Shown: positions 1 through 55,623 of the stretch, in pieces | Position numbering within the stretch: the first letter of the stretch is position 1 | How the letters are laid out: each line of letters begins with the position of its first letter | DNA from: Vermamoeba vermiformis | Lineage: Eukaryota | Length of the DNA stretch: 55,623 nt | Reading direction: 5' to 3' | NCBI GenBank assembly: GCA_045837725.1 | Contig: JBEWZL010000114.1 | Span: 1 to 55,623, forward strand | Notes under the pieces: generated by a model | What the model was told of the DNA's origin: nothing | The model's input: the letters and a program-made list of their open reading frames with translations, nothing else | The model's database searches: none | Translations under genes and position numbers: made by a program

Positions 1-359
1 AAATATTCTAATTATTAATTTTGTAAATTACTTCGTGAATTACAAAGCCAAATTGATCGGACTAGTCAAAAATAATAAATATTAAATGTAATTTAAAAAT
101 ACGATAACAATGCGAGTCACTTTACATAAAATAAGAACAGAAATATTAATGCCCTATTAATTTTGCAAATTAATTCTTGCCTTGTGCGGATTGTAGATTC
201 TATCACACCCTTTGATAAAGCCTTCCAGCTGACCGATGCTAATCGCCGTTAATAATAAGTGACAGTGAGAGACACAAACGTCGCGAGGTATTGTGTTGTT
301 TTGTGGCTACCGGTTTTTTTGTTTAACGCTCTTATTGCACGATCGAATAGAACAACAAC

Positions 360-1578
360 ATGTCCTTCCAAGCGGTGTACGAAAAAGGAGGAAGTGATGA
401 AAAAGTAATAATTCATAATTCTCGCACAATGTCGTATTAACAAGCAAGTTTAGTGCCTTCGATGTTCAAAACAATTTACCAAAAAACAATTAAAAATCGG
501 ATATAGCTTTGAAAGCGCTGATAAAGAAGTTTGGTTTCATTTGGATTGCTTCAAGGTAAGTAGATAATTAAATACATATTTTCTTAATTTGGATCGCGTA
601 ATCTCCTCAAGAATTTCTGAGAATAATTGAAGTCACTAGGTCCCATTCGCCTTAAATGCAGATAATCTTGAGGAAAAGATGCAGAACTTTGAGGACCTAA
701 CAGAGTCAGATCAAAAGAAACTTCGCCAAAAAGTCGCTGGGGCTAGTACGTTACGTGGGACCAACAAATAACTACAAGAGACCAATACTAATTGCATACC
801 ATAGCACCTGTTAAAGAGAAAAAGAATGACAAAAAGAGAAAGCGGGAGGACGAAGAAACGACACCTGTACGTAATCGGTGATAATTTCTTCGGTCCTCTA
901 GGACTTACCTAACAATTTACACAGAAAAAGAAAGCTAAGTCAGAGTCATCCGAAGAAAAGAAAGAGATCAGCAAGAAGACTGCGGAAGAGCTGCGCAATA
1001 TGTTGAGGTAAGCCTTGACTTAAATGAAGCGCTCGCTGCGACAAAGGTGTGACCTAACTTCTATTAGAATTAATAATCAGTTGTTGTCTGGAAAGAAAGA
1101 AGAATTAGTGGTACGTTAATCTTGGAATCTCTGCGCATAAATAATGTGATCTGACCACATCTGCAGGATCGTGTGTACGATAGACAAAAGAACGGAAACG
1201 TTCCTAAGTGCCCCAAATGCAAGGTAAGACATAGCGCCTACGTGTATCGCCTCGAGCTATACTCCTAACACAACATGAAGATTGGCTATCTGCACGTAAT
1301 TGATGACGACGATTTTGAATTGCCTAATTATAAGAAGATTGATAACGAAACAGTTCACGACGATCCAAACAATCCACGCCCGAAAGGTAACTATACTCCA
1401 GAACGTTAAAACTTCTTGTGGAGTGCGTGAGCGGATATTAACCACGAGACTAAAATTTAATACTTTAGTCCTTACGGAATGCCATGGTCATCGCGAAGGA
1501 AAGAAGTATGTGCGTTGTCCATTCATTGGGTATTTGAAACGAACTGATTGGAACGATACATCTATTGTCCTAAGTTAA
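360..1578 (+). CDS. PARP-type zinc finger + PADR1-like domain protein, multi-exon, no catalytic PARP domain
   Basis: Spliced reading MSFQAVYEKGGSDEK|CLRCSKQFTKKQLKIG..WFHLDCFK (zf-PARP CxxC..HxxC); then ELRNMLRINNQLLSGKKEELVDRV..GNVPKCPKCK..ECHG..RCPF (PADR1-like); stop at 1578. Internal 3' exon boundaries uncertain. Confidence 0.7.
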
Positions 1579-2254
1579 TAAACGTCACAAAAATCAGTTT
1601 AAATTAATGCCTATCCTTCTCGGCGTGACAACAGAGCTATTTGTTTTAAATAACGATGTATGCTGCATGATGACTTGTGGATGGAAATAATCCGCAAGAG
1701 CGGAGTTTGGATGAATCTATGTTTGTTGAATCTGGGTGGACCTGACTCACTGCAAGCATTATTTGCCGACAAACGCGCGTAATATTATAATAATTTCTTT
1801 GTATGGAAATGTTCCGGTTTGGTTAAATTATGTGCAATTCAATTTTTTGGTTGTTTAAATCAGTTTTGTTGAAAACTGATCAGCCTCTTAACTGAAGCTT
1901 CTTCTTCAATGCAACTTGAGATCGAACTAATATATCAATACTATGTAGGTGCCACCTAATGACAACATCTTGCAGTTGTTTGCGTACACATCCGGTCTGG
2001 AATTGCATTTACGTCGGTGCGCTGTTTTATCCACAAACATCAAGTGTTTCTTAACTCAGTTTTTAATGATTAATTTCAATAATCTTGGCACAAACATAAT
2101 CTCCCTGTGATCTGGAAAAATCACGTGCGTGATTATTGGCATGCCGAAAATTAGCCAACAATAAAACTCGTTATTGCACGCATTTTCCTTTCAAACTCGA
2201 ATTACAAACACACGAACAGGTCCATCCATCGCAACTTGTTCAAACCGTGGAACC

Positions 2255-5200
2255 ATGAACAAACTTCTTACTATCGCGGTTATTTTTGCTTTGGCCGTTA
2301 TGGCTATGGCTCAATGTAAGTCTTCGTAAATTGGGTTTACATCCTCCTATTGTTTCTTAAATCTACTTATTAATATGCTCCTCGTATTGTGTACTAATAT
2401 GTTCCTGGTTTAGCCTGCCCTCCTTCAGGATCAGCTTGCAGCGTATCTGGTTCCCCCTGCGTTATTTCTCAAAGTGGCTCTACTGACTCCAGCGACCCTG
2501 GTGTCTTCCCTAGACGAACCAACCTTTACTTCCCTCCTGCCACTAACACATATACTCAAACCATCACCTTCCCTACCCCCACCGTAGGTGAAGTTATGAT
2601 TCTTCAAGACATTGGCCCTGGCGTTGACGCTGATGACATTTCCTCCGTCTCTAACACCATTCAAGCCTTGTACAACTTCTTGGTTAGGGACTGGCCTTCC
2701 CTCAAGTTGGGCTTTGCTACCTTCAACCAATCCCTCGGTAGCTACATGGCTCGTACCACTTTGTCCAACGATGTCTCAAACAGAGGTTACTTGAAGTCTG
2801 CTATCGATGGTGTCGCTGCTAACTACGCTAGACGCAACGATCCTGTTATGCCTAATGGTGCCGTTTTGGATGCTGTTATTGATGCCGCCAAGGACACCAA
2901 CTTTGGCTGGAGCAAGTACTCTGCTAAGTTCATCATCGTATTGACTCGCTTTGGTTATCCTACTGCCTCTCCTTTCATGGACGCAGCTACCTTCAAGAGC
3001 AACTTGTTGCAATATGGCGCTTTGCCCGTCTTCTGCACCAAGATTGATCAAAACCCCGACGGCAAGTCTCAATTCCAAGCCTTGGTTAACTCTATGAAGC
3101 TCGGTGTTGTTGGTAACGGAAAGTAAGTATAGGACCATTTTCGGCAAGCGAATAGAAATTTCATTTTTTTTCCTTTTTTAGACTCAGCGATTAAATTATT
3201 TATTATCGGCATTGACTAACAGTTATCGCAGCACTCCTTCCAACAACCTCCTTGCTCAAGACCAAGGTAACTGGAACCAACTTGGCAAGTTTGGTGTCGA
3301 TGACCTTCGCACTGGCTACTTCGGCATTGGCAGTGGCAACAACCCTAACATCCAACACGTCATCACCCAAGGTGCTTCTTATGTTCAATCAGTCACCTAC
3401 TCCAAGAGCGGTAGCAACATTATTGCCACCATCGTCTACAAGTGGACCGACCCTGTTTACACTGTCTCTCCTTACGTCGTCATTAACTTTGTCGGCTACG
3501 GAGAAGTCATCACCACTATGAAGACTAACACTCCCCCTACCCTATCATCTGGTAGCTACACTCTTGCTCAAACCGCCACTGCCGATTTCTCTTTGATCGG
3601 TACTGATGTTGATGGCAACACCCTCTCCGTCTCCTACAACGGTCCTTCCCCAGCTCAAGGTATCTTCACTGGTACTTCCTCTACTGCTGGCTCTTCTTCG
3701 ACCACCTTCAGCGGTACCTACGATCCCGTAGACTCCTTCAACGGCACCTTCACTGTTCCTGCTACCGTTTCCGACGGATGCGCCACCGCTTCTGGTCAGT
3801 TGACCTTCACCGTCACCTACGTCAACAAGCCTCCTACTGCTTCTGACATCGCGGTCTCTACTAACAAGAACACCGACAAGACGATCGACTTCTCTCAAAG
3901 CATTTCTGATCCCGACACTGCTACCAACGCCTTGAAGGTTGTCATTGTTTCCTTGCCCCCTGTCTCTTCGGGTACTTTGTTGGTTGGCGGCTCTCCCATC
4001 ACTAGCCCCAACACTCAAATCACTGGCCAGTCTGTAGTCTTCCGTCCTGCTACCAACTTCGTCAGCGTGAGCGATGTTCAGTTTAACTACAAGGTCGTCG
4101 ATACCACTAGCTTGGAGTCTAACACTGCCACCGTCAGCGTTAAGGTCGTCAACACTAACTCTCCTCCTACTTTGAGCACTGACAAGAGTTCCATCACCTT
4201 GGCTAAGTCGAGCACTGCTACCATCACCGTCTACACATCCGATCCTGATGTCCCTGACAACGTTGACGTGACTCTCATTAGCAACTCTGTTAGTGGCAAC
4301 TCCAACTTTGCCTCTATCACCGTTAGCACTGGCAACACCTTCTCTGGCACCAACGAAATTGCCACTAACTTGGACACCAACGGCGGAATGAAGTCGTTTA
4401 CCATCACCTTTACCACTGTTGGTACCACCACCGCCTTCTCTGGTTCATTCTCTTTGCAAGCCAAGGACTCATTCAGTGCTACCTCTGGCACTGTCTCCGT
4501 CGGTGTAACCGTGACTGCTACTCCTCCTCCTGCAAACAATGCTCCTATCACTACGGCCCCTGGTGCTCAAAACACTAACTTGAACACCGACATCACCAAC
4601 ATCCCCCTTACTGGCCAGGATCCTGACGCCGCTGACAATGCCAACTTGAGACTCTTCTTGACTTTGTTGCCTAAGTACGGTACTCTCTTCTACAACAACG
4701 TCGCTGTCACTGCTACCGGTGAATTGGCTACCACTCTCCGTCAAAGCCCTGATTCGACCTTCCCTGTCACTTACAGACCTAACCTCAACTCGATCTCTGA
4801 CGACAGCTTCAGCTTTTACGTGCAAGATTCCTCCGGTGCTACTTCTAGCTCTCGTGTTGTCCCCATCACTATCAACAACACTAACCAGCCTCCTACTTCC
4901 GCTGACAAGACCGTCACCACTCCTCAAGACACTCAAGCTTCTTTCTCTTTGAGCACCTTCGATCCTGAAGGTCAAACCACCACCATTGAGCTTGTTACTG
5001 TTCCTGCTGGTGTTACTCCTTCTAGCGGTTCGGTCTCTGCTCCTTACTCCTTCACCTACGATCCTCCAGCTGGTCAATTCTCTAACCCCGATGGCTCTGT
5101 CTTCGCTACTATGACCTTTAAGGCCAAGGACTCTTTGGGCCTTTCCTCTGTCGCTACTTACACTGTTTCCTTCATCATCGACAGACTCAAGACTCCTCCT

Positions 5201-6874
5201 ACTTCTCAAGACGAGACCATCACCACCAAGCAGAACACCGGTGCCTCTGTTGTTCTTCAAGGCAACGGTCGCGCTCCTGTCGTCGCCGTCATTGACATTC
5301 CTGCCGGCTTCAAGGGCACTTTGTACTCTGACGCTGCTATGACCTCTGCCATCAGCACTGGCTTCGCCACCGACAGCACTCGTACCCTCTATTACATGCC
5401 TCCTCAAGACGGCGTTTCTATCAACGGTGCCATCTTCACTCAATTCTACTTCAAGGCTCGTGATTCTGACAGCTTGCTCTCTACCTCTACCTACACTGTC
5501 ACTATCTACGTTACTCCTAACAACTACGGTGGCTCCAAGACCGTTAACATTGACGAAGATACATTCGGTTTGATCACCTTGGCCCCTACCGATAACTTCG
5601 CTTCCACCGACGGCACTGCTTTGAAGGGCGTTATCTCCGCTGTCAACTCTGGCAATGGTGCTCTCTACTTCTGCACTTCCGAGTCTGCTTGCAGCACTAC
5701 CGCTATCTCTGGCACCCCCGTGATCCCCGCCGATGTCAAGTTCGCCAAGTTTGTCCCTGCTCCCGAAGACTCTGCTTCTCCTTACGCCACCTTCTCTTAC
5801 AAGTTGACTGACACCAACACTGCCATCGAAGCCACTTACGATGTTACCATCAACGTCATCCCCGTCAACGATCCTCCAGTCATCCATCCTGACTTCAAGG
5901 ACCGTGAAAGCACCCCTGCTGACACTCCTCTTAAGTTGACCTACTCTGGCACTGACATTGATGATGCCGTCGAGACTTTGATCAGCGTTGTTACCTACTT
6001 GCCTCAACGTGGTAGCTTGTACCGTATCGTCAACGGTGCTCAAGGAACTGAAATCACTGAAGCCGACAGCGTCGTCCTTGCCACTACCCCTGGCAAGTTC
6101 GAAGTTTTCTTCGTTCCTACCGCTGGCTCTTCTGGTCGTAACTACGCCACCGTTGCCTTCGCCATCCAAGATCCTCACGGTGCTCGCTCCAGCAACGCCT
6201 TCGTGACTATCAACGTCACCCCCGTCAACAGACCTCCTACTGTTACGGTTGGCGGTCCTTACAGAGTCGTTCAAAGCGACACTTTGCCCATCACCGAGAC
6301 CACCGTCGCCGACCCTGATGTTGGCAACTTCAACATGTTGGTCACTCTTCAACTCGAAGCCGGCTCCACTGGTACCTTCACTTTGACTGACGACCGTGCC
6401 TTCAAGGGTCCTTGCTCTTGGAACGCTGACAACACCGTCCTCTCCTGCAAGGCTCCTGAGAACAAGCTCAACAGCTTCTTGGCCTCTTTGACCTTCACTT
6501 CTGACGTTACTGGCGTTCACCACATTGTCGTTACTGTTGATGACTTGAACAACGGTGCTACTTCCGATCTTCGTGGCACTCCTGGTTTGACTGCCACCGC
6601 CACCATGGAAATCACTGTCGTTCCCCCTTCCACCGTCGTTACTGACAACAACAACCAAGACTTGACCATCGCCCTCTCCGTCTCTGGTGCTGGTGCTTTG
6701 GCTGCCCTCGGTATTGGTGGTTTCTTCTTGGGCCGCAAGTTGAAGAAGGCTGCTCCTGCTGATGACTACTTCAGCTTCATGAACGACGACAGCACTGACG
6801 TCAAGATCAATCCTCTGTTCGCTTCCAAGTTCGGAGGTCCTGCTGATAACCCTGTCTACACTGCTCAGGTCTAA
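2255..6874 (+). CDS. Sib (similar-to-integrin-beta)-like type I membrane adhesin: signal peptide, vWA-like domain, cadherin/Ig-like repeats, TM helix, two NPxY/F motifs
   Basis: Exons 2255-2315, 2414-3122 and 3232-6874 join in frame; MNKLLTIAVIFALAVMAMA signal; repeated 'VNxPP..D.D' units; Gly/Ala-rich TM; tail NPLF and NPVY; strong C/T-ending codon bias. Confidence 0.8.
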
Positions 6875-7807
6875 CGGCAATCTTTTTTAAAACTTAACTT
6901 GTAAAATATGAAATAACCGCAAATAAATTGTTAGATTAATATTAATTTCGCCTTCTAGTCTGTTTGCGGCAAAAACGTGATGCTTATCATTCCTCGCAAA
7001 AACGCGATGGTGATAGCAGCTTATTCCTAATTTGGACAACGAGCTCACAACTGATGTTTTTGTACCAAACAAGCGGGAGATTTTGTCTCTTTCAGTTCCA
7101 TAATTATGTTTGAAACTTTATTTGCAAATTAGCACAACGAAGGGCTTGCCGATTTGGAATATTCGCTTTTGGAATGCGGATTGCAAAAAACAACCCAAGG
7201 ATCACTTAGAGAATGATAGTATATTGCCATGGCAAAGTGCGTACACCTCAAACTGCAAGAATAATATAATTACCGACAATCTCGCGTACAATTAACCGAA
7301 TACTCTTGCGACTTTTAATTTTTAAACTTTGAAAAAAAATAATTCCTAATTATTATTTACAGCGATAATAACACTACGTTTAATTTAAAAACGGGGTCCG
7401 TGGAGCCGTACGTGCGACCACAACGTAACTCCGCTCCATACCGACATTCTCCAATTACACATAACGGTAAGGCTTTGAAACTGACTGTTACAAAATCCTA
7501 TTATTAATATTTAATAATTAAAAATTATGAACTTGCTGTTTAAATCTTTCGCCGTCGTTCTGAATTACACCAGATTTCCATCTGGAGACAACTTTGACAA
7601 ATACAGAAACAGACCATAACGACGGCAATTTAATAGTAGTTTACTTTGATACGTTATCCGATTATAGTCAGAATGAAATACTGCAATGCAATTTACAGCC
7701 ATAAAATAACTGACAAATCCCCCAAAGGGCACCGAAATTTATTTCATCATTTGATTATTACTACAATAATTATTTATTAATATTATATAAAACAAATTTT
7801 TGTCGCA

Positions 7808-10628
<2,821 letters not shown>

Positions 10629-11107
10629 TCATATTGACCCCACAACATTTGTATTAATATTATTATTTCGTTTTAACTGGCGTTTGTATATACATATCAA
10701 TCGCTGCATTTCATGTATAGTAATGGCAAACTACCGTAGACAGCCGGAGGAGAAGAGTTCAAATAAACGATGTACAGTAATTAATAACTTGCATGACATT
10801 CGATTGAGTGGTTTGGCCAGCGGCTCGTTGAGGACTTACTCCAAAAAGTCGGCTAAACAATACAATAGCACCCCACATTCATACGTTTGTTTATTAGCAG
10901 AACAGCAAATAGTGGGCGATAAATCATCATCTGTTCATATTTTCGTAAGTGCAAGCTGAGTAAAACAATCACAGTCTTGTCGCAAGTGTAACTCATCATC
11001 ATACGATCAAAAAAAATCGATCACAGCGTCAGCATAGGAAAAAAACTAGTTGGAGCACGGCGCTTAGATGGAACAGGGATGATATTAAAAACAATTGTGT
11101 TTATTAT

Positions 11108-14100
11108 TTACAAACCAGTCGTCGTGGTGGCTCTAGTCCTACCCTTATCTTTCGACGCAGTGTTATTGCTGCTTTCACTGTCCATCGCTTGACGCATCTC
11201 AGTGTCGCCAAAGATCAATTCTTTCATTTGTTTTCTGAACGATTCATCTTCTTTCACTAAATTCAAGATCGCTTTTTTCAATTCAGCCATATCTATATAT
11301 TAAAATAGCCGTTAGTATCGGTCGTTTAGTACGATATTTCCTTATTTAGTAATTTTCTTTTGATGTTTGGAACGTACCAGTTGGAATCATCTTAGCGGCC
11401 AGCACAGTGCTGGAAATTGATTGGTGGTTTTCAGGATCAACTTTTGCTTCACTGGCTCTGTTCCAATCGAAAAATTCTTTCTTGACGTACTTTGACACGA
11501 TCCAAAACATTCGTTTTTCACGTGTTGCGTTCTGTTTTGGCTTTTCTCTGTAACTAGGCACTTTGCTTTCCCAAATTTCATTCACTTTTTTATTGCCCAT
11601 CGTGCGCATGTACTAAAAAATTAATAAAATTAATATTTTGGTTCAGTGAAAAAATGCTATTGTGGAAGGGCCTCGAGATTTCCTATTTTGGTAATAAGGA
11701 TCGAATACTTACGGCAACGGCTTCAGGCTCCCAATTATCCAAATAGATCGATCGAACTTTTGACACTTGCACCCCGAGTGCTCGATGAACTCCCGAGCAA
11801 TCAATGCACACGAAATTTCCAATGTTAATCACAGCCCACTCCGGATCTGTCGTATAATAAATATATATTAGCCATGCATATCATACTATATTAAGATCCC
11901 CGAATAAGGAAATGCGTAAGCACGAATTTTTGGCATGGGAATTTTGAGCTAAATTTGTCGTGCGTTGTATATATTTCCTAATTTGGTAATTATAACGTAC
12001 CGACAGCATCGCAATCAGTGCAAATGTTATTTCCAGGTAATTTCATAATCTCCAACAACTCTTTGACTTCAGGCTTCAGATCTTCTTTGTCGTGGCCGTT
12101 AGCGCTCTCTTGCAAGTCCAATGACTGCAGCATTTGATTGTCACATGCCTTTTGAATGGAGGTCACCCAGTCTTGCGTGGATTGTTGGCTGTCTGTCGCC
12201 ATCAAAAATTTTGTGTCCGGAGTGAAGATCTCGAACATGTACAACTTTCGCTATATTTTCAATAATATATTAGCATATGTATAATGATAGTAGGTCCCGG
12301 GTATATATATAAAACACTATATAGTAATTTAAAAATTAAATGTATGATAAATTTTTTTAATGCGGATCTGACCAGATCCGGTACCAAACTCGATTTGACG
12401 CAAACTTCGTATTCATATTATCAATATGTACATACCTTTCCACTCAAGGGCTTGTCAATGACTTTACATTGTGAGAATAGCATTGGAATCACGAGCTTAG
12501 CCTTGATTTCCACGGGACTCTTTTTGGCGGTCAAGCGCGTGTCGTCTAAGATCAAGTACCGCCTCTTCCAGGGTCCTAATTTGCTCTAATAATGCAAAAA
12601 ATATTAACATAAATTAATATTATAGCGATTTACTCTAAAATTCGATCAATGTATCCTGAAATTAAGATCTCAATATGGACGACCCGGATTCGATTTTCAA
12701 ATGAATTGAGTGGAGAATTGTAAAGATGTATATGTAAGTATATTATAAAGCTTACCTTTAACAATACATAACCAACTTTAGCCTTCATAACGGGTTTGGA
12801 TCCGGATGAAGCACGATGACTGCGGCCTCCACTTGCTTCAATCGTGGAACGTGAACCTGGTGAAGACATTGGACCTAATGATGTTCTGCGACCACTGGTG
12901 GTGGTCTATTGATGAAAAATAGATTAGTAACTGAGTTTGAACTGCCGCGTACTGGATGTGGTCACAAAAATAATTTTCATTCTTAGAAATTATTAGTACT
13001 ATTCTAGCATTAATATTGCTTACCTCTATTTGTTCAGCGTTAAGGGACTTTCTCTTATCCTTTTCAACGCGGTCTTTCTCCTCTTGCAAGGTCTGGATCC
13101 AATCGTCGTTCTTCCAGCTTGGAATTTTGAGCATTGATTGTAAATTACTTAATAGAGCTGTTTCTTCGGGCAAAGGCTCTCCTATAATAATATAATGACA
13201 TTAAGCAACCGTCTAATCTCTCTCTTGGAAAAGTATTTAGCTCGATCCGGAAAATTAAAAAAGTGGTTATGAGCAGATCTGTCTAATTAGACTAAATATG
13301 ATTTAATATGGTATTGTGTTTACCTAATTCCTTAATTTGTTGATCGATTTGCAATTCAAAGTTCGGGTCTTCCCAATCCATGCCAGACGAGCTGGATTCG
13401 TCGTCGCTTTCTTCGATAGTTTCAGAGAAGACTGTAAATAAGAAATTCGTATTAATACATGCTCATACTATACTTAGATCACATAATTAGTATGATTACG
13501 CGATTACGAAAGAAATTTTCGCATCCGCGTAACGCGGCTTTAAATTTTCTTGTGGAATTAGCTTAAAGGCCCCATAACGATATAAATATGGACTATACGT
13601 ATCAATATACTAATGACTCTTCTAATAACGAATTTTTCGAATTTCAAGCAAATATTTACGAATTAATTTTTCTAATTTTCTTCGACTTACCTGCTTTAAC
13701 ATGCATTGGTAACTGAACATGACGCGATGATATCGTTCTAATGAACTGATCGCGCTTAAATTTCAGCGTAGCAATGGTCTGTTTGTCTTCATCAGTTTGC
13801 TCATCTGTATCCGCGTCGCTTTCTTTGAGTGCATCAACACGAGGAGATCTAGGGGTCTTAGACTTTCTTGACGTCTGCAATAGTATGATTAGCATATATA
13901 TCCATATTAGTGCGATAGCAGGGTCCATGTAGCTACACGAACAAGTGCAAGCACATCCCGTACGAGGTTTTTTCAATTTCGATTAGAAAGCTTATTATGA
14001 GGTAATAAACGTAATTTAACAGTATTAGAGTATAAGGGTATAATATATCAATGCAACTTACCGAGTTTGTATTGGAACTTTCGTCTTTGCTGCTATGGCG

Positions 14101-15346
14101 CGAGTGACCGCCAGATCTCGAGGCACTTGAAGACTCCATGACTTTAATACTAGGCGAGGACATACTAGCTGATAATGGATGAGGACTGCCTAGCGTATGA
14201 GGTCCCTGTTTGTGCTCATCTGAAGTCGCAGTTTTGTTTTCACTGTTCGGATCAACCAAACTCTTGGAGAGACGGAAACTAATGTAAATGGTATTAATAA
14301 TGTGCTTAATTATAATATTAAGCTAATATTAAGCTTTAAACGTTTATCGAGTGTAGTGTAACAGCGGATTTGTTCGCAAAAATAAAAAAAGTTAAATTTA
14401 GCTCTGATTGAGTTCTTAATCAATGGTTAGCATGATTGATAATACAGTACACTATATTTCCATATTACATACCTATCGCGTTTCTTCTTATCTTTCTTGG
14501 ACGGATCGCCCTTCTTTTTCTCTTTCTTTTCTTTTTTGTCTTTCTCCGTGCGGTCAGTCATGCTTCCGTCTTTATTAACAACATCGCCTTTGTCTTTTTT
14601 CTCTATTTTCCGGTGCTTGATGGTTATTTCTATTTAGGAATAATTAGGTGATTTGCCAACGAATAAATAAAATACAATTGATTTTAATTAAATATGGATA
14701 AATGTTTGAATATATGCGTCAAAATATGTATTATGCCGATAATAAATAACATGCTAGTATTTTAGTTCAATTTGGCGTTTGATTTTGAATCGCAATTTAA
14801 AATGTGTGGACGATTAAAAGATACGATTCTTTACATCTTTATAAATCAAGTACAAATTTGAACCACTAGTATAATATAATATAATGCATATAATAATGAA
14901 CGCAGTAATATTTGCAATTTAAAGCGTATTTTCGTGCGAAATACAAACGGCGATACAAATTATCGAAATTTGCTCTAAAACAATAAAAGAGCAATATTTT
15001 AATCGTGTAATAATATATTAAAGCATGATTTTACAGCGTAATTTCAAATGTCAGAGATCGGGAGTTAAATTTTATTCAATTAATTAGATCAGCCAAATCA
15101 CGAATGAATTCCAATGAAATATAATAAATATGATATAAAGACTATATTTACCTCCTGTGCTTTTACTAGAAATAATTTTTGGTCGATCTTTTGTTTTCAC
15201 CGCGACTCCATCGTTATCCGTTCTTTTAGAGTCCGACTGGATAAAATTAATTAATATAATTATAAATATCCTCGGGGAATAATTAATTATTATTTTCGAA
15301 TTATTTGGATTTGCAATTCCATTTGTTTTTATCGTCTGCGTACCAT
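11108..15346 (-). CDS. PH-domain + ArfGAP protein with low-complexity N-terminus
   Basis: Exons encode [16 protein letters not shown] (PH) and [25 protein letters not shown] (ArfGAP zinc finger and catalytic Arg), [16 protein letters not shown]. The ATG-only first exon at 15344-15346 is inferred. Confidence 0.82.
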
Positions 15347-15810
15347 TCTGCATAAAATATTCCACTCTTATTCTGATGACAGTTGGAATATTATATTAGC
15401 AATGCCCTATTAATGCGTTATTGTAACGCTCAGTTCTTAAGAGTCATGAAAATAAAAAAATCTTGTTGTAACCTCCGTTGAATCACAACAGGATCCCGCT
15501 CAACGAGATTGACATAAGCCAAAAGACAGACTCATTAAAGAACAATATAGCCAGTCCAAACTTCAAATTAGTTTGATATTAGGCAGTGGTCTTTAGTCGC
15601 CGATCGCGTAGTCTTTTTACCAGATCAGTTAAGGCCTTACATGGAACGGCTGCTAGAAGCAATAAGATGAGGTGATTATACGAATGCAATTGTTAAGAGA
15701 TTTGTTTATTGGACGTATGCAAAAGTATGTACAAAGAAGAGGCTTGTTACTGTAAGTATTTACAAGGCATTACGCTAACTACTAATCATATTGCGTAGTT
15801 GTTATGAAAA

Positions 15811-16419
15811 TTAACGGAACTTTTCGCGGCATCGAAGGACCAGCTATAATAAAGAAGAATTACGTCAGATCGCGCTCGTTACGAAAATTTATGAAACAAG
15901 TTGTACTTACGTCGTCGAACTGAAGATCAGCGAGAGTATGACCTTGCAATGAGATAGCAATGCCGTTCAATGCTTGCTTCAATGGAGCAAGGCTAGAAGC
16001 GTGCAACATCTTTGTTTTGACCGAGGAGTCACGAGGGATCCAGGTCACGAAAACGAGCTTGGTACGTTGACCTCCATCTTCAGTAGTGTACCCAACATGA
16101 GTTACTGCGTAGCGGGCTTCATCTTGAGGCAAATCAGCCAAAAACTAAAAAAAGGAGTCGTAAATAAGCTGCGCGTACGAGACGGATCAGATCCGACTTA
16201 CTTGTTCGTAAGAAGTGCCAGGAGCAGCAGTCTTGTCAATGGTAATGTTCATAGTGGTCATATCGAGCTTGTACATAATGTAGCCATATTTGCCTCGAAG
16301 TTTAAACTCTTCAAACTCGCGGATGCACTCGTCGGCGATTTTGGCTCCAGAAAGGTTGCTCTGTTTACTAAGTTAGAAACTACCAGCAGATAAGCAATAA
16401 AAAATATTTAATTTACCAT
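15811..16419 (-). CDS. ADF/cofilin family actin-binding protein
   Basis: ATG|intron|SNLSGAKIADECIREFEEFKL..LPQDEARYAV..KLVFVTWIP..VKTKMLHASS; four exons in frame. Confidence 0.92.
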
Positions 16420-16941
16420 TGTTGTTTTGTGTTGGTTGATTGGTTGTGTTGTTGATGAATGGAAAGAGTTGGATGCCGTATTTAAATGTTTTTTTGAGCG
16501 TGTGTATTCAAAGAAGAATATTATAAAAAATAGTGGAAAATAGTAAAATTAATCGTACAGCGAGCAAAACGATGAAACGGTACACAGAAAGCAGATTTGA
16601 CTATTATTTCGAAGAAGTTCGGTGAAGTAGCGTTAAAAACAGGACCAAAAATTCAATATAATTGTTATTATTTAAGTACGTTAACGCGATAACTATAGTA
16701 GAATAACAATAAGTAATCATTATGGCCCAAAAAAAACGGCCAGATGAATTTTAAACAGATGGAACGTTGAGTCTCACCGTAGTTGCTATTTACATATAAA
16801 ATAATGAATAATAATTAGCGTATCGCTGTTGATTGCATCGGGTAGTTTGTTCTCTTCGTTACAGGGACAAATCAATTAAACGTGAATTAAACGTCCTGTT
16901 AAATTTTAACACGCAGACTGAGTGCAATACCACGCATAAGA

Positions 16942-19900
16942 ATGGCGTCAGATAGTCCGTCATTCGGTTCACCGGTCATTATCAGCACCTCAACGCTTGA
17001 GATGCGGATGGGCCAGGCAAGTCCATTAAGTCTTGATTGCCTAAAGATTCTCTTGGCTATTTATTATTAATTTATTTATAATATGAAAAATATTCTAATT
17101 ATTTATGTCTAGGATGCTATTGAAAATTTGCGTAAGAGATTGGCTCAGTTTGTTGCTATTGCTGGATCTGGAATGTTTGACTTGCAAATTCAAAATGCTG
17201 ATTTTATTAAAGCTATTTCAATATCACCATTAGTAGATGATACTCGCAAATAGTAAGTGCACTCTTTTCAATGCCTATTATTTTAGGAAAATTTGAAACT
17301 GATATTCTTTTGAGTTAAAATTACAAATGTAAGATATATTGATATATTTTTATATTAAAATATCAGGATTATTGACGAACGATCCTAAATTAGCGTTTGG
17401 AAAGTTGGATCACAAGTTCAATTTACAATCGAAAAATCTGTTTGATATTAATTAAAATTTTATTAAGCATGCGCGCAGTGGTTCAAAATTATGTAGAAAA
17501 AGAAGAAGTATTAAAAATGATGAATAATTTAGCTGCTGCAATTGAACGAAAAGAAACTGTTGAAGAGAAACAAGACATTCAATCGGCACTGCGATTTATT
17601 TTTGATTTATTGAACGATCATAAGAACAAGAATAGAGTGTTGGAGATTATGAACGCATTTTCGGCGGATTTATTGAATTACGTTAAAATGGTACGTGGCA
17701 TCCGAGATCCAACCAAAAAAATTATTTTTACGCCAGATCCATTCCAACCAAATCAATATTATGCACGCGGATAATATTAACATAGTATCGTGCATGATTT
17801 TTGGTAATTTTTAAAGAATTTAACGTTAAAGCAAAAAGAATTAGTTTCATTTTTTGACATTGGGTTTTATTTCATAGGATTCAGCCAATAGCATTGCAGC
17901 AATTTATCGCTATTTTTACACGGTGCAATTAGCCGACTCAAAGTGGCGTGAGCTGCTCGAAGGCATATTTGACGTCGGTGATTACTTGTGCTGCGGTGTG
18001 TCGATCGGCAAAGGAAGTTACGGCAAAGTGCTCAAAGGTACGAATGAAATTTCTGCAAAGCTTTGTTCATGAAAATTAAGCTCTATTATCAATATTATTC
18101 GTTATTCGCGATTTGATTAGATCCGCTTCAGTTCTTTAAAAATTTAGCTCCTTGAACAGCTTTTGCTATAATCCATTTCGTACATTAACAAGTTTTGATT
18201 ATTAATACTATTTTCGGTTATATTCAGGTTTTCATAAGGAAACTGGTGGCATTGTAGCGGTCAAGCAAATAGATCTGTTCGACAAATCTCCGCGTGTGAT
18301 TGAAGCACTGAACAGAGAAAGCAAAATGTTGAAGTATATGAACCATCCTAATATTGTACGTATCACAATTGATCTAAGCTTACCATTTAAGGAAATTTCA
18401 TTTTTTGTTTTTTTTTTTGACGCCAGATCTCTCAGTCATTTAAGCCTACAATTAACCTTATTATTTAATTTAGATCCGATTATACGATGCCGTTAAAGAC
18501 CATCGTCGCATGTATTTCGTGATGGAGTACTGTCCCATGGGTGATTTAGACGAGTGGATCAAAGACCAGTACACGACCAACCAGTCCATTCAACTCTCGG
18601 TGATTGTGCACTTAATGAAAGGAATCAGTAAGACAAGAGTATATAGTAATATATATACATACTAATATATTGATTATTAGCTAACGCGTTGAAGTTCTTG
18701 CGAAGTCAAAATATTGTGCATCGAGATCTGAAGCCCCAAAATATTCTTTTGACGCAAGAGAACGGTGATTTGCAGCCCAAATTAATGTAGGATAATCAAT
18801 AATTAATAGCCATAAATATATAAGGCATTAAAGCGATTACTAACATTTTTTGTTTTGTTAGTGACTTTACTAGTGCTCGTGAAGTGAACGAAGGACAAAT
18901 GTTGAAATCGATTTGGGGCACACCTCTATATATGGTAATGATATATATAATATTCTTATTAGTTCTGCATCGTACTAATTATTTTTTTAGGCGCCTGAAG
19001 TTTTGTCTGGCAGGCCGTACTCCGAAAAGGCCGATTTATGGTAAGTTATTATAAAGATAGTTATTAATAGCGAATATTAATATTTATTGAAATTAGGTCA
19101 CTCGGTGTAATCTTGTACAAATTATTATTCGCAGCTCTGCCGTTCAATGCTAATACACCACAAGATCTCGTCAAAAATATTAACGTAGGAAATATATAAG
19201 TATTATATTTTATAGTACTAATATATTAATATTAATAGACGAAGAAACTTTATATTCCGCCTAATCAGCTACCGCCCGAAGTTTTGAACTTGCTCGAGTC
19301 ATTATTGCAAGTCGATTACCAAAAAAGGTAATAACAATTTAAATAGTTATATACTATGATAGAATAAGCTCGATATTAATATAATGCTATTGCATAGAGT
19401 ATCGACCACTGATTTCTTTTGTCATCCGTTCTTCGCTTGCGCGGATAAAAATAGAAACAGTACGCCACGCTCCAAAGACCAAATTGAAGCGTTATTAGCG
19501 GAAAATCAAGAGTTGGAAATGTTATTGAGCAAATATAAGGAGACTGCGATTAATTACGAAGAGCTCATTACCAAGTTGAAGTTGGATGTGTTCAATTTGA
19601 CGTCTGCGAACTCTGATTTGAAAGAAAAGATCGAAGTGCATCATAATAATGAGAAGAAGTACCAAGAAGATCGAGAGGTAAGTACTTTAATTAAAAAAAA
19701 TTCGGATCGCGTACCCAATCGAAACAATTCGTATTTTATTGCTACATGCCCTTTTGAGGCCTCAATATTCTTCGAAATCGTTTATTTTACTGGTTTACTC
19801 TCGTTCGGATTAGTTCCCAAGCGTTTTGTAACGGAAGGAAATTTCGATATTTTTATCAATTTTATTTTTAACTTTTTTTTTTGCTTAGCACTTAATGAAC

Positions 19901-20837
19901 CGGATAGATCAATTAGAAAAAGAGAACGGCGAGTTAGTTCAAGAGAAATTAGCGCATAAAGCTGATGACGACTTGGTCAAACTTCTCGAGAAGGATCTGC
20001 GTAACAAGACGAAGCAATTCGAAGAAGAAAAGCAGTTATTGACTCAAAATCATAACGCCGTATTAATTAAGATGAAAGAAGAGCTTGAAACGACGAAGAA
20101 AGAAAACGAAATTTTGAAAGATCAAGAAAGGGACAACCGAGGCTTGAACGACGTTATTGAAGCTCTTTCAGCGGAGTTAGCCAACGCAGAAAATGCTATG
20201 AATAATTTATATTCCGAGAAAGAAATAATTATGAAAGAAAAAGACGAGTTAGAAGCCGCGAATATTGCTTTAAAAGCGGATCTGCAACGGTACATTAAGA
20301 AGGCTCATGAAGTCGGTGACATTAATACTACTAGTTCAAATCAAAAGACGAAGCAATTAGAAGATCAAGTCGCTTCATTGACCGTTGAAGTTAAGCGCTT
20401 GAATACTCTTCTTGACAGCGTTGGATTGCAACTCGAACACGTACAAAAAGAACGAAACAAATTCGAGGATGAATTGACTGCTGTTCTTGAACAAGGACGA
20501 CGTAAGTACTTAAAATAGATCGATAATTTATAATTACATAAGAGCATTATCGAAATTTTCAAACATTTCCGGATCCAGATCCGAATCTTAAATGAGAGTT
20601 TTTTTTCTCAAGTTTTTTTATGTACCCAATATGATCCATATGCAATAAGTTATTAACATTATTTTAACAACAGAAAAAGAATTGCAGACCGATGAACTGG
20701 TGCACGAACTCGATGAACTCAAATTGCGTGTCAAGAAGCTTGAAACGGACAAAAAGCAGCTCGAAGAAGAGTTGAAGACTGCGCACAACAATTTACACGA
20801 TATTTTATCGTCCTTCACGCAGAATAATAATAATTAG
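16942..20837 (+). CDS. ULK/Atg1-like Ser/Thr kinase with C-terminal coiled coil
   Basis: IGKGSYGKV, VAVKQI, HPNIV, HRDLKPQNILL, DFT, GTPLYMAPEV, KADLWSLG; long heptad-rich tail; first intron is GC-AG. Confidence 0.82.
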
Positions 20838-20959
20838 GACGATGTCGTGATACGAATACGTGTTCTTGTATTATAGTAGTTTTATTAAATTGATCAGTAC
20901 TTAGCCCTAATACTATCTTACAATAGTTTTCTATCTAACTACAAAAAAATTCTTGGAAT

Positions 20960-21958
20960 TTAATCGTCGCACTGTTTTTTCTCATCAGCAGGATTTGCTT
21001 CTTCTTCGTCAGACAAGTTATCTTCAAAATCATTATTATCACTGTTGGAGTCACTCGAAACCGAATCATTGTCACAGTGGCTCCATTTGTCACATCGCGC
21101 ACATTGGGGCCTTTTGCATCTGTAACAATTGTTACCGACAATCTGCAAAGAAAAAGTCAGTACGACGTCAAAAGTATAAGGTCTCTTAAACACTTACAAC
21201 AGCCCAATCAGCACAATGTTCGCAGTCAACAGCACAGTTGACGCAGTATCTTGTGTCTTCAGCTCCGTACACTGGCCATCTAAATCGCCTGTCCTTGCAG
21301 TTGAAACAAAATTCGTTGCCGCATTCACCGCATTCGAAGAATTTGAAAGGAGTCTCAACGTTGCAATTATGACAATTAATTGTTTCGTAATCAAGTCTCC
21401 ATTCAATTTTCCAAGCCTCGCCATTGGTTTTGACGCACGCACTACAAGTCATTATTTCTCCGAATTCGCCTGACTTATCCAAAAAATTATCGCACAGCGG
21501 GCAATGCTTTTCGTCAAACTCTTCGCCTTCTAGTACTTCAAGGGTCTCTTCACTGAATTTTCGAAGCCTGACATTATTCATCAAAATAAATACAAGATCT
21601 GACGAGTAACGTACTTAATGTAAGTTTGAATGAAAGTTTGCGAATTCATATGCTTCATGACATTCGAATAGAATGTTGGCCACTTCTTAGAGCTGTTTTC
21701 GTGCCAAATCTTCATAATAATGCCGTGCATTATTTTCGAGGAAAATGCAAGAGATTTTTGATCCCGTAGGGCTCGTTGTGCGCTTCGTTTCTCCTCATTC
21801 AACGTGACAATGTGATGCCATATTTCAGGAGGGAGAGGGACATTTGGGCGTTCTTCGACTGCTTCAGAAGGCATCGCCAGATCCGGCGATTGTTCTTCTA
21901 TTCTTCTTTTTTTCATTGGATAGCTATCTCCTATTAGTGAACTGGCTCGTCGCTTCAT
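20960..21958 (-). CDS. F-box-like protein with Cys-rich (CxxC) C-terminal region and acidic tail
   Basis: LPPEIWHHIV motif near the N-terminus; downstream exons carry many CxxC pairs; short introns near 21585-21613 and 21145-21195. Confidence 0.55.
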
Positions 21959-22528
21959 GTGGTGCTTGCTTGCTGCTTGACTTAAAGAAAAAAAAGATCG
22001 ATTTTTTTCAGCGGGCGGCGGACACTTGATTAAGTCTTTCTTTGGTCTCGTTTTCGTTGCTTAAAATTTGTAACGAAACAAATATTTTCGTTCGTGCTGA
22101 AGTGCCACATTGCTACCCTCATTCTCAGATCTATTTGTTCTAGGCGACAAGCCTTTCCTCGTTCTTCTTGCTTCTCGAAGCTGCCCTATGTCGTCCGCCG
22201 TTCCTCGCGACAATTTGTTGTAGCAAATCTGCATTCATCGACTGCTCGCAGCTGCGCGAATCTATGTCAAAATCATGACGGACCGTTTTATGCAAGCGGA
22301 CTTTAGTAGTAAAACTCGCAACTAACGTCAAAAATGTTTTTTTCAGGTGGAATTTAGTAGAAAAATAGTAAGATATTATGTAGGTAATTAATCGTGTAGC
22401 AAACACGTCAATTTAGTGTCAGAAAAAAATTAGAAAATTGTTGTATTTAAACAGACATCGATAGAAGATGACTAAATCAATTATAAATACCATCGCTGTA
22501 ATATTGGAGCATTCGCGAACTCAACAGT

Positions 22529-24256
22529 ATGGAGCAGCCAATTCAAAACGGTCAGTTCGTTGTATTGACGAAGGGGAATTGGGCAGTGTTGCAAGTTCTA
22601 CCAACCGGCAGAGCGATTAGAAATAATGAAGTGAAGGGTAGTGTTGATATTCAAGTCGCTAAATTAGCCAATCAATCCTTGGTAAGCCCATCTGTCAAAT
22701 AAATTAAATAATTATCCATCGTTTCAAAATTACTAAATAAATTCGATTAATACATTCCAATACTTTTACGTATTTTTCCAATTAATCTAACCGAGTTTGC
22801 TAGATCACGCTCGATAAACTTACTTTGGATGTCTTCCCTAGCAACTCAGGAACGTCTATGCAGTCAATAAATGTTCCTGATTACCTTGGTGCAGGTATGA
22901 GATAAATACTAATTGTTATTAGTGCTCCGTGTTGGATCTGACAAGTTATTTTTGAAGTCACCGGCAACAAATTCTGCTTCGTTTATTTGGCCGAAAAGGA
23001 CCAACGGATATTCGCAGTATATGAAATCGATGAATCAAATAAGAAAGTAGTTCATCAGGGCCAATTTGAGATCAAGAAGGATCCAGTTGTGGACACGCCA
23101 GCTGAGAATACGGAAGAAAAGAAAGACGATGATAAGAGCAAGGACAAAAAAGAAAAAAAGAACAAAAAAGAGAAAAAGAGCAAGGATAAGAAGGATAAGA
23201 AAGAGAAGGATACTAAGACTAAAAAGCCGCAGAATAAAAAAGAATTTGTTCCGACCGCAATAATGGCCATTAAAGACAAGGTATTCTTGGTAAGTGCATT
23301 ATTTTTCCTGATATATTAAAATTTCAATGATAGCTACTAATTCGATTATTATCAGGGGTTCCCTGGCTTCGTTGGTTATGTGGATCTGACTCAGCCTACG
23401 CTTTCATTGAACTTGTTTCATGAATGGCAAGAACAAGTATGGGGCGACCACTTTCTCAAAACAAGTAAGTATGACTTAATCGATGAGCGAATCTAGTAGA
23501 TCGCACGACTGACCTTTCTTCTCTAGTCGATGCATTTGCGTTCGACTCTACAGTGCCTAATAGCGAGTTGGTGGCGATTGACGATGTTGTTTGGCCTAAA
23601 TACGCTTTCACATACAACGTGTCGCAACATGTGCCGAAGGTACGTTTTGACACAGATTTTCTTTCGTTCATGAAACTTACACCTGTTCACAGAACGTGGG
23701 AAGATTTGACTTGCCGAGTGGAAGCAACGAGCATTGTATGGACGCAGTCAAGCACGGCAATAGGTTGATTTTGACGGCCAGATCCAGCACCAGCGGTGGG
23801 TACGCTAACCGAATTGTCGTACTTGAAGGCACAAAAGCGATTTGGACTATAGCAGAACGACGGTCTTCTGGAGGACAGATGAAATTGTTTGCAGGCGATG
23901 AGTGGACCACTCCTTCGTCCGTTGGATTGTTGAACGGAAATGTCATTGTGATTACAGCAGGTAAACGCGGTGTAATTGCCATGCCGATCGATCAAATCAA
24001 AACTGTCAAAGAAGAGATGTACGGACGTGAATATGACGTGCCAAAACCTCACGCCGTAAAAAATTTGCGCGTTGGCGTGTCATCGGAAGAACTTGTCACG
24101 GTCAAAGAAAAGTCAACGGCATACGTCCTGAGCACTACTAATGAAGGCGTTAGCGTGCTTAGTGAAGTCAAATGGAACGAACAGACAAAGGATCTTGAAG
24201 TCAGCGGCAGTCATCAGCTTCAAGGCTCGTACGATCGGTTGTTCATGGAAGTCTAA
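22529..24256 (+). CDS. Uncharacterised multi-exon protein with Lys-rich insert
   Basis: ATG at 22529, GT-AG introns, in-frame exons ending ..GSYDRLFMEV*; no recognisable family motif. Confidence 0.55.
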
Positions 24257-24297
24257 AAGTGACACCTGTCATTGATTTTGTATTTTACAAATGAACT

Positions 24298-26071
24298 TTA
24301 TTTTAGTAAAGATTGTAAAAACATTGCAAAATCAAAATCAGTGAATGAATACGATAAATACTCAAACACGTGCAACCAAATCTCGATCGGCAAAATGAAC
24401 GAAACAGGTTTTGTGACAATCATTTTGATCAACAGACATGTGTCTCCAATAATTTGATCTTGAGTGTCGCGATTGTTTTTGAGTTTTTCTTCCAAATAAG
24501 GGTACTCTGAAGCGCCTTCAATGAACCGCAGTGTTTTGTTCGATTTGAGCAGATCCAAAATAAAATCGTCAGCTGCGTTGCCATTTACAGGGCTATGCTC
24601 AAAATCTAGATCTCTAATCTTCGTCATATGCAATTCCAACAGCGTTGCATTTGTCTTCAAAGCTTCAATGAACATTTTGAAAACAGCGTACTGCATTCTC
24701 GGAACTTTAACGTTTAATTTTCGCAGCGTCTTATTGATGCTTAATGCTTTAGCTAGATGCAAATATGTATCAACGCTGTATATTTCGAATGGCTGCGTTA
24801 TATTTAGCTCTTTTAACGAATGATTTTGTTCCAAGAATTTTCGTAATGCTCTGCTGGCATGACTAGTGCTTTCAACGTTCAATCTTGTTAGTGTTTGATT
24901 TTGACATAGCTCGGAAAATAGTATTTCGTAATCTAGTGTTTTAGACTCGCAGGAAATGAGAGTCAGATCTGTTATTGTAACGTTGGATCCCAGATTCAAC
25001 AAAGAAAGTTGTTTCTTTGAAAGGTCCACGTCTATTAATTCTAATTTCTTGATAGTCTTGTTGATACTAAGTATCTCGCCAAACATTTTGCAATCGAGTG
25101 GATTTTGGTGGATCGTAAGATCTGTTATCGAAGTGTTCGCTTTAAATTCTTCCGCTAATTGTCCTATATTTATCGTGTTGGATAATCCACCTTTCAATTT
25201 TAATTTCGTCAAATGATTCGCTTCCAAGACTTGTTTAAATGATTCATAATTTTCGGGTTTGACCGAACCCCAATGCCAGTATTCTCTAATTTCATTTGAT
25301 ATTAATATTTCGCATAATTTTTCTAATCTTTCGTATTGTAAATTCGTCTCGCCTTCAATTTTAATCGATTTGATGGATCTGTTTGTTTTTAAACTTTCTA
25401 ACAGTACGTCGTAACAATCTGCCGGCAGGAACGCGTTTGAAATAATTAATTCTTCGAATTTATAGTGCTCCATGTTGCTGCAGAATATTTTAAATCCTTC
25501 CATTGATACTTCTGTCGTCGCTCGGTTAGAAATTTCGAAAACCTTGATCCACTCGTTTACTTTCAATATTTGAGCTATTCCAGCCATTAAATGCACTTCA
25601 AAATCATTGTACACCATGGATATTTTTGTTACGCTTCTATTATGCTCTGTCAAGCACGTAACGAATTTTTTCAAATCCGATCCGGTCAATGTGGCGAGCG
25701 TTATTTGCCGAATTGTTGTATTCTTATTTAGTACTTCAATAACAGGTGCCAGTGGTTCGCCTATCAAGTCTATAAAGTTGAGTGTTGTGAAGTTTGGATC
25801 GAATCTGAACCGTTTTTTGGTTTGAAGGCAATTTAATAGCTGCTCGGTGGTCGTAATATTCGCCTTAATAGACAATTAGATCATAGGCACTTCAAATGCG
25901 TTGCAGAATTAATTACAAATTTTTACAATTAATTTAATAATAATTTTTTCTTTTAATTACCCTTATCTGTACGGGTATTAGACTCGTTGTATATGATAAC
26001 TTATTTACCTTTGTTGCATCAAGCTTGGCTTTCTTTTTTTCTTTTTTGTTCTCGGATTTATGCTTTTTCAT
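24298..26071 (-). CDS. RNI-like LRR protein with C-terminal F-box-like motif (paralog A; Lys-rich first exon)
   Basis: Repeated 'LKxNxTLxxL' units; C-terminal LPIEIWLHVFEYL; exon 1 MKKHKSENKKEKKKAKLDATK|gtaaat. Confidence 0.8.
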
Positions 26072-26592
26072 TTATCTTGGGTTGAAACGGTAATTCGCAA
26101 GATCAAACCAACAATTATACCAGTACTAAATGTCTTTAATACCAATTTGTGTCAGTGCCTCATTTTTGGTGCACCAACCATTTTATCGCGGTTTGAAGAT
26201 TTTTGAACGTTCAATGCATCTTCGTCCCAGCACTAGTTACAACAATTAACACACGAGGAAAAATGCATCAAATAGTTTGTATATTGTGCATCATGCTGAA
26301 CAGCTGTTAACGTCGTTTTCATGTGCAGATCGCGCATCGAGGATGAGGTAAGTCCAATTAATACAATAAATCCTTCTAAAATTATTGTAATAGTGCTAAT
26401 ATTTAGTTAATTTAGAAAATTCTAATTTCAGAAAATGCTGGAGCAGCGGCTCAAAATTGCCTCCCTCCGTTAATTTTTTTTCCTCCTTGCGACGGAACTG
26501 CCGCGGAAGCCTTAAAGCCGAGAAAATATAAATAGAGTGTTGAGGGGCTCGATATAAACACAAAAAAACCAAGCTAAAGAAGAATACAACAG

Positions 26593-26998
26593 ATGTCGCA
26601 ACAACAACAAAAATCATTGATCCTCGTCACTGGCGCTTCAGGCCAAGTCGGATCCACAGGCTACCATACGATTATCAATTTAGTCCAACACGGCTATCGC
26701 GTTCGAGCGTTAGTGCGCAATCTCGATGGCAGATCCGCTCGCTTGTCTGCTATTGGCCAGCCCGGAGACGTAGAAATCTTCAAAGGCGATATGCTCGATT
26801 ACAGCTCCGTCAGAGAAGCCGTAAAGGTAACGTTGGCAGTACAGATAAGGTACCTCTGCTGATTCTAATTGATCTTTTCATAGGGAGTCAAACGAATCTA
26901 CTTCTGTTTTCCAGTACGAGAAGGCATAGTGCAGGCAACGATAATTATGGCTCGTGCTGCTAAAGAAGAAGGCATCAAAGGCGTTGTTAATATCTCGT
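26593..26998 (+). pseudogene. NmrA-like NAD(P)-binding protein, 5' fragment
   Basis: ILVTGASGQVG Rossmann motif, VRALVR, GDMLD, one intron; family-like sequence stops abruptly after VVNIS. Confidence 0.7.
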
Positions 26999-27102
26999 CA
27001 AATAAAAAATATTTTGGCTTGTCAAAAAGTTTTGACGGTTTTGAAAAGCGTATCTTGTTTCAGTTCTTGTTTTGTGTTTTATTTTATTAACACCAACAAG
27101 TC

Positions 27103-28823
27103 ATGACAACAACGAAGGTGTTTACGATCGCGTTGCTCTTGACTGCCGCTTTAATGGCAACTTTGACGTCAGCCTCACAGTCAGTTGAACCAATCTGGCT
27201 CTCTCCACGTAAGTTAAATAAATAGATAATTACAATGAATTTAGAAAGATAAATATATAATTGCTATATTTAATTGGTGAATTATTATAAATCATTCGAA
27301 TTAACATTTTTATTCTTTCAGTATTGGTCGGCACCTATGAACCAGAGTATCCAGAACTCGGAGTTTGGACAAATACCTCTGTTGGTGCTGGTGATCGAAT
27401 CTATCAACCTATCGTCGCAATGGACTCGAATAAGACTCTTTGGATCTTGCATGGACAATCGCTTGCTACTGGATTCGCTGGCTATAACGTGTGGAACTAC
27501 GACCCTCAAACAGATCTGTATCGATGGGTCGCTGGTCCTGGAAACTCAACAACTAATCCTCGCAACGCTGGTGCGCTTCAAGTACCTTCTCCTGACAATC
27601 ACCCTGGTCAAGTTGTTCAAACTCCTGGCTCTATCGATCACAACGACAATATTTGGTTCATGACAACTCAGTACCTGGGTGAATTATGGATGTTCAACAC
27701 AACATCGCACTACTTCACGCGCATGAAAGGATTACACGGCGAAACTGATTTGGAAGTCTTTGGTACTCTTGGTCAACCAGCCGATGACGTGTCACCTGGA
27801 GATACTTATTCAGGCTGTCTTGTTGTCGACTCATCCAACAATTTGTGGCAAATCGCTGGTAGTACATATGGTAGGGTGCAAAATCACGTTTGGCACTTCA
27901 ACACGACATCGTACCAATGGACTTTCTTTGGAGGCAACATCAGTGATTATGGCACTCAACTTGTTCAAACAACATACGGCAATGATCCATATTATGGCGG
28001 TAGAGAATTTCAAAGCTGTGACATCGATGACAACGATCGGGTGTGGCTGTTTGGTGGGTACTTTCCTGGCTCAACTTACAACGATGTGTGGTCATATGAC
28101 ACGCGTACTCTTCAGTGGCAATTAGAGTTTGGATCAACTGCAAGCATTAACGCTAATGCAACGGTTGCAGTGGACAACAACTTTGATGCTGGCAATCATC
28201 CAGCTGCATCCTTCTTTACTTCATTTATTGAAAGGAAGGATGGCACTCTAATGCTAGTTAATGCTCAAAAGGGAACAAACGACGTTTGGCTGTTCCACAA
28301 GACACTGAAACAATGGAAGTTGGTCTACGGTGATGCGTTTAATCCAAACCCAAGTGGAAACTTCAGTCACTATCGTACACCTGGCTCAGTAATGCCTGGC
28401 TATCTGGAGAAGCACGGGAGTGCTCGTGGACTTAATACTGGTGGCGATGTCTTTACCTATGGTGGTGCAGCCGTCGGAATATCTTACAACAGCATTTGGT
28501 TGATTCCACAAGACCAGTGTGCGACCTCAACAAGCAACAACTGCTCATCTCACGCACGATGCATCGAACTTGATGTTGGATACTCATGTGAATGCAACAA
28601 TGGCTTCACTGGCGATGGATTCGTGTGTGAAAGTACACTCCCACCTTCATCACCGATCAGTCCTTCACCACCATCAGATGAGCCTGCTGCATCACCTCTC
28701 TCGTCCTCACAACCATCAAGTACACCTCATCGCAAGTCACAAGTGTCTCGTGGAGTGACAGTCGAGTCATCGTTGTTCAGCATTATATCACTGGTTGTGT
28801 TCGCTCTTGGATTGTTCTTTTGA
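27103..28823 (+). CDS. Secreted kelch-like beta-propeller + EGF domain + Ser/Pro stalk + C-terminal hydrophobic (GPI/TM) anchor
   Basis: Signal peptide exon; repeats such as VWLFGG..NDVWSYD..QW; EGF C..CSSHARC..CECNNGFTGDGFVC; hydrophobic C-terminus. Confidence 0.85.
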
Positions 28824-28916
28824 CAACGAATACCCCTTTGAAGATGAATTCCATATTCATTTTTAGTGATTGATAATAAAACTTTCCCAACAGCTTCATT
28901 GCAAAACTTAATCAAT

Positions 28917-29240
28917 AAGCTCCATGAGGTGGCTGAGTAGATACTGGGCCCTCCAAGGTAAGATAGTATTTTTTTCGGTACGAGTAGGAGACTATCTTTC
29001 TCGTATTGAACAGATGAATATTATGGATTTATATATGACTAGATTTATAACATAATGTACAGTGCATTATCATGATCTTTTATCAGATTGTCGGTGATTT
29101 AAACAAAATTTCCGATACCACAAAGAAAACGAGCTTGTGGACAAACAAAGCATGTTGGATGAGTTTTTACCGCGAGATCAACAGACCACCGTGGAGCAAT
29201 TTTTCGAGAAACATGTGCACTTATTCGACAGCCAAATGTA
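28917..29240 (+). pseudogene. Probable degenerate 3' remnant of the NmrA-like gene
   Basis: LHEVAE*ILGPP followed by a splice donor, and terminal exon ..FLPRDQQTTVEQFFEKHVHLFDSQM*, resembling NmrA-family C-termini. Confidence 0.4.
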
Positions 29241-29427
29241 GCGTTCTTGTTGTATAAGAGAACGACTAGATTTGTTGTTGTATGTTTATTAAGAACAAAG
29301 AGAATACAAGATCTGAGTTTACAACAATTATTTATACTTGCTCGGAATACTTTTGTACTCTTCGCAGAGTGTTCTAACGCTATTATCGGTAATAGTCGCA
29401 GCTTTGGGGCGAGAATAGCTCAAAGTA

Positions 29428-29600
29428 CACTAGAGGAAAGGTAACAGGGGGTAAAAACAGCGTTTTTGGCCACGGACAGTTTCACTCAGCAGCGATTTTC
29501 GAACGGGAGAAAACGCGAAAGAGAAAAAACGCTGTTTTCGGTAAGAGACGTTTTATTCGTTTTGATGTACAAACGTTTTTACACCGTTTTATAGCCTCCT
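29428..29600. repeat. Left TIR and subterminal CGTTTT/AAAACG repeats
   Basis: 17-bp TIR followed by several CGTTTT or AAAACG copies in both orientations. Confidence 0.8.
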
Positions 29601-29631
29601 CCGTTTCTTCTCGTTTCGGCCAGGCCTCCAC

Positions 29632-29678
29632 GAGTTCAGGACTTTGCGCGATGAAGAAAATCGCAAAGTCCTGAACTC
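29632..29678. repeat. Perfect 17-bp inverted repeat with 13-nt loop
   Basis: GAGTTCAGGACTTTGCG (29632-48) / CGCAAAGTCCTGAACTC (29662-78). Confidence 0.9.
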
Positions 29679-29694
29679 ACATCCACGAAGGCAA

Positions 29695-31612
29695 CTACGG
29701 AGAGGTCTATAGTGTAAAAGTAATAGAATTAATTATAGTAAATAAAGATATAATGATAGGACTTACTGATTTTTGCTTTTTCTTCTGAGCCGCGGTCGAA
29801 GTAGATTCGCTCAAGCTTGCATCGCGAGCAGTTCCTCGATAAAATTTAGTTAGAAGGATATTTAAATAATAATTAATATTAGTGCACTTACTCTTCTTTG
29901 GCTTATCGTTCGTGTTGTTGACTGATGCGCTCGCGGATCGCGTTACTCGATCCGTACTTGCCTGAGCCTCCTTGACCTCTTTCTCCTTCTCAGCGACCTT
30001 TTTCTTCGCACTCTTGTTGACCTTTGGTGATGAAGGCACGGAGAACGCAAAGTCGAATGGTACGTTGTCATCAGGCGCGTTCTTTTTCGTTGCCACTGCC
30101 TTCTTCGATGGAGGAGGTAGAGCCTTCGGCTTGTTGATTGTTGCTCTAGCAGGCAACTCTTCTTCGATGGGATTCTCAGGTGTGGGGATTGTGGCGTTGT
30201 TGTTGTTTTGTGAGATCAGTGACGACTTCAGTTTTGCAATGTCGTCGTCTTCAGTTGCCACCCTTGAAGGCTTCTTTGTCTTCTTTGTCTTCAGAGTCTT
30301 TTTGGGCGACTTGTCTTTCTTTGTCTTCTTTCCTGACGACTTCTTTGGCACCGGATCTTCTTCGTCTTCGTCGCTCTCAACGTGGATTGTCTTGTTGACC
30401 ATATCGCGCCTTCTTTTGCCAGCTGCAGGGGTCTTCTTTGGCTTGTCGCTGTTGGGTGTAGTTGTGCCTTTGTCCTTTTTCGACGATCCGCCCTTGTAGT
30501 TCGAAAGAAGCGTTTGTTCTGCGCGTTGTCCTTCAAGGTCCTTCAACTTCGGTCGCAAATCTGTCAGCATCTCGTTTTCGTTTGCATATTTTTCTATAAA
30601 ATATATCAATAGAGTTACTTGTTACAGCGTTGTACTTACGGCGCAGCTTGACGAATTTTCTTTTTACCCATTCAACGTACAGCGGCGGTGGTGTAGTGAT
30701 ACTAAGATTACTCTCGCTGATGTTCATCAACGTCTTCAAAAGCCAACGACGTAGCTGAGCAGCACCGGAGTTGGATTCAAAGAACGGTTCCAAATCTCGA
30801 TCAGCAACCTGGACCGGAAAGTCAGCTGTACCCCAAATATCCTTGTAGACGGCCTTGATGATTTTTGTCTTGTCACTATTTCGATACCGTCTCCATGCTC
30901 TGGTTACCTGAAGTAACGCGTTGTTGATCCGATTCAGATTCGAAGAATTCAAAGTACTTACATGGCCTGCTGCACTTCGGAACTGGTTCTCTGAGAACTC
31001 TCCCTTGATTGTTAGCGTCTTTATCCAGGCAAGATGGGGATCGACATGCTTCCATCTCGGATTCTGGCGGTAGGCTTCGACGAGCTGATCCACTGTTATC
31101 TGTGTCTATGTTGAACGTTATCAGTGCCATGCTATTTTAAATGGTTACTTACGTAGATGGGATCGTCTTTTGCCCCACCCTTCTGCCTCGTGGTCTTCAC
31201 GCCAAAGAAACTGAACACATCTGTGGCAACTTCGCGCGAAACCTGCAACGCTTCATCATCGCTTTTTAACCACTGCTTGATTTCGCCGCTGACCACAGTG
31301 CGTTTGAACGCCTCAATGAAGTCTGCCCTGGACATTTTGAGTCGAGCGAAGACGTCGCTAAGAAGATCTCGTTAGCAAGATTCGAAAAATATTTTTAAAA
31401 CCTTACTCTTCAGTCTGGCTACCCTCTTCATCGCTGATATAGTCATCACCTTCACGTTCGAAGCTGTCGTTGTCATTAATAAAAATCATACAAGCGAAAT
31501 TTTGATTTTTCAATCCGCCGATCAGGTTTGAAATGGATTGAATTGATGATTTCAAGGCTATTTTTAGGATATATATATATACTTACAATGATTGCTCTGA
31601 TTCGTCCGACAT
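29695..31612 (-). CDS. Transposon accessory orphan protein with basic low-complexity C-terminal half
   Basis: Phase-consistent exons MSDESEQSF|FEREGDD..|DDVFARLKMSR..|ITVDQLVEAYRQ..|QKYANENEML..KKKQKS|TSP*; divergent from the transposase ATG. Confidence 0.7.
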
Positions 31613-31905
31613 TGCAAATGTTTTGAAGCAGACTTATGGATCGGATTTGCAAGCTGGTACGAGTCGTTATTTATTCGTTGTCTATTGAAAATAACCATGA
31701 AAGTGGGAAATACGGCATCTATAGAACTTACTTTAGAAGTATAGCAGCTTCGAAGAGAGTTAGCACTGCGAGTTGTTGCACTGGTGCCGGCGCAGAGTAA
31801 AAATGAACGGCAAAAATTTTATCATTTTAAGTTGCAATTGCAATGGAGCGCCGCGGTTACGACCCCTACTCAGATAAAACTCTTTGTTATAATAAGACAA
31901 CGGAT

Positions 31906-34900
31906 ATGTTTACCTGCCTGGATTGCGGTAAAACGGTGGCACCAGCGACAGCCAAATCCCACCGAAAGTCAGATCAATGCTTGAACGTCGTTATAGCAAA
32001 AGGTAATGTCATATGATGGTTTATAAATATTCCGTAACCAGCGAGAGCATTAAATATTTTTTTTTGCACAAGCACGTAACCACACATCATTATTTATTAC
32101 TCGTTATTGATTAAGTAGTGGTAAATAACATTTCTGTATATCAGTGCCACGTTCTGTCTCCCGGTAAGCAGCCGATCGAACCAACGTTTCTGCATCTCTG
32201 CCGAAAACGTTAAAATTATTAATTCAACTATCATAATAAGTATACACATAATAATTAAAGCAATATGCACGATACAATTTATTTTTCAGTGCTGTTTAAA
32301 GTATTTTCGTAATTTAATCAGTTTTCGCATCCGTGCCTCAAGCAGCCAAATTTTAACGAATTCCTGCGATATCGCACTAATAGTTACTCCATATAGTGTT
32401 CTTTTAAAGCGATAGAGTGTTTGCTAGATTCGTCAAAAAAAATTAAAGTGCCCAGATCGGTTTAGAGTTGGTAAGTAAATGTCTGGTCGCACATTATTGT
32501 TCAAGTTAAATCATTAGCTCGTTATAATTACTAACAGGAAATGCTTCTAGGTTTCAACTTTGAGCAACTTGATTGCGACAACAAATGGCCCGTATTGTAA
32601 ACTTGGGTAGCACCTGCTACCTTGGCTCCGCACTACAGTTACTCTTCAGTGTAGATGGTTTCCGCGAGAAAATTCTTGCTTCAAATCCAACAACAACACT
32701 CGGTGTAGAGTTCAAGAGCTTGTTTCAACAGATGAATGACAGGAAGACTATCAACGTCAGAACATTTGCGCGGCTGCTGGGTATCACTGATGAGCAATGC
32801 CGCAAGAACCATGAAGACATACAAGAGTTTCTATTAAAGCTTAGAAGCAAGTTTGATAGTGATAGTGACATTAAAGTAATCATTGATTCAATATTTAATG
32901 GTGTTTTGCAATCAACTGCGACAACAAGTCAATTAGAGCCCTTTTTTGGTATGTCCTTGCACCAACTACAGCAAGCTTCTAACTGATTACAGACATATCC
33001 ATTCCTGTTAGCCATAAGGATGTTGTAGAGGGACTAATTAAAGCCTTCCATGATGTAAGTTTAGGCACTACTTGCAAATTTCTGACCGATGACTAGGTTC
33101 GAGTTGAGCACAAGTTTGCTTGCTTTCCAAATGCTCTATTGCTACATTTGAAGCGTTTTAGTATTGGGCAAAAGGTAGAGACACGCTGTGACTTCAAGAA
33201 GCGAATGGTTATCCCGGCAAAACTTAGTGCAAGTGGTCGTGCAGAGACTTATGTACTTAAATCCATTGTAATGCATGATGGTACAGTGAACGCAGGCCAT
33301 TACTTCATTTACACAATCACTAATGGCCAATGGTTCGAGCTGAATGATGAAAAAGTTTCAATGGGTGTATATATATATTACTAGTACTACTTAAGACTAA
33401 CTGACTGCAGGTTGCTGACACATTCATGTCTCAAACTATGGCTGGCAAGAGGTCAGCTTACATGCTACTTTATGTCCTTGAGAGGGCATCCTCACCAACA
33501 AAAGCAACACAACGCCCTCGCACATCAAAAGTCACTGCTGAATTTGTTCAGTGGGATAGTGTTTCATCTGATGCTGCTGAATCATATAGCTCAGGCAGTG
33601 AATTTTCATTTGATGATGAGTACTATGCAGATGACTGGGTCATGGAAAACCCAGCTCCAGAGAGTGATAGCTCAGAATCATCAGTTGCAAAGACATCCTC
33701 GGTTACTTCAGGTATGTTGGTAACAAGTAAGTTAGTTTTATTAATAGTATTTCAGCAACAAAGCGTCAAGCTAAATTAGCTGGTTGGAAAAATGATGGCA
33801 ACGATTTTGCCCCCAGTAAATCAAGCCTTCCTCCCGCAGCAGGCCCCAAACGGCCAATTATTTTGCAGTTGATTAATGACATTAGAAAAGAAAGATCTCA
33901 GTCTCCATTAAAATCAACATTGGATGTTACAGAGCAAGACTGTTATTTGCTGATTATGCATAGAATAATCAAACACATTGAAGAAAAAACACCTGCAGAA
34001 CTCAAAATAACTGTGAACGACATCAAAGCTTACTTAGGAGTTCGAGTGGCTCAACAATTAGCACCAGGACATGCAGTAGATGATGCATGGGCAAGCTTTT
34101 CACACTCTAGAGCAATGTGGGGCAATCGATGGATTGCCAAAACGATGTTGAAAGATGAATACAAACACATTCACCAGCACAAAGAGTAAGTCCTTTTGTA
34201 ATACCACAAACCATACTGACAGTCGTGTAGTTTTGACTTATATTTTGTTTGGGAGACCCTCAACAAAATATACTCTGAAATCTGGACCCCTTATGGACAT
34301 GTGGCACTTGATGACAAAGCCAATGCTTGGAAGGGACGATCCGTATACAAAATCTATCGACTTCGCAAGCCCTTTCCATGGGCAATGTTAGAATATGTTA
34401 TTGTTGATGAATATGGATGGATAATTGGCTTTATTCCCCGTTATGGCAATTTTGCAACAATTACTCCAAAGTACAAGTCATGGAAGGATAGTTACAACCA
34501 ATACAAATCAAATTCTGGTCCAAAACCTCTACCTTTTAAAACCATCCACCCAAGAACTAGCAAGACCAATTTTGATTTAGAGAAAGCAATCAACTTTCTG
34601 CTATCTCGATTACCAGACAAAGCCTCTGGAAAGCCAGCAGACTTTGTTTCCCAACCAACACTGAAGACAGATTGGACAGCAGAGATTGCTCGCGACCTGT
34701 CATCATACCATGTATTCAGTGATCGAGAATTCTCTGCATACTGGCAGCATTACCAGAAATACAACATAGGTTACACTGTTGGAATAGTTAGCAATTCATT
34801 TCCGTTCTTGTTTCGAGACAACTTGGCTATTGGCTTGGAACCTGGGGATTGGAAATCACTCACTAATATGAAGGAGATTGTGATGTCTTATTATGATCCA

Positions 34901-37900
34901 CAAGGCACTGTATGTCATTGGGCTAGCAACCGTGGCACCAGCGAAGCCATTTCAGAAGTAACAAACAAAGACAACAAAAAACAGAAGTTGAATTATTCAA
35001 CACCACACTTGGTTCAACAGTATAGAAAGTATTTTGCAGCAGTGGATAAGCATAATTATAAGGCAAAGAAGTTTTGTTGGCCATATCGCACCAGAAAAGT
35101 CACAGAACGTTACGTATTTGGAGATTGGGAGAGGTCAGCGCAAGTGCAAGCAGAAATTTTGTACCGGCAGCTTTCTGGAAGAGATATCTCAGCAAAGCAG
35201 TTTTTGGCAAATTTGGCCAAACAACTAGCTTCCGATTTTAAAACAAAGAGAAAAAGAACTCTCACTATTGATGCTTTGGACCTGGCCAATGCAGCAAGTC
35301 GACACAATCCTTACACCCATGTTTGTGCATATGAATTCAAAGAATCAAAAAGATGCTTTTACTGCCAAACAAACAAGATTTATTCGTCAACATTGTAAGT
35401 ACATCAAACTAGAACGAGTTATTGTTAACATTCTCCAGGTATAAATGCTTGCAGTGCAAAGTGGCTCTCCATAAGAAGTGCTGGAAAAAATTTAAGGGTG
35501 TAAATGTTTAAATTTGTAATGACATGTTGTATTACTGAAAGTAGTGCAATGGCATGTTCCATGTTGTGGTGTGACATGATCATGAAAGTGACTGCAGCCA
35601 CTTGACGCAAAGAAGGTCGGGTGTAGGCTTTGGCCTTTGGGTTAAGTCAGTGACTGCAGATTCATTGCACTATTATTCTGCTGGACCTACAGCTGTGTGG
35701 CATGTTCCATGTTGTGGTGTGACATGACCCAAGTATGGGCTGGACTTGATTTGACACGACAAAGGTCGGGTGTAGGCTTTGGCCTTTCGGAATGAGTCGA
35801 TCACTCCAGATTCACATAGCTGACGATGGTTTGGGCTATTATTGAGCTTTGAATGAGTTTTTACCAATATTTGGCTATCGTCTACATTGTATACAAACAG
35901 TTGGTTAAGGAATATTATTTAACATAAAGGCAGTTTACGAAAAGATTATAGCTGCTTCCTTTGAAGAGGATCCGATTCAGATTCAGACCAATAACGAGCT
36001 TGCAGCAGCGCCTTCATTTGGGAGAGAATTTATCATGACTTTAAACGATGAAGAGACATGGGTTTCTGAGGCTTTCGTGGCATTTGGACATACTTGGTAA
36101 TGTTATTTTCTAAAACGAGCTTCGAATCTGAATCCAAATTTTTAGGCAATTCGCTGCCAAAAAAAAATACAATCGGACCTACATTTATTTAAAATATATC
36201 CCAATGAGCGATATAGAATATGATATTCATTTCAACTTGGACATCAAAGTTAATGACAAGATCCGTAAGTTGCTGATCGACTTAAAGAGACGCAATTTCC
36301 TGACATTTTGCAGATGAATTCACAGATTTGCATATAAATACGATAGAAGATGAAGATATTTACATCAAATTTGAGGAGATTTTTGACGCGTTCGAGTTTG
36401 ACTTGATCAAACTGTCAATCAGGAAGATCGAACGAAAGAACGAAGAAGAGTAATGTGGAATTTAATTAAAAACATTACTAAATATTATTTTAGCGATTAT
36501 GAAGCGACTGAATTTCGCTCAAAACGACTCGAAACAATTCATTCGCAATACATCAACAAGCACGCCCGTTTGATAGATCAGTGGCTTTGTAAATGGCAGA
36601 TAAATCGTAAGAATATACAAATATTTAATTAAATAATTAACAACGTAATTTTAGGCCAAGCTGCTCTCGAGTTGTCGCAGATTCACCACACGCCAGGTTG
36701 GATTTCGACCCTTACCGCTCCGACACCCCACATCTACGATCAAATAAGGCCACACTTTTTCAGAGCATTTAAAATGAAGAATCTTGTTTGCAATATTGAT
36801 GGTGTCGACTTTGATCTCCCGTATAATACGCTGGAATCAATTTTGGATCACGTGCTCGAAAGTCCCAAGTTTATGAAAGGTATTTGATTAATATTTAATT
36901 TATTTATAACGCCGAATTATTCCGCAGGTTGGCATTACAAGTCGCAAGATAAGGATCCAAACCACCCGTCAAGTCGTCAAGCGTTCAAGATCTACGAAAC
37001 AGAACACAAAAAGCGTATTGATGCTGGCTACCAACTCGTTCTTCCCTATGTATGGATTGATCATTTTGTTGGTCAAGAGAGCAGAAACAACAGCTTCGGT
37101 TCTGTCATGGTTTCATTCGCTAACTTCTCTACGGATGTGTTGATGACACAAGAATCAAGGTTCTTGGTCGCTACAATTCCTCCTAATTTAAAAGAATTTC
37201 AAGACGACATTATCGACAAGATCATCGTTGATTTCTGCGTACAATTGGAAGAGGGCACACTCGCTAAGAAGAAATTTCCATTGCTTAAAGAGCCAGCTCG
37301 AATATGCGGCGGTCTCTATTGCGTCAAGGCGGATCACGTTGAGAAAGTTGGCCTTGCTGGGGTCGTCGCTACAGGTGGTCATGTCCTGTCCGTTTATACA
37401 ACTACACCAAGACATCGGATTACAGATGTCAACTACAAACGAGAATTCCGAGACCCAATGAAGTGTGAGTTAAATTAAATAATATTCGTACATGCGATAC
37501 TAATTCGCACTTATCACAGCGAAAGAAAAGGTTGATAATTGGTCAAGGTTACCAAAATCAAAACAAAAAGCAGCAACATACTCATCAGGCCTTACCGGCA
37601 AAAAAGTACGTACCTATTTAAAGTCAAAAATGAATCTAATTATTAGTAGTCACCATTCTGGCGACTGAAAATATTTTCGAAAGACTTCTACATGCGATTT
37701 GCCATCTGTTCGTTGCACCTGCTGCATCTCGGCATCGCTAAGAAGTACACTCAAGAAATTAGTCATTTGTTTCCGGTCGCTAATAAGAAGATGCCTAACA
37801 ACAACGATGTCGATGACAAAGGAAAGAAGAAAAAGAAGAAGAAGAAGAAGAAGAAGAAGGAACAAAAGTACCAAAAGAGTAAGCGATTTATTTGACGCAT

Positions 37901-39279
37901 CAAGACATTTACAATTTGACGCAGCAATCAACGAGCGAGCACGACAGTTACCATCCGCACATCACCTCACGAAGATTACAATGCCAATCTTCAATAAAGA
38001 GAATAGTAAGTTCATCTCGTTATGTATTCAACTAATAATTGACTTACCAGACACTGCTGGGCTAACTGGTCGAATGTGGTCAACATGGACTCGTGTTGCT
38101 ACGGGATTGCACGCTGACTTGCTCAAAGACAAGCAACTGCAACGCCTGAGCACTGTCATGGACGGTATAAGGACAATTGATGAGGTTATATGGACTGACG
38201 AGCTATTGGACGCGGGAGTATTGGACAATGTAGTCAAGGAGGTCGTTTCTGCTATAGTTGTAAGTGCGTTTACATGTCAACGGCAACGACACTAACAACA
38301 TTTATCAGGAAACATCGCAAGATGCTCCTGAGGATGTTAGAATCGATTGGGACATACCTAACATCGAAACTCTCTTCGCTCTAACTGAATCGATAAAGTT
38401 CCTGGGTCAACTTTGGTTCCAATCAACGGATCTAGACGAAGGCACGAACAAATTCCATCGCAAGTGCATCAAAGTGACCAATCACAAGAAGATAGCACAA
38501 CATCTGCTCAAGATGGTAATACCTTGTTGAGATGATAGCCTATTATTAATACAAATGATTAGGTTGCCGCACGAAGATCGATTGATTGCCAAGTATTTAA
38601 GACACCCGAGGAGAAGCGAGAATTCGAAGAGTTTAGCAAAGCTAATAAAAAAGAGAAGAAAACTAGGTAATAAACTTACTGCACGATTGATATTCTAATT
38701 ATGTGGCGTTCTTAGGAAGTTCCTTGATGGCTTGCACCCAACGGAGAAAGAGATCGATCGAGATGAACGCGAACAGATTCAACGAGCTCTGGCTGATCTA
38801 AGTACTGACAGAGTCAAGTACAAATTGAAGTCGAGAGAATCGACGCACTATGAATGTTAGTATTAGTTCTATTTGATTAGTACTGACACGTGTCACATTT
38901 AGCCGTCTTTATCAAAGGACGAAAAGTCGTACTGAAAGACAAGCCAACAATGATCTATAGGGTATGTAATATATATAGGAGTGTCGCGTACTTACCTACC
39001 ATGTAGACGCATGATGGAGTAGAGCATCACGGTGAGCTTCAGAACGTGTTCGAAATGGATGTGCTCGTGACCGAAAACGGAACTACTGAAACGAAGAAAA
39101 TGAAGTTCTTTTCGATACAAGCTATCAAATGCATTGAAGACTCACCCTTAACACAAAAGCCATTTGAGTACGAGGACCTAGATTGGATCACGTTGCCCAT
39201 CTTGGACGAAAAGGCCTTCGTATGCATGACCGCTAAAATTAAGGATTATTCAAATGCAAATCGATTTTTCCTCGTGTAA
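31906..39279 (+). CDS. CMC/EnSpm-type DDE transposase, multi-exon, with inferred 3.9-kb first intron
   Basis: VWIDHF (D ~37059), SFGSVMVSFANF, QLEEG, VKADH (D ~37332), CSLHLLHLG, PNIETL..LGQL..STDLDEGTN (E ~38438). Exon 1 (31906-32002, CxxC..H..C) is phase-compatible with the exon starting at 35934. Confidence 0.8.
32585..35511 (+). CDS. USP (peptidase C19) deubiquitinase - piggyBac-like transposase fusion, ~887 aa
   Basis: Exons 32585-32948, 32993-33054, 33097-33366, 33411-33711, 33756-34185, 34231-35394 and 35439-35511 join in frame. USP: NLGSTCY, HEDIQEFL, LHLKRF, HDGTVNAGHY, WFELND, AYMLLY. piggyBac: VALDDK..KGRS..Y..KP..W, YHVFSD, P..V..Y..AVD..RTRK, C-terminal RCFYC..CLQC..LH..C. Confidence 0.85.
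35540..35674 (+). ncRNA. Unknown structured RNA motif, copy 1
   Basis: Four-stem fold closed by AGUAGUGCAAUG/CAUUGCACUAUU; stems covary with copy 2; many G-U pairs favour the + strand. Confidence 0.65.
35690..35822 (+). ncRNA. Unknown structured RNA motif, copy 2
   Basis: Same fold closed by CAGCUGUGUG/CACAUAGCUG; identical core blocks, different but still paired stems. Confidence 0.65.
37823..37859 (+). repeat. (AAG)n tract encoding poly-Lys within the CMC transposase
   Basis: aagaagaaaaagaagaag.. in frame as a run of 12 Lys. Confidence 0.85.
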
Positions 39280-39749
39280 TAAAATAATTGTAATGATATA
39301 TAATAAAATAAATACTTACAGAAGTGAGATCGCATGCCGTTCAGATCGAGCGTCCGAATCTAAAATTCCTGTGCAATAAAAGTTGTTAGTAAGTGTTTTT
39401 TATGCCTAAATATGGACTGTGGAAGTCATTAAAGAATAAAAATAAAATGCTCAAGCGAGATTCGGATTGTTAGGGCATCCAAAATTTTTATCGAATTTTA
39501 ACATTTCGTTAATAAATTTAATATAATCTATGATAGCGATTTCGATATTTATTATCAAAATAATTTAAAAAATTCATCAAGCCGGGATCTCGATCCCGTG
39601 TCAGGGTCAAAATCCGACTTTTTTTAAAACTTTTGATTTTATTATTAAAACGAATAGTACTATACTAGTTCATCTTACCTTTGAAGCACCATCTCTATCT
39701 TCTATCGTGATGTGTCGCCACATCCGTCGCAAGTCGCCAAAATCGCCCT

Positions 39750-39836
39750 TTTCCGTTTTTGCCGTTTTTGTTCCCAGCCAAAATAAAAACGTTTGAGCCA
39801 AAAAACGGCAAAAAACGCCTTACATTTACTCTAGTG
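39750..39836. repeat. Right subterminal CGTTTT/AAAACG repeats and TIR
   Basis: ccgtttttgccgttttt, aaaaacg x3, ending ttacatttactctagtg. Confidence 0.8.
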
Positions 39837-40016
39837 TAATGGCGCACCGAGTTTTCACTTCAACTTTTGGTTGAAATCTGCCTAATACCGGCTTATCTAA
39901 TTAATATGTACCTCAGCTATTAAAAATAAAAGGAAACATGTTTATTCTATTTACAATAAATGATATTTTTGAAGCTTATTGAAAACGAAGCTGACGTAGA
40001 TGATTACAAATGAAGT

Positions 40017-41912
40017 TTATTTCAATAAAGATCGTAAAAACATTGCAAAATCAACATCAGTGAATGAATACGATAAGTACTCAAACACGTGCAACCAAAT
40101 CTCGATCGGCAAAATGAACGAAACTGGTTTTGCAACAATCATTTTGATCAACAGACACGTATCTCCAATAATTTGATCTTGAGTGTCGCGATTGCTTTTG
40201 AGTTTGTCTTCCAAATGAGGGTACTCTGAAGCACCTTCAATGAACTGCAGTGTTTTGTTCGATTTGAGCAGATCCAAAATAAAATCATCAATGTCTTTGC
40301 CGTTGGTACCAGCATTGTGTAGTCCAATATCTCGTATCTTTCCAATATGCAATTCTAATAAGCTTGTATTGGTCTTCAAAGCTTCAATAAACTCCGACAT
40401 AACTTGGTAGTCAATTCTCGAAAGTTTGAAGTACAATTTTCGGATCGATTTGTTTGCTGCTAATCCTTTTGCTATAGCTCTAATTATCCTTTCGCTCAAT
40501 TCCCCACTTCTTAGCAGTACTATCTTTAGCTCTTTAAGGGAGTAATTTTTGGTCAAATACATTTGTAGTGTTAAATCCGCAGTACCTTCTAGATCGGTCC
40601 TGGTACTAAATTCCAATCGCTGTAAAGTGTTGTTTTTGCATAATTCTGAGAATAGCTCGCCATAATGCGAAAGCCGAACTGGAATCACTCTCCACGAGGT
40701 TATAGTTAAATCCGTTATCGAACTGTTGGATCCTAGTTTTAGCGATGTGAGTTTCGGAAGAAAGAAATCCATATGGCTTAAATGTAACTTCTTTATATTC
40801 TTTTTTCCTATGATAATATCTTTGAGCGGGTTCCAATCGAGTGGATTTGTACAAACTGTCAGATCTGTTATTGAAGTGTTGCTTTTTAAGTCTTCCGCAA
40901 TATTGCCTAAATTTAAAGAACTATCTAATCTTCCTTGGAGCTTCAATTTCGTTAAATAATTGGCTTTAAGAACTTTTTGAAATTCTTCGTAATGGTGATC
41001 CAAGTTTCCGTAATTCCAAAATTCTCGAATTTGATTAGATATTAATATGCCATATAGCACTGCTAATCTATTTCCTTCTAAATTCGGCTCGCCTTCAATT
41101 TTAATCGATTTGATGGATCTGTTTGTTTTTAAACCTTCCAAAAGTGCATCGAAACAAGCCGCCGACAGGTTCGCATGTGAAATCAATAATTCCTCGAATT
41201 TATAGTGCTCCATATTACTGCAAAATATTCCTAATCCTTCCATTGACACCATGCGTGTTTCATACATTATCTCCAAAACCTTGATCCGCTCGTTTACTTT
41301 CAATATTTGAGCTATCGATTGAGTCAAATTACTTTCAAAATTATAACTTGTAAGCGTTATAGTCCTAATGCTTCTATTATGCTCTGTCAAGCATCGGACA
41401 AAACCTTTCAAATCCGATCGGGGAAGGTCGGTAAGGACTATTCGCGTTATAGTTTGATTATCTTTTAGTGCTTCTAGTATATGCCTATATACTGGTTCAT
41501 AAATGTGTGAGAGTATGAGTTGAGTGAAGTTTGGATCGAATCTGAACGGTGTGTGACTTTGGAGGCAATGGGATAGTTGATTAATATTTTTAACAATAAC
41601 CTTAATAGCAATATTAATATGATATGCAGTAACTTCAGCAGATTGATCATTTTTGGATAATTAAAATAAAATATTTTATTGGCAAGCCAAGTAATTCGTT
41701 TATTTAACCCCTATGCGTCAATATAATGTATTATTATTATTTACCTTAATTTCGTCAGCTTCACTCGTTACTTTCTGAGTTTGGTTTTTAGATTCGGATT
41801 TGCTTTGCCCTTGTGCTCTGTCACCCGTTCCGTTGCGATATCTTTTATAATAAATCCATACGGAAAGCGTAATGAGCACAGTTGTAACGATAGCGCTCAG
41901 TGCCGTGTTCAT
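40017..41912 (-). CDS. RNI-like LRR protein with C-terminal F-box-like motif (paralog B; N-terminal TM anchor exon)
   Basis: Colinear with paralog A, same attaag acceptor and same LPIEIWLHVFEYL; exon 1 MNTALSAIVTTVLITLSVWIYYKRYR..EIK|gtaaat. Confidence 0.8.
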
Positions 41913-42159
41913 AAGCAATTACAATCAAGAAAGTGAAAATTTTTGGTTTTGGTCCAAAAACAAAAAAACATGTCTAAGGACCGAAGGAAATTTGACGTTT
42001 GGGTAATCTTCACCTGTCTTGCTATTATAAGAAAATTATTATCGACCAACGAAAGCACAGCAAGACTTAAACGCAGCACATCCGATATTAGTGACATCTG
42101 TCAGATCTGGGGCTACTGGCAAACAAGTCAAATTGGATGTTTATTTACAACAGAACACT

Positions 42160-45100
42160 CTATTTTCTGAGAATTTCAGCCTCAATATCTTCGAGCTTGT
42201 ATTGAGGTCGTTCCCAGTACTGAAAGTCGTTGTACTCTTCAGCAATCGGATCCGATCCAGTGCCGTTGATTGGCGGGAACATTGGATCTACAAGCTCGTT
42301 CAGCTTAATGTACGTGCGTGTGTACAAACTGCAAGCGTATGAAATTTCACTGAACTCATTGATAGTGAAAATCTTTGCTTCAGGCACTCCGACGGCAACG
42401 TACGAGATCGCATCCTGAAAAGTTCAGTTAATTCGTGTTACTTAAATGTACTAGAGCATTATAATATAATAGTTACTTACTGTAGCGCGATTTCCGAAGC
42501 CAGCGTAGAATGGTTTGGCGCCTTCAGGGAACAACGACAAAATGTCGGTCAAACAGGCGATCTTGAACTTGTGTGGCTTTCTGATAATAACCTCTCTATA
42601 GTACAATAGTATTGCGTTAGTATAATGAATTTATGAGAAATAAATGGATTTTATCTTCGCTAGTCTCGGAATTGGATCCGCGAGATCAGAGAAGATCTTA
42701 CCTATTGAGCGAAGAGAACAATCGATCAGGACTCATCAATATAGGTCCAATCGGTAGTGTTACGCCATCATGATCCAATGATCGCAAGTAATTCTTGGTA
42801 ATATCTGCCTGGCCGATTGCACGGGCTGTCAAATAGAGCATCTCGTAACCGTTGTTTTTGATGTTGTTGAAGAACTTGACGACACCTCCGTGCGACCAGT
42901 CTTTGCCAAGTTGAGGCAAAATTTGACCGAACACATCGGACCTGCAAAAATCATTCCGTCAGTAATGTGTTAAGAAAAGTTCGATCCGGATGTGGGTTCA
43001 AAATTTTTCAAAGTGTGTAATCTTACTTTGTGATTGTTCCGTCAATATCGGAGATGCAAATTTTAACGTTGCTGTCCCACAAGAAAATTGACGCTGAAAT
43101 TTCCTTGGTGCCTTGAAAACGTGAAGTGACTGAGAATGTAATCATATTTGCACCTGGCTTCAAGTTCAATTTAGCCTAATAAGGAAAACATCAGTATGAT
43201 GCATTCACATAATAGTAGTGATTATTAGTATACCAATTGATCGGAGGTAGGTTTCAAAGACCGCAAGAAAGTTTTGATCGGCGCTCCATTCTGAAAATAA
43301 AAATTTTGTTAGATCCGCTCATACATTATCTTTCATTATAAGAATTTGTATAGTATCTACCTGTCCTTTTTTGCCCCATTTGAACAAACTGCCCCAAGAA
43401 AATCGTTTCTTTTGCGGGTTGGTCGGATCGAGCAACACATCCTTCTTCTCAACACTTGGAGTCGGTACCGCTGAAGACTTGCTTGACGAAGGTTCAGTTT
43501 GAGTGTCGTACATGACATTGGCCATTGCATTCACATCAGGAGGTCTCTTAAAGGCTAAAAGGCTGATCAACATAGGGCCCGCAACTTGCCACGGGAAAAT
43601 CCTTAAAAAAAGTTAATTATTATTAGCTCGGCATATTTTTCATTTTTAATAATTTTTACTTACTTATTTTGAATTCTAAAGGCCATATTTGACTTAAATA
43701 GCATTTGTGGATTTGTAGAGAACTTCTCGTAAGAAACAATATTTTCGTTGAAGATCTGCTCCATTTTCTAAAAACCGCAAAAATAAGGATTAATATGGCA
43801 ATAATGATATATAATTAGAACTTACTGCTTCGTCTCCACCAATAGGAGGCTCAAAGATGATATTTCCGCAGTTTGAAATTTCAATTTGTAAGTCGTTGAA
43901 TTTCAAACTGGACCAATCCAATTTGCTGTCTTTTTCAGGAGACATCGAAATACCTTCTTTTTCTTCATTCTTTTCTTCCTTTTTAATATCAATACTCTCG
44001 GTTTTCTTAATATTATTGGCATTATTATCGGCAAGTTTTTCAGCGGATGCGTTGTTCTTGTCTTCGTTCAATCTTTGCAAATCTTCAGCGCTTTCCTTTC
44101 TTGGCAATGTTGGGCTAGATCGATGAGCAGTCGTAACTTTGTTAATAATACTATCTACATATCTCATCTTCTCTTCCGAAATTTCTTCCTCGAGCGGATC
44201 CACATTGTTAATATTCACATTATTGATATTAATCTTCGGATTCGACTTTGTATCAACATCTTCGGCCAGATCCGTGCCAGATCCATGAACTTCTTTATCG
44301 AACATTGTTTTCATGAATTTCGGATCCACTTTACGATCTTGAATCTTGTACTTGTCGAAGATATTAGTTGTTGAGCCACGCGCACTAGACGAAGGAGAAC
44401 CACGTGGTGTCAATTGGAGGTACTTCACGGCTGGTAAATTAGGCACTTGATTGTCACTTGACTCTTCAGGTTTCGGGTGCTGGTGCTCGATTTGGGTCTG
44501 AATTCACGTACGATAAGTTAATAATCGATAATATGAAAGAAAAAATGTTTGACACGTGTCACTTTAAAATATTTTTCACGTGTCAAATGTCCAGATAGAT
44601 TTGCACATACGTGTAATATTTCACCCTCCATATCTTCAAGCCGCTCTTTCAGTTCGTCACGCTGCTCTTCACTGACATTGCTGCTCAATTCAGCGTGCGC
44701 AGGGTGTTCACCGCTCTCGTCCAAATGACTGTGGCTCTCATCCTGACGTGACTCTGTGTCGTTAGAGATACTTTCAGCGAGATCTTTGCGCACGTGCTCT
44801 TCAGCGCTGGGCTCACGTTCTTGTTCGATGCTGGGCTCTTTGTCGCTATGCTCGATCATGGCACTGCTGTCCAATTGACTGACAGTGCTGTGGTACAACG
44901 ACGGGTTCATTGTGCTCGCGTCTAACTGCGCGCCAGAGTGTTCCTCGTCCATTTGAAACACCTCCTGTGAGTCCGACAGCATTTGGCTTTCTTGGCTTTC
45001 AGTTAACGCCTGCTACATTGCTCGGTCAAAAAAAGTCAACGGCGGAATAATTTTCATTACTTACCTGTCTATCAAGTTTTTCCATCGATGTTTTTGAGCC

Positions 45101-46677
45101 GGTCGCGTTCTTATCTTTTCGTTTAAAAATTCCGAATAATTTGAACGGATTTTTCCACGAGCCAACTTTAGGCACGTCACCAACGACAGGTGTCAATAAT
45201 TGCGCTGCAGAAGGCTGTAAAAAAAAATCAAATTAATAACTCCGAATGGTGCACCATAAATTGGATCCAATATGCTTACAGGTTCGTCTTTGAGTTGCAC
45301 TAATGTGTCCTGGCCTGGCTTGCGCTCTTCCAACTCTTGTTGAATTTGATCGTGTTGCTGTTGCATGGCGAGATAGCTCTCTTTAATATGACTCTTTTGT
45401 TCTTTCCATTCTTCCGGATCTTTTTCAATGACTGGCGTTTCTTCCTTCCTAAATATAAATCAATTAATAACCCACACTCTTAATAACCAAACACTGCTAG
45501 AACGTTTAGATGATAAAATTAGCTAATTGTTCGGATCGGCAAAAAAAAAATTGATCGTTGTTGACACGTACTTTCTCCAACCTCGCCAGCCAAATGTCCA
45601 ATTCTTTCGCTTGCTTGGTTCACCGTCGGGTGATACGCTCGGCACTTACAATATATTAGTATACTTATTCATTATTTGCGTGCGTTATCAAGGTACACTC
45701 ACTTGGTACAGCAGGTGAACTCTGACTTACTAAATTTGGCAAAAATGAAGGTTAGTTAACAATCCAGTCTATTAATTGATTAATTACGTGATATAGGCAT
45801 AGGTGCAGTGCCGTTAGTATTGTTAGAAGATTTAATCAAGTCTTCGAGCTGATCTGTCAACGGCGTGTTTTCATCGAACTCGATATCGTCGCCCAAGTCT
45901 TTTTCTTCGAAGTCTGAGTCTGGAGGGCTTCCCACGGGTGACATTTGCAAAAACGGAGGGACTTGCTCCTATGTAATTGAAATTGTAAATTCATTCAAAG
46001 TCTGATGTTCGTAAAAATAAATTTACGATTGTTCTGAAATTAAAATACAAATGACTATTAATTTAATATTATTGGGCTCGATAGGAAATTAAGCCTATTA
46101 ATTTTCCAATTTTTCGGAAGCTCCAAAAATTATTGGCCAATTTCCACCGTTCGAAATAGGTAAAATTTCAAAAAATGAACCTATATTATATAATACGAAT
46201 AGGATAAATATGATCATACCTCTGACTCGACTACAAAGTAAGCTTCACCAGCAGATCCAAGTTTCATCGTCAAACCTTCAATAACTTGGCCATTGATTGA
46301 AATAACGATCTGTTAAAGGTCATTACTTGAAATATAAGAATTGACATATTAGATTTTCTTAAAGTAAGCGAGAAATCGATGGAATTTTAATCGTTGCATC
46401 TGGCTGAATGAACTTACCGTCTTTTCCCGACTGCTAATTAATTTCAGCTTGCCAAATCTGACGTGAAATGGTGTAGAGTGAAGGGATCCATCAGGCTTAA
46501 TTTTTCATAAATTAATAGAGCTCTTCAAATAATTTTTCAAATTTATTCAATTTTCGAAATCTGGTTTTTGAGACTTACTCTACGAATAACTATTATATCA
46601 CACGCACCACTAAATGTCGCTGCGTTGACATTTAATACGGACTGAACTCCGTCAAAGAATTTTTCTACGTAGTTCAT
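42160..46677 (-). CDS. Lipin / Pah1 phosphatidate phosphatase
   Basis: [82 protein letters not shown]. Confidence 0.93.
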
Positions 46678-46968
46678 TTAACTTGATCTCGATCGGGTAA
46701 TCACTGAATTCTTGCTCTTATGCTTCCATAGTTGATGACAGGTCTGTGTGCTTTACGTTTGCTTTAAAAATTAAATTTTTCGACGTCGACTGAAGCTGCA
46801 CACATTTTTCGGGAGCATTTTTTTTGCCCGTCCCGAAATTTTATTCCAGATCCCCTCTTGATTTATTTACCTTACCGATCAAAAGGTACATGCTAATAGA
46901 GAAGTTCCCATCGCATGCTAAATTTAAAAAAGGTTTTTATTCGCGAGTTACAGTAGATCGAGAACCGA

Positions 46969-48063
46969 TTAAGCGAGTTGATCAAGCTTCTTTTCGCGCA
47001 TATTATTATTATTAAACTCAGAGGCAACGATTCCATATGCAGATTTGTTTCTTATAGTAAAGCCGCAACTCCAACCGGACGTACCGATGTAATCTTGATT
47101 TTTGGGCAGATCGACGTGATAAACGAATATTCCTTTGATGAAATTGGCTCTAGGAATAGCTGTAAATATGGCCTGAAACGTTGACGCTTGCGCAGTATTA
47201 TTTGCCTCGACTTGGCTACAGTCTTCGAAATCTAGCCACGGCGTCGCTATTGATCCGGTGTAAGAAGGCGCGCCTGTCTCTGTGAATATAACAGTCTTGT
47301 TCGATAAATTCATAGCAGCTAGTCTAGCTTGGATTCGTTTATAGAAGTACGTTGCGCGATCCGTCATCTCGTCCAAAGGCGGAGTTGTGTCAGATGTACT
47401 GTTGAGAGGGAAGTACGCGTCGATTCCAATCCAATCTAGCTCATTCCAAAATTGTATTTTACCAAATTCGATAATTAAACTCGCATATGTAACGATGCCA
47501 CTGAATTCCTGACGTACTTGAGAAATTAATTTTGACCAGCGATCTGGGTACTTTGCAGTCATTTTTGGCAGCTCTGTGGCCACAGCAATAGCAGCTACTC
47601 CATATTTCTCGGACAATCTTACGAAATGCATCAAAGTTGAGGTGTAACTTTCGAACCACATCTCGGGATCGATGGGATCGAGATTAATTCCGCCGTACAG
47701 ATCTGAGTCTCTTACGCTCATCAAAATTTTGATCATCACTTTCATTCCAGCATTAATAGCAGTATCAACACCAATTCTAAATGCTTCATCCGTCGGAGTT
47801 TTATCGTCTGAGTTGAAAACAAATGAAGAACTAGTATTGTCTTGTCGAAAATATATGTTGAATTGCAGCCATTGAGGGTTAATATCTCGTGCTATCGTTT
47901 GGATAATTTGTTGCGTCTCTGGTGAGCCCATTACGTTGCTTTTCGAAACGTGCAATACCACGCCAGAATTTTGCAAGATCTCTGCGGGCAATCCATCAAT
48001 ATTATCTACTGCCAATATTACTAGCATAAATAGCACGTAGACGTATTTAATTGGCCCCTTCAT
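46969..48063 (-). CDS. Secreted intronless GH113-like (clan GH-A TIM barrel) glycoside hydrolase
   Basis: Signal peptide; TPTDE, GMKVMIK, WFESY, ATEL (acid/base), FWNELDWIGIDAYFPL, FTETG (nucleophile). Confidence 0.75.
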   Translation of the reverse strand: MKGPIKYVYVLFMLVILAVDNIDGLPAEILQNSGVVLHVSKSNVMGSPETQQIIQTIARDINPQWLQFNIYFRQDNTSSSFVFNSDDKTPTDEAFRIGVDTAINAGMKVMIKILMSVRDSDLYGGINLDPIDPEMWFESYTSTLMHFVRLSEKYGVAAIAVATELPKMTAKYPDRWSKLISQVRQEFSGIVTYASLIIEFGKIQFWNELDWIGIDAYFPLNSTSDTTPPLDEMTDRATYFYKRIQARLAAMNLSNKTVIFTETGAPSYTGSIATPWLDFEDCSQVEANNTAQASTFQAIFTAIPRANFIKGIFVYHVDLPKNQDYIGTSGWSCGFTIRNKSAYGIVASEFNNNNMREKKLDQLA

Positions 48064-48400
48064 GTTATTTTACTTGCTAAGCTAGTTAATTGTCAGTTCC
48101 TTGCAGATTCTTGTTACGTAAACAGCGTTTAGATTGTTTTAAATTTAAAATTTTCTATAACTGGTTTATAAATCTTTCCAATTTCTTTTTCCGTTTGAAA
48201 AATGGACAGAAAAATCGGATTTACGAAAGCTGCTAATGCCCATGATGGCGAGAACTAACCTGATTCGCTGAATACGTTAATTTGGACCTGCAGTGGCATG
48301 TGGTCGCGCGTTTGAAAAAATAAAATTAGTTTTTGTTCTTTCATCAATTCAATGACCGAAGATACCAACTGTGATCAACAATTTAAAATCTTTAAATTAA

Positions 48401-50568
48401 ATGGAAAGATCAACGTCTAACGAGCCCTTAAATGGAGGTAATCTCTCGCATCCAACAAAAATTAGAATTCTACTAACGTAATGATTAGCGCTCAATTTGT
48501 TATTAATTATTCAAGTGATATTTAATATTAAATTAATGTCATTTTAATTAAATTCAAATTCGATTTTTAGACGGCGAAGCGTTTCTGGATCTTAACGGCT
48601 ACTCGCAAACTCCTTACGAGCAAATGCTGGGCGAAACTTCCTATCCAATGGAATATAGAGGTGTATCCCCTATGATAGCTATGTCCAGCAATTTTCATTA
48701 TCCAACACGAAAAGAACAAACAGCAGATCCAACGGATTCAAAACCAAAACAGAACTTCTATTACTCCAGGCATCATAATCCAAACTTCTCCTTATTAGAA
48801 CAACAAATTCAAATATTACACGGCGGTTCCCGAGCTTTAGTTTTCCCTACTGGCATGGGAGCTGCATCCAGCGTCCTGATCTCGCTTTCTCGCAAAGATA
48901 GTACCATCGTGTATAGCGATGAGTTATATCATGACGTACCTGATCTATTAGAAGAGATGCACAACAATTTTGGTTGGAAATCTTACGCGGTTGACATCTG
49001 CAACACGAAACAAGTCGTTGAAAAAGTTAAAGAGGTACGATCTTAAAAACCAATATAATATCATACCTCGGGTTACTGGTGCAATATTAATATTATATAA
49101 CAAGGTCGATGCTAGAATTCTGTTTTTGGAGACTTGTTCAAATCCGAGCAACAAAGTGCCTAGTTTGAAGAAATTAGTCGAACAAGTACGAGAAGTGGCT
49201 CCCAAGTGTATTATAGTAGTAGATAATACGTTTATGAGTCCAGTTCTGTTCAGACCACTCGACTACGGAGTCGACATTGTTATCGAATCCGCTACAAAGT
49301 ACTTGAGCGGTAAAGGAGACGTTTTGCTAGGCGTAGCTGTTCTTAGAAAAAGCAAAGGTAATATATTCATGCTTATTATGTTATCAGACACCCTTTTGAA
49401 GGATTTTAGAATTTAGTTCAACGGATCTGACCCTATTTTTAGAGCCTAACGGAGTTCTGGATAATGCACTAGCTAATATCGGAGAATCTTTATATAGATG
49501 GCGATTACTATCAGGCTGCGCTCCATCACCAATGAACTGCTGGCTCGTGAGCAAGGGTCTCGAAACATTAGGCATTAGAATGCCGCACGTGTCAGCTACA
49601 GCCATGGAAGTAGCCTTGGCACTAGAAAAGAGTAAGTAATATAACAGAAATAAGTTTATATAGGCATTCAGTGAACTGTCTTCGCTTTTGAAATCATTTT
49701 TGGTACAACAGGTCATTTTAAACTTGAATTTTTGTTTAGAACTCATCTAATTGCACTGTAGCGAGATTATTTTATGATTTTTTGACTGAAATTTTGCATA
49801 GTACGGCCTTTAAACGAAAAACTTTTCTGTATGACCCTGTCATAATCTACGAACTTTTTATTTACTGGTTGACCTAATTTTTTAATCCTTACAGTTCCGT
49901 GCGTATCACGGGTGCTCTATTGTGGCTTGCCGTCACATCCCTCGCACAAAAGAGCGAAGAAATTGTTCGGTGACAAGTTCTCAGGCATCATTCGGTTCCA
50001 CATTCCAGGCAACTCAATCATCGTTGGTCAATTGCAACAAGACTCGGGATTGGTGGCAGCTGTTTCGCTCGGCGAGTCACATACATTATTGCCTCCGTCG
50101 CAACAAGGACACATTGCCGTGTTTCCCGGCGATGACAAAAAGTACCCGGTCATGAGCGGTTTTTGGTTCCGAATTGCTATTGGATTAGAATCAGCCAAGG
50201 ATATTAAGCAGCATTTATTATACGCATTTGCAGCACAAAAAGAATTATGCGTAGAATTAGGCGTCGTAAAGAAAATCAACGAGAAAAAACAAAAATTGGA
50301 GATTAAAATTACCGACAAAGAGCTGCTAAGTGATTGGAAGAAGAATATTAATAATAAGATGGTATTTATAGTCGTTAAGGAGATTAAGAAGATATTTTTT
50401 GTTTCACTGAAAGACACCAGCCCGAAAGACTCGTCATTGAGCTTGAAAATTCCTTGGACTGCACAAGACCCTATTAAAGACCATATCAAGCCTGATACGC
50501 AGCTATTCACTTTCAAGCATTGGTTGCCACTCGCACGAGAGTGCCAAAAGATTGTAGAATCAAAATAA
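48401..50568 (+). CDS. PLP-dependent cystathionine gamma-synthase/lyase family enzyme with C-terminal extension
   Basis: YSRHHNP, ALVFPTGMGA, ETCSNP, VVDNTF, ESATKYLSG (PLP Lys), YCGLPSHPSH, SLG, RIAIGLE. Confidence 0.88.
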
Positions 50569-50605
50569 ATTCGGACGATCTTGAAAAGTTGAATATTTTA
50601 ACAAA

Positions 50606-51516
50606 ATGGCCGGAACAACACAAGACACCATTATAAATTTAATATCCTTATTTGCAACACTCACTTCTGTTGCATTTATCGCGGTCGTCGTGCCACCAAC
50701 AACGCTGTTTTTCTGGCATCCATTCGCCCTGTCTTTCGCTTATGGCCTGATCAGCATTCAAGGCATATTAATTGCCTATTCAAGAAGCAGTGTATTAGAC
50801 ATATTATTTGAAATCGTAATTTCGAAGAAGAGAGCGAGATTCTTCACGCACATGTTGATCCAATACAGCAGCGGTTTGTTAATGATTATTGGATTCGGTG
50901 GTAAGTATTATAAAAATATTTTCCTATAATTATTATGATTTTTTGCCGCATATTCAGACTGATTGCCGCATTAAGATATTTTAAAAAGATTTTTTTGGTT
51001 TTAAATTTCCTATTGATTTGGCACGCTTTATTGGCGTTAATTATGTTTGTATTGCTATTATTGATACAGTATTAATTTTTTTATTATTTTAGTCATCCTT
51101 ATCGACAAATTACTGCGAAACAAGGATCACTTCAGAAGTTACCACGCGATCAGCGGTTTAATCGCCCTTATCTTGAACTCATTGCAGCTTGGCTTGGGCT
51201 CCTATATTTATTTTAATAGAAAAGAAATCAAGCAATACGGTGGATTTTACCGCTCGTTCCACAGACTTCTCGCTATTTTAATGTACGTTCCGGATCTCCC
51301 GTTAAATCATTAGTGCAAACCATTCTTGATATCATTATTCTAATACTTTATTATAGGACATTTTTCTCGCTTACAGCGTTAATTTTTGGCTTGTACTCGA
51401 AATTCATGAAAGATAATCACGAGGAATGGCAATTACACGCTATTGCATTGAGCTACATTGTACTATTTATTACCATATTATTTAGTGGTCGTAATGATAC
51501 TACTAAAGAAAAATAA
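50606..51516 (+). CDS. Cytochrome b561 family membrane protein
   Basis: About six hydrophobic helices with His at WHP, THMLIQ, HFRSYH and FHRLL; three exons. Confidence 0.75.
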
Positions 51517-51678
51517 AACGACCCTATGCTTTTACAGTACAAAATTTTCTCGATCGCATCCGGATCTCCTCCATTTTTTTAATTTGCATGCCTCTTTCTT
51601 GTCGATTTTAGCATTTGCGTATCATATTATACTGTTATTGATGATAATACCATTCAAAATATAATATAGCAAGGTCTT

Positions 51679-53718
<2,040 letters not shown>

Positions 53719-53898
53719 CCGCACTCTTTCAGCAATCCTTTAAGCTCTAACGATAGTTGATATTAAATGGCCACTGTACCGCTAATAGCTTTTATTATGT
53801 TCGTGGAGTTCGATCGTGCTCGTGGTTCAGTGAACGAAAAAATAAATTTTAATCTCCGGCACAAAGACTCATTTTATATTATAAAGCACCACAAAGCC

Positions 53899-55623
53899 AT
53901 GGAAAAATCGGTAAGTAAATAACAATTTATTTTATTACCGCCGATTCTAACGTGAATCGCTAAAACCGTTACTTGAGGAACAGATTTGTTCCTCAATCAG
54001 AATATTCGATGGAGCGATTACCTTTTCGTACATAAAATTAAGCATAATATTCTAAATTTAATTAAAATTTTATAATTAATTGCTTTTTGATAGAGCAATG
54101 CAACCGACGATATTTTGGAATTCATAATTGTTCCCTATTGTCCGCTAGACTTCTTAGGCGTTTCCAAAAAATGGCGAACTGTAGCTAAGCAACATGAAGT
54201 ACGCGATTTGCGATTAAACAAAAATTTGGTACAAAACGCTATCGTATCTGCTTGCAAGTTTGGCAATCTTGCAACGGTGAAGGCATACTTGACGCACAAA
54301 ACTGCTTCACCGACTACTAATGACCTAGAAGCACTATGTACTGCAATTTATTATCACAAAAACGAAGTTGCAAAGCACATCTTGGAAACTTACAAAGTGG
54401 ATCCGAACAGAAGACACATGCCTACAAAAAAACGATCTGAACTTCGTAGTATGCGTTATGGTAGTCCTATTGAAACTGCTATAACCTCGCATAATCGCGA
54501 AATGATCGATTTTTTTTGTGCACAAAAATCACATCCAACGTGGGCTGGCTACGTCTTTTTATCAGCGATTCATCACGACAAAAATCTCGCAAATGATATG
54601 CTAGACTGCAAAGATAAATTCAATCTGCAAATGGACGGAAGTTTCTTGGCAGCAGCTATTCACGACCGACCACTTTTTGAACGATTGCTGAAGTTCCCCG
54701 AAATGACGTTAGATGCAGCATGGTCCTATATTCAATCATATCACTATAATGTCTCAGAATCGTGGCCATTCATGTTGTTATTGGACGACCCGAGATTTGA
54801 ACTTACGGATGAGGCCATTAAATTTTGTATGGGCAAATGCAAGGACGTGGAAGACTTCAAAAAAATCATGGCCAAAAAAGGAAATGATATTCACCCTACT
54901 GCCGAGATTTTAGATCGCGCTATTGACGAGAACAATCTGCCCTTCGTTCAATTTTTGTTGGAGACCCCTGGATGGGCCAAATCCACGCAACGCGGATTTT
55001 CGACCGCTGCTTATCGTGGAAGATTAGATATTATCGAGTTATTACTAGCACATGGTGTCCAGAACGAAAATAATTGCAAAGAAGCGTTGTCTAGTTTGGC
55101 GTACAGTGGCCAGCACCCTGAAATTATTGCAAAGTTAATGACACTCGTAACCGATTTTCGGATCCACGATAATGCAATGCAAGCACTAGACTCCAAGAAC
55201 GACGACGTGGCACTAGTATTCTTGCAACATCCTAAAGCAGATCTCGCTACACAAGACCAGATCTACCTCCGTCGCGCGTGCGAACATGGCTTGCCTAAAA
55301 CAGTGAAATTTCTGCTCGGTCAACAAAAAGTCAACCCAACTGTCCAAGACAGCGTCACGTTGAGATCAGCAGCACTGAACGGTCACGTGGAGGTCGTCAA
55401 ATTGTTGATGGAAGATGGTCGGGTGGATCCGGCAGCGAAGGCCAATCACGCGATTCAATGTGCAGCATTGGGAGATAAGATTGAAATTGTTCAAATGTTA
55501 TTGGCTGATGAGCGCGTCAATCCTTCAGTGAACAATAATTATGCGTACATGAAGGCCAAAAGTCAAGCTGTCAAAGATCTGCTCAAGAAAGATGACCGTG
55601 TCGCTAGCAAATTGCCTAAATGA
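53899..55623 (+). CDS. Ankyrin-repeat protein with degenerate N-terminal F-box-like motif
   Basis: MEKS|SNATDDILEFII..VSKKWR; ankyrin units ACEHG, AALNGHVEVVKLLMEDGRVDP; stop at 55623. Confidence 0.82.

What the first reader, a model, noticed from the sequence alone, without database searches (positions are those of the whole stretch)
32585..35511. USP deubiquitinase fused in frame to a piggyBac-type transposase, both active sites retained
Seen: seven phase-consistent exons give ~887 aa. The USP Cys (32615), His (33298) and N/D box are present. The piggyBac-equivalent Asp residues lie at 34310 (VALDD), 34721 (VFSDRE) and 35045 (AVDKH), and the Cys-rich terminal domain is completed by a last exon the ORF track misses. 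Established: TE-borne proteases are typically Ulp1 or OTU type. Inference: a transposase carrying its own DUB could resist proteasomal destruction or strip ubiquitin from chromatin at target sites.
Basis: partly seen in the sequence, partly recalled or inferred. Interest (0 to 1): 0.9.

Follow-up and report, generated by a model that had tools for sequence, protein, structure and literature searches.

The report
Deubiquitinase fused to piggyBac transposase
A seven-exon gene in an unnamed microbial eukaryote joins a ubiquitin-removing protease to a complete piggyBac-type cut-and-paste transposase, both with their catalytic residues kept, and a second organism has the same fused gene, a pairing I did not find described.

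Summary
Seven GT..AG-spliced exons (32585-35511, + strand) give one 887-aa frame. Exons 1 and 3 match Pfam UCH and exon 6 matches DDE_Tnp_1_7, all above the curated cut-offs. An AlphaFold model of exon 6 finds piggyBac and piggyBat as its best solved folds. The USP residues Cys11, His210 and Asn225 and the transposase residues Asp503, Asp640 and Asp748 all align with the equivalent residues of solved enzymes. Exon 7 completes the Cys-rich domain. A metagenome contig, L001, carries the same gene with the same six intron positions and also 887 aa. It is 65% identical, synonymous sites are saturated, and differences are concentrated at third codon positions in both halves. No RNA evidence could be obtained. 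Whether the gene is mobile is open. Similarity to L001 ends at a TTAA whose surroundings recur inverted 545 nt upstream of the start codon, but no internal terminal repeats or second copy were found. The 3' flank holds two conserved, covarying ~133-nt RNA-like structures. Verdict: a real gene, a new variant of a known kind, moderately to highly interesting.

The parts
32585..35511 (+). Coding span of the fused gene: 7 exons (32585-32948, 32993-33054, 33097-33366, 33411-33711, 33756-34185, 34231-35394, 35439-35511), 887 aa plus a TAA stop
   Evidence: One search gives the splice model. Searches show the same structure in L001.
32585..33485 (+). USP/UCH peptidase domain, residues 1-257 (exons 1-3 and the start of exon 4). 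The Cys box NLGSTCY sits directly after the start codon. The finger region is short and has no CxxC pairs.
   Evidence: Pfam UCH on exon 1 covers profile positions 3-134 and on exon 3 covers 141-236 of 254. Nearest solved structures by sequence are USP34 and Ubp8.
32615..32617 (+). Catalytic Cys11 codon. Asn6, five residues before it, is at 32600-32602.
   Evidence: Aligned with the Cys box of USP34 chain 7w3r_A. Conserved in L001 and in P0051.
33298..33300 (+). Catalytic His210 codon (GHY)
   Evidence: Aligned with His427 of yeast Ubp8, by the chain numbering of 3m99_A. Conserved in L001.
33343..33348 (+). Asn225-Asp226 (ELND), the third catalytic position
   Evidence: Asn225 aligns with Asn443 of Ubp8. 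Conserved in L001.
33486..33769 (+). Acidic, Ser-rich linker, residues 258-337, crossing the 33711/33756 junction
   Evidence: 31% identity to L001, yet open in frame in both organisms. It weakly resembles the acidic N-terminal tail of the stand-alone relative P0007 (E 0.04, low complexity).
33770..34185 (+). N-terminal region of the piggyBac-type transposase (residues 338-475, exon 5)
   Evidence: BLASTP to residues 90-216 of the stand-alone piggyBac-like protein P0007, E 1e-9. 72% identical to L001.
34231..35293 (+). piggyBac catalytic core. Asp503 is at 34310-34312, Asp640 at 34721-34723 and Asp748 at 35045-35047.
   Evidence: Pfam PF13843. Alignments to piggyBac 6x67 and piggyBat 9c0f. The three Asp are invariant or nearly so in alignments A1 and A6. 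AlphaFold pLDDT 84.5 and Foldseek top hits.
35294..35508 (+). C-terminal Cys-rich domain, residues 831-887, split by intron 6 (35395-35438)
   Evidence: A profile built from the C-termini of 8 canonical piggyBac proteins matches spliced residues 829-882 at 20.8 bits, with the Cys and His positions aligned. 82.5% identical to L001.
35542..35672 (+). 3' structured unit 1, holding the invariant 30-nt motif at 35550-35579
35690..35822 (+). 3' structured unit 2, holding the invariant 30-nt motif at 35698-35727
35898..35915 (+). 18-nt motif identical in L001, containing TTAA (35905-35908). Similarity to L001 ends at about 35918.
32026..32040 (+). 15-nt inverted copy (14 of 15) of 35902-35916, with GTAA at 32034-32037 where the 3' copy has TTAA. 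Candidate 5' boundary.
   Evidence: In one search, 2 of 300 shuffles reached the score.
32194..32253 (+). Upstream patch conserved in L001 at a similar distance from the start codon
   Evidence: score 43 against a shuffle mean of 22.7 (sd 2.6), reached by 0 of 200 shuffles; 75.8% over 62 columns, E 8e-5.

Best explanation
Shown: one intact gene encodes a USP-class deubiquitinase joined, through the transposase's own acidic N-terminal tail, to a complete piggyBac-family DDD transposase with N-terminal region, RNase-H-like core and Cys-rich DNA-binding domain. Both catalytic sets are kept. The fused frame has been under purifying selection in at least two lineages. Inferred, about 55% against 35% for domestication: the gene is the cargo of a low-copy, roughly 3.87-kb piggyBac-like unit (32038-35904). 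The unit is bounded by GTAA on the left and TTAA on the right inside a palindromic site, AATATTCC-TTAA-GGAATATT. It probably lies in what was a short intron of a host gene. Inferred mechanism: the C-terminal half binds DNA and cuts at TTAA as piggyBac enzymes do. The tethered USP removes ubiquitin in cis, either from the transposase itself, which would stabilise it, or from ubiquitinated chromatin or repair factors at the break it makes. The two structured repeats in the 3' flank most likely act as RNA elements of the transcript. Their function is unknown. The confidence of 0.6 is for the whole statement. The fused, intact gene alone I put at about 0.85.
For: Gene model. Pfam UCH and DDE_Tnp_1_7 above their cut-offs. 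Cys11, His210 and Asn225 align to USP34 and Ubp8. Asp503 aligns to D268 and Asp748 to D447 of piggyBac 6x67, and Asp640 to the matching Asp of piggyBat. These Asp are invariant or at least 90% conserved among 8 and 31 relatives. The AlphaFold model (pLDDT 84.5, pTM 0.80) has piggyBac and piggyBat as its top three Foldseek hits, E 1.6e-11 to 5.5e-10. Cys-rich domain profile match across the exon 6/7 junction. Exon 5 is homologous to the N-terminal region of stand-alone relatives. L001 has the same 7 exons and 6 intron positions and 887 aa. Identity is 65.3% over 884 codons and NG86 dS is undefined or above 2.5, while dN is 0.32 (USP), 0.19 (core) and 0.10 (Cys-rich domain). Differences per codon position are 0.36, 0.19, 0.63 in the USP and 0.22, 0.13, 0.50 in the core. 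A third lineage has exon 1 with the same start and the same exon end (P0051). For the mobile-unit reading: similarity to L001 stops about 10 nt past a TTAA. A 15-nt inverted copy lies upstream (reached by 2 of 300 shuffles). The flank beyond the boundary is not alike in the two organisms (score 20 against a shuffle mean of 22.8). The flanking ORFs join in frame across the unit.
Against: No RNA evidence exists that the two halves share one mRNA: the 3 RNA runs gave 0 laid reads, which is no test. In-frame Met codons occur in the linker of both organisms, at different places, so an internal start cannot be excluded. Against mobility: inside the TTAA the ends share only CCA/TGG, so there is no canonical terminal inverted repeat. 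The left 'TTAA' reads GTAA. Seven bases beyond the right TTAA are also conserved in L001, which a plain target duplication does not explain. There is one copy only in 55.6 kb, and no second copy of the terminal motif or of the 3' units. No whole genome is held to count copies. L001 ends 522 nt upstream of its start codon, too short to show a 5' boundary. The USP finger region is short and lacks the zinc-binding Cys pairs, as read from the sequence, so ubiquitin binding is not assured. No enzyme activity was tested.
Confidence: 0.6

Rival explanations
1. A domesticated host gene. An old piggyBac insertion lost mobility, and its USP-transposase gene is kept by the host as a nuclease or DNA-binding protein with a built-in deubiquitinase, in the way PiggyMac or the PGBD genes are kept. 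The conserved upstream patch would then be its promoter and the 3' structured repeats its UTR.
For: There are no terminal inverted repeats inside the TTAA, and only one copy in the window. Synonymous sites are saturated while both halves are strongly constrained and all six intron positions are conserved. Conserved non-coding parts show RNA-type covariation, not the pattern of duplex binding sites. An upstream patch is conserved at the same distance from the start codon. Relatives are rare: 41 hits among 1.84 billion representatives, and the closest clusters hold 1 to 5 members.
Against: The 3' flank beyond 35918 is not alike in the two organisms, although the window has an ORF starting there. 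Similarity ends at a TTAA with an inverted copy upstream. Purifying selection and conserved introns are equally expected of an active element lineage. Keeping all three catalytic Asp and the Cys-rich domain fits either reading.
Confidence: 0.3
2. Two neighbouring genes wrongly joined: a small USP gene ending in exon 4 and a separate piggyBac gene starting in or after the linker.
For: No RNA evidence for the junction. The linker is poorly conserved, at 31% identity. In-frame Met codons exist in the linker of both organisms. Retaining intron 4 would end the frame shortly after exon 4, as seen in the ORF 33405-33779.
Against: The linker frame is free of stops in both organisms. Length differences are multiples of three (exon 4 is 301 against 304 nt, exon 5 is 430 against 424 nt), and the phase-1 intron sits at the same place. 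Exon 5 has no Met before the region homologous to the relatives' N-terminal domain. The linker Met codons are not at aligned positions.
Confidence: 0.05
3. A decaying relic: the frame is still open but the protein no longer works as an enzyme in one or both halves.
For: The USP finger region is short and lacks zinc-binding Cys pairs (read). The DDE_Tnp_1_7 score is modest, 38.8 bits against 130-310 bits for canonical members.
Against: All six catalytic residues are kept in two lineages whose synonymous sites are saturated. dN/dS is about 0.065 in the core. The Cys-rich domain is 82.5% identical. The model folds with confidence.
Confidence: 0.05

Closest known systems
piggyBac superfamily transposases (Trichoplusia ni piggyBac, PDB 6x67; piggyBat, PDB 9c0f)
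   Same: It matches the Pfam DDE_Tnp_1_7 profile. The three Asp lie in the same motifs. The solved piggyBac and piggyBat structures are the best structural matches. It has an acidic N-terminal tail and a C-terminal CxxC...CxxC...H..C domain. A TTAA sits at the 3' edge of the conserved unit.
   Different: It belongs to a divergent clade, about 20% identical to canonical members and about 30% to its stand-alone sister group. It carries an insertion of roughly 60 residues after the first Asp that only this clade shares. It has a 257-residue USP domain in front. No canonical terminal inverted repeats were found.
Host-transposase fusions and domesticated piggyBac genes (CSB-PGBD3, PGBD1-5, ciliate PiggyMac)
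   Same: A piggyBac transposase body is joined in frame, by splicing, to an unrelated functional domain. It is kept under selection and apparently single-copy. CSB-PGBD3 is named in PMC12062965 (passages). For PiggyMac I saw only the titles and abstracts listed.
   Different: The partner here is a deubiquitinase. The fusion is N-terminal to a complete transposase that keeps the catalytic triad. I recall that most vertebrate fusions keep only DNA-binding parts; I did not check this here.
Deubiquitinase or protease domains carried by transposons (OTU and VTD domains of Helitrons and Helentrons; Ulp1 of Mutator-like elements)
   Same: A thiol-protease domain of the ubiquitin system is encoded in the same reading frame as the transposition enzyme. 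The authors of PMC9741609 propose that such domains protect transposition proteins from proteasomal degradation (passages).
   Different: The protease class differs (USP, family C19) and so does the transposon class (DDD cut-and-paste rather than rolling-circle). The Ulp1 case is recalled, not checked.
USP family deubiquitinases (yeast Ubp8, human USP34, USP36, USP2)
   Same: It has the Cys box with Asn five residues before the Cys, the His box GHY, and Asn/Asp after the conserved Trp. Pfam UCH is covered almost end to end.
   Different: It is very compact, 257 residues. The finger region is short with no zinc-ribbon Cys pairs. It has no accessory domains. No close cellular USP was found: there was no hit among longer proteins, and one orthologous fragment among proteins of similar length.

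Membership tests
piggyBac superfamily transposase (Pfam DDE_Tnp_1_7) | Profile match above the curated cut-off | tested here: met
   Exon 6 scores E 9.1e-10 and 38.8 bits against a cut-off of 22.4. Its orthologues P0001 and P0002 score likewise.
piggyBac superfamily transposase (Pfam DDE_Tnp_1_7) | DDD catalytic triad in the conserved motifs | tested here: met
   Asp503 aligns to D268 and Asp748 to D447 of 6x67, and Asp640 to the matching Asp of piggyBat. The pairwise E-values are weak (0.4-0.6), but these are the top hits. The residues are invariant in A1, and invariant or at least 90% conserved in A6. That these residues are the catalytic ones is recalled knowledge.
piggyBac superfamily transposase (Pfam DDE_Tnp_1_7) | piggyBac-type fold of the catalytic core | tested here: met
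   Model pLDDT 84.5. Foldseek ranks 1-3 are 6x67_C, 9c0f_C and 9c0f_D, E 1.6e-11 to 5.5e-10, probability 1.00, TM 0.48-0.52. Tn5 is next at E 1.7e-4.
piggyBac superfamily transposase (Pfam DDE_Tnp_1_7) | C-terminal Cys-rich DNA-binding domain | tested here: met
   A home-made profile of 8 canonical C-termini matches spliced residues 829-882 at 20.8 bits. Pfam zf-Tnp_2 itself could not be run, because the domain is split by intron 6 and joined sequence cannot be handed to that tool.
piggyBac superfamily transposon (the mobile element) | Terminal inverted repeats flanked by a TTAA target duplication | tested here: inconclusive
   TTAA lies at the 3' edge of conservation and GTAA at the candidate 5' edge. 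A 15-nt inverted repeat spans them, but inside the TTAA only CCA/TGG is shared. L001 is too short to show its 5' end.
piggyBac superfamily transposon (the mobile element) | Several copies, or insertion polymorphism | not testable with these tools
   No whole genome is held. There is one copy in the 55.6-kb window.
USP / UCH peptidase family C19 (Pfam PF00443) | Profile match above the curated cut-off | tested here: met
   Exon 1 scores 46.1 bits and exon 3 scores 58.4 bits against a cut-off of 23.9. Together they cover profile positions 3-236 of 254.
USP / UCH peptidase family C19 (Pfam PF00443) | Catalytic Cys, His and Asn/Asp | tested here: met
   Cys11 lies in NLGSTCY, aligned to USP34. His210 and Asn225 align to His427 and Asn443 of Ubp8. 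All are kept in L001.
USP / UCH peptidase family C19 (Pfam PF00443) | Deubiquitinating activity and ubiquitin binding by the finger region | not testable with these tools
   The finger region is short and lacks CxxC pairs (read). The whole domain could not be folded because it spans four exons.
Single fused gene (one mRNA) | A transcript spanning both halves | not testable with these tools
   Three RNA runs carrying the species label gave 0 laid reads. The only support is conservation of the joined frame.

The most novel reading that the evidence does not exclude
The unit is a self-contained, site-specific piggyBac-type element or excisase cassette. A USP-armed transposase would recognise a 20-bp palindrome centred on TTAA (AATATTCC-TTAA-GGAATATT), sit inside a host intron from which it can excise without a scar, and use its deubiquitinase to control its own stability or the ubiquitin signal at the break. 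The two invariant-core structured RNAs in its 3' region would act as cis-regulators of expression or of transposition.
Probability: 0.15. Interest if true: 0.85.

Novelty: new variant of a known kind. Interest (0 to 1): 0.66.

Why it matters
Transposases are often limited by their own turnover and by how the cell signals and repairs the breaks they make, and both are governed by ubiquitin. A natural transposase with a covalently attached, apparently active USP, kept together over long divergence, suggests that removing ubiquitin at the site of action is useful for cut-and-paste transposition or for a domesticated nuclease derived from it. It extends the theme of transposons carrying deubiquitinases, from OTU and VTD in Helitrons to the USP class and the piggyBac superfamily. 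It also offers a compact USP of about 257 residues and a divergent piggyBac clade for biochemical study. The conserved 3' structured repeats match no Rfam family.

Tried and rejected
- RNA support: no RNA holder was listed for the stretch. The three RNA runs offered by species label gave 0 laid reads out of about 39 million records read, which is no test.
- Whole genome: none is held, so copy number, empty sites and synteny could not be examined.
- Fused proteins elsewhere:
  - Exon 6 against longer proteins: 0 of 2597 candidates scored.
  - Exon 1 against longer proteins: 0 of 400 candidates scored.
  - Viral contigs: 0 of 99 pattern matches were confirmed.
  - I Pfam-scanned 22 of the 41 representative hits plus 4 cluster members. 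None had UCH. 24 of these 26 had DDE_Tnp_1_7; P0011 and the bacterial repeat protein P0036 did not. The other 19 hits, all under 430 aa, were not scanned.
- Terminal repeats: the generic repeat search found nothing convincing around the gene. The 18-nt end motif has no second copy in the window or in L001. A match of the window's candidate 5' end to L001 383-397 (13 of 15, E 0.5) was rejected, because it is not collinear with the significant upstream patch.
- 3' units: no Rfam family at gathering scores or at E up to 5. The covariance model found no further copy in 63,010 bases, and listed 2 of the 4 training units, whose spans overlap. I considered readings as snoRNA or hammerhead from the motifs by eye and dropped them, because the box sequences are not conserved among the four units.
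- Earlier findings of the scan: nothing for this place, this sequence or these words.
- Literature: five searches found no USP-piggyBac fusion.
The USP domain therefore has no fold model.

Full report
**Observation.** The + strand of 32585-35511 holds seven exons. Joined at GT..AG introns of 44, 42, 44, 44, 45 and 44 nt, they give a 2664-nt frame of 887 codons ending in TAA. The two introns whose length is a multiple of three contain in-frame stops, so the frame cannot be read without splicing; this can be seen in the intron sequences printed. The window is about 39% G+C and is clearly eukaryotic. Its neighbours include SibA-like Ig, kelch/EGF, GH113 and ankyrin ORFs.

- USP half: Pfam UCH (PF00443) matches exon 1 (E 6.3e-12, profile positions 3-134 of 254) and exon 3 (E 1.1e-15, positions 141-236).
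- Transposase half: DDE_Tnp_1_7 (PF13843) matches exon 6 at E 9.1e-10 and 38.8 bits, against a cut-off of 22.4.
- Exons 4 and 5 match no family above threshold.
- Against solved structures, exon 1 aligns best to USP34 over the Cys box (E 8.3e-6). Exon 3 aligns best to yeast Ubp8 (E 1.7e-6), placing His210 on His427 and Asn225 on Asn443 by that chain's numbering.
- Exon 6's best PDB sequence hits are piggyBat (9c0f) and piggyBac (6x67). The E-values are weak (0.41 and 0.6), but Asp503 aligns to D268, Asp748 to D447, and Asp640 to the corresponding Asp of piggyBat. That these are the catalytic residues is recalled knowledge.
- An AlphaFold model of exon 6, built on 31 aligned sequences, reached pLDDT 84.5 and pTM 0.80. 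Its three best Foldseek hits in the PDB are piggyBac and piggyBat chains (E 1.6e-11 to 5.5e-10, probability 1.00). Tn5 transposase follows at 1.7e-4.
- The Cys-rich C-terminus is split by intron 6. A profile I built from the last 75 residues of eight canonical piggyBac proteins matches spliced residues 829-882 at 20.8 bits, with the Cys and His positions aligned.
- Exon 5 is homologous to residues 90-216 of a stand-alone relative, P0007 (E 1e-9). The acidic, Ser-rich linker resembles the N-terminal tails of such relatives only weakly.
- The USP was thus added in front of a complete transposase.

**Relatives.** An exhaustive HMMER scan of 1.84 billion representatives with exon 6 gave only 41 hits at E up to 1e-3, 11 at 1e-10 and 7 at 1e-30.
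- Two are close orthologous fragments: P0001 at 73% and P0002 at 58%.
- Five (P0003, P0005 to P0008, about 30% identical) form a sister group of stand-alone piggyBac-like proteins.
- The rest are canonical piggyBac proteins at about 20% identity.
- I Pfam-scanned 22 of the 41 hits plus 4 cluster members. None carries UCH. The 19 hits not scanned are all shorter than 430 aa.
- Word-indexed searches for longer proteins found nothing with exon 6 or with exon 1.

**The same fusion in a second organism.** A scan of metagenome contigs returned L001, 4379 nt.
- tblastn with the spliced protein finds all parts in order on one strand.
- A hand-built model gives seven exons of 364, 62, 270, 304, 424, 1167 and 73 nt, with introns of 44, 54, 39, 43, 46 and 48 nt at the same six positions and phases. 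The product is again 887 aa.
- Identity is 65.3% over 884 aligned codons: USP 57.8%, linker 30.8%, transposase N-terminal region 71.7%, core 73.0%, Cys-rich domain 82.5%.
- NG86 dS is undefined (saturated) or above 2.5, while dN is 0.32, 0.96, 0.22, 0.19 and 0.10 for those five parts.
- Differences per codon position are 0.36, 0.19, 0.63 in the USP and 0.22, 0.13, 0.50 in the core.
- The linker has no stop in frame in either organism, and the length differences are multiples of three.
- A third lineage is seen as P0051. It is an exon-1 fragment 66% identical to the window and 59% to L001, with the same start (MARIVNLGSTCY) and the same exon end.
- Both halves have therefore been kept together and under purifying selection. 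This is the main support for a true fusion.
- Direct RNA evidence is missing. No RNA run is on record as holding the stretch, and three runs offered by species label gave no laid reads, which is no test.

**Mobile or domesticated?** The window holds one copy only, and the generic repeat search shows no flanking terminal repeats. Nucleotide similarity to L001 runs on for about 400 nt past the stop codon and ends at about 35918. Beyond that point the two flanks are no more alike than shuffles (score 20 against a mean of 22.8; 191 of 200 shuffles reach it).

The last conserved block is an 18-mer identical in both organisms that contains TTAA (35905-35908). In the window, 35902-35916 recurs inverted at 32026-32040 with one mismatch, which turns the left TTAA into GTAA. 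In a 200 x 200-nt comparison, 2 of 300 shuffles reach that score, and 5 of 300 for the cross-species version.

Read as a piggyBac insertion, the unit would be 32038-35904, about 3.87 kb, with ends CCA...TGG. It would lie in a site that was a perfect 20-bp palindrome, AATATTCC-TTAA-GGAATATT. The ORF ending at a GT at 32003 and the ORF beginning after the AG at 35908-35909 join in frame, and the latter continues in frame over a 49-nt intron into the next ORF. A second donor/acceptor pair also joins in frame. So the unit may lie in what was a 36- to 50-nt host intron.

Several points count against a canonical element:
- No inverted repeat lies inside the TTAA beyond 3 nt.
- Seven bases outside the right TTAA are conserved in L001.
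- There is no second copy of any terminal or subterminal motif.
- A 60-nt upstream patch is conserved at the same distance from the start codon, which looks like a promoter or 5' UTR element.
- L001 stops 522 nt upstream of its start codon, just short of where a 5' boundary would be expected.

I put a mobile or recently mobile unit at about 55% and a domesticated gene at about 35%.

**The 3' repeats.** Between the stop codon and the boundary lie two tandem units of about 149 nt, present in both organisms, so the duplication is older than their split.
- Each unit holds a 30-nt block that is identical in the two window units and differs at one base in the two L001 units.
- RNAalifold on the four units predicts a + strand structure of 47 pairs at -46.96 kcal/mol. 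The opposite strand gives -23.38 kcal/mol.
- 14 pairs show changes on both sides, and 94.7% of cells are paired against 84.2% in shuffles. None of 500 shuffles reaches any of the five measures, and slid controls pair only 32-38%.
- With four related sequences, and a structure derived from those same sequences, these controls are indicative only. However, the four closing stems are all different in sequence and all complementary.
- One unit folds at -53.8 kcal/mol, z -4.6.
- No Rfam family matches, and the covariance model finds no further copy.
- Compensatory change points to an RNA or single-strand structure rather than a duplex binding site. The function is unknown.

**Comparison with what is known.**
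- Five full-text searches found no paper describing a USP joined to a piggyBac transposase.
- Passages of PMC9741609 describe OTU and VTD deubiquitinase domains in Helitron/Helentron reading frames. The authors suggest that these domains protect transposition proteins from proteasomal degradation.
- Passages of PMC12062965 name CSB-PGBD3 and SETMAR as host-transposase fusions.
- Ulp1 in Mutator-like elements is recalled only.
- The finding is therefore a new variant of two known themes: a new protease class (USP) on a new transposon class (piggyBac), with both enzymes apparently intact.

**Verdict.** The domain and active-site reading is supported. The in-frame fusion is strongly supported by comparative evidence but not by RNA. 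Mobility and function remain inference.

Noticed in passing
window 35540-35840 (units 35542-35672 and 35690-35822); L001 3484-3786: Two tandem structured units of about 133 nt lie just after the stop codon. They are conserved in a second organism whose synonymous sites are saturated. Each has an almost invariant 30-nt hairpin core and a closing stem that differs in sequence in all four copies but stays complementary. No Rfam family matches.
   Followed up: partly
window 31843-32002, 35910-36096, 36146-36270: ORFs on either side of the USP-piggyBac unit can be spliced in frame across it. Taking the unit out would leave an intron of 36-50 nt, close to or within the 39-54 nt range of the gene's own introns in the window and L001. 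The upstream ORF has a weak, sub-threshold LYAR-type zinc-finger match (E 0.004). This suggests a gene nested in a host intron.
   Followed up: partly
window 32472-32537: A possible 5'-UTR intron of the fused gene, with a GTAAGT donor near 32472 and an ACTAACAG acceptor at 32537, followed by a short upstream ATG at 32541. Read by eye only.
   Followed up: no
window 34380-34620 (residues about 525-605): An insertion of roughly 60 residues between the first and second catalytic Asp (PRYG...KPLPFK...SKT.FDL....LLS.LP). It is conserved throughout this divergent piggyBac clade and absent from canonical members.
   Followed up: partly
window 3182-6874: A 1230-aa open frame with SibA-like Ig, bacterial cadherin-like and Big_9 domains lies in a block of about 50% G+C. 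This is much higher than the rest of the window.
   Followed up: no

What the first reader, a model, noticed from the sequence alone, without database searches (positions are those of the whole stretch)
31906..35933. Transposase first intron is ~3.9 kb and contains a whole same-strand gene
Seen: an otherwise orphan exon MFTCLDCGKTVAPATAKSHRKSDQC..AK-G|gtaatg (phase 1) joins cag|TT TAC GAA at 35934 in frame. The other transposase introns are only about 40-50 nt. Inference: making the CMC transposase requires skipping the nested gene, so splicing or polyadenylation choice could toggle between the two transposases.
Basis: inference. Interest (0 to 1): 0.75.

Follow-up and report, generated by a model that had tools for sequence, protein, structure and literature searches.

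The report
Transposon nested in another transposon's intron
The 3.9-kb "first intron" is a normal short intron of one transposon's transposase gene that was swollen when a second, unrelated transposon (a piggyBac-type element fused to a deubiquitinase domain) jumped into it; this is ordinary transposon nesting, not a shown genetic switch.

Summary
Observation confirmed. The exon at 31906-32002 (ATG, C2HC finger, phase 1, donor GTAATG) joins 35934 in frame. A spliced RNA contig of run X1 carries exactly this junction.

The contig differs from the window at 6 of 151 bases there. Another X1 contig leaves the window exactly at 39836. So the RNA probably comes from a paralogous copy, and splicing across 3.9 kb at this locus is not shown.

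The intron content is an independent mobile element of about 3.89 kb:
- A 14/15 inverted repeat sits at both intron ends (4 of 5000 controls reach it).
- A metagenome contig, L001, carries a 65%-identical full-length relative. Its homology stops at window 35918 and it has a different flank.
- CpG observed/expected is 0.56 inside the insert against 1.2-1.3 outside.

The insert's 887-aa gene fuses a USP deubiquitinase domain to a piggyBac-type transposase. Without the insert the intron would be about 33-40 nt.

The host gene lies in a 10.4-kb CACTA-type element, 29428-39836, with 15/17 TIRs.

The "toggle" idea has no support. The nesting is ordinary. I found no published USP-piggyBac fusion in my searches.

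The parts
29428..39836 (.). Outer CACTA-type (CMC/CMCT-clade) DNA transposon, 10,409 bp, flanked by TA on both sides
   Evidence: The termini are CACTAGAG at 29428 and CTCTAGTG ending at 39836; each 8-mer occurs once in the window. The TIR is 15/17 by my reading, and it is the only reverse-complement match of 14/17 or better in the window. An X1 contig runs on unlike the window exactly after 39836 (loose ends).
29428..29444 (+). Left TIR of the outer element (CACTAGAGGAAAGGTAA)
39820..39836 (-). Right TIR of the outer element (reverse complement CACTAGAGTAAATGTAA)
   Evidence: divergence point of the X1 contig
29707..31650 (-). Accessory gene of the outer element, divergent from the transposase gene, Lys-rich, no family. 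The upper limit of about 31650 is approximate.
   Evidence: ORFs. Spliced in X1 with CT..AC joints at 31105/31153, 31357/31407 and 31463/31587, depth 42. No Pfam family. Atlas scores are 0.86 or lower.
31906..32002 (+). Transposase exon 1: Met plus a C-x2-C-x12-H-x5-C finger, phase 1. The 5' UTR reaches at least 31850.
   Evidence: zf-LYAR E 0.0017, below the cut-off; X1 record 2 begins at 31850
32003..35933 (+). Transposase intron 1, 3931 nt, GTAATG..CAG. A branch-like TTTAAC at 35918-35923 lies outside or at the edge of the insert.
32024..35918 (+). Inserted piggyBac-type transposon, about 3.89 kb. The ends are known to within about 3 nt.
   Evidence: Inverted repeat at both ends. Homology with L001 ends at 35918. 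CpG o/e is 0.56 against 1.22-1.27 around it.
32026..32040 (+). Left terminal inverted repeat of the insert (AATATTCCGTAACCA)
35902..35916 (-). Right terminal inverted repeat of the insert (TGGTTAAGGAATATT on the + strand), conserved in L001
32585..35511 (+). Nested gene, 7 exons (32585-32948, 32993-33054, 33097-33366, 33411-33711, 33756-34185, 34231-35394, 35439-35511), 887 aa. It comprises a USP/UCH deubiquitinase domain, a linker, a piggyBac DDE_Tnp_1_7 domain and a Cys-rich tail.
35550..35814 (+). Two tandem copies of about 115 nt (spacing 148-149 nt) in the insert's 3' non-coding part, also duplicated in L001
35934..39279 (+). Transposase exons 2-16 (35934-36096, 36146-36264, 36314-36449, 36494-36606, 36655-36879, 36928-37464, 37520-37605, 37650-37878, 37925-38005, 38051-38259, 38309-38515, 38563-38666, 38716-38855, 38903-38961, 39007-39279)
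   Evidence: Model. 10 of the 14 short introns appear as X1 joints in the rows shown. Relatives.
37907..39836 (-). Spliced antisense non-coding RNA over the 3' half of the transposase gene
   Evidence: CT..AC joints in X8 (contigs 0-1 letters different from the window) and in X1. Canonical minus-strand splice sites and no long ORF.

Best explanation
A roughly 3.89-kb autonomous piggyBac-type DNA transposon inserted, in sense orientation, into the originally short first intron (about 33-40 nt) of the transposase gene of a 10.4-kb CACTA-type transposon. The insert's single 7-exon gene encodes a USP deubiquitinase domain fused to a piggyBac transposase.

Exon 1 of the host gene (an N-terminal C2HC finger), its donor, and the branch/acceptor region all lie outside the insert and are intact. 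The host transposase mRNA can therefore still be made only if the whole inserted element is removed as part of intron 1.

Shown:
- the two gene models;
- the junction in RNA of a near-identical copy;
- the insert's inverted repeats;
- an independent relative of the insert in a different context;
- the compositional break at the insert's edges;
- the outer element's CACTA termini.

Inferred:
- that the insert arrived by transposition, since no empty site was seen;
- that in a genome whose other introns are 42-123 nt (one antisense intron is 310 nt), pairing across seven well-defined internal exons is inefficient. On that reading this copy of the host transposase is more likely crippled than regulated.
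For: (1) Gene models. The host gene has 16 exons and 925 aa. The nested gene has 7 exons and 887 aa. All short introns are 42-55 nt.

(2) Domains. The nested gene matches UCH at E 6.3e-12 and 1.1e-15, and DDE_Tnp_1_7 at E 9.1e-10, all above Pfam cut-offs. The USP Cys box aligns with USP34 and the His box with Ubp8. D27, D164 and D272 of the big exon are invariant in 3 of 3 sequences and align with the piggyBac/piggyBat DDD positions, although those PDB alignments are weak, E 0.4-0.6.

(3) Inverted repeat. It is 14/15 at 32026-32040 and 35902-35916, 23 nt and 17 nt from the splice sites. With only the outer 60 nt of each intron end compared, 4 of 5000 shuffles and 4 of 5000 random window pairs reach its score.

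(4) Independent relative.
- L001, a 4379-nt metagenome contig, encodes a full-length USP+piggyBac relative: 555 of 854 aligned residues identical, with introns at the same places by eye.
- In the big exon, pN is 0.16 against pS 0.755, which is saturated.
- Its 3' non-coding DNA aligns up to window 35918 and then diverges.
- L001 has no match to the host transposase or to any other part of the window.

(5) CpG o/e is 0.56 in the insert, against 1.22 and 1.27 in the outer element and 1.18-1.19 in the flanks.

(6) RNA contig X1 record 2 carries the 32002/35934 junction.

(7) Distant relatives of the host transposase begin with N-terminal CxxC..H..H fingers: P0020, P0027 and P0013, that is 3 of the 4 hits with a long N-terminal part.

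(8) The outer element has CACTA termini, and the X1 contig diverges at 39836.
Against: - No empty site (a copy of the outer element without the insert) was seen. No whole genome is held.
- The target-site duplication is unclear. The canonical TTAA stands only at the right (35919-35922). A perfect TTTA/TTTA pair requires a 1-nt length difference in the repeat.
- When the whole non-coding flanks (610 x 460 nt) are searched, the inverted repeat is not exceptional: score 25 against shuffles with mean 20 and maximum 28. Its significance rests on its position at the intron ends.
- L001 starts about 22 nt inside the element, so its left terminus is not seen.
- The nested gene's splicing has no RNA support. 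X1 depth is 0 over 32806-35815, and a hole there proves nothing.
- The junction contig is not identical to the window, so splicing of the 3.9-kb intron at this locus is not shown.
Confidence: 0.85

Rival explanations
1. Regulated toggle. One promoter upstream of exon 1 drives both genes. The choice between splicing 32002 to 35934 and splicing or polyadenylation inside the intron decides which transposase is made.
For: Both genes are on the same strand, and both reading frames are intact. X1 has a little depth (0.3-0.8) over 32204-32805, at the 5' part of the insert. The pieces behind that depth were not listed.
Against: - The nested gene has its own roughly 560-nt upstream region inside its own inverted repeats, and it occurs elsewhere without the host gene.
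- Joining exon 1 to the acceptor at 32549 gives a stop after 16 codons, and this short frame overlaps the nested ATG at 32585 (frame 0).
- Read-through without splicing stops at 32014-32016 (ORF 31831-32016).
- No chimeric joint appears in the rows shown.
Confidence: 0.06
2. The insert is now a stable passenger. The composite (outer element plus insert) transposes as one unit, and the 3.9-kb intron is spliced well enough for the host transposase to be made from this and other copies.
For: The donor, acceptor and branch-like site are intact. The host ORF is intact over 925 aa. The junction exists in RNA of a copy whose intron length is unknown.
Against: - The X1 transposase contigs differ from the window at many CpG sites, about 22 differences over 1181 nt. 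The accessory-gene contig is nearly identical, 1 difference in 311 nt holding 22 CpGs. So the expressed transposase copy is not this one.
- Every other sense intron seen here is 123 nt or shorter, and the one longer antisense intron is 310 nt.
Confidence: 0.07
3. The exon at 31906-32002 is a chance ORF or belongs to something else, and the transposase starts at ATG 36035.
For: An in-frame join has a 1-in-3 chance. The zf-LYAR hit is below the cut-off.
Against: An RNA contig has the exact junction and continues through the next intron. N-terminal fingers are present in 3 of the 4 long relatives. Exon 1 lies outside the insert's inverted repeat and has no match in L001.
Confidence: 0.02

Closest known systems
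piggyBac superfamily transposons (T. ni piggyBac, 6x67; piggyBat, 9c0f)
   Same: - DDE_Tnp_1_7 domain above the Pfam cut-off.
- The three catalytic Asp positions are kept.
- The tail is Cys-rich, CxxC...CxxC...H..C (read).
- The terminal inverted repeats are short.
- The element has a single gene.
   Different: - An N-terminal USP (peptidase C19) domain is fused in the same reading frame. This is conserved in L001.
- The gene has six 42-45-nt introns.
- A TTAA duplication is not evident; there is a possible TTTA.
- Similarity to solved piggyBac transposases is only faint, E 0.4-0.6.
CMC / 'CMCT' clade transposons (EnSpm/CACTA, Plavaka, ESTA), as described in PMC12730594 (passages read)
   Same: - The termini are 5'-CA..TG-3', here CACTAGAG..CTCTAGTG.
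- The flanking repeat is short: TA on both sides. The paper gives 2-5 bp for the clade and TA for ESTA.
- A second, accessory gene is present.
- The transposase has D...D blocks (WIDHF..., CVKADH...) shared with the 28 relatives.
- The atlas neighbours carry Plavaka (60% of one cluster) or tnp2 (64% of another).
   Different: - No Pfam family reaches its cut-off. The best result is Plavaka at E 1.6e-4, in 2 of 29 family members and not in the window's exon.
- The C(2)C motif named in the paper is not seen after the second D in the window's protein. Only CSLHLLH is present (read).
Transposon-encoded (de)ubiquitinase-like proteases: Ulp1 in Mutator/CACTA/Ginger, OTU and VTD in Helitrons (PMC9741609 passages; PMC2836005 search listing only)
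   Same: A papain-fold ubiquitin or Ubl protease is carried inside a DNA transposon's own protein, with catalytic residues kept.
   Different: Here the protease is of the USP/C19 class and the carrier is piggyBac. My literature searches listed no such fusion. Repbase and supplements could not be searched.
Nested transposon insertions in introns (general; from established knowledge, recalled), and maize En/Spm, whose TnpA and TnpD come from alternative splicing of one transcript (recalled)
   Same: A transposon sits inside an intron and is removed with it. En/Spm shows that splicing choice can select between two transposon proteins.
   Different: Here the two proteins belong to two unrelated elements, and no alternative splicing linking them was seen.

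Membership tests
piggyBac superfamily | Transposase with the DDE_Tnp_1_7 (PF13843) domain | tested here: met
   E 9.1e-10, 38.8 bits against a cut-off of 22.4, on exon 34232-35392. Relatives P0029 and P0030 carry a precomputed PF13843 annotation.
piggyBac superfamily | Catalytic DDD triad | tested here: inconclusive
   D27, D164 and D272 of the exon are invariant in 3 of 3 sequences. They align to the first D (T. ni piggyBac, piggyBat), the second D (piggyBat) and the third D (both). However, those phmmer alignments have E 0.4-0.6, and the residue numbering of the solved proteins is recalled.
piggyBac superfamily | TTAA target-site duplication | tested here: not met
   TTAA stands only at the right (35919-35922). 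The left flank reads GGTTTATA. A TTTA/TTTA pair is possible if the repeat arms differ by one A. The flank of L001 reads GGCA/AATG. The ends are uncertain by about 3 nt, so this weakens but does not exclude membership.
piggyBac superfamily | Short terminal inverted repeats | tested here: met
   14/15 at 32026-32040 and 35902-35916; 4 of 5000 controls reach the score. The right arm is conserved in L001.
USP/UCH deubiquitinases (peptidase C19, PF00443) | UCH domain with Cys box and His box | tested here: met
   PF00443 at E 6.3e-12 and 1.1e-15 on two exons. NLGSTCY aligns with NLGATCY of USP34. GTVNAGHY...ELNDEKV aligns with Ubp8. Activity was not tested.
CMC/CMCT clade (EnSpm/CACTA, Plavaka, ESTA) | Termini 5'-CA(CTA)..(TAG)TG-3' with TIRs | tested here: met
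   CACTAGAG at 29428 and CTCTAGTG ending at 39836, TIR 15/17. The right end coincides with the divergence point of an X1 contig.
CMC/CMCT clade (EnSpm/CACTA, Plavaka, ESTA) | 2-5 bp target-site duplication | tested here: inconclusive
   TA stands on both sides (..AAAGTA | element | TAATGG..). Two bases can match by chance, and a 3-bp duplication is not present.
CMC/CMCT clade (EnSpm/CACTA, Plavaka, ESTA) | Transposase matching Transposase_21 (PF02992) or Plavaka (PF18759) | tested here: not met
   The window's exons give no hit at E up to 1. Two of 29 family members hit Plavaka, best E 1.6e-4, 21.5 bits against a cut-off of 26.3. Atlas neighbours carry Plavaka or tnp2, which is a lead only. 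Only single exons could be scanned, not the spliced protein.
CMC/CMCT clade (EnSpm/CACTA, Plavaka, ESTA) | [quoted passage not shown] | tested here: not met
   By eye on the translation, there is no CxxC after CVKADH. Only FAICSLHLLHLG, that is C(2)H(2)H, is present. Relative P0018 keeps CRFC.

The most novel reading that the evidence does not exclude
The sense-oriented USP-piggyBac element is not a dead-weight insertion but a hitch-hiker coupled to its host. The composite moves as one unit. The exon-1 donor can pair either with the far acceptor (35933) or with acceptors of the nested gene. Activity of the CACTA-type promoter, splice-site choice or polyadenylation would then set the ratio of two unrelated transposases, with the fused deubiquitinase possibly stabilising one or both.
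Probability: 0.06. Interest if true: 0.65.

Novelty: new variant of a known kind. Interest (0 to 1): 0.33.

Why it matters
**The nesting.** A transposon inside another transposon's intron is ordinary.

Three things are still worth keeping.

**(1) A USP-piggyBac fusion.** A piggyBac-type transposase is fused to a USP-class deubiquitinase, and this fusion is conserved under purifying selection in two elements only 65% identical.
- It adds a new protease class and a new carrier superfamily to the known theme of transposon-borne ubiquitin or Ubl proteases.
- It gives a compact pair of natural sequences on which to test what a deubiquitinase does for a transposase.

**(2) A natural test of intron size.** The locus asks whether a genome with introns of about 45 nt can splice a 3.9-kb intron that contains seven competing exons.

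**(3) A poorly sampled transposase family.**
- The host element belongs to a lineage with only 28 hits among 1.84 billion representative proteins.
- Its termini are CACTA.
- It carries an N-terminal C2HC finger.
- It has a divergent accessory gene.
- A spliced antisense RNA runs over its 3' half.

Tried and rejected
- **Whole genome.** None is held, so no copy census and no empty site.
- **Other copies in the window.** Neither gene has another copy there.
- **The search for homologous proteins.** Searching 'longer' with the host exon and with the piggyBac exon found nothing. Searching 'near' with the piggyBac exon found 2 hits.
- **First metagenome scan with the host exon.** 52 pattern matches, none confirmed.
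- **TIRs of the outer element next to exon 1.** Aligning 31400-31910 against 39280-40020 found nothing above shuffles. The left end turned out to lie at 29428.
- **Motif AACGGCAAAAA.** It occurs at 31806, 39756 and 39804: 8 matches with up to 1 mismatch, against 2.7 expected, and 1 of 100 shuffles reaches 8. I have not built on it.
- **TTAA-anchored end search for the insert.** No convincing pair.
- **Palindromic-target idea.** I considered that the 15-nt repeat was a palindromic target around a TTAA. I rejected this because L001 shares the right arm while its flank differs.
- **Raw RNA runs X10 and X12 (same species label).** Only 8 and 10 reads were laid, 90-99% alike, all at about 37923-38524, and none elsewhere in 31000-40000. 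These runs say nothing about either gene. They may not contain this element.
- **Runs X2-X7, X9 and X11.** Their small word shares are no evidence.
- **Earlier findings of the scan.** Nothing to show.
- **Pfam and atlas on the accessory gene.** Nothing usable.
- **Literature.** Four searches for a USP-piggyBac fusion and one for nested insertions in transposase introns gave no direct precedent. Supplements and Repbase were not available and might hold one.

Full report
**1. What is in the sequence**

The window is eukaryotic DNA with very short introns.

*The host gene.*
- It starts at ATG 31906. A 97-nt exon encodes MFTCLDCGKT...AK-G and ends in phase 1 at a GTAATG donor (32003).
- Joined to the base after the CAG acceptor at 35931-35933, the frame continues through 15 more exons to a stop at 39277-39279. 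That gives 925 aa.
- The other 14 introns are 44-55 nt, all GT..AG.

*The nested gene.*
- Inside the 3931-nt gap lies a complete same-strand gene of 7 exons (32585-35511).
- Its six introns are 42-45 nt, and it encodes 887 aa with no internal stop.

*Coordinates and chance.*
- An in-frame join alone has a 1-in-3 chance, so independent evidence was needed.

**2. RNA evidence**

I laid four public runs on 31000-40000.

*Run X1 is spliced RNA.*
- It is kept as assembled contigs and labelled only 'RNA?'. It must nevertheless be RNA, because its contigs lack the short introns of genes on both strands.
- The rows shown contain 10 of my 14 short host-gene introns. They also contain three CT..AC introns of the upstream minus-strand gene.

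*The junction.* X1 record 2 (816 nt, depth 11.1) runs 31850-32002 | 35934-36095 | on across the next intron. This is exactly the predicted 32002/35934 junction, with GT..AG ends.

*The limits of that evidence.*
- The exon-1 piece has 6 other letters in 151 nt.
- The transposase pieces of record 3 have 22 other letters in 1181 nt.
- The contig of the neighbouring accessory gene has 1 other letter in 311 nt.
- Another X1 contig matches 39729-39836 and then continues for 255 letters unlike the window.
- The expressed transposase copy therefore sits at another locus, or at least is another allele. Its intron-1 length is unknown.
- So the junction is shown for the element family. Splicing of 3.9 kb at this locus is not shown.

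*The other runs.*
- X1 depth over the nested gene (32806-35815) is zero, with traces of 0.3-0.8 over 32204-32805. The tool warns that holes prove nothing.
- Two raw-read RNA runs with the same species label (X10, X12) gave only 8 and 10 imperfect reads. They are uninformative.

**3. Exon 1 belongs to the transposase**

- The largest host exon (178 aa) has only 28 hits among 1.84 billion representative proteins, and most are fragments.
- Four hits extend 150 or more residues upstream of the matched region. Three of them (P0020, P0027, P0013) begin within their first residues with CxxC...H...H fingers.
- This matches the C-x2-C-x12-H-x5-C of exon 1.
- Exon 1 also gives a sub-threshold zf-LYAR hit, E 0.0017.

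**4. What the nested gene is**

- Pfam finds UCH/USP on two exons (E 6.3e-12 and 1.1e-15). It finds piggyBac-type DDE_Tnp_1_7 on the large exon (E 9.1e-10). All are above their cut-offs.
- The USP Cys box (NLGSTCY) and His box (GHY...ELNDEKV) align with solved USPs.
- The three Asp residues that align with the piggyBac DDD positions are invariant in the three available sequences. The PDB alignments themselves are weak.
- The tail is Cys-rich, as in piggyBac transposases.

**5. The intron content is an inserted, independent transposon**

Four lines of evidence agree.

(a) *Inverted repeat at the intron ends.*
- A 14/15 inverted repeat lies at 32026-32040 and 35902-35916. Its arms are 23 nt from the donor and 17 nt from the acceptor.
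- Comparing only the outer 60 nt of each intron end, 4 of 5000 shuffles and 4 of 5000 random pairs of window segments reach its score.
- In an unrestricted search of the flanks it is not exceptional. The argument therefore rests on its position.

(b) *An independent relative elsewhere.*
- A metagenome contig, L001 (4379 nt), encodes a full-length USP+piggyBac relative. 555 of 854 aligned residues are identical, and the introns fall at the same places.
- In the large exon, non-synonymous difference is 0.16 while synonymous sites are saturated at 0.755. The fused protein is therefore under purifying selection.
- L001's 3' non-coding DNA aligns with the window's up to 35918, including a duplicated unit of about 115 nt and the right repeat arm. 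It then diverges.
- Its 525-nt flank, and the rest of the contig, match nothing else in the window and not the host transposase.

(c) *Compositional break.* CpG observed/expected is 0.56 inside the insert. It is 1.22 and 1.27 in the two parts of the outer element, and 1.18-1.19 in the flanks.

(d) *Intron length without the insert.* Removing the insert leaves an intron of about 33-40 nt, in line with all the others.

The target duplication is unresolved. The canonical TTAA is present only on the right. A TTTA/TTTA pair fits if the arms differ by one A.

**6. The host element**

- The point where the X1 contig leaves the window (39836) ends in ...CTCTAGTG. The reverse complement, CACTAGAG, occurs once in the window, at 29428. 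The termini match at 15 of 17 positions.
- By my own arithmetic, a match of 15/17 or better to a given 17-mer is expected about 0.004 times in 55.6 kb.
- The host gene therefore lies in a 10,409-bp CACTA-type element (29428-39836), flanked by TA on both sides.
- The element also carries a divergently transcribed, spliced, Lys-rich accessory gene of no known family.
- Classification. The termini and TA flanks fit the CMC/'CMCT' clade as described in PMC12730594 (passages). Atlas neighbours carry Plavaka or tnp2.
- Against this, Pfam gives only sub-threshold Plavaka hits, in 2 of 29 family members. The C(2)C motif is not visible in the window's protein.
- I file it as CMC-like by its ends, and as a distant, poorly sampled lineage by its protein.

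**7. How it most likely works**

- *Shown:* two intact reading frames, intact splice signals of intron 1 outside the insert, and the junction in RNA of a sister copy.
- *Inferred:* the piggyBac-type element transposed into the short intron. From then on, making the host transposase from this copy requires pairing a donor with an acceptor 3.9 kb away, across seven exons that have strong splice sites of their own, in a genome where all the other introns modelled or seen as joints here are 310 nt or shorter. I think this copy's transposase output is more likely reduced or lost than regulated.
- The X1 data fit this loosely. The accessory-gene contig is nearly identical to the window, while the transposase contigs come from a CpG-decayed copy. 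Contigs drop minor variants, so this is weak.
- *The toggle idea has no positive evidence and some against it.* Unspliced read-through stops at 32014-32016. Splicing exon 1 to the nested gene's 5'-UTR acceptor (32549) gives a 16-codon extension that overlaps the nested ATG.

**8. Novelty**

- Nesting of one transposon in another's intron is commonplace (established knowledge).
- Transposon-borne ubiquitin or Ubl proteases are known: Ulp1, OTU and VTD (PMC9741609 passages).
- A USP-class domain fused to a piggyBac transposase did not turn up in four full-text searches. Repbase and supplements could not be checked, so I claim only that I did not find it.

**9. Verdict**

- The best explanation is a nested piggyBac-USP insertion in intron 1 of a CACTA-type transposase gene, with confidence 0.85.
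- Interest is modest, 0.33, and comes mostly from the USP-piggyBac fusion and the splicing test case.

Noticed in passing
window 36000-39300 (differences between X1 contigs and the window): Of the differences listed, 20 of 21 G>A and 6 of 8 C>T lie in CpG. The window has CG where the expressed X1 copy has CA or TG. This suggests methylation-type CpG decay of the sister copy, with a strand bias of 20 against 6. The accessory-gene piece, with 22 CpGs in 311 nt, shows 1 difference.
   Followed up: partly
window 37907-39836, minus strand: A spliced antisense RNA without a long ORF runs over the 3' half of the transposase gene. Its introns are 37989-38047, 38249-38357, 38848-38995, 39086-39145, 39233-39319 and about 39368-39677. 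It is seen in contigs of a root-metagenome RNA run (X8, 0-1 letters different from the window) and in X1. It may be a silencing or regulatory transcript.
   Followed up: partly
window 32024-35918 against its surroundings: CpG observed/expected is 0.56 in the inserted element, against about 1.2 in the outer element and in host DNA. The insert family has a history of CpG loss that its host element copy lacks.
   Followed up: partly
window 35550-35814 and L001 3494-3760: A unit of about 115 nt is duplicated in tandem (spacing 148-149 nt) in the 3' non-coding part of the piggyBac-type element. It contains a perfectly conserved 30-mer and is kept in both the window and L001. It may be a subterminal transposase-binding repeat.
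   Followed up: no
window 29707-31650, minus strand: This is the accessory gene of the outer element. It is spliced and well expressed in X1 (depth 42). It is Lys-rich, with no Pfam family and no convincing atlas neighbour.
   Followed up: partly
window 3182-6874: A 1230-aa open frame in a stretch of 50% G+C with strongly negative GC skew carries SibA-like Ig, bacterial cadherin-like and Big_9 domains. It looks like a large adhesion-type host gene and is compositionally unlike the rest of the window.
   Followed up: no
window 37830-37860: An (AAG)n run encodes a poly-Lys tract (KKKKKKKKKKKK) inside transposase exon 37650-37878. Reads seemed to be cut there.
   Followed up: no
window 40017-41660, minus strand: A 547-aa single-exon open frame lies just outside the right end of the outer element. 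It has a repetitive leucine-rich look and no Pfam family.
   Followed up: no

Follow-up and report, generated by a model that had tools for sequence, protein, structure and literature searches.

What are the two similar stretches of about 130 nt that follow the stop codon of a transposase gene in a contig of Vermamoeba vermiformis (JBEWZL010000114.1; we call its whole 55,623-nt extent the window), and what do they do? A first-pass annotation had read them as tandem copies of one RNA fold, and the copies are indeed real, with a period of 148-149 nt, units of ~133 nt each and a single common fold. Unit 1 occupies 35541-35673 and unit 2 occupies 35690-35822, both on the + strand and 133 nt long, as defined by minimum free energy (MFE) folds, the consensus structure, covariation and matches to covariance model R1 (129.1 and 131.7 bits, respectively). 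Each of the two blocks that had been called invariant is found at exactly two places in the 55.6-kb window, block 1 at 35552-35579 and 35700-35727 and block 2 at 35613-35638 and 35762-35787, with 0 occurrences expected by chance. Tandem Repeats Finder, run on 34000-38000, returned only an AAG microsatellite and left the pair unreported because the copies are too dissimilar outside these blocks.

Both units share a four-way junction formed by the closing stem P1, hairpin A, hairpin B and a long arm, the last consisting of P3-P4, an internal loop and P5. In unit 1, P1 joins 35541-35552 to 35662-35673 and encloses hairpin A (35553-35578), hairpin B (35580-35591) and the long arm (35592-35659) with its P5 hairpin (35612-35638); the corresponding elements of unit 2 are P1 at 35690-35700/35812-35822, hairpin A at 35701-35726, hairpin B at 35728-35739, the long arm at 35740-35809 and the P5 hairpin block at 35762-35787, all on the + strand. 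Folded separately, the units reach -52.5 kcal/mol (z -3.78) and -49.0 kcal/mol (z -2.65), and their MFE folds contain every stem pairing that had been listed for them: the closing stem, UCAU/GUGA versus CCCA/UGGG, CUGCAG/CUGCAG versus CUGGA/UCCAG, and ..UGAC/GUC... P1 is 10-12 bp long and free to vary in sequence, only ~5 nt of the junction stay unpaired in the RNAalifold consensus, the internal loop is short (4-6 / 7-8 nt) and purine-rich (RYRA.. / GGRWURA), the P5 loop is partly invariant (RUAGGCUU), and the 3' junction sequence AGAUUC is conserved. A miRNA precursor was ruled out, as the stems vary and the apical part is conserved; for the internal loop, a standard 3-nt-bulge k-turn was rejected, since by eye just a 2-nt-bulge version fits, in 3/4 of the units known.

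The position ascribed to the pair, directly after the stop of a fusion between a ubiquitin-specific protease (USP) and a piggyBac transposase, stands as well. The gene (32585-35511, + strand) runs from an ATG at 32585 to a TAA at 35509-35511, encodes a predicted protein of ~870 aa along an open path through 6 predicted GT..AG introns of 42-65 nt each (path search), and carries both a UCH domain and DDE_Tnp_1_7 (Pfam PF13843, E 9.1e-10); unit 1 begins 29 nt downstream, after a spacer at 35512-35540. Residues D31, D168 and D276 of the protein P0001 align, in a weak alignment (E 0.42), with LDE, MDN and VDR of the piggyBat transposase 9c0f and are invariant in three relatives; we take these positions to be the piggyBac catalytic DDD triad. 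The transposase lineage is small: a search of 1.84 billion proteins brings up 41 representatives at E<=1e-3. The UCH domain was found in 0/10 scanned relatives of P0001, which are gene calls on short contigs, and a search for longer, fused relatives gave no scoring match.

The gene appears to sit in a transposon-like unit. piggyBac-like transposons end in terminal inverted repeats (TIRs) flanked by a TTAA duplication, and here TIR-like arms lie at 32019-32040 (22 nt, complementary at 18/22 positions, or 82%, to the right arm) and 35902-35923, both given on the + strand; by eye, this inverted repeat is abutted by TTTA (32020-32023) and TTAA (35919-35922). The core motif occurs just twice in 55.6 kb at <=2 mismatches, in the left arm and at 35902-35915. 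The RNA pair falls within this ~3.9-kb USP-piggyBac unit, whose ORF is intact and which combines a DDD triad with TIR-like inverted repeats. The whole unit, with the RNA pair, is in turn held in sense orientation by a GT..AG intron of a host gene (32003-35933, + strand, 3931 nt), between exon 1 (31843-32002) and the next exon, which starts at 35934; a spliced contig from run X5 joins these host exons, its 5' part matching 31983-32000. Run X5 covers the downstream host gene only. In two RNA-seq runs labelled with this species, 0 reads fell on 34700-36700, flanking genes included, so that these runs are no test of whether the pair is transcribed. From run X3 came a single contig of 257 nt, derived from DNA or RNA, that covers 35323-35579 and differs at 1 position.

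Whether the fold is maintained by selection could be asked with a second locus, the metagenome contig L001, which was the one locus recovered from 156 pattern matches in a metagenome scan and lies beside a related piggyBac gene, as the first-pass annotation had proposed for such a test. Contigs of the relatives P0003, P0005 and P0004-P0009 (the last group at ~30%) were left out of the locus comparison, and neither the exact block-1 pattern nor a protein-profile scan found a match in viral contigs or genome contigs; the covariation set is accordingly two loci and four units. Homology to L001 at the protein level spans the whole gene, with 73% protein identity in the transposase exon, and L001 bears a tandem RNA pair at the corresponding site, ~21 nt after the stop and on the same strand as the gene. 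Model R1 gives 4 matches in 60 kb, all of them the known units, and the same MFE architecture appears in 4/4.

Across the four units RNAalifold yields 47 consensus pairs; in 14 of these both partners have changed with pairing kept (double compensatory changes). Paired cells make up 94.7% of 188, versus 84.2% in shuffles (0/500 reach the observed value), only 32-38% of cells pair when partners are slid, and on each of five measures the observed covariation tops every one of the 500 shuffles; partial homogenisation of the two L001 units leaves these short of full independence. Neutral proxies between the window and L001 are saturated (introns 20/45 and 24/44, 44-55%; third codon positions 191/388, 49%), and identity just beyond the homologous unit is 20/40. 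Against this background unit 1 retains 89/131 and unit 2 91/133 identical positions, and hairpin A is identical at 26/26 positions in all four units and six pairwise comparisons. The availability of just two loci is what could still speak for chance or a neutral tandem duplication without function, a reading that the unexpected exact blocks, the conservation against saturated neutral sites and the covariation beyond every shuffle effectively refute. The fold is real, under purifying selection, a property of the + strand sequence and linked to the transposase gene, and the duplication of the unit predates the split of the window and L001 lineages.

The strand matters for a reading in which the repeats act in DNA, as subterminal binding sites for the transposase, with the RNA fold secondary. 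Subterminal direct or inverted repeats are described as frequent in piggyBac-like elements (PMC5381638), the pair lies no more than ~380 bp from the right TIR-like repeat, and by eye ATGTTCC in hairpin A resembles ATATTCC of the TIR-like motif. Binding sites would nonetheless leave unexplained the 14 compensatory pairs and the replacement of full stems with pairing kept. Moreover, 33/188 cells are G-U pairs, so that the fold belongs to the + strand RNA; folding energies for the four units are -43.6 to -52.5 kcal/mol on the + strand and -34.5 to -41.8 kcal/mol on the - strand. Finally, 11-mers of block 1 (<=1 mismatch, either strand) are absent from the left end and the rest of the unit at both loci, and we regard a DNA-level role as highly improbable.

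Two more specific proposals fared less well in the comparison. The loop UGUAGG had been suggested to form a pseudoknot with CCUACA or UCUACA downstream, and both motifs are present (35686-35691 and 35881-35886), but the P5 loop of L001 reads CAUAGG without a compensating change downstream: its linker after unit 1 reads AUCAACA and its tail retains UCUACA. A remnant loop contact would amount to at most the 4-bp UAGG/CUA, in 3/4 units. The idea of variable guide loops found no support in the two loci either: the window units differ in the internal loop, but the L001 units are identical at 39/40 positions over this loop and P5, and the variable parts are mostly covarying stems, which points to a structural role rather than to guides. 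Guide RNAs of transposons carry unpaired segments that are complementary to the element ends or the target and vary with them. The GGUUAAG in the unit-1 loop of the window does equal the TIR-like core, but in the same sense, and it is absent from the other 3 units (by eye; two loci).

The absence of a known family, by comparison, was borne out. A cmscan of the whole window against Rfam 15 returned 0 matches at gathering score, and what lay below threshold at both loci was noise: on 35400-36000 at E<=10, a single structureless lncRNA model (24 bits versus a gathering score of 80), and on L001 3400-3900, four C/D snoRNA models (11-22 bits versus 38-75, the best 22 versus 70). ARAGORN found 0 genes in 35300-36100, so that tRNA, tmRNA and tRNA-like readings lack a cloverleaf there. 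An exonuclease-resistant RNA (xrRNA) has a conserved pseudoknot between loop and downstream sequence and forms a ring around the 5' end; the units do not show this feature, for the proposed UGUAGG x CCUACA pairing is missing after L001 unit 1, where no compensating change makes up for it. The ~133-nt structured RNA domain is a previously undescribed fold.

Could such a fold be catalytic? Invariant nucleotides within covarying stems, a multi-helix junction and tandem copies in a mobile element resemble features of ribozyme families, and with neither AATAAA nor ATTAAA between the stop and the end of homology at either locus, a self-cleaving ribozyme of a new class might generate the transposase RNA's 3' end or release the units, although these canonical poly(A) hexamers may not be the signal of this organism. 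Yet no Rfam ribozyme model matched, even at E<=10 on short stretches, and CUGANGA, the catalytic core of hammerheads, occurs in 0/4 units. The junction has only ~5 unpaired nt, and the invariance covers an entire hairpin, stem included, instead of nucleotides in the junction or loops, a pattern closer to that of a binding site. We thus consider self-cleavage quite unlikely.

Conservation extends beyond the units themselves. The 16-nt linker (35674-35689) is identical to that of L001 at 11/16 positions, the stop-to-unit-1 spacer at 17/26, and the 3' tail (35823-35918, + strand like the others) at 62/86 aligned positions; the tail holds the blocks CUGACGAUG..UUGAGCUU, CGUCUACA and CAGUUGGUUAAGGAAUAU and a U5 run that lies 35-36 nt 3' of unit 2 at both loci. 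A third unit in the tail is ruled out by the 4 matches of model R1, as is a conserved tail hairpin by its consensus energy of only -3.4 kcal/mol. Homology between the loci covers the gene and its 3' region and ends at 35918, where the right TIR-like arm overlaps the end of the tail, its core TGGTTAAGGAATAT identical in L001 at 3838-3851; the flanks are unrelated, the right flank of L001 is GGCA, and its left end would fall off the contig. With the linker and tail constrained too, a continuous functional 3' region fits better than spacers between processed small RNAs.

This last point bears on what we judge the most credible alternative, unlikely as it is: that the units are precursors of stable trans-acting RNAs of ~135 nt, cut from the transposase 3' region or from the host intron once excised, with P1 and bound proteins as protection, and acting elsewhere, possibly with the USP-piggyBac protein. 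Each unit is a closed domain with paired 5' and 3' ends, an arrangement common in stable small RNAs, its closing stems are long, unit 2 is followed by the conserved U5 run, and the pair falls within a host intron that is spliced out, 111-392 nt ahead of its acceptor; the sub-threshold Rfam matches of L001, moreover, are to snoRNA families only. Box C/D snoRNAs have a C box (RUGAUGA) inside the 5' terminal stem and a D box (CUGA) inside the 3' terminal stem. Among the four units, however, a C box occurs in one (L001 unit 1, position 9), inside a variable P1 strand, and CUGA in one, in the loop of hairpin B (position 42), with none at the 3' end; the best snoRNA score is 22 bits versus 70, and the window has no snoRNA match. 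Nor do the units follow the H/ACA order of hairpin, H box (ANANNA), hairpin and ACA three nt before the 3' end: by eye there is no conserved H box or ACA arrangement, ANANNA being found in the L001 linker only (AGAUCA) with none aligned in the window, an ACA comes after the 16-nt linker and not straight after the unit 1 stem, and the units are branched and 133 nt long. The conserved linker and tail would be unusual for spacers, promoter or terminator evidence is lacking, and a T4 run falls inside L001 unit 2.

The host intron raises a further alternative, that the folds aid splicing by compacting ~300 nt and, along with pairing between the TIR-like repeats near the two intron ends, ease removal of the 3.9-kb intron by a spliceosome accustomed to introns of 42-65 nt. 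At 3931 nt this intron stands apart from the others here, all of 42-65 nt, and the inverted repeats lie 16 nt inside its donor and 10 nt inside its acceptor. A variant would place an intron in the 3' UTR, from GTAATG at 35516-35521, a hexamer shared with the host-intron donor, to a conserved CAG at 35692 or 35899; the GTAA after the stop and the CAGs ending linker and tail are kept in L001, and from GTAATG to the linker CAG, minus unit 1, the window has 25+19 = 44 nt. Junctions at 35516, 35692 and 35899 are without transcript support, though, and in L001 the flanks are unrelated and the host exons undetectable while the RNA pair is still conserved. Mere collapse of a spacer would also leave the 26-nt invariant hairpin unexplained, and we find an aid to splicing unlikely, if somewhat less so than self-cleavage.

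Taken together, the pair is probably a control element or an RNA partner of the transposase gene, and the best explanation, which we favor tentatively and with rather less than even confidence, is that it works in cis, as a protein-binding (RNP) module in the 3' part of the transposase transcript. In keeping with this, the conserved 3' region lacks the canonical poly(A) hexamers, a weak indication, and the unit lies in the sense direction within a host intron. The units would be carried on the + strand in the 3' region of the predicted USP-piggyBac transcript, where P1 would isolate each as an independent four-way junction that displays the invariant hairpin A and the partly invariant P5 loop. 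A sequence-specific protein might bind these two elements, the pair of units accommodating either a dimer or two molecules of it, and binding could set the fate of the transposase mRNA through 3'-end formation or protection, export, or translation. Still more doubtful than self-cleavage, by our estimate, is the idea that the RNAs are cofactors of the USP-piggyBac protein, encoded at the right end of its element much like the RNAs of TnpB/IscB/Fanzor and IS110, and bound through hairpin A, each subunit of a transposase dimer taking one unit, in which case they might scaffold, regulate or direct excision or integration or bring the deubiquitinase domain to chromatin.

To our knowledge, conserved, covariation-supported RNA structures have very seldom been linked to eukaryotic DNA transposons; retroelements, RNA viruses and prokaryotic IS elements supply the known cases. 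Here a four-way-junction fold has been retained in two copies across lineages with saturated neutral sites, in the stretch from the stop of a deubiquitinase-transposase fusion, itself intact and unusual, to the right end of its element. If cis action holds, the locus would illustrate control of its own transcript by a transposon gene that lies within a host intron; a protein-partner role would raise the prospect of RNA-assisted piggyBac enzymes, with a bearing on genome-engineering tools, and a cofactor role would make this the first RNA-assisted enzyme of the piggyBac family. Either way the pair represents a new RNA family, and covariance model R1 is ready for searching eukaryotic assemblies. 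The literature covered, including passages of PMC5381638, describes neither RNA structure in piggyBac 3' regions nor a USP-piggyBac fusion.

Several known systems offer partial parallels. The xrRNAs and dumbbells of flavivirus 3' UTRs are tandem junction domains after a stop, with conserved loops and covarying stems, that act in cis on the fate of their RNA, and they share with our pair the placement of tandem paralogous multi-helix junctions directly after an ORF stop. Flavivirus xrRNAs, however, are three-way junctions of ~70 nt defined by a downstream pseudoknot and carried by an RNA virus, whereas the units here are four-way junctions of ~133 nt, unmatched in Rfam, in which that pseudoknot is unconserved and the carrier is a eukaryotic DNA-transposon-like gene. 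The omega/reRNAs of TnpB, IscB and Fanzor and the bridge RNAs of IS110 are structured RNAs as well, located at a transposase gene's 3' end, and here too a structured RNA lies on the sense strand between the transposase stop and the right end and has been conserved along with the gene. Their partners are RuvC- or DEDD-type proteins and they carry guide segments, whereas the protein here is a DDD piggyBac transposase, a type for which we know of no RNA use, guide segments are not evident, the variable parts are paired stems, and there is no similarity in sequence or in Rfam.

Box C/D snoRNAs resemble the pair in their intronic location and closed terminal stem, and by eye the internal loop (GA / (A)UGA) could form a k-turn-like motif in 3/4 units, but the would-be guide regions are base-paired and covarying here. 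ENE triple-helix clamps are structured, sometimes duplicated elements near the 3' end of transposable-element RNAs, with a proposed role in RNA protection; the pair would likewise lie near the 3' end of such a transcript, although an ENE requires a U-rich internal loop and the loop here is purine-rich. In genomic context the closest likeness is PGBD3, a piggyBac-derived ORF that lies in sense in an intron of CSB (ERCC6) and forms a fusion by splicing to host exons (abstract of PMC3902484), just as a sense piggyBac ORF lies within a host-gene intron here. PGBD3 is fused to its host exons, whereas the one acceptor tried here, at 32551, is out of frame with host exon 1 (by eye); and where that abstract describes no structured RNA, the USP-piggyBac unit carries a tandem RNA pair.

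The first-pass annotation described tandem copies of an RNA fold about 149 nt apart, 3' of the USP-piggyBac stop codon, and the sequence agrees: spacing is 148-149 nt, and two blocks each occur exactly twice in the window, block 1 (28 nt) at 35552-35579 and 35700-35727 and block 2 (26 nt) at 35613-35638 and 35762-35787, with no matches to either in shuffles. Tandem Repeats Finder did not report the pair because the copies are too dissimilar outside these blocks. Folded separately, unit 1 (35541-35673; -52.5 kcal/mol, z -3.78, equalled by 0 of 200 shuffles) and unit 2 (35690-35822; -49.0 kcal/mol, z -2.65, equalled by 2 of 200) have a common predicted architecture, comprising a closing stem of 11-12 bp (P1), hairpin A (block 1), a hairpin B of 3-4 bp, and a long arm that passes through P3, P4 and an asymmetric internal loop to hairpin P5 (block 2), with only ~5 unpaired junction nucleotides; every stem pairing listed in that annotation is recovered. 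A 257-nt contig from a public sequencing run with a different organism label (X3) matches 35323-35579 with one difference and stops precisely where block 1 does, which would be expected of a 30-nt repeat that breaks the assembly graph.

A metagenome scan with a profile of three proteins yielded a single locus, the 4379-nt contig L001, with the same tandem pair 3' of its stop codon (~3482-3618 and ~3636-3768). Homology with the window, at nucleotide and protein level, begins with the UCH exon and extends to window position 35918 (L001 523-3854), where it ends; the flanks beyond are unrelated, and none of the window's host-gene exons is detectable in L001. The structure has been retained together with the gene and not with the surrounding genome. 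Searching 60 kb with a covariance model of the four units gave exactly these four matches (129-150 bits) and no other at E<=10, and the L001 units folded separately form the same junction (-48.2 and -43.6 kcal/mol). Compared with each other, the L001 units are identical at 11/12 positions in hairpin B, 39/40 in the loop and P5, 7/22 in P1 and 19/30 in P3/P4, which points to a local, partial gene conversion tract within the pair (3482-3768), whereas nothing but hairpin A and the P5 block is shared between the window units; since the L001 units would be partly gene-converted, the four units cannot be counted as four independent samples.

Rfam 15 gave no match in the window at gathering thresholds, in line with the initial failure to place the fold in a known family; at E<=10, the stretch around the units returned solely a structureless lncRNA model, and on L001 four C/D snoRNA models scored 11-22 bits, where their gathering scores are 38-75. 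We rejected a box C/D snoRNA (C box in one of four units; CUGA in one, in the wrong place), an H/ACA RNA (layout not kept across units) and a tRNA-like element (nothing found by ARAGORN), and conservation of the apical hairpin alongside variable stems makes a miRNA precursor unlikely. The hammerhead core occurs in none of the four units; that they represent a new self-cleaving ribozyme is, in our judgment, quite unlikely. Two proposals from the first pass fared less well: the candidate pseudoknot fails the comparative test, as L001 has CAUAGG in the loop and AUCAACA in the linker after unit 1, with UCUACA retained in the tail, and because the two L001 units have nearly identical loops, the idea of variable guide loops loses support.

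The claim that the structure is under selection is borne out by compensatory changes and by constraint relative to L001. Across the two loci and their four units (two per locus), the RNAalifold consensus has 47 pairs, and 14 of these show one or more double compensatory changes: 6 of 11 pairs in P1, whose sequence differs among all four units, 2 of 3 in hairpin B, 5 of 14 in P3/P4 and 1 of 10 in P5, the last with five additional one-sided changes (G-U/A-U or U-G/C-G). Hairpin A varies in no unit, so that covariation is neutral on its stem, neither for nor against. Standard pairing holds in 94.7% of 188 cells, versus 84.2 +/- 1.7% in shuffles, and falls to 32-38%, with 1-4 compensatory pairs left, when partners are slid by 1-3 columns; none of 500 shuffles reached the observed value on any of five measures, and a chance origin of the pair is extremely improbable. 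By count, G-U pairs, which would be A-C mismatches on the opposite strand, make up 33 of the 188 cells, and - strand folds are weaker by 9-14 kcal/mol, which together indicate that the fold is that of a + strand RNA; it was duplicated before the two lineages split. This strand-specific covariation, and the fact that neither element carries block 1 anywhere else, including near its left end, argue against repeats that act purely at the DNA level as transposase-binding sites, a reading we hold to be very unlikely.

Neutral proxies between the window and L001 are saturated, with identity at 20/45 and 24/44 positions in the introns at 34186-34230 and 35395-35438, 191/388 third codon positions and 20/40 positions beyond the unit. 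Identity is 17/26 from the stop to unit 1, 89/131 in unit 1, 11/16 in the 16-nt linker, 91/133 in unit 2 and 62/86 in the tail (up to 35918), and hairpin A is identical at 26/26 positions in every pairwise comparison of the four units. Set against the saturated proxies, these values show that the 408-nt 3' region carrying the pair is constrained throughout, from the stop codon to the element end, with invariant stretches interspersed among stems that covary. A T5 run 35-36 nt 3' of unit 2 is conserved in position (window 35858-35862; L001 3803-3807) and might serve as a U-rich binding site or as a terminator of Pol III type.

Upstream of the units, + strand open reading frames encode two domains, ubiquitin C-terminal hydrolase at 32573-32986 and DDE_Tnp_1_7, of piggyBac type, at 34220-35398. 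They are joined in a predicted uninterrupted reading path of ~870 aa that starts at ATG 32585, crosses six GT..AG introns (42-65 nt) and stops at TAA 35509-35511, 29 nt before unit 1. In the large transposase exon (P0001), D31, D168 and D276 align, in a weak overall match (E 0.42), with LDE, MDN and VDR of the solved piggyBat transposase; they are invariant across the three close relatives, and the enzyme may therefore be active. The transposase lineage is small: among 1.84 billion proteins, 41 representatives pass a threshold of E<=1e-3 and 7 pass E<=1e-30, and the only close relatives are P0002 (73%), P0003 (58%) and P0005 (69%, a fragment).

A spliced contig from run X5, a close relative with a few differences per 100 nt, joins the exon ending at 32002 to the exon starting at 35934 and skips further introns of 44-50 nt, which places both the RNA pair and the entire USP-piggyBac gene, in sense orientation, within a host-gene GT..AG intron of 3931 nt (32003-35933); other introns seen nearby are all 42-65 nt. 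Host exon 1 (31843-32002) codes for a small N-terminus rich in Cys and His. An inverted repeat (32019-32040/35902-35923, complementary at 18/22) lies close to the two intron ends, 16 nt in from the donor and 10 nt in from the acceptor; its 14-nt core is absent elsewhere in the 55.6-kb window at <=2 mismatches, and TTTA and TTAA adjoin it. The structure looks like a piggyBac-like element of ~3.9 kb with putative TIR and TSD. If TTAA is the target-site duplication, the element-free intron would be just ~32 nt. L001 has an identical core in its right arm (3838-3851), and its left arm would fall just off the contig; if transcribed, the arms could pair and draw splice sites together. The host-donor hexamer GTAATG recurs at 35516-35521, 5 nt 3' of the stop, and a conserved CAG ends the linker (35690-35692) and precedes the TIR-like core (35897-35899); these splice-site-like motifs would place unit 1, or both units, in a putative 3'-UTR intron. 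That the units aid splicing architecture seems rather unlikely to us.

We suggest that the units form part of the transposase transcript, each isolated as a domain by P1, with invariant hairpin A and the RUAGGCUU loop of P5 as putative binding sites and the presence of two units suggesting a dimeric or double-occupancy partner. In hairpin A the stem sequence is fixed too, as in hairpins that proteins read sequence-specifically. Two raw RNA-seq runs under the same species label aligned no read to any part of 34700-36700, flanking genes included, and so bear neither for nor against transcription of the units. Neither AATAAA nor ATTAAA occurs from the stop to the end of homology at either locus, and the gene lies in sense orientation within a host intron; on these grounds we tentatively favour, at somewhat less than even chances, a pair that helps form or protect the 3' end of the transposase mRNA, or export or translate it. 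Excision of the units as stable, trans-acting small RNAs would suit their closed ends, their intronic location and the U5 run after unit 2 at both loci, but the spacers are conserved and box motifs are missing, and we give it a minority chance. The boldest reading, an RNA cofactor of the USP-piggyBac protein, is a long shot.

Elsewhere in the window, two long intronless ORFs with bacterial-type domains (3182-6874 and 46969-48069, -) stand in eukaryotic, intron-bearing surroundings, one with cadherin-like, Big_9 and SibA-like Ig domains and raised local G+C (0.47-0.51), the other a GH113 with 100% bacterial membership in its nearest Atlas clusters; both are candidates for horizontal acquisition. 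Candidate acquired genes together with ~45-65-nt introns are a combination reminiscent of bdelloid rotifers. An (AAG)12 microsatellite (37824-37859) lies within the + strand ORF region of the downstream gene, and two ORF pieces at 48552-50568 match a PLP-dependent enzyme of Cys/Met metabolism (PF01053), one its N-terminal and the other its C-terminal part, and look like an ordinary gene split by an intron.

Our literature search found no mention of a USP-piggyBac fusion or of RNA structure in piggyBac 3' regions, and neither is mentioned in the portions consulted of a survey of the piggyBac superfamily (PMC5381638). We class the pair as a new RNA family, though its general kind, the conserved structured element located 3' in the transcript of a mobile element, is known; should the RNA prove to be a partner of the transposase, the find would become categorically new.
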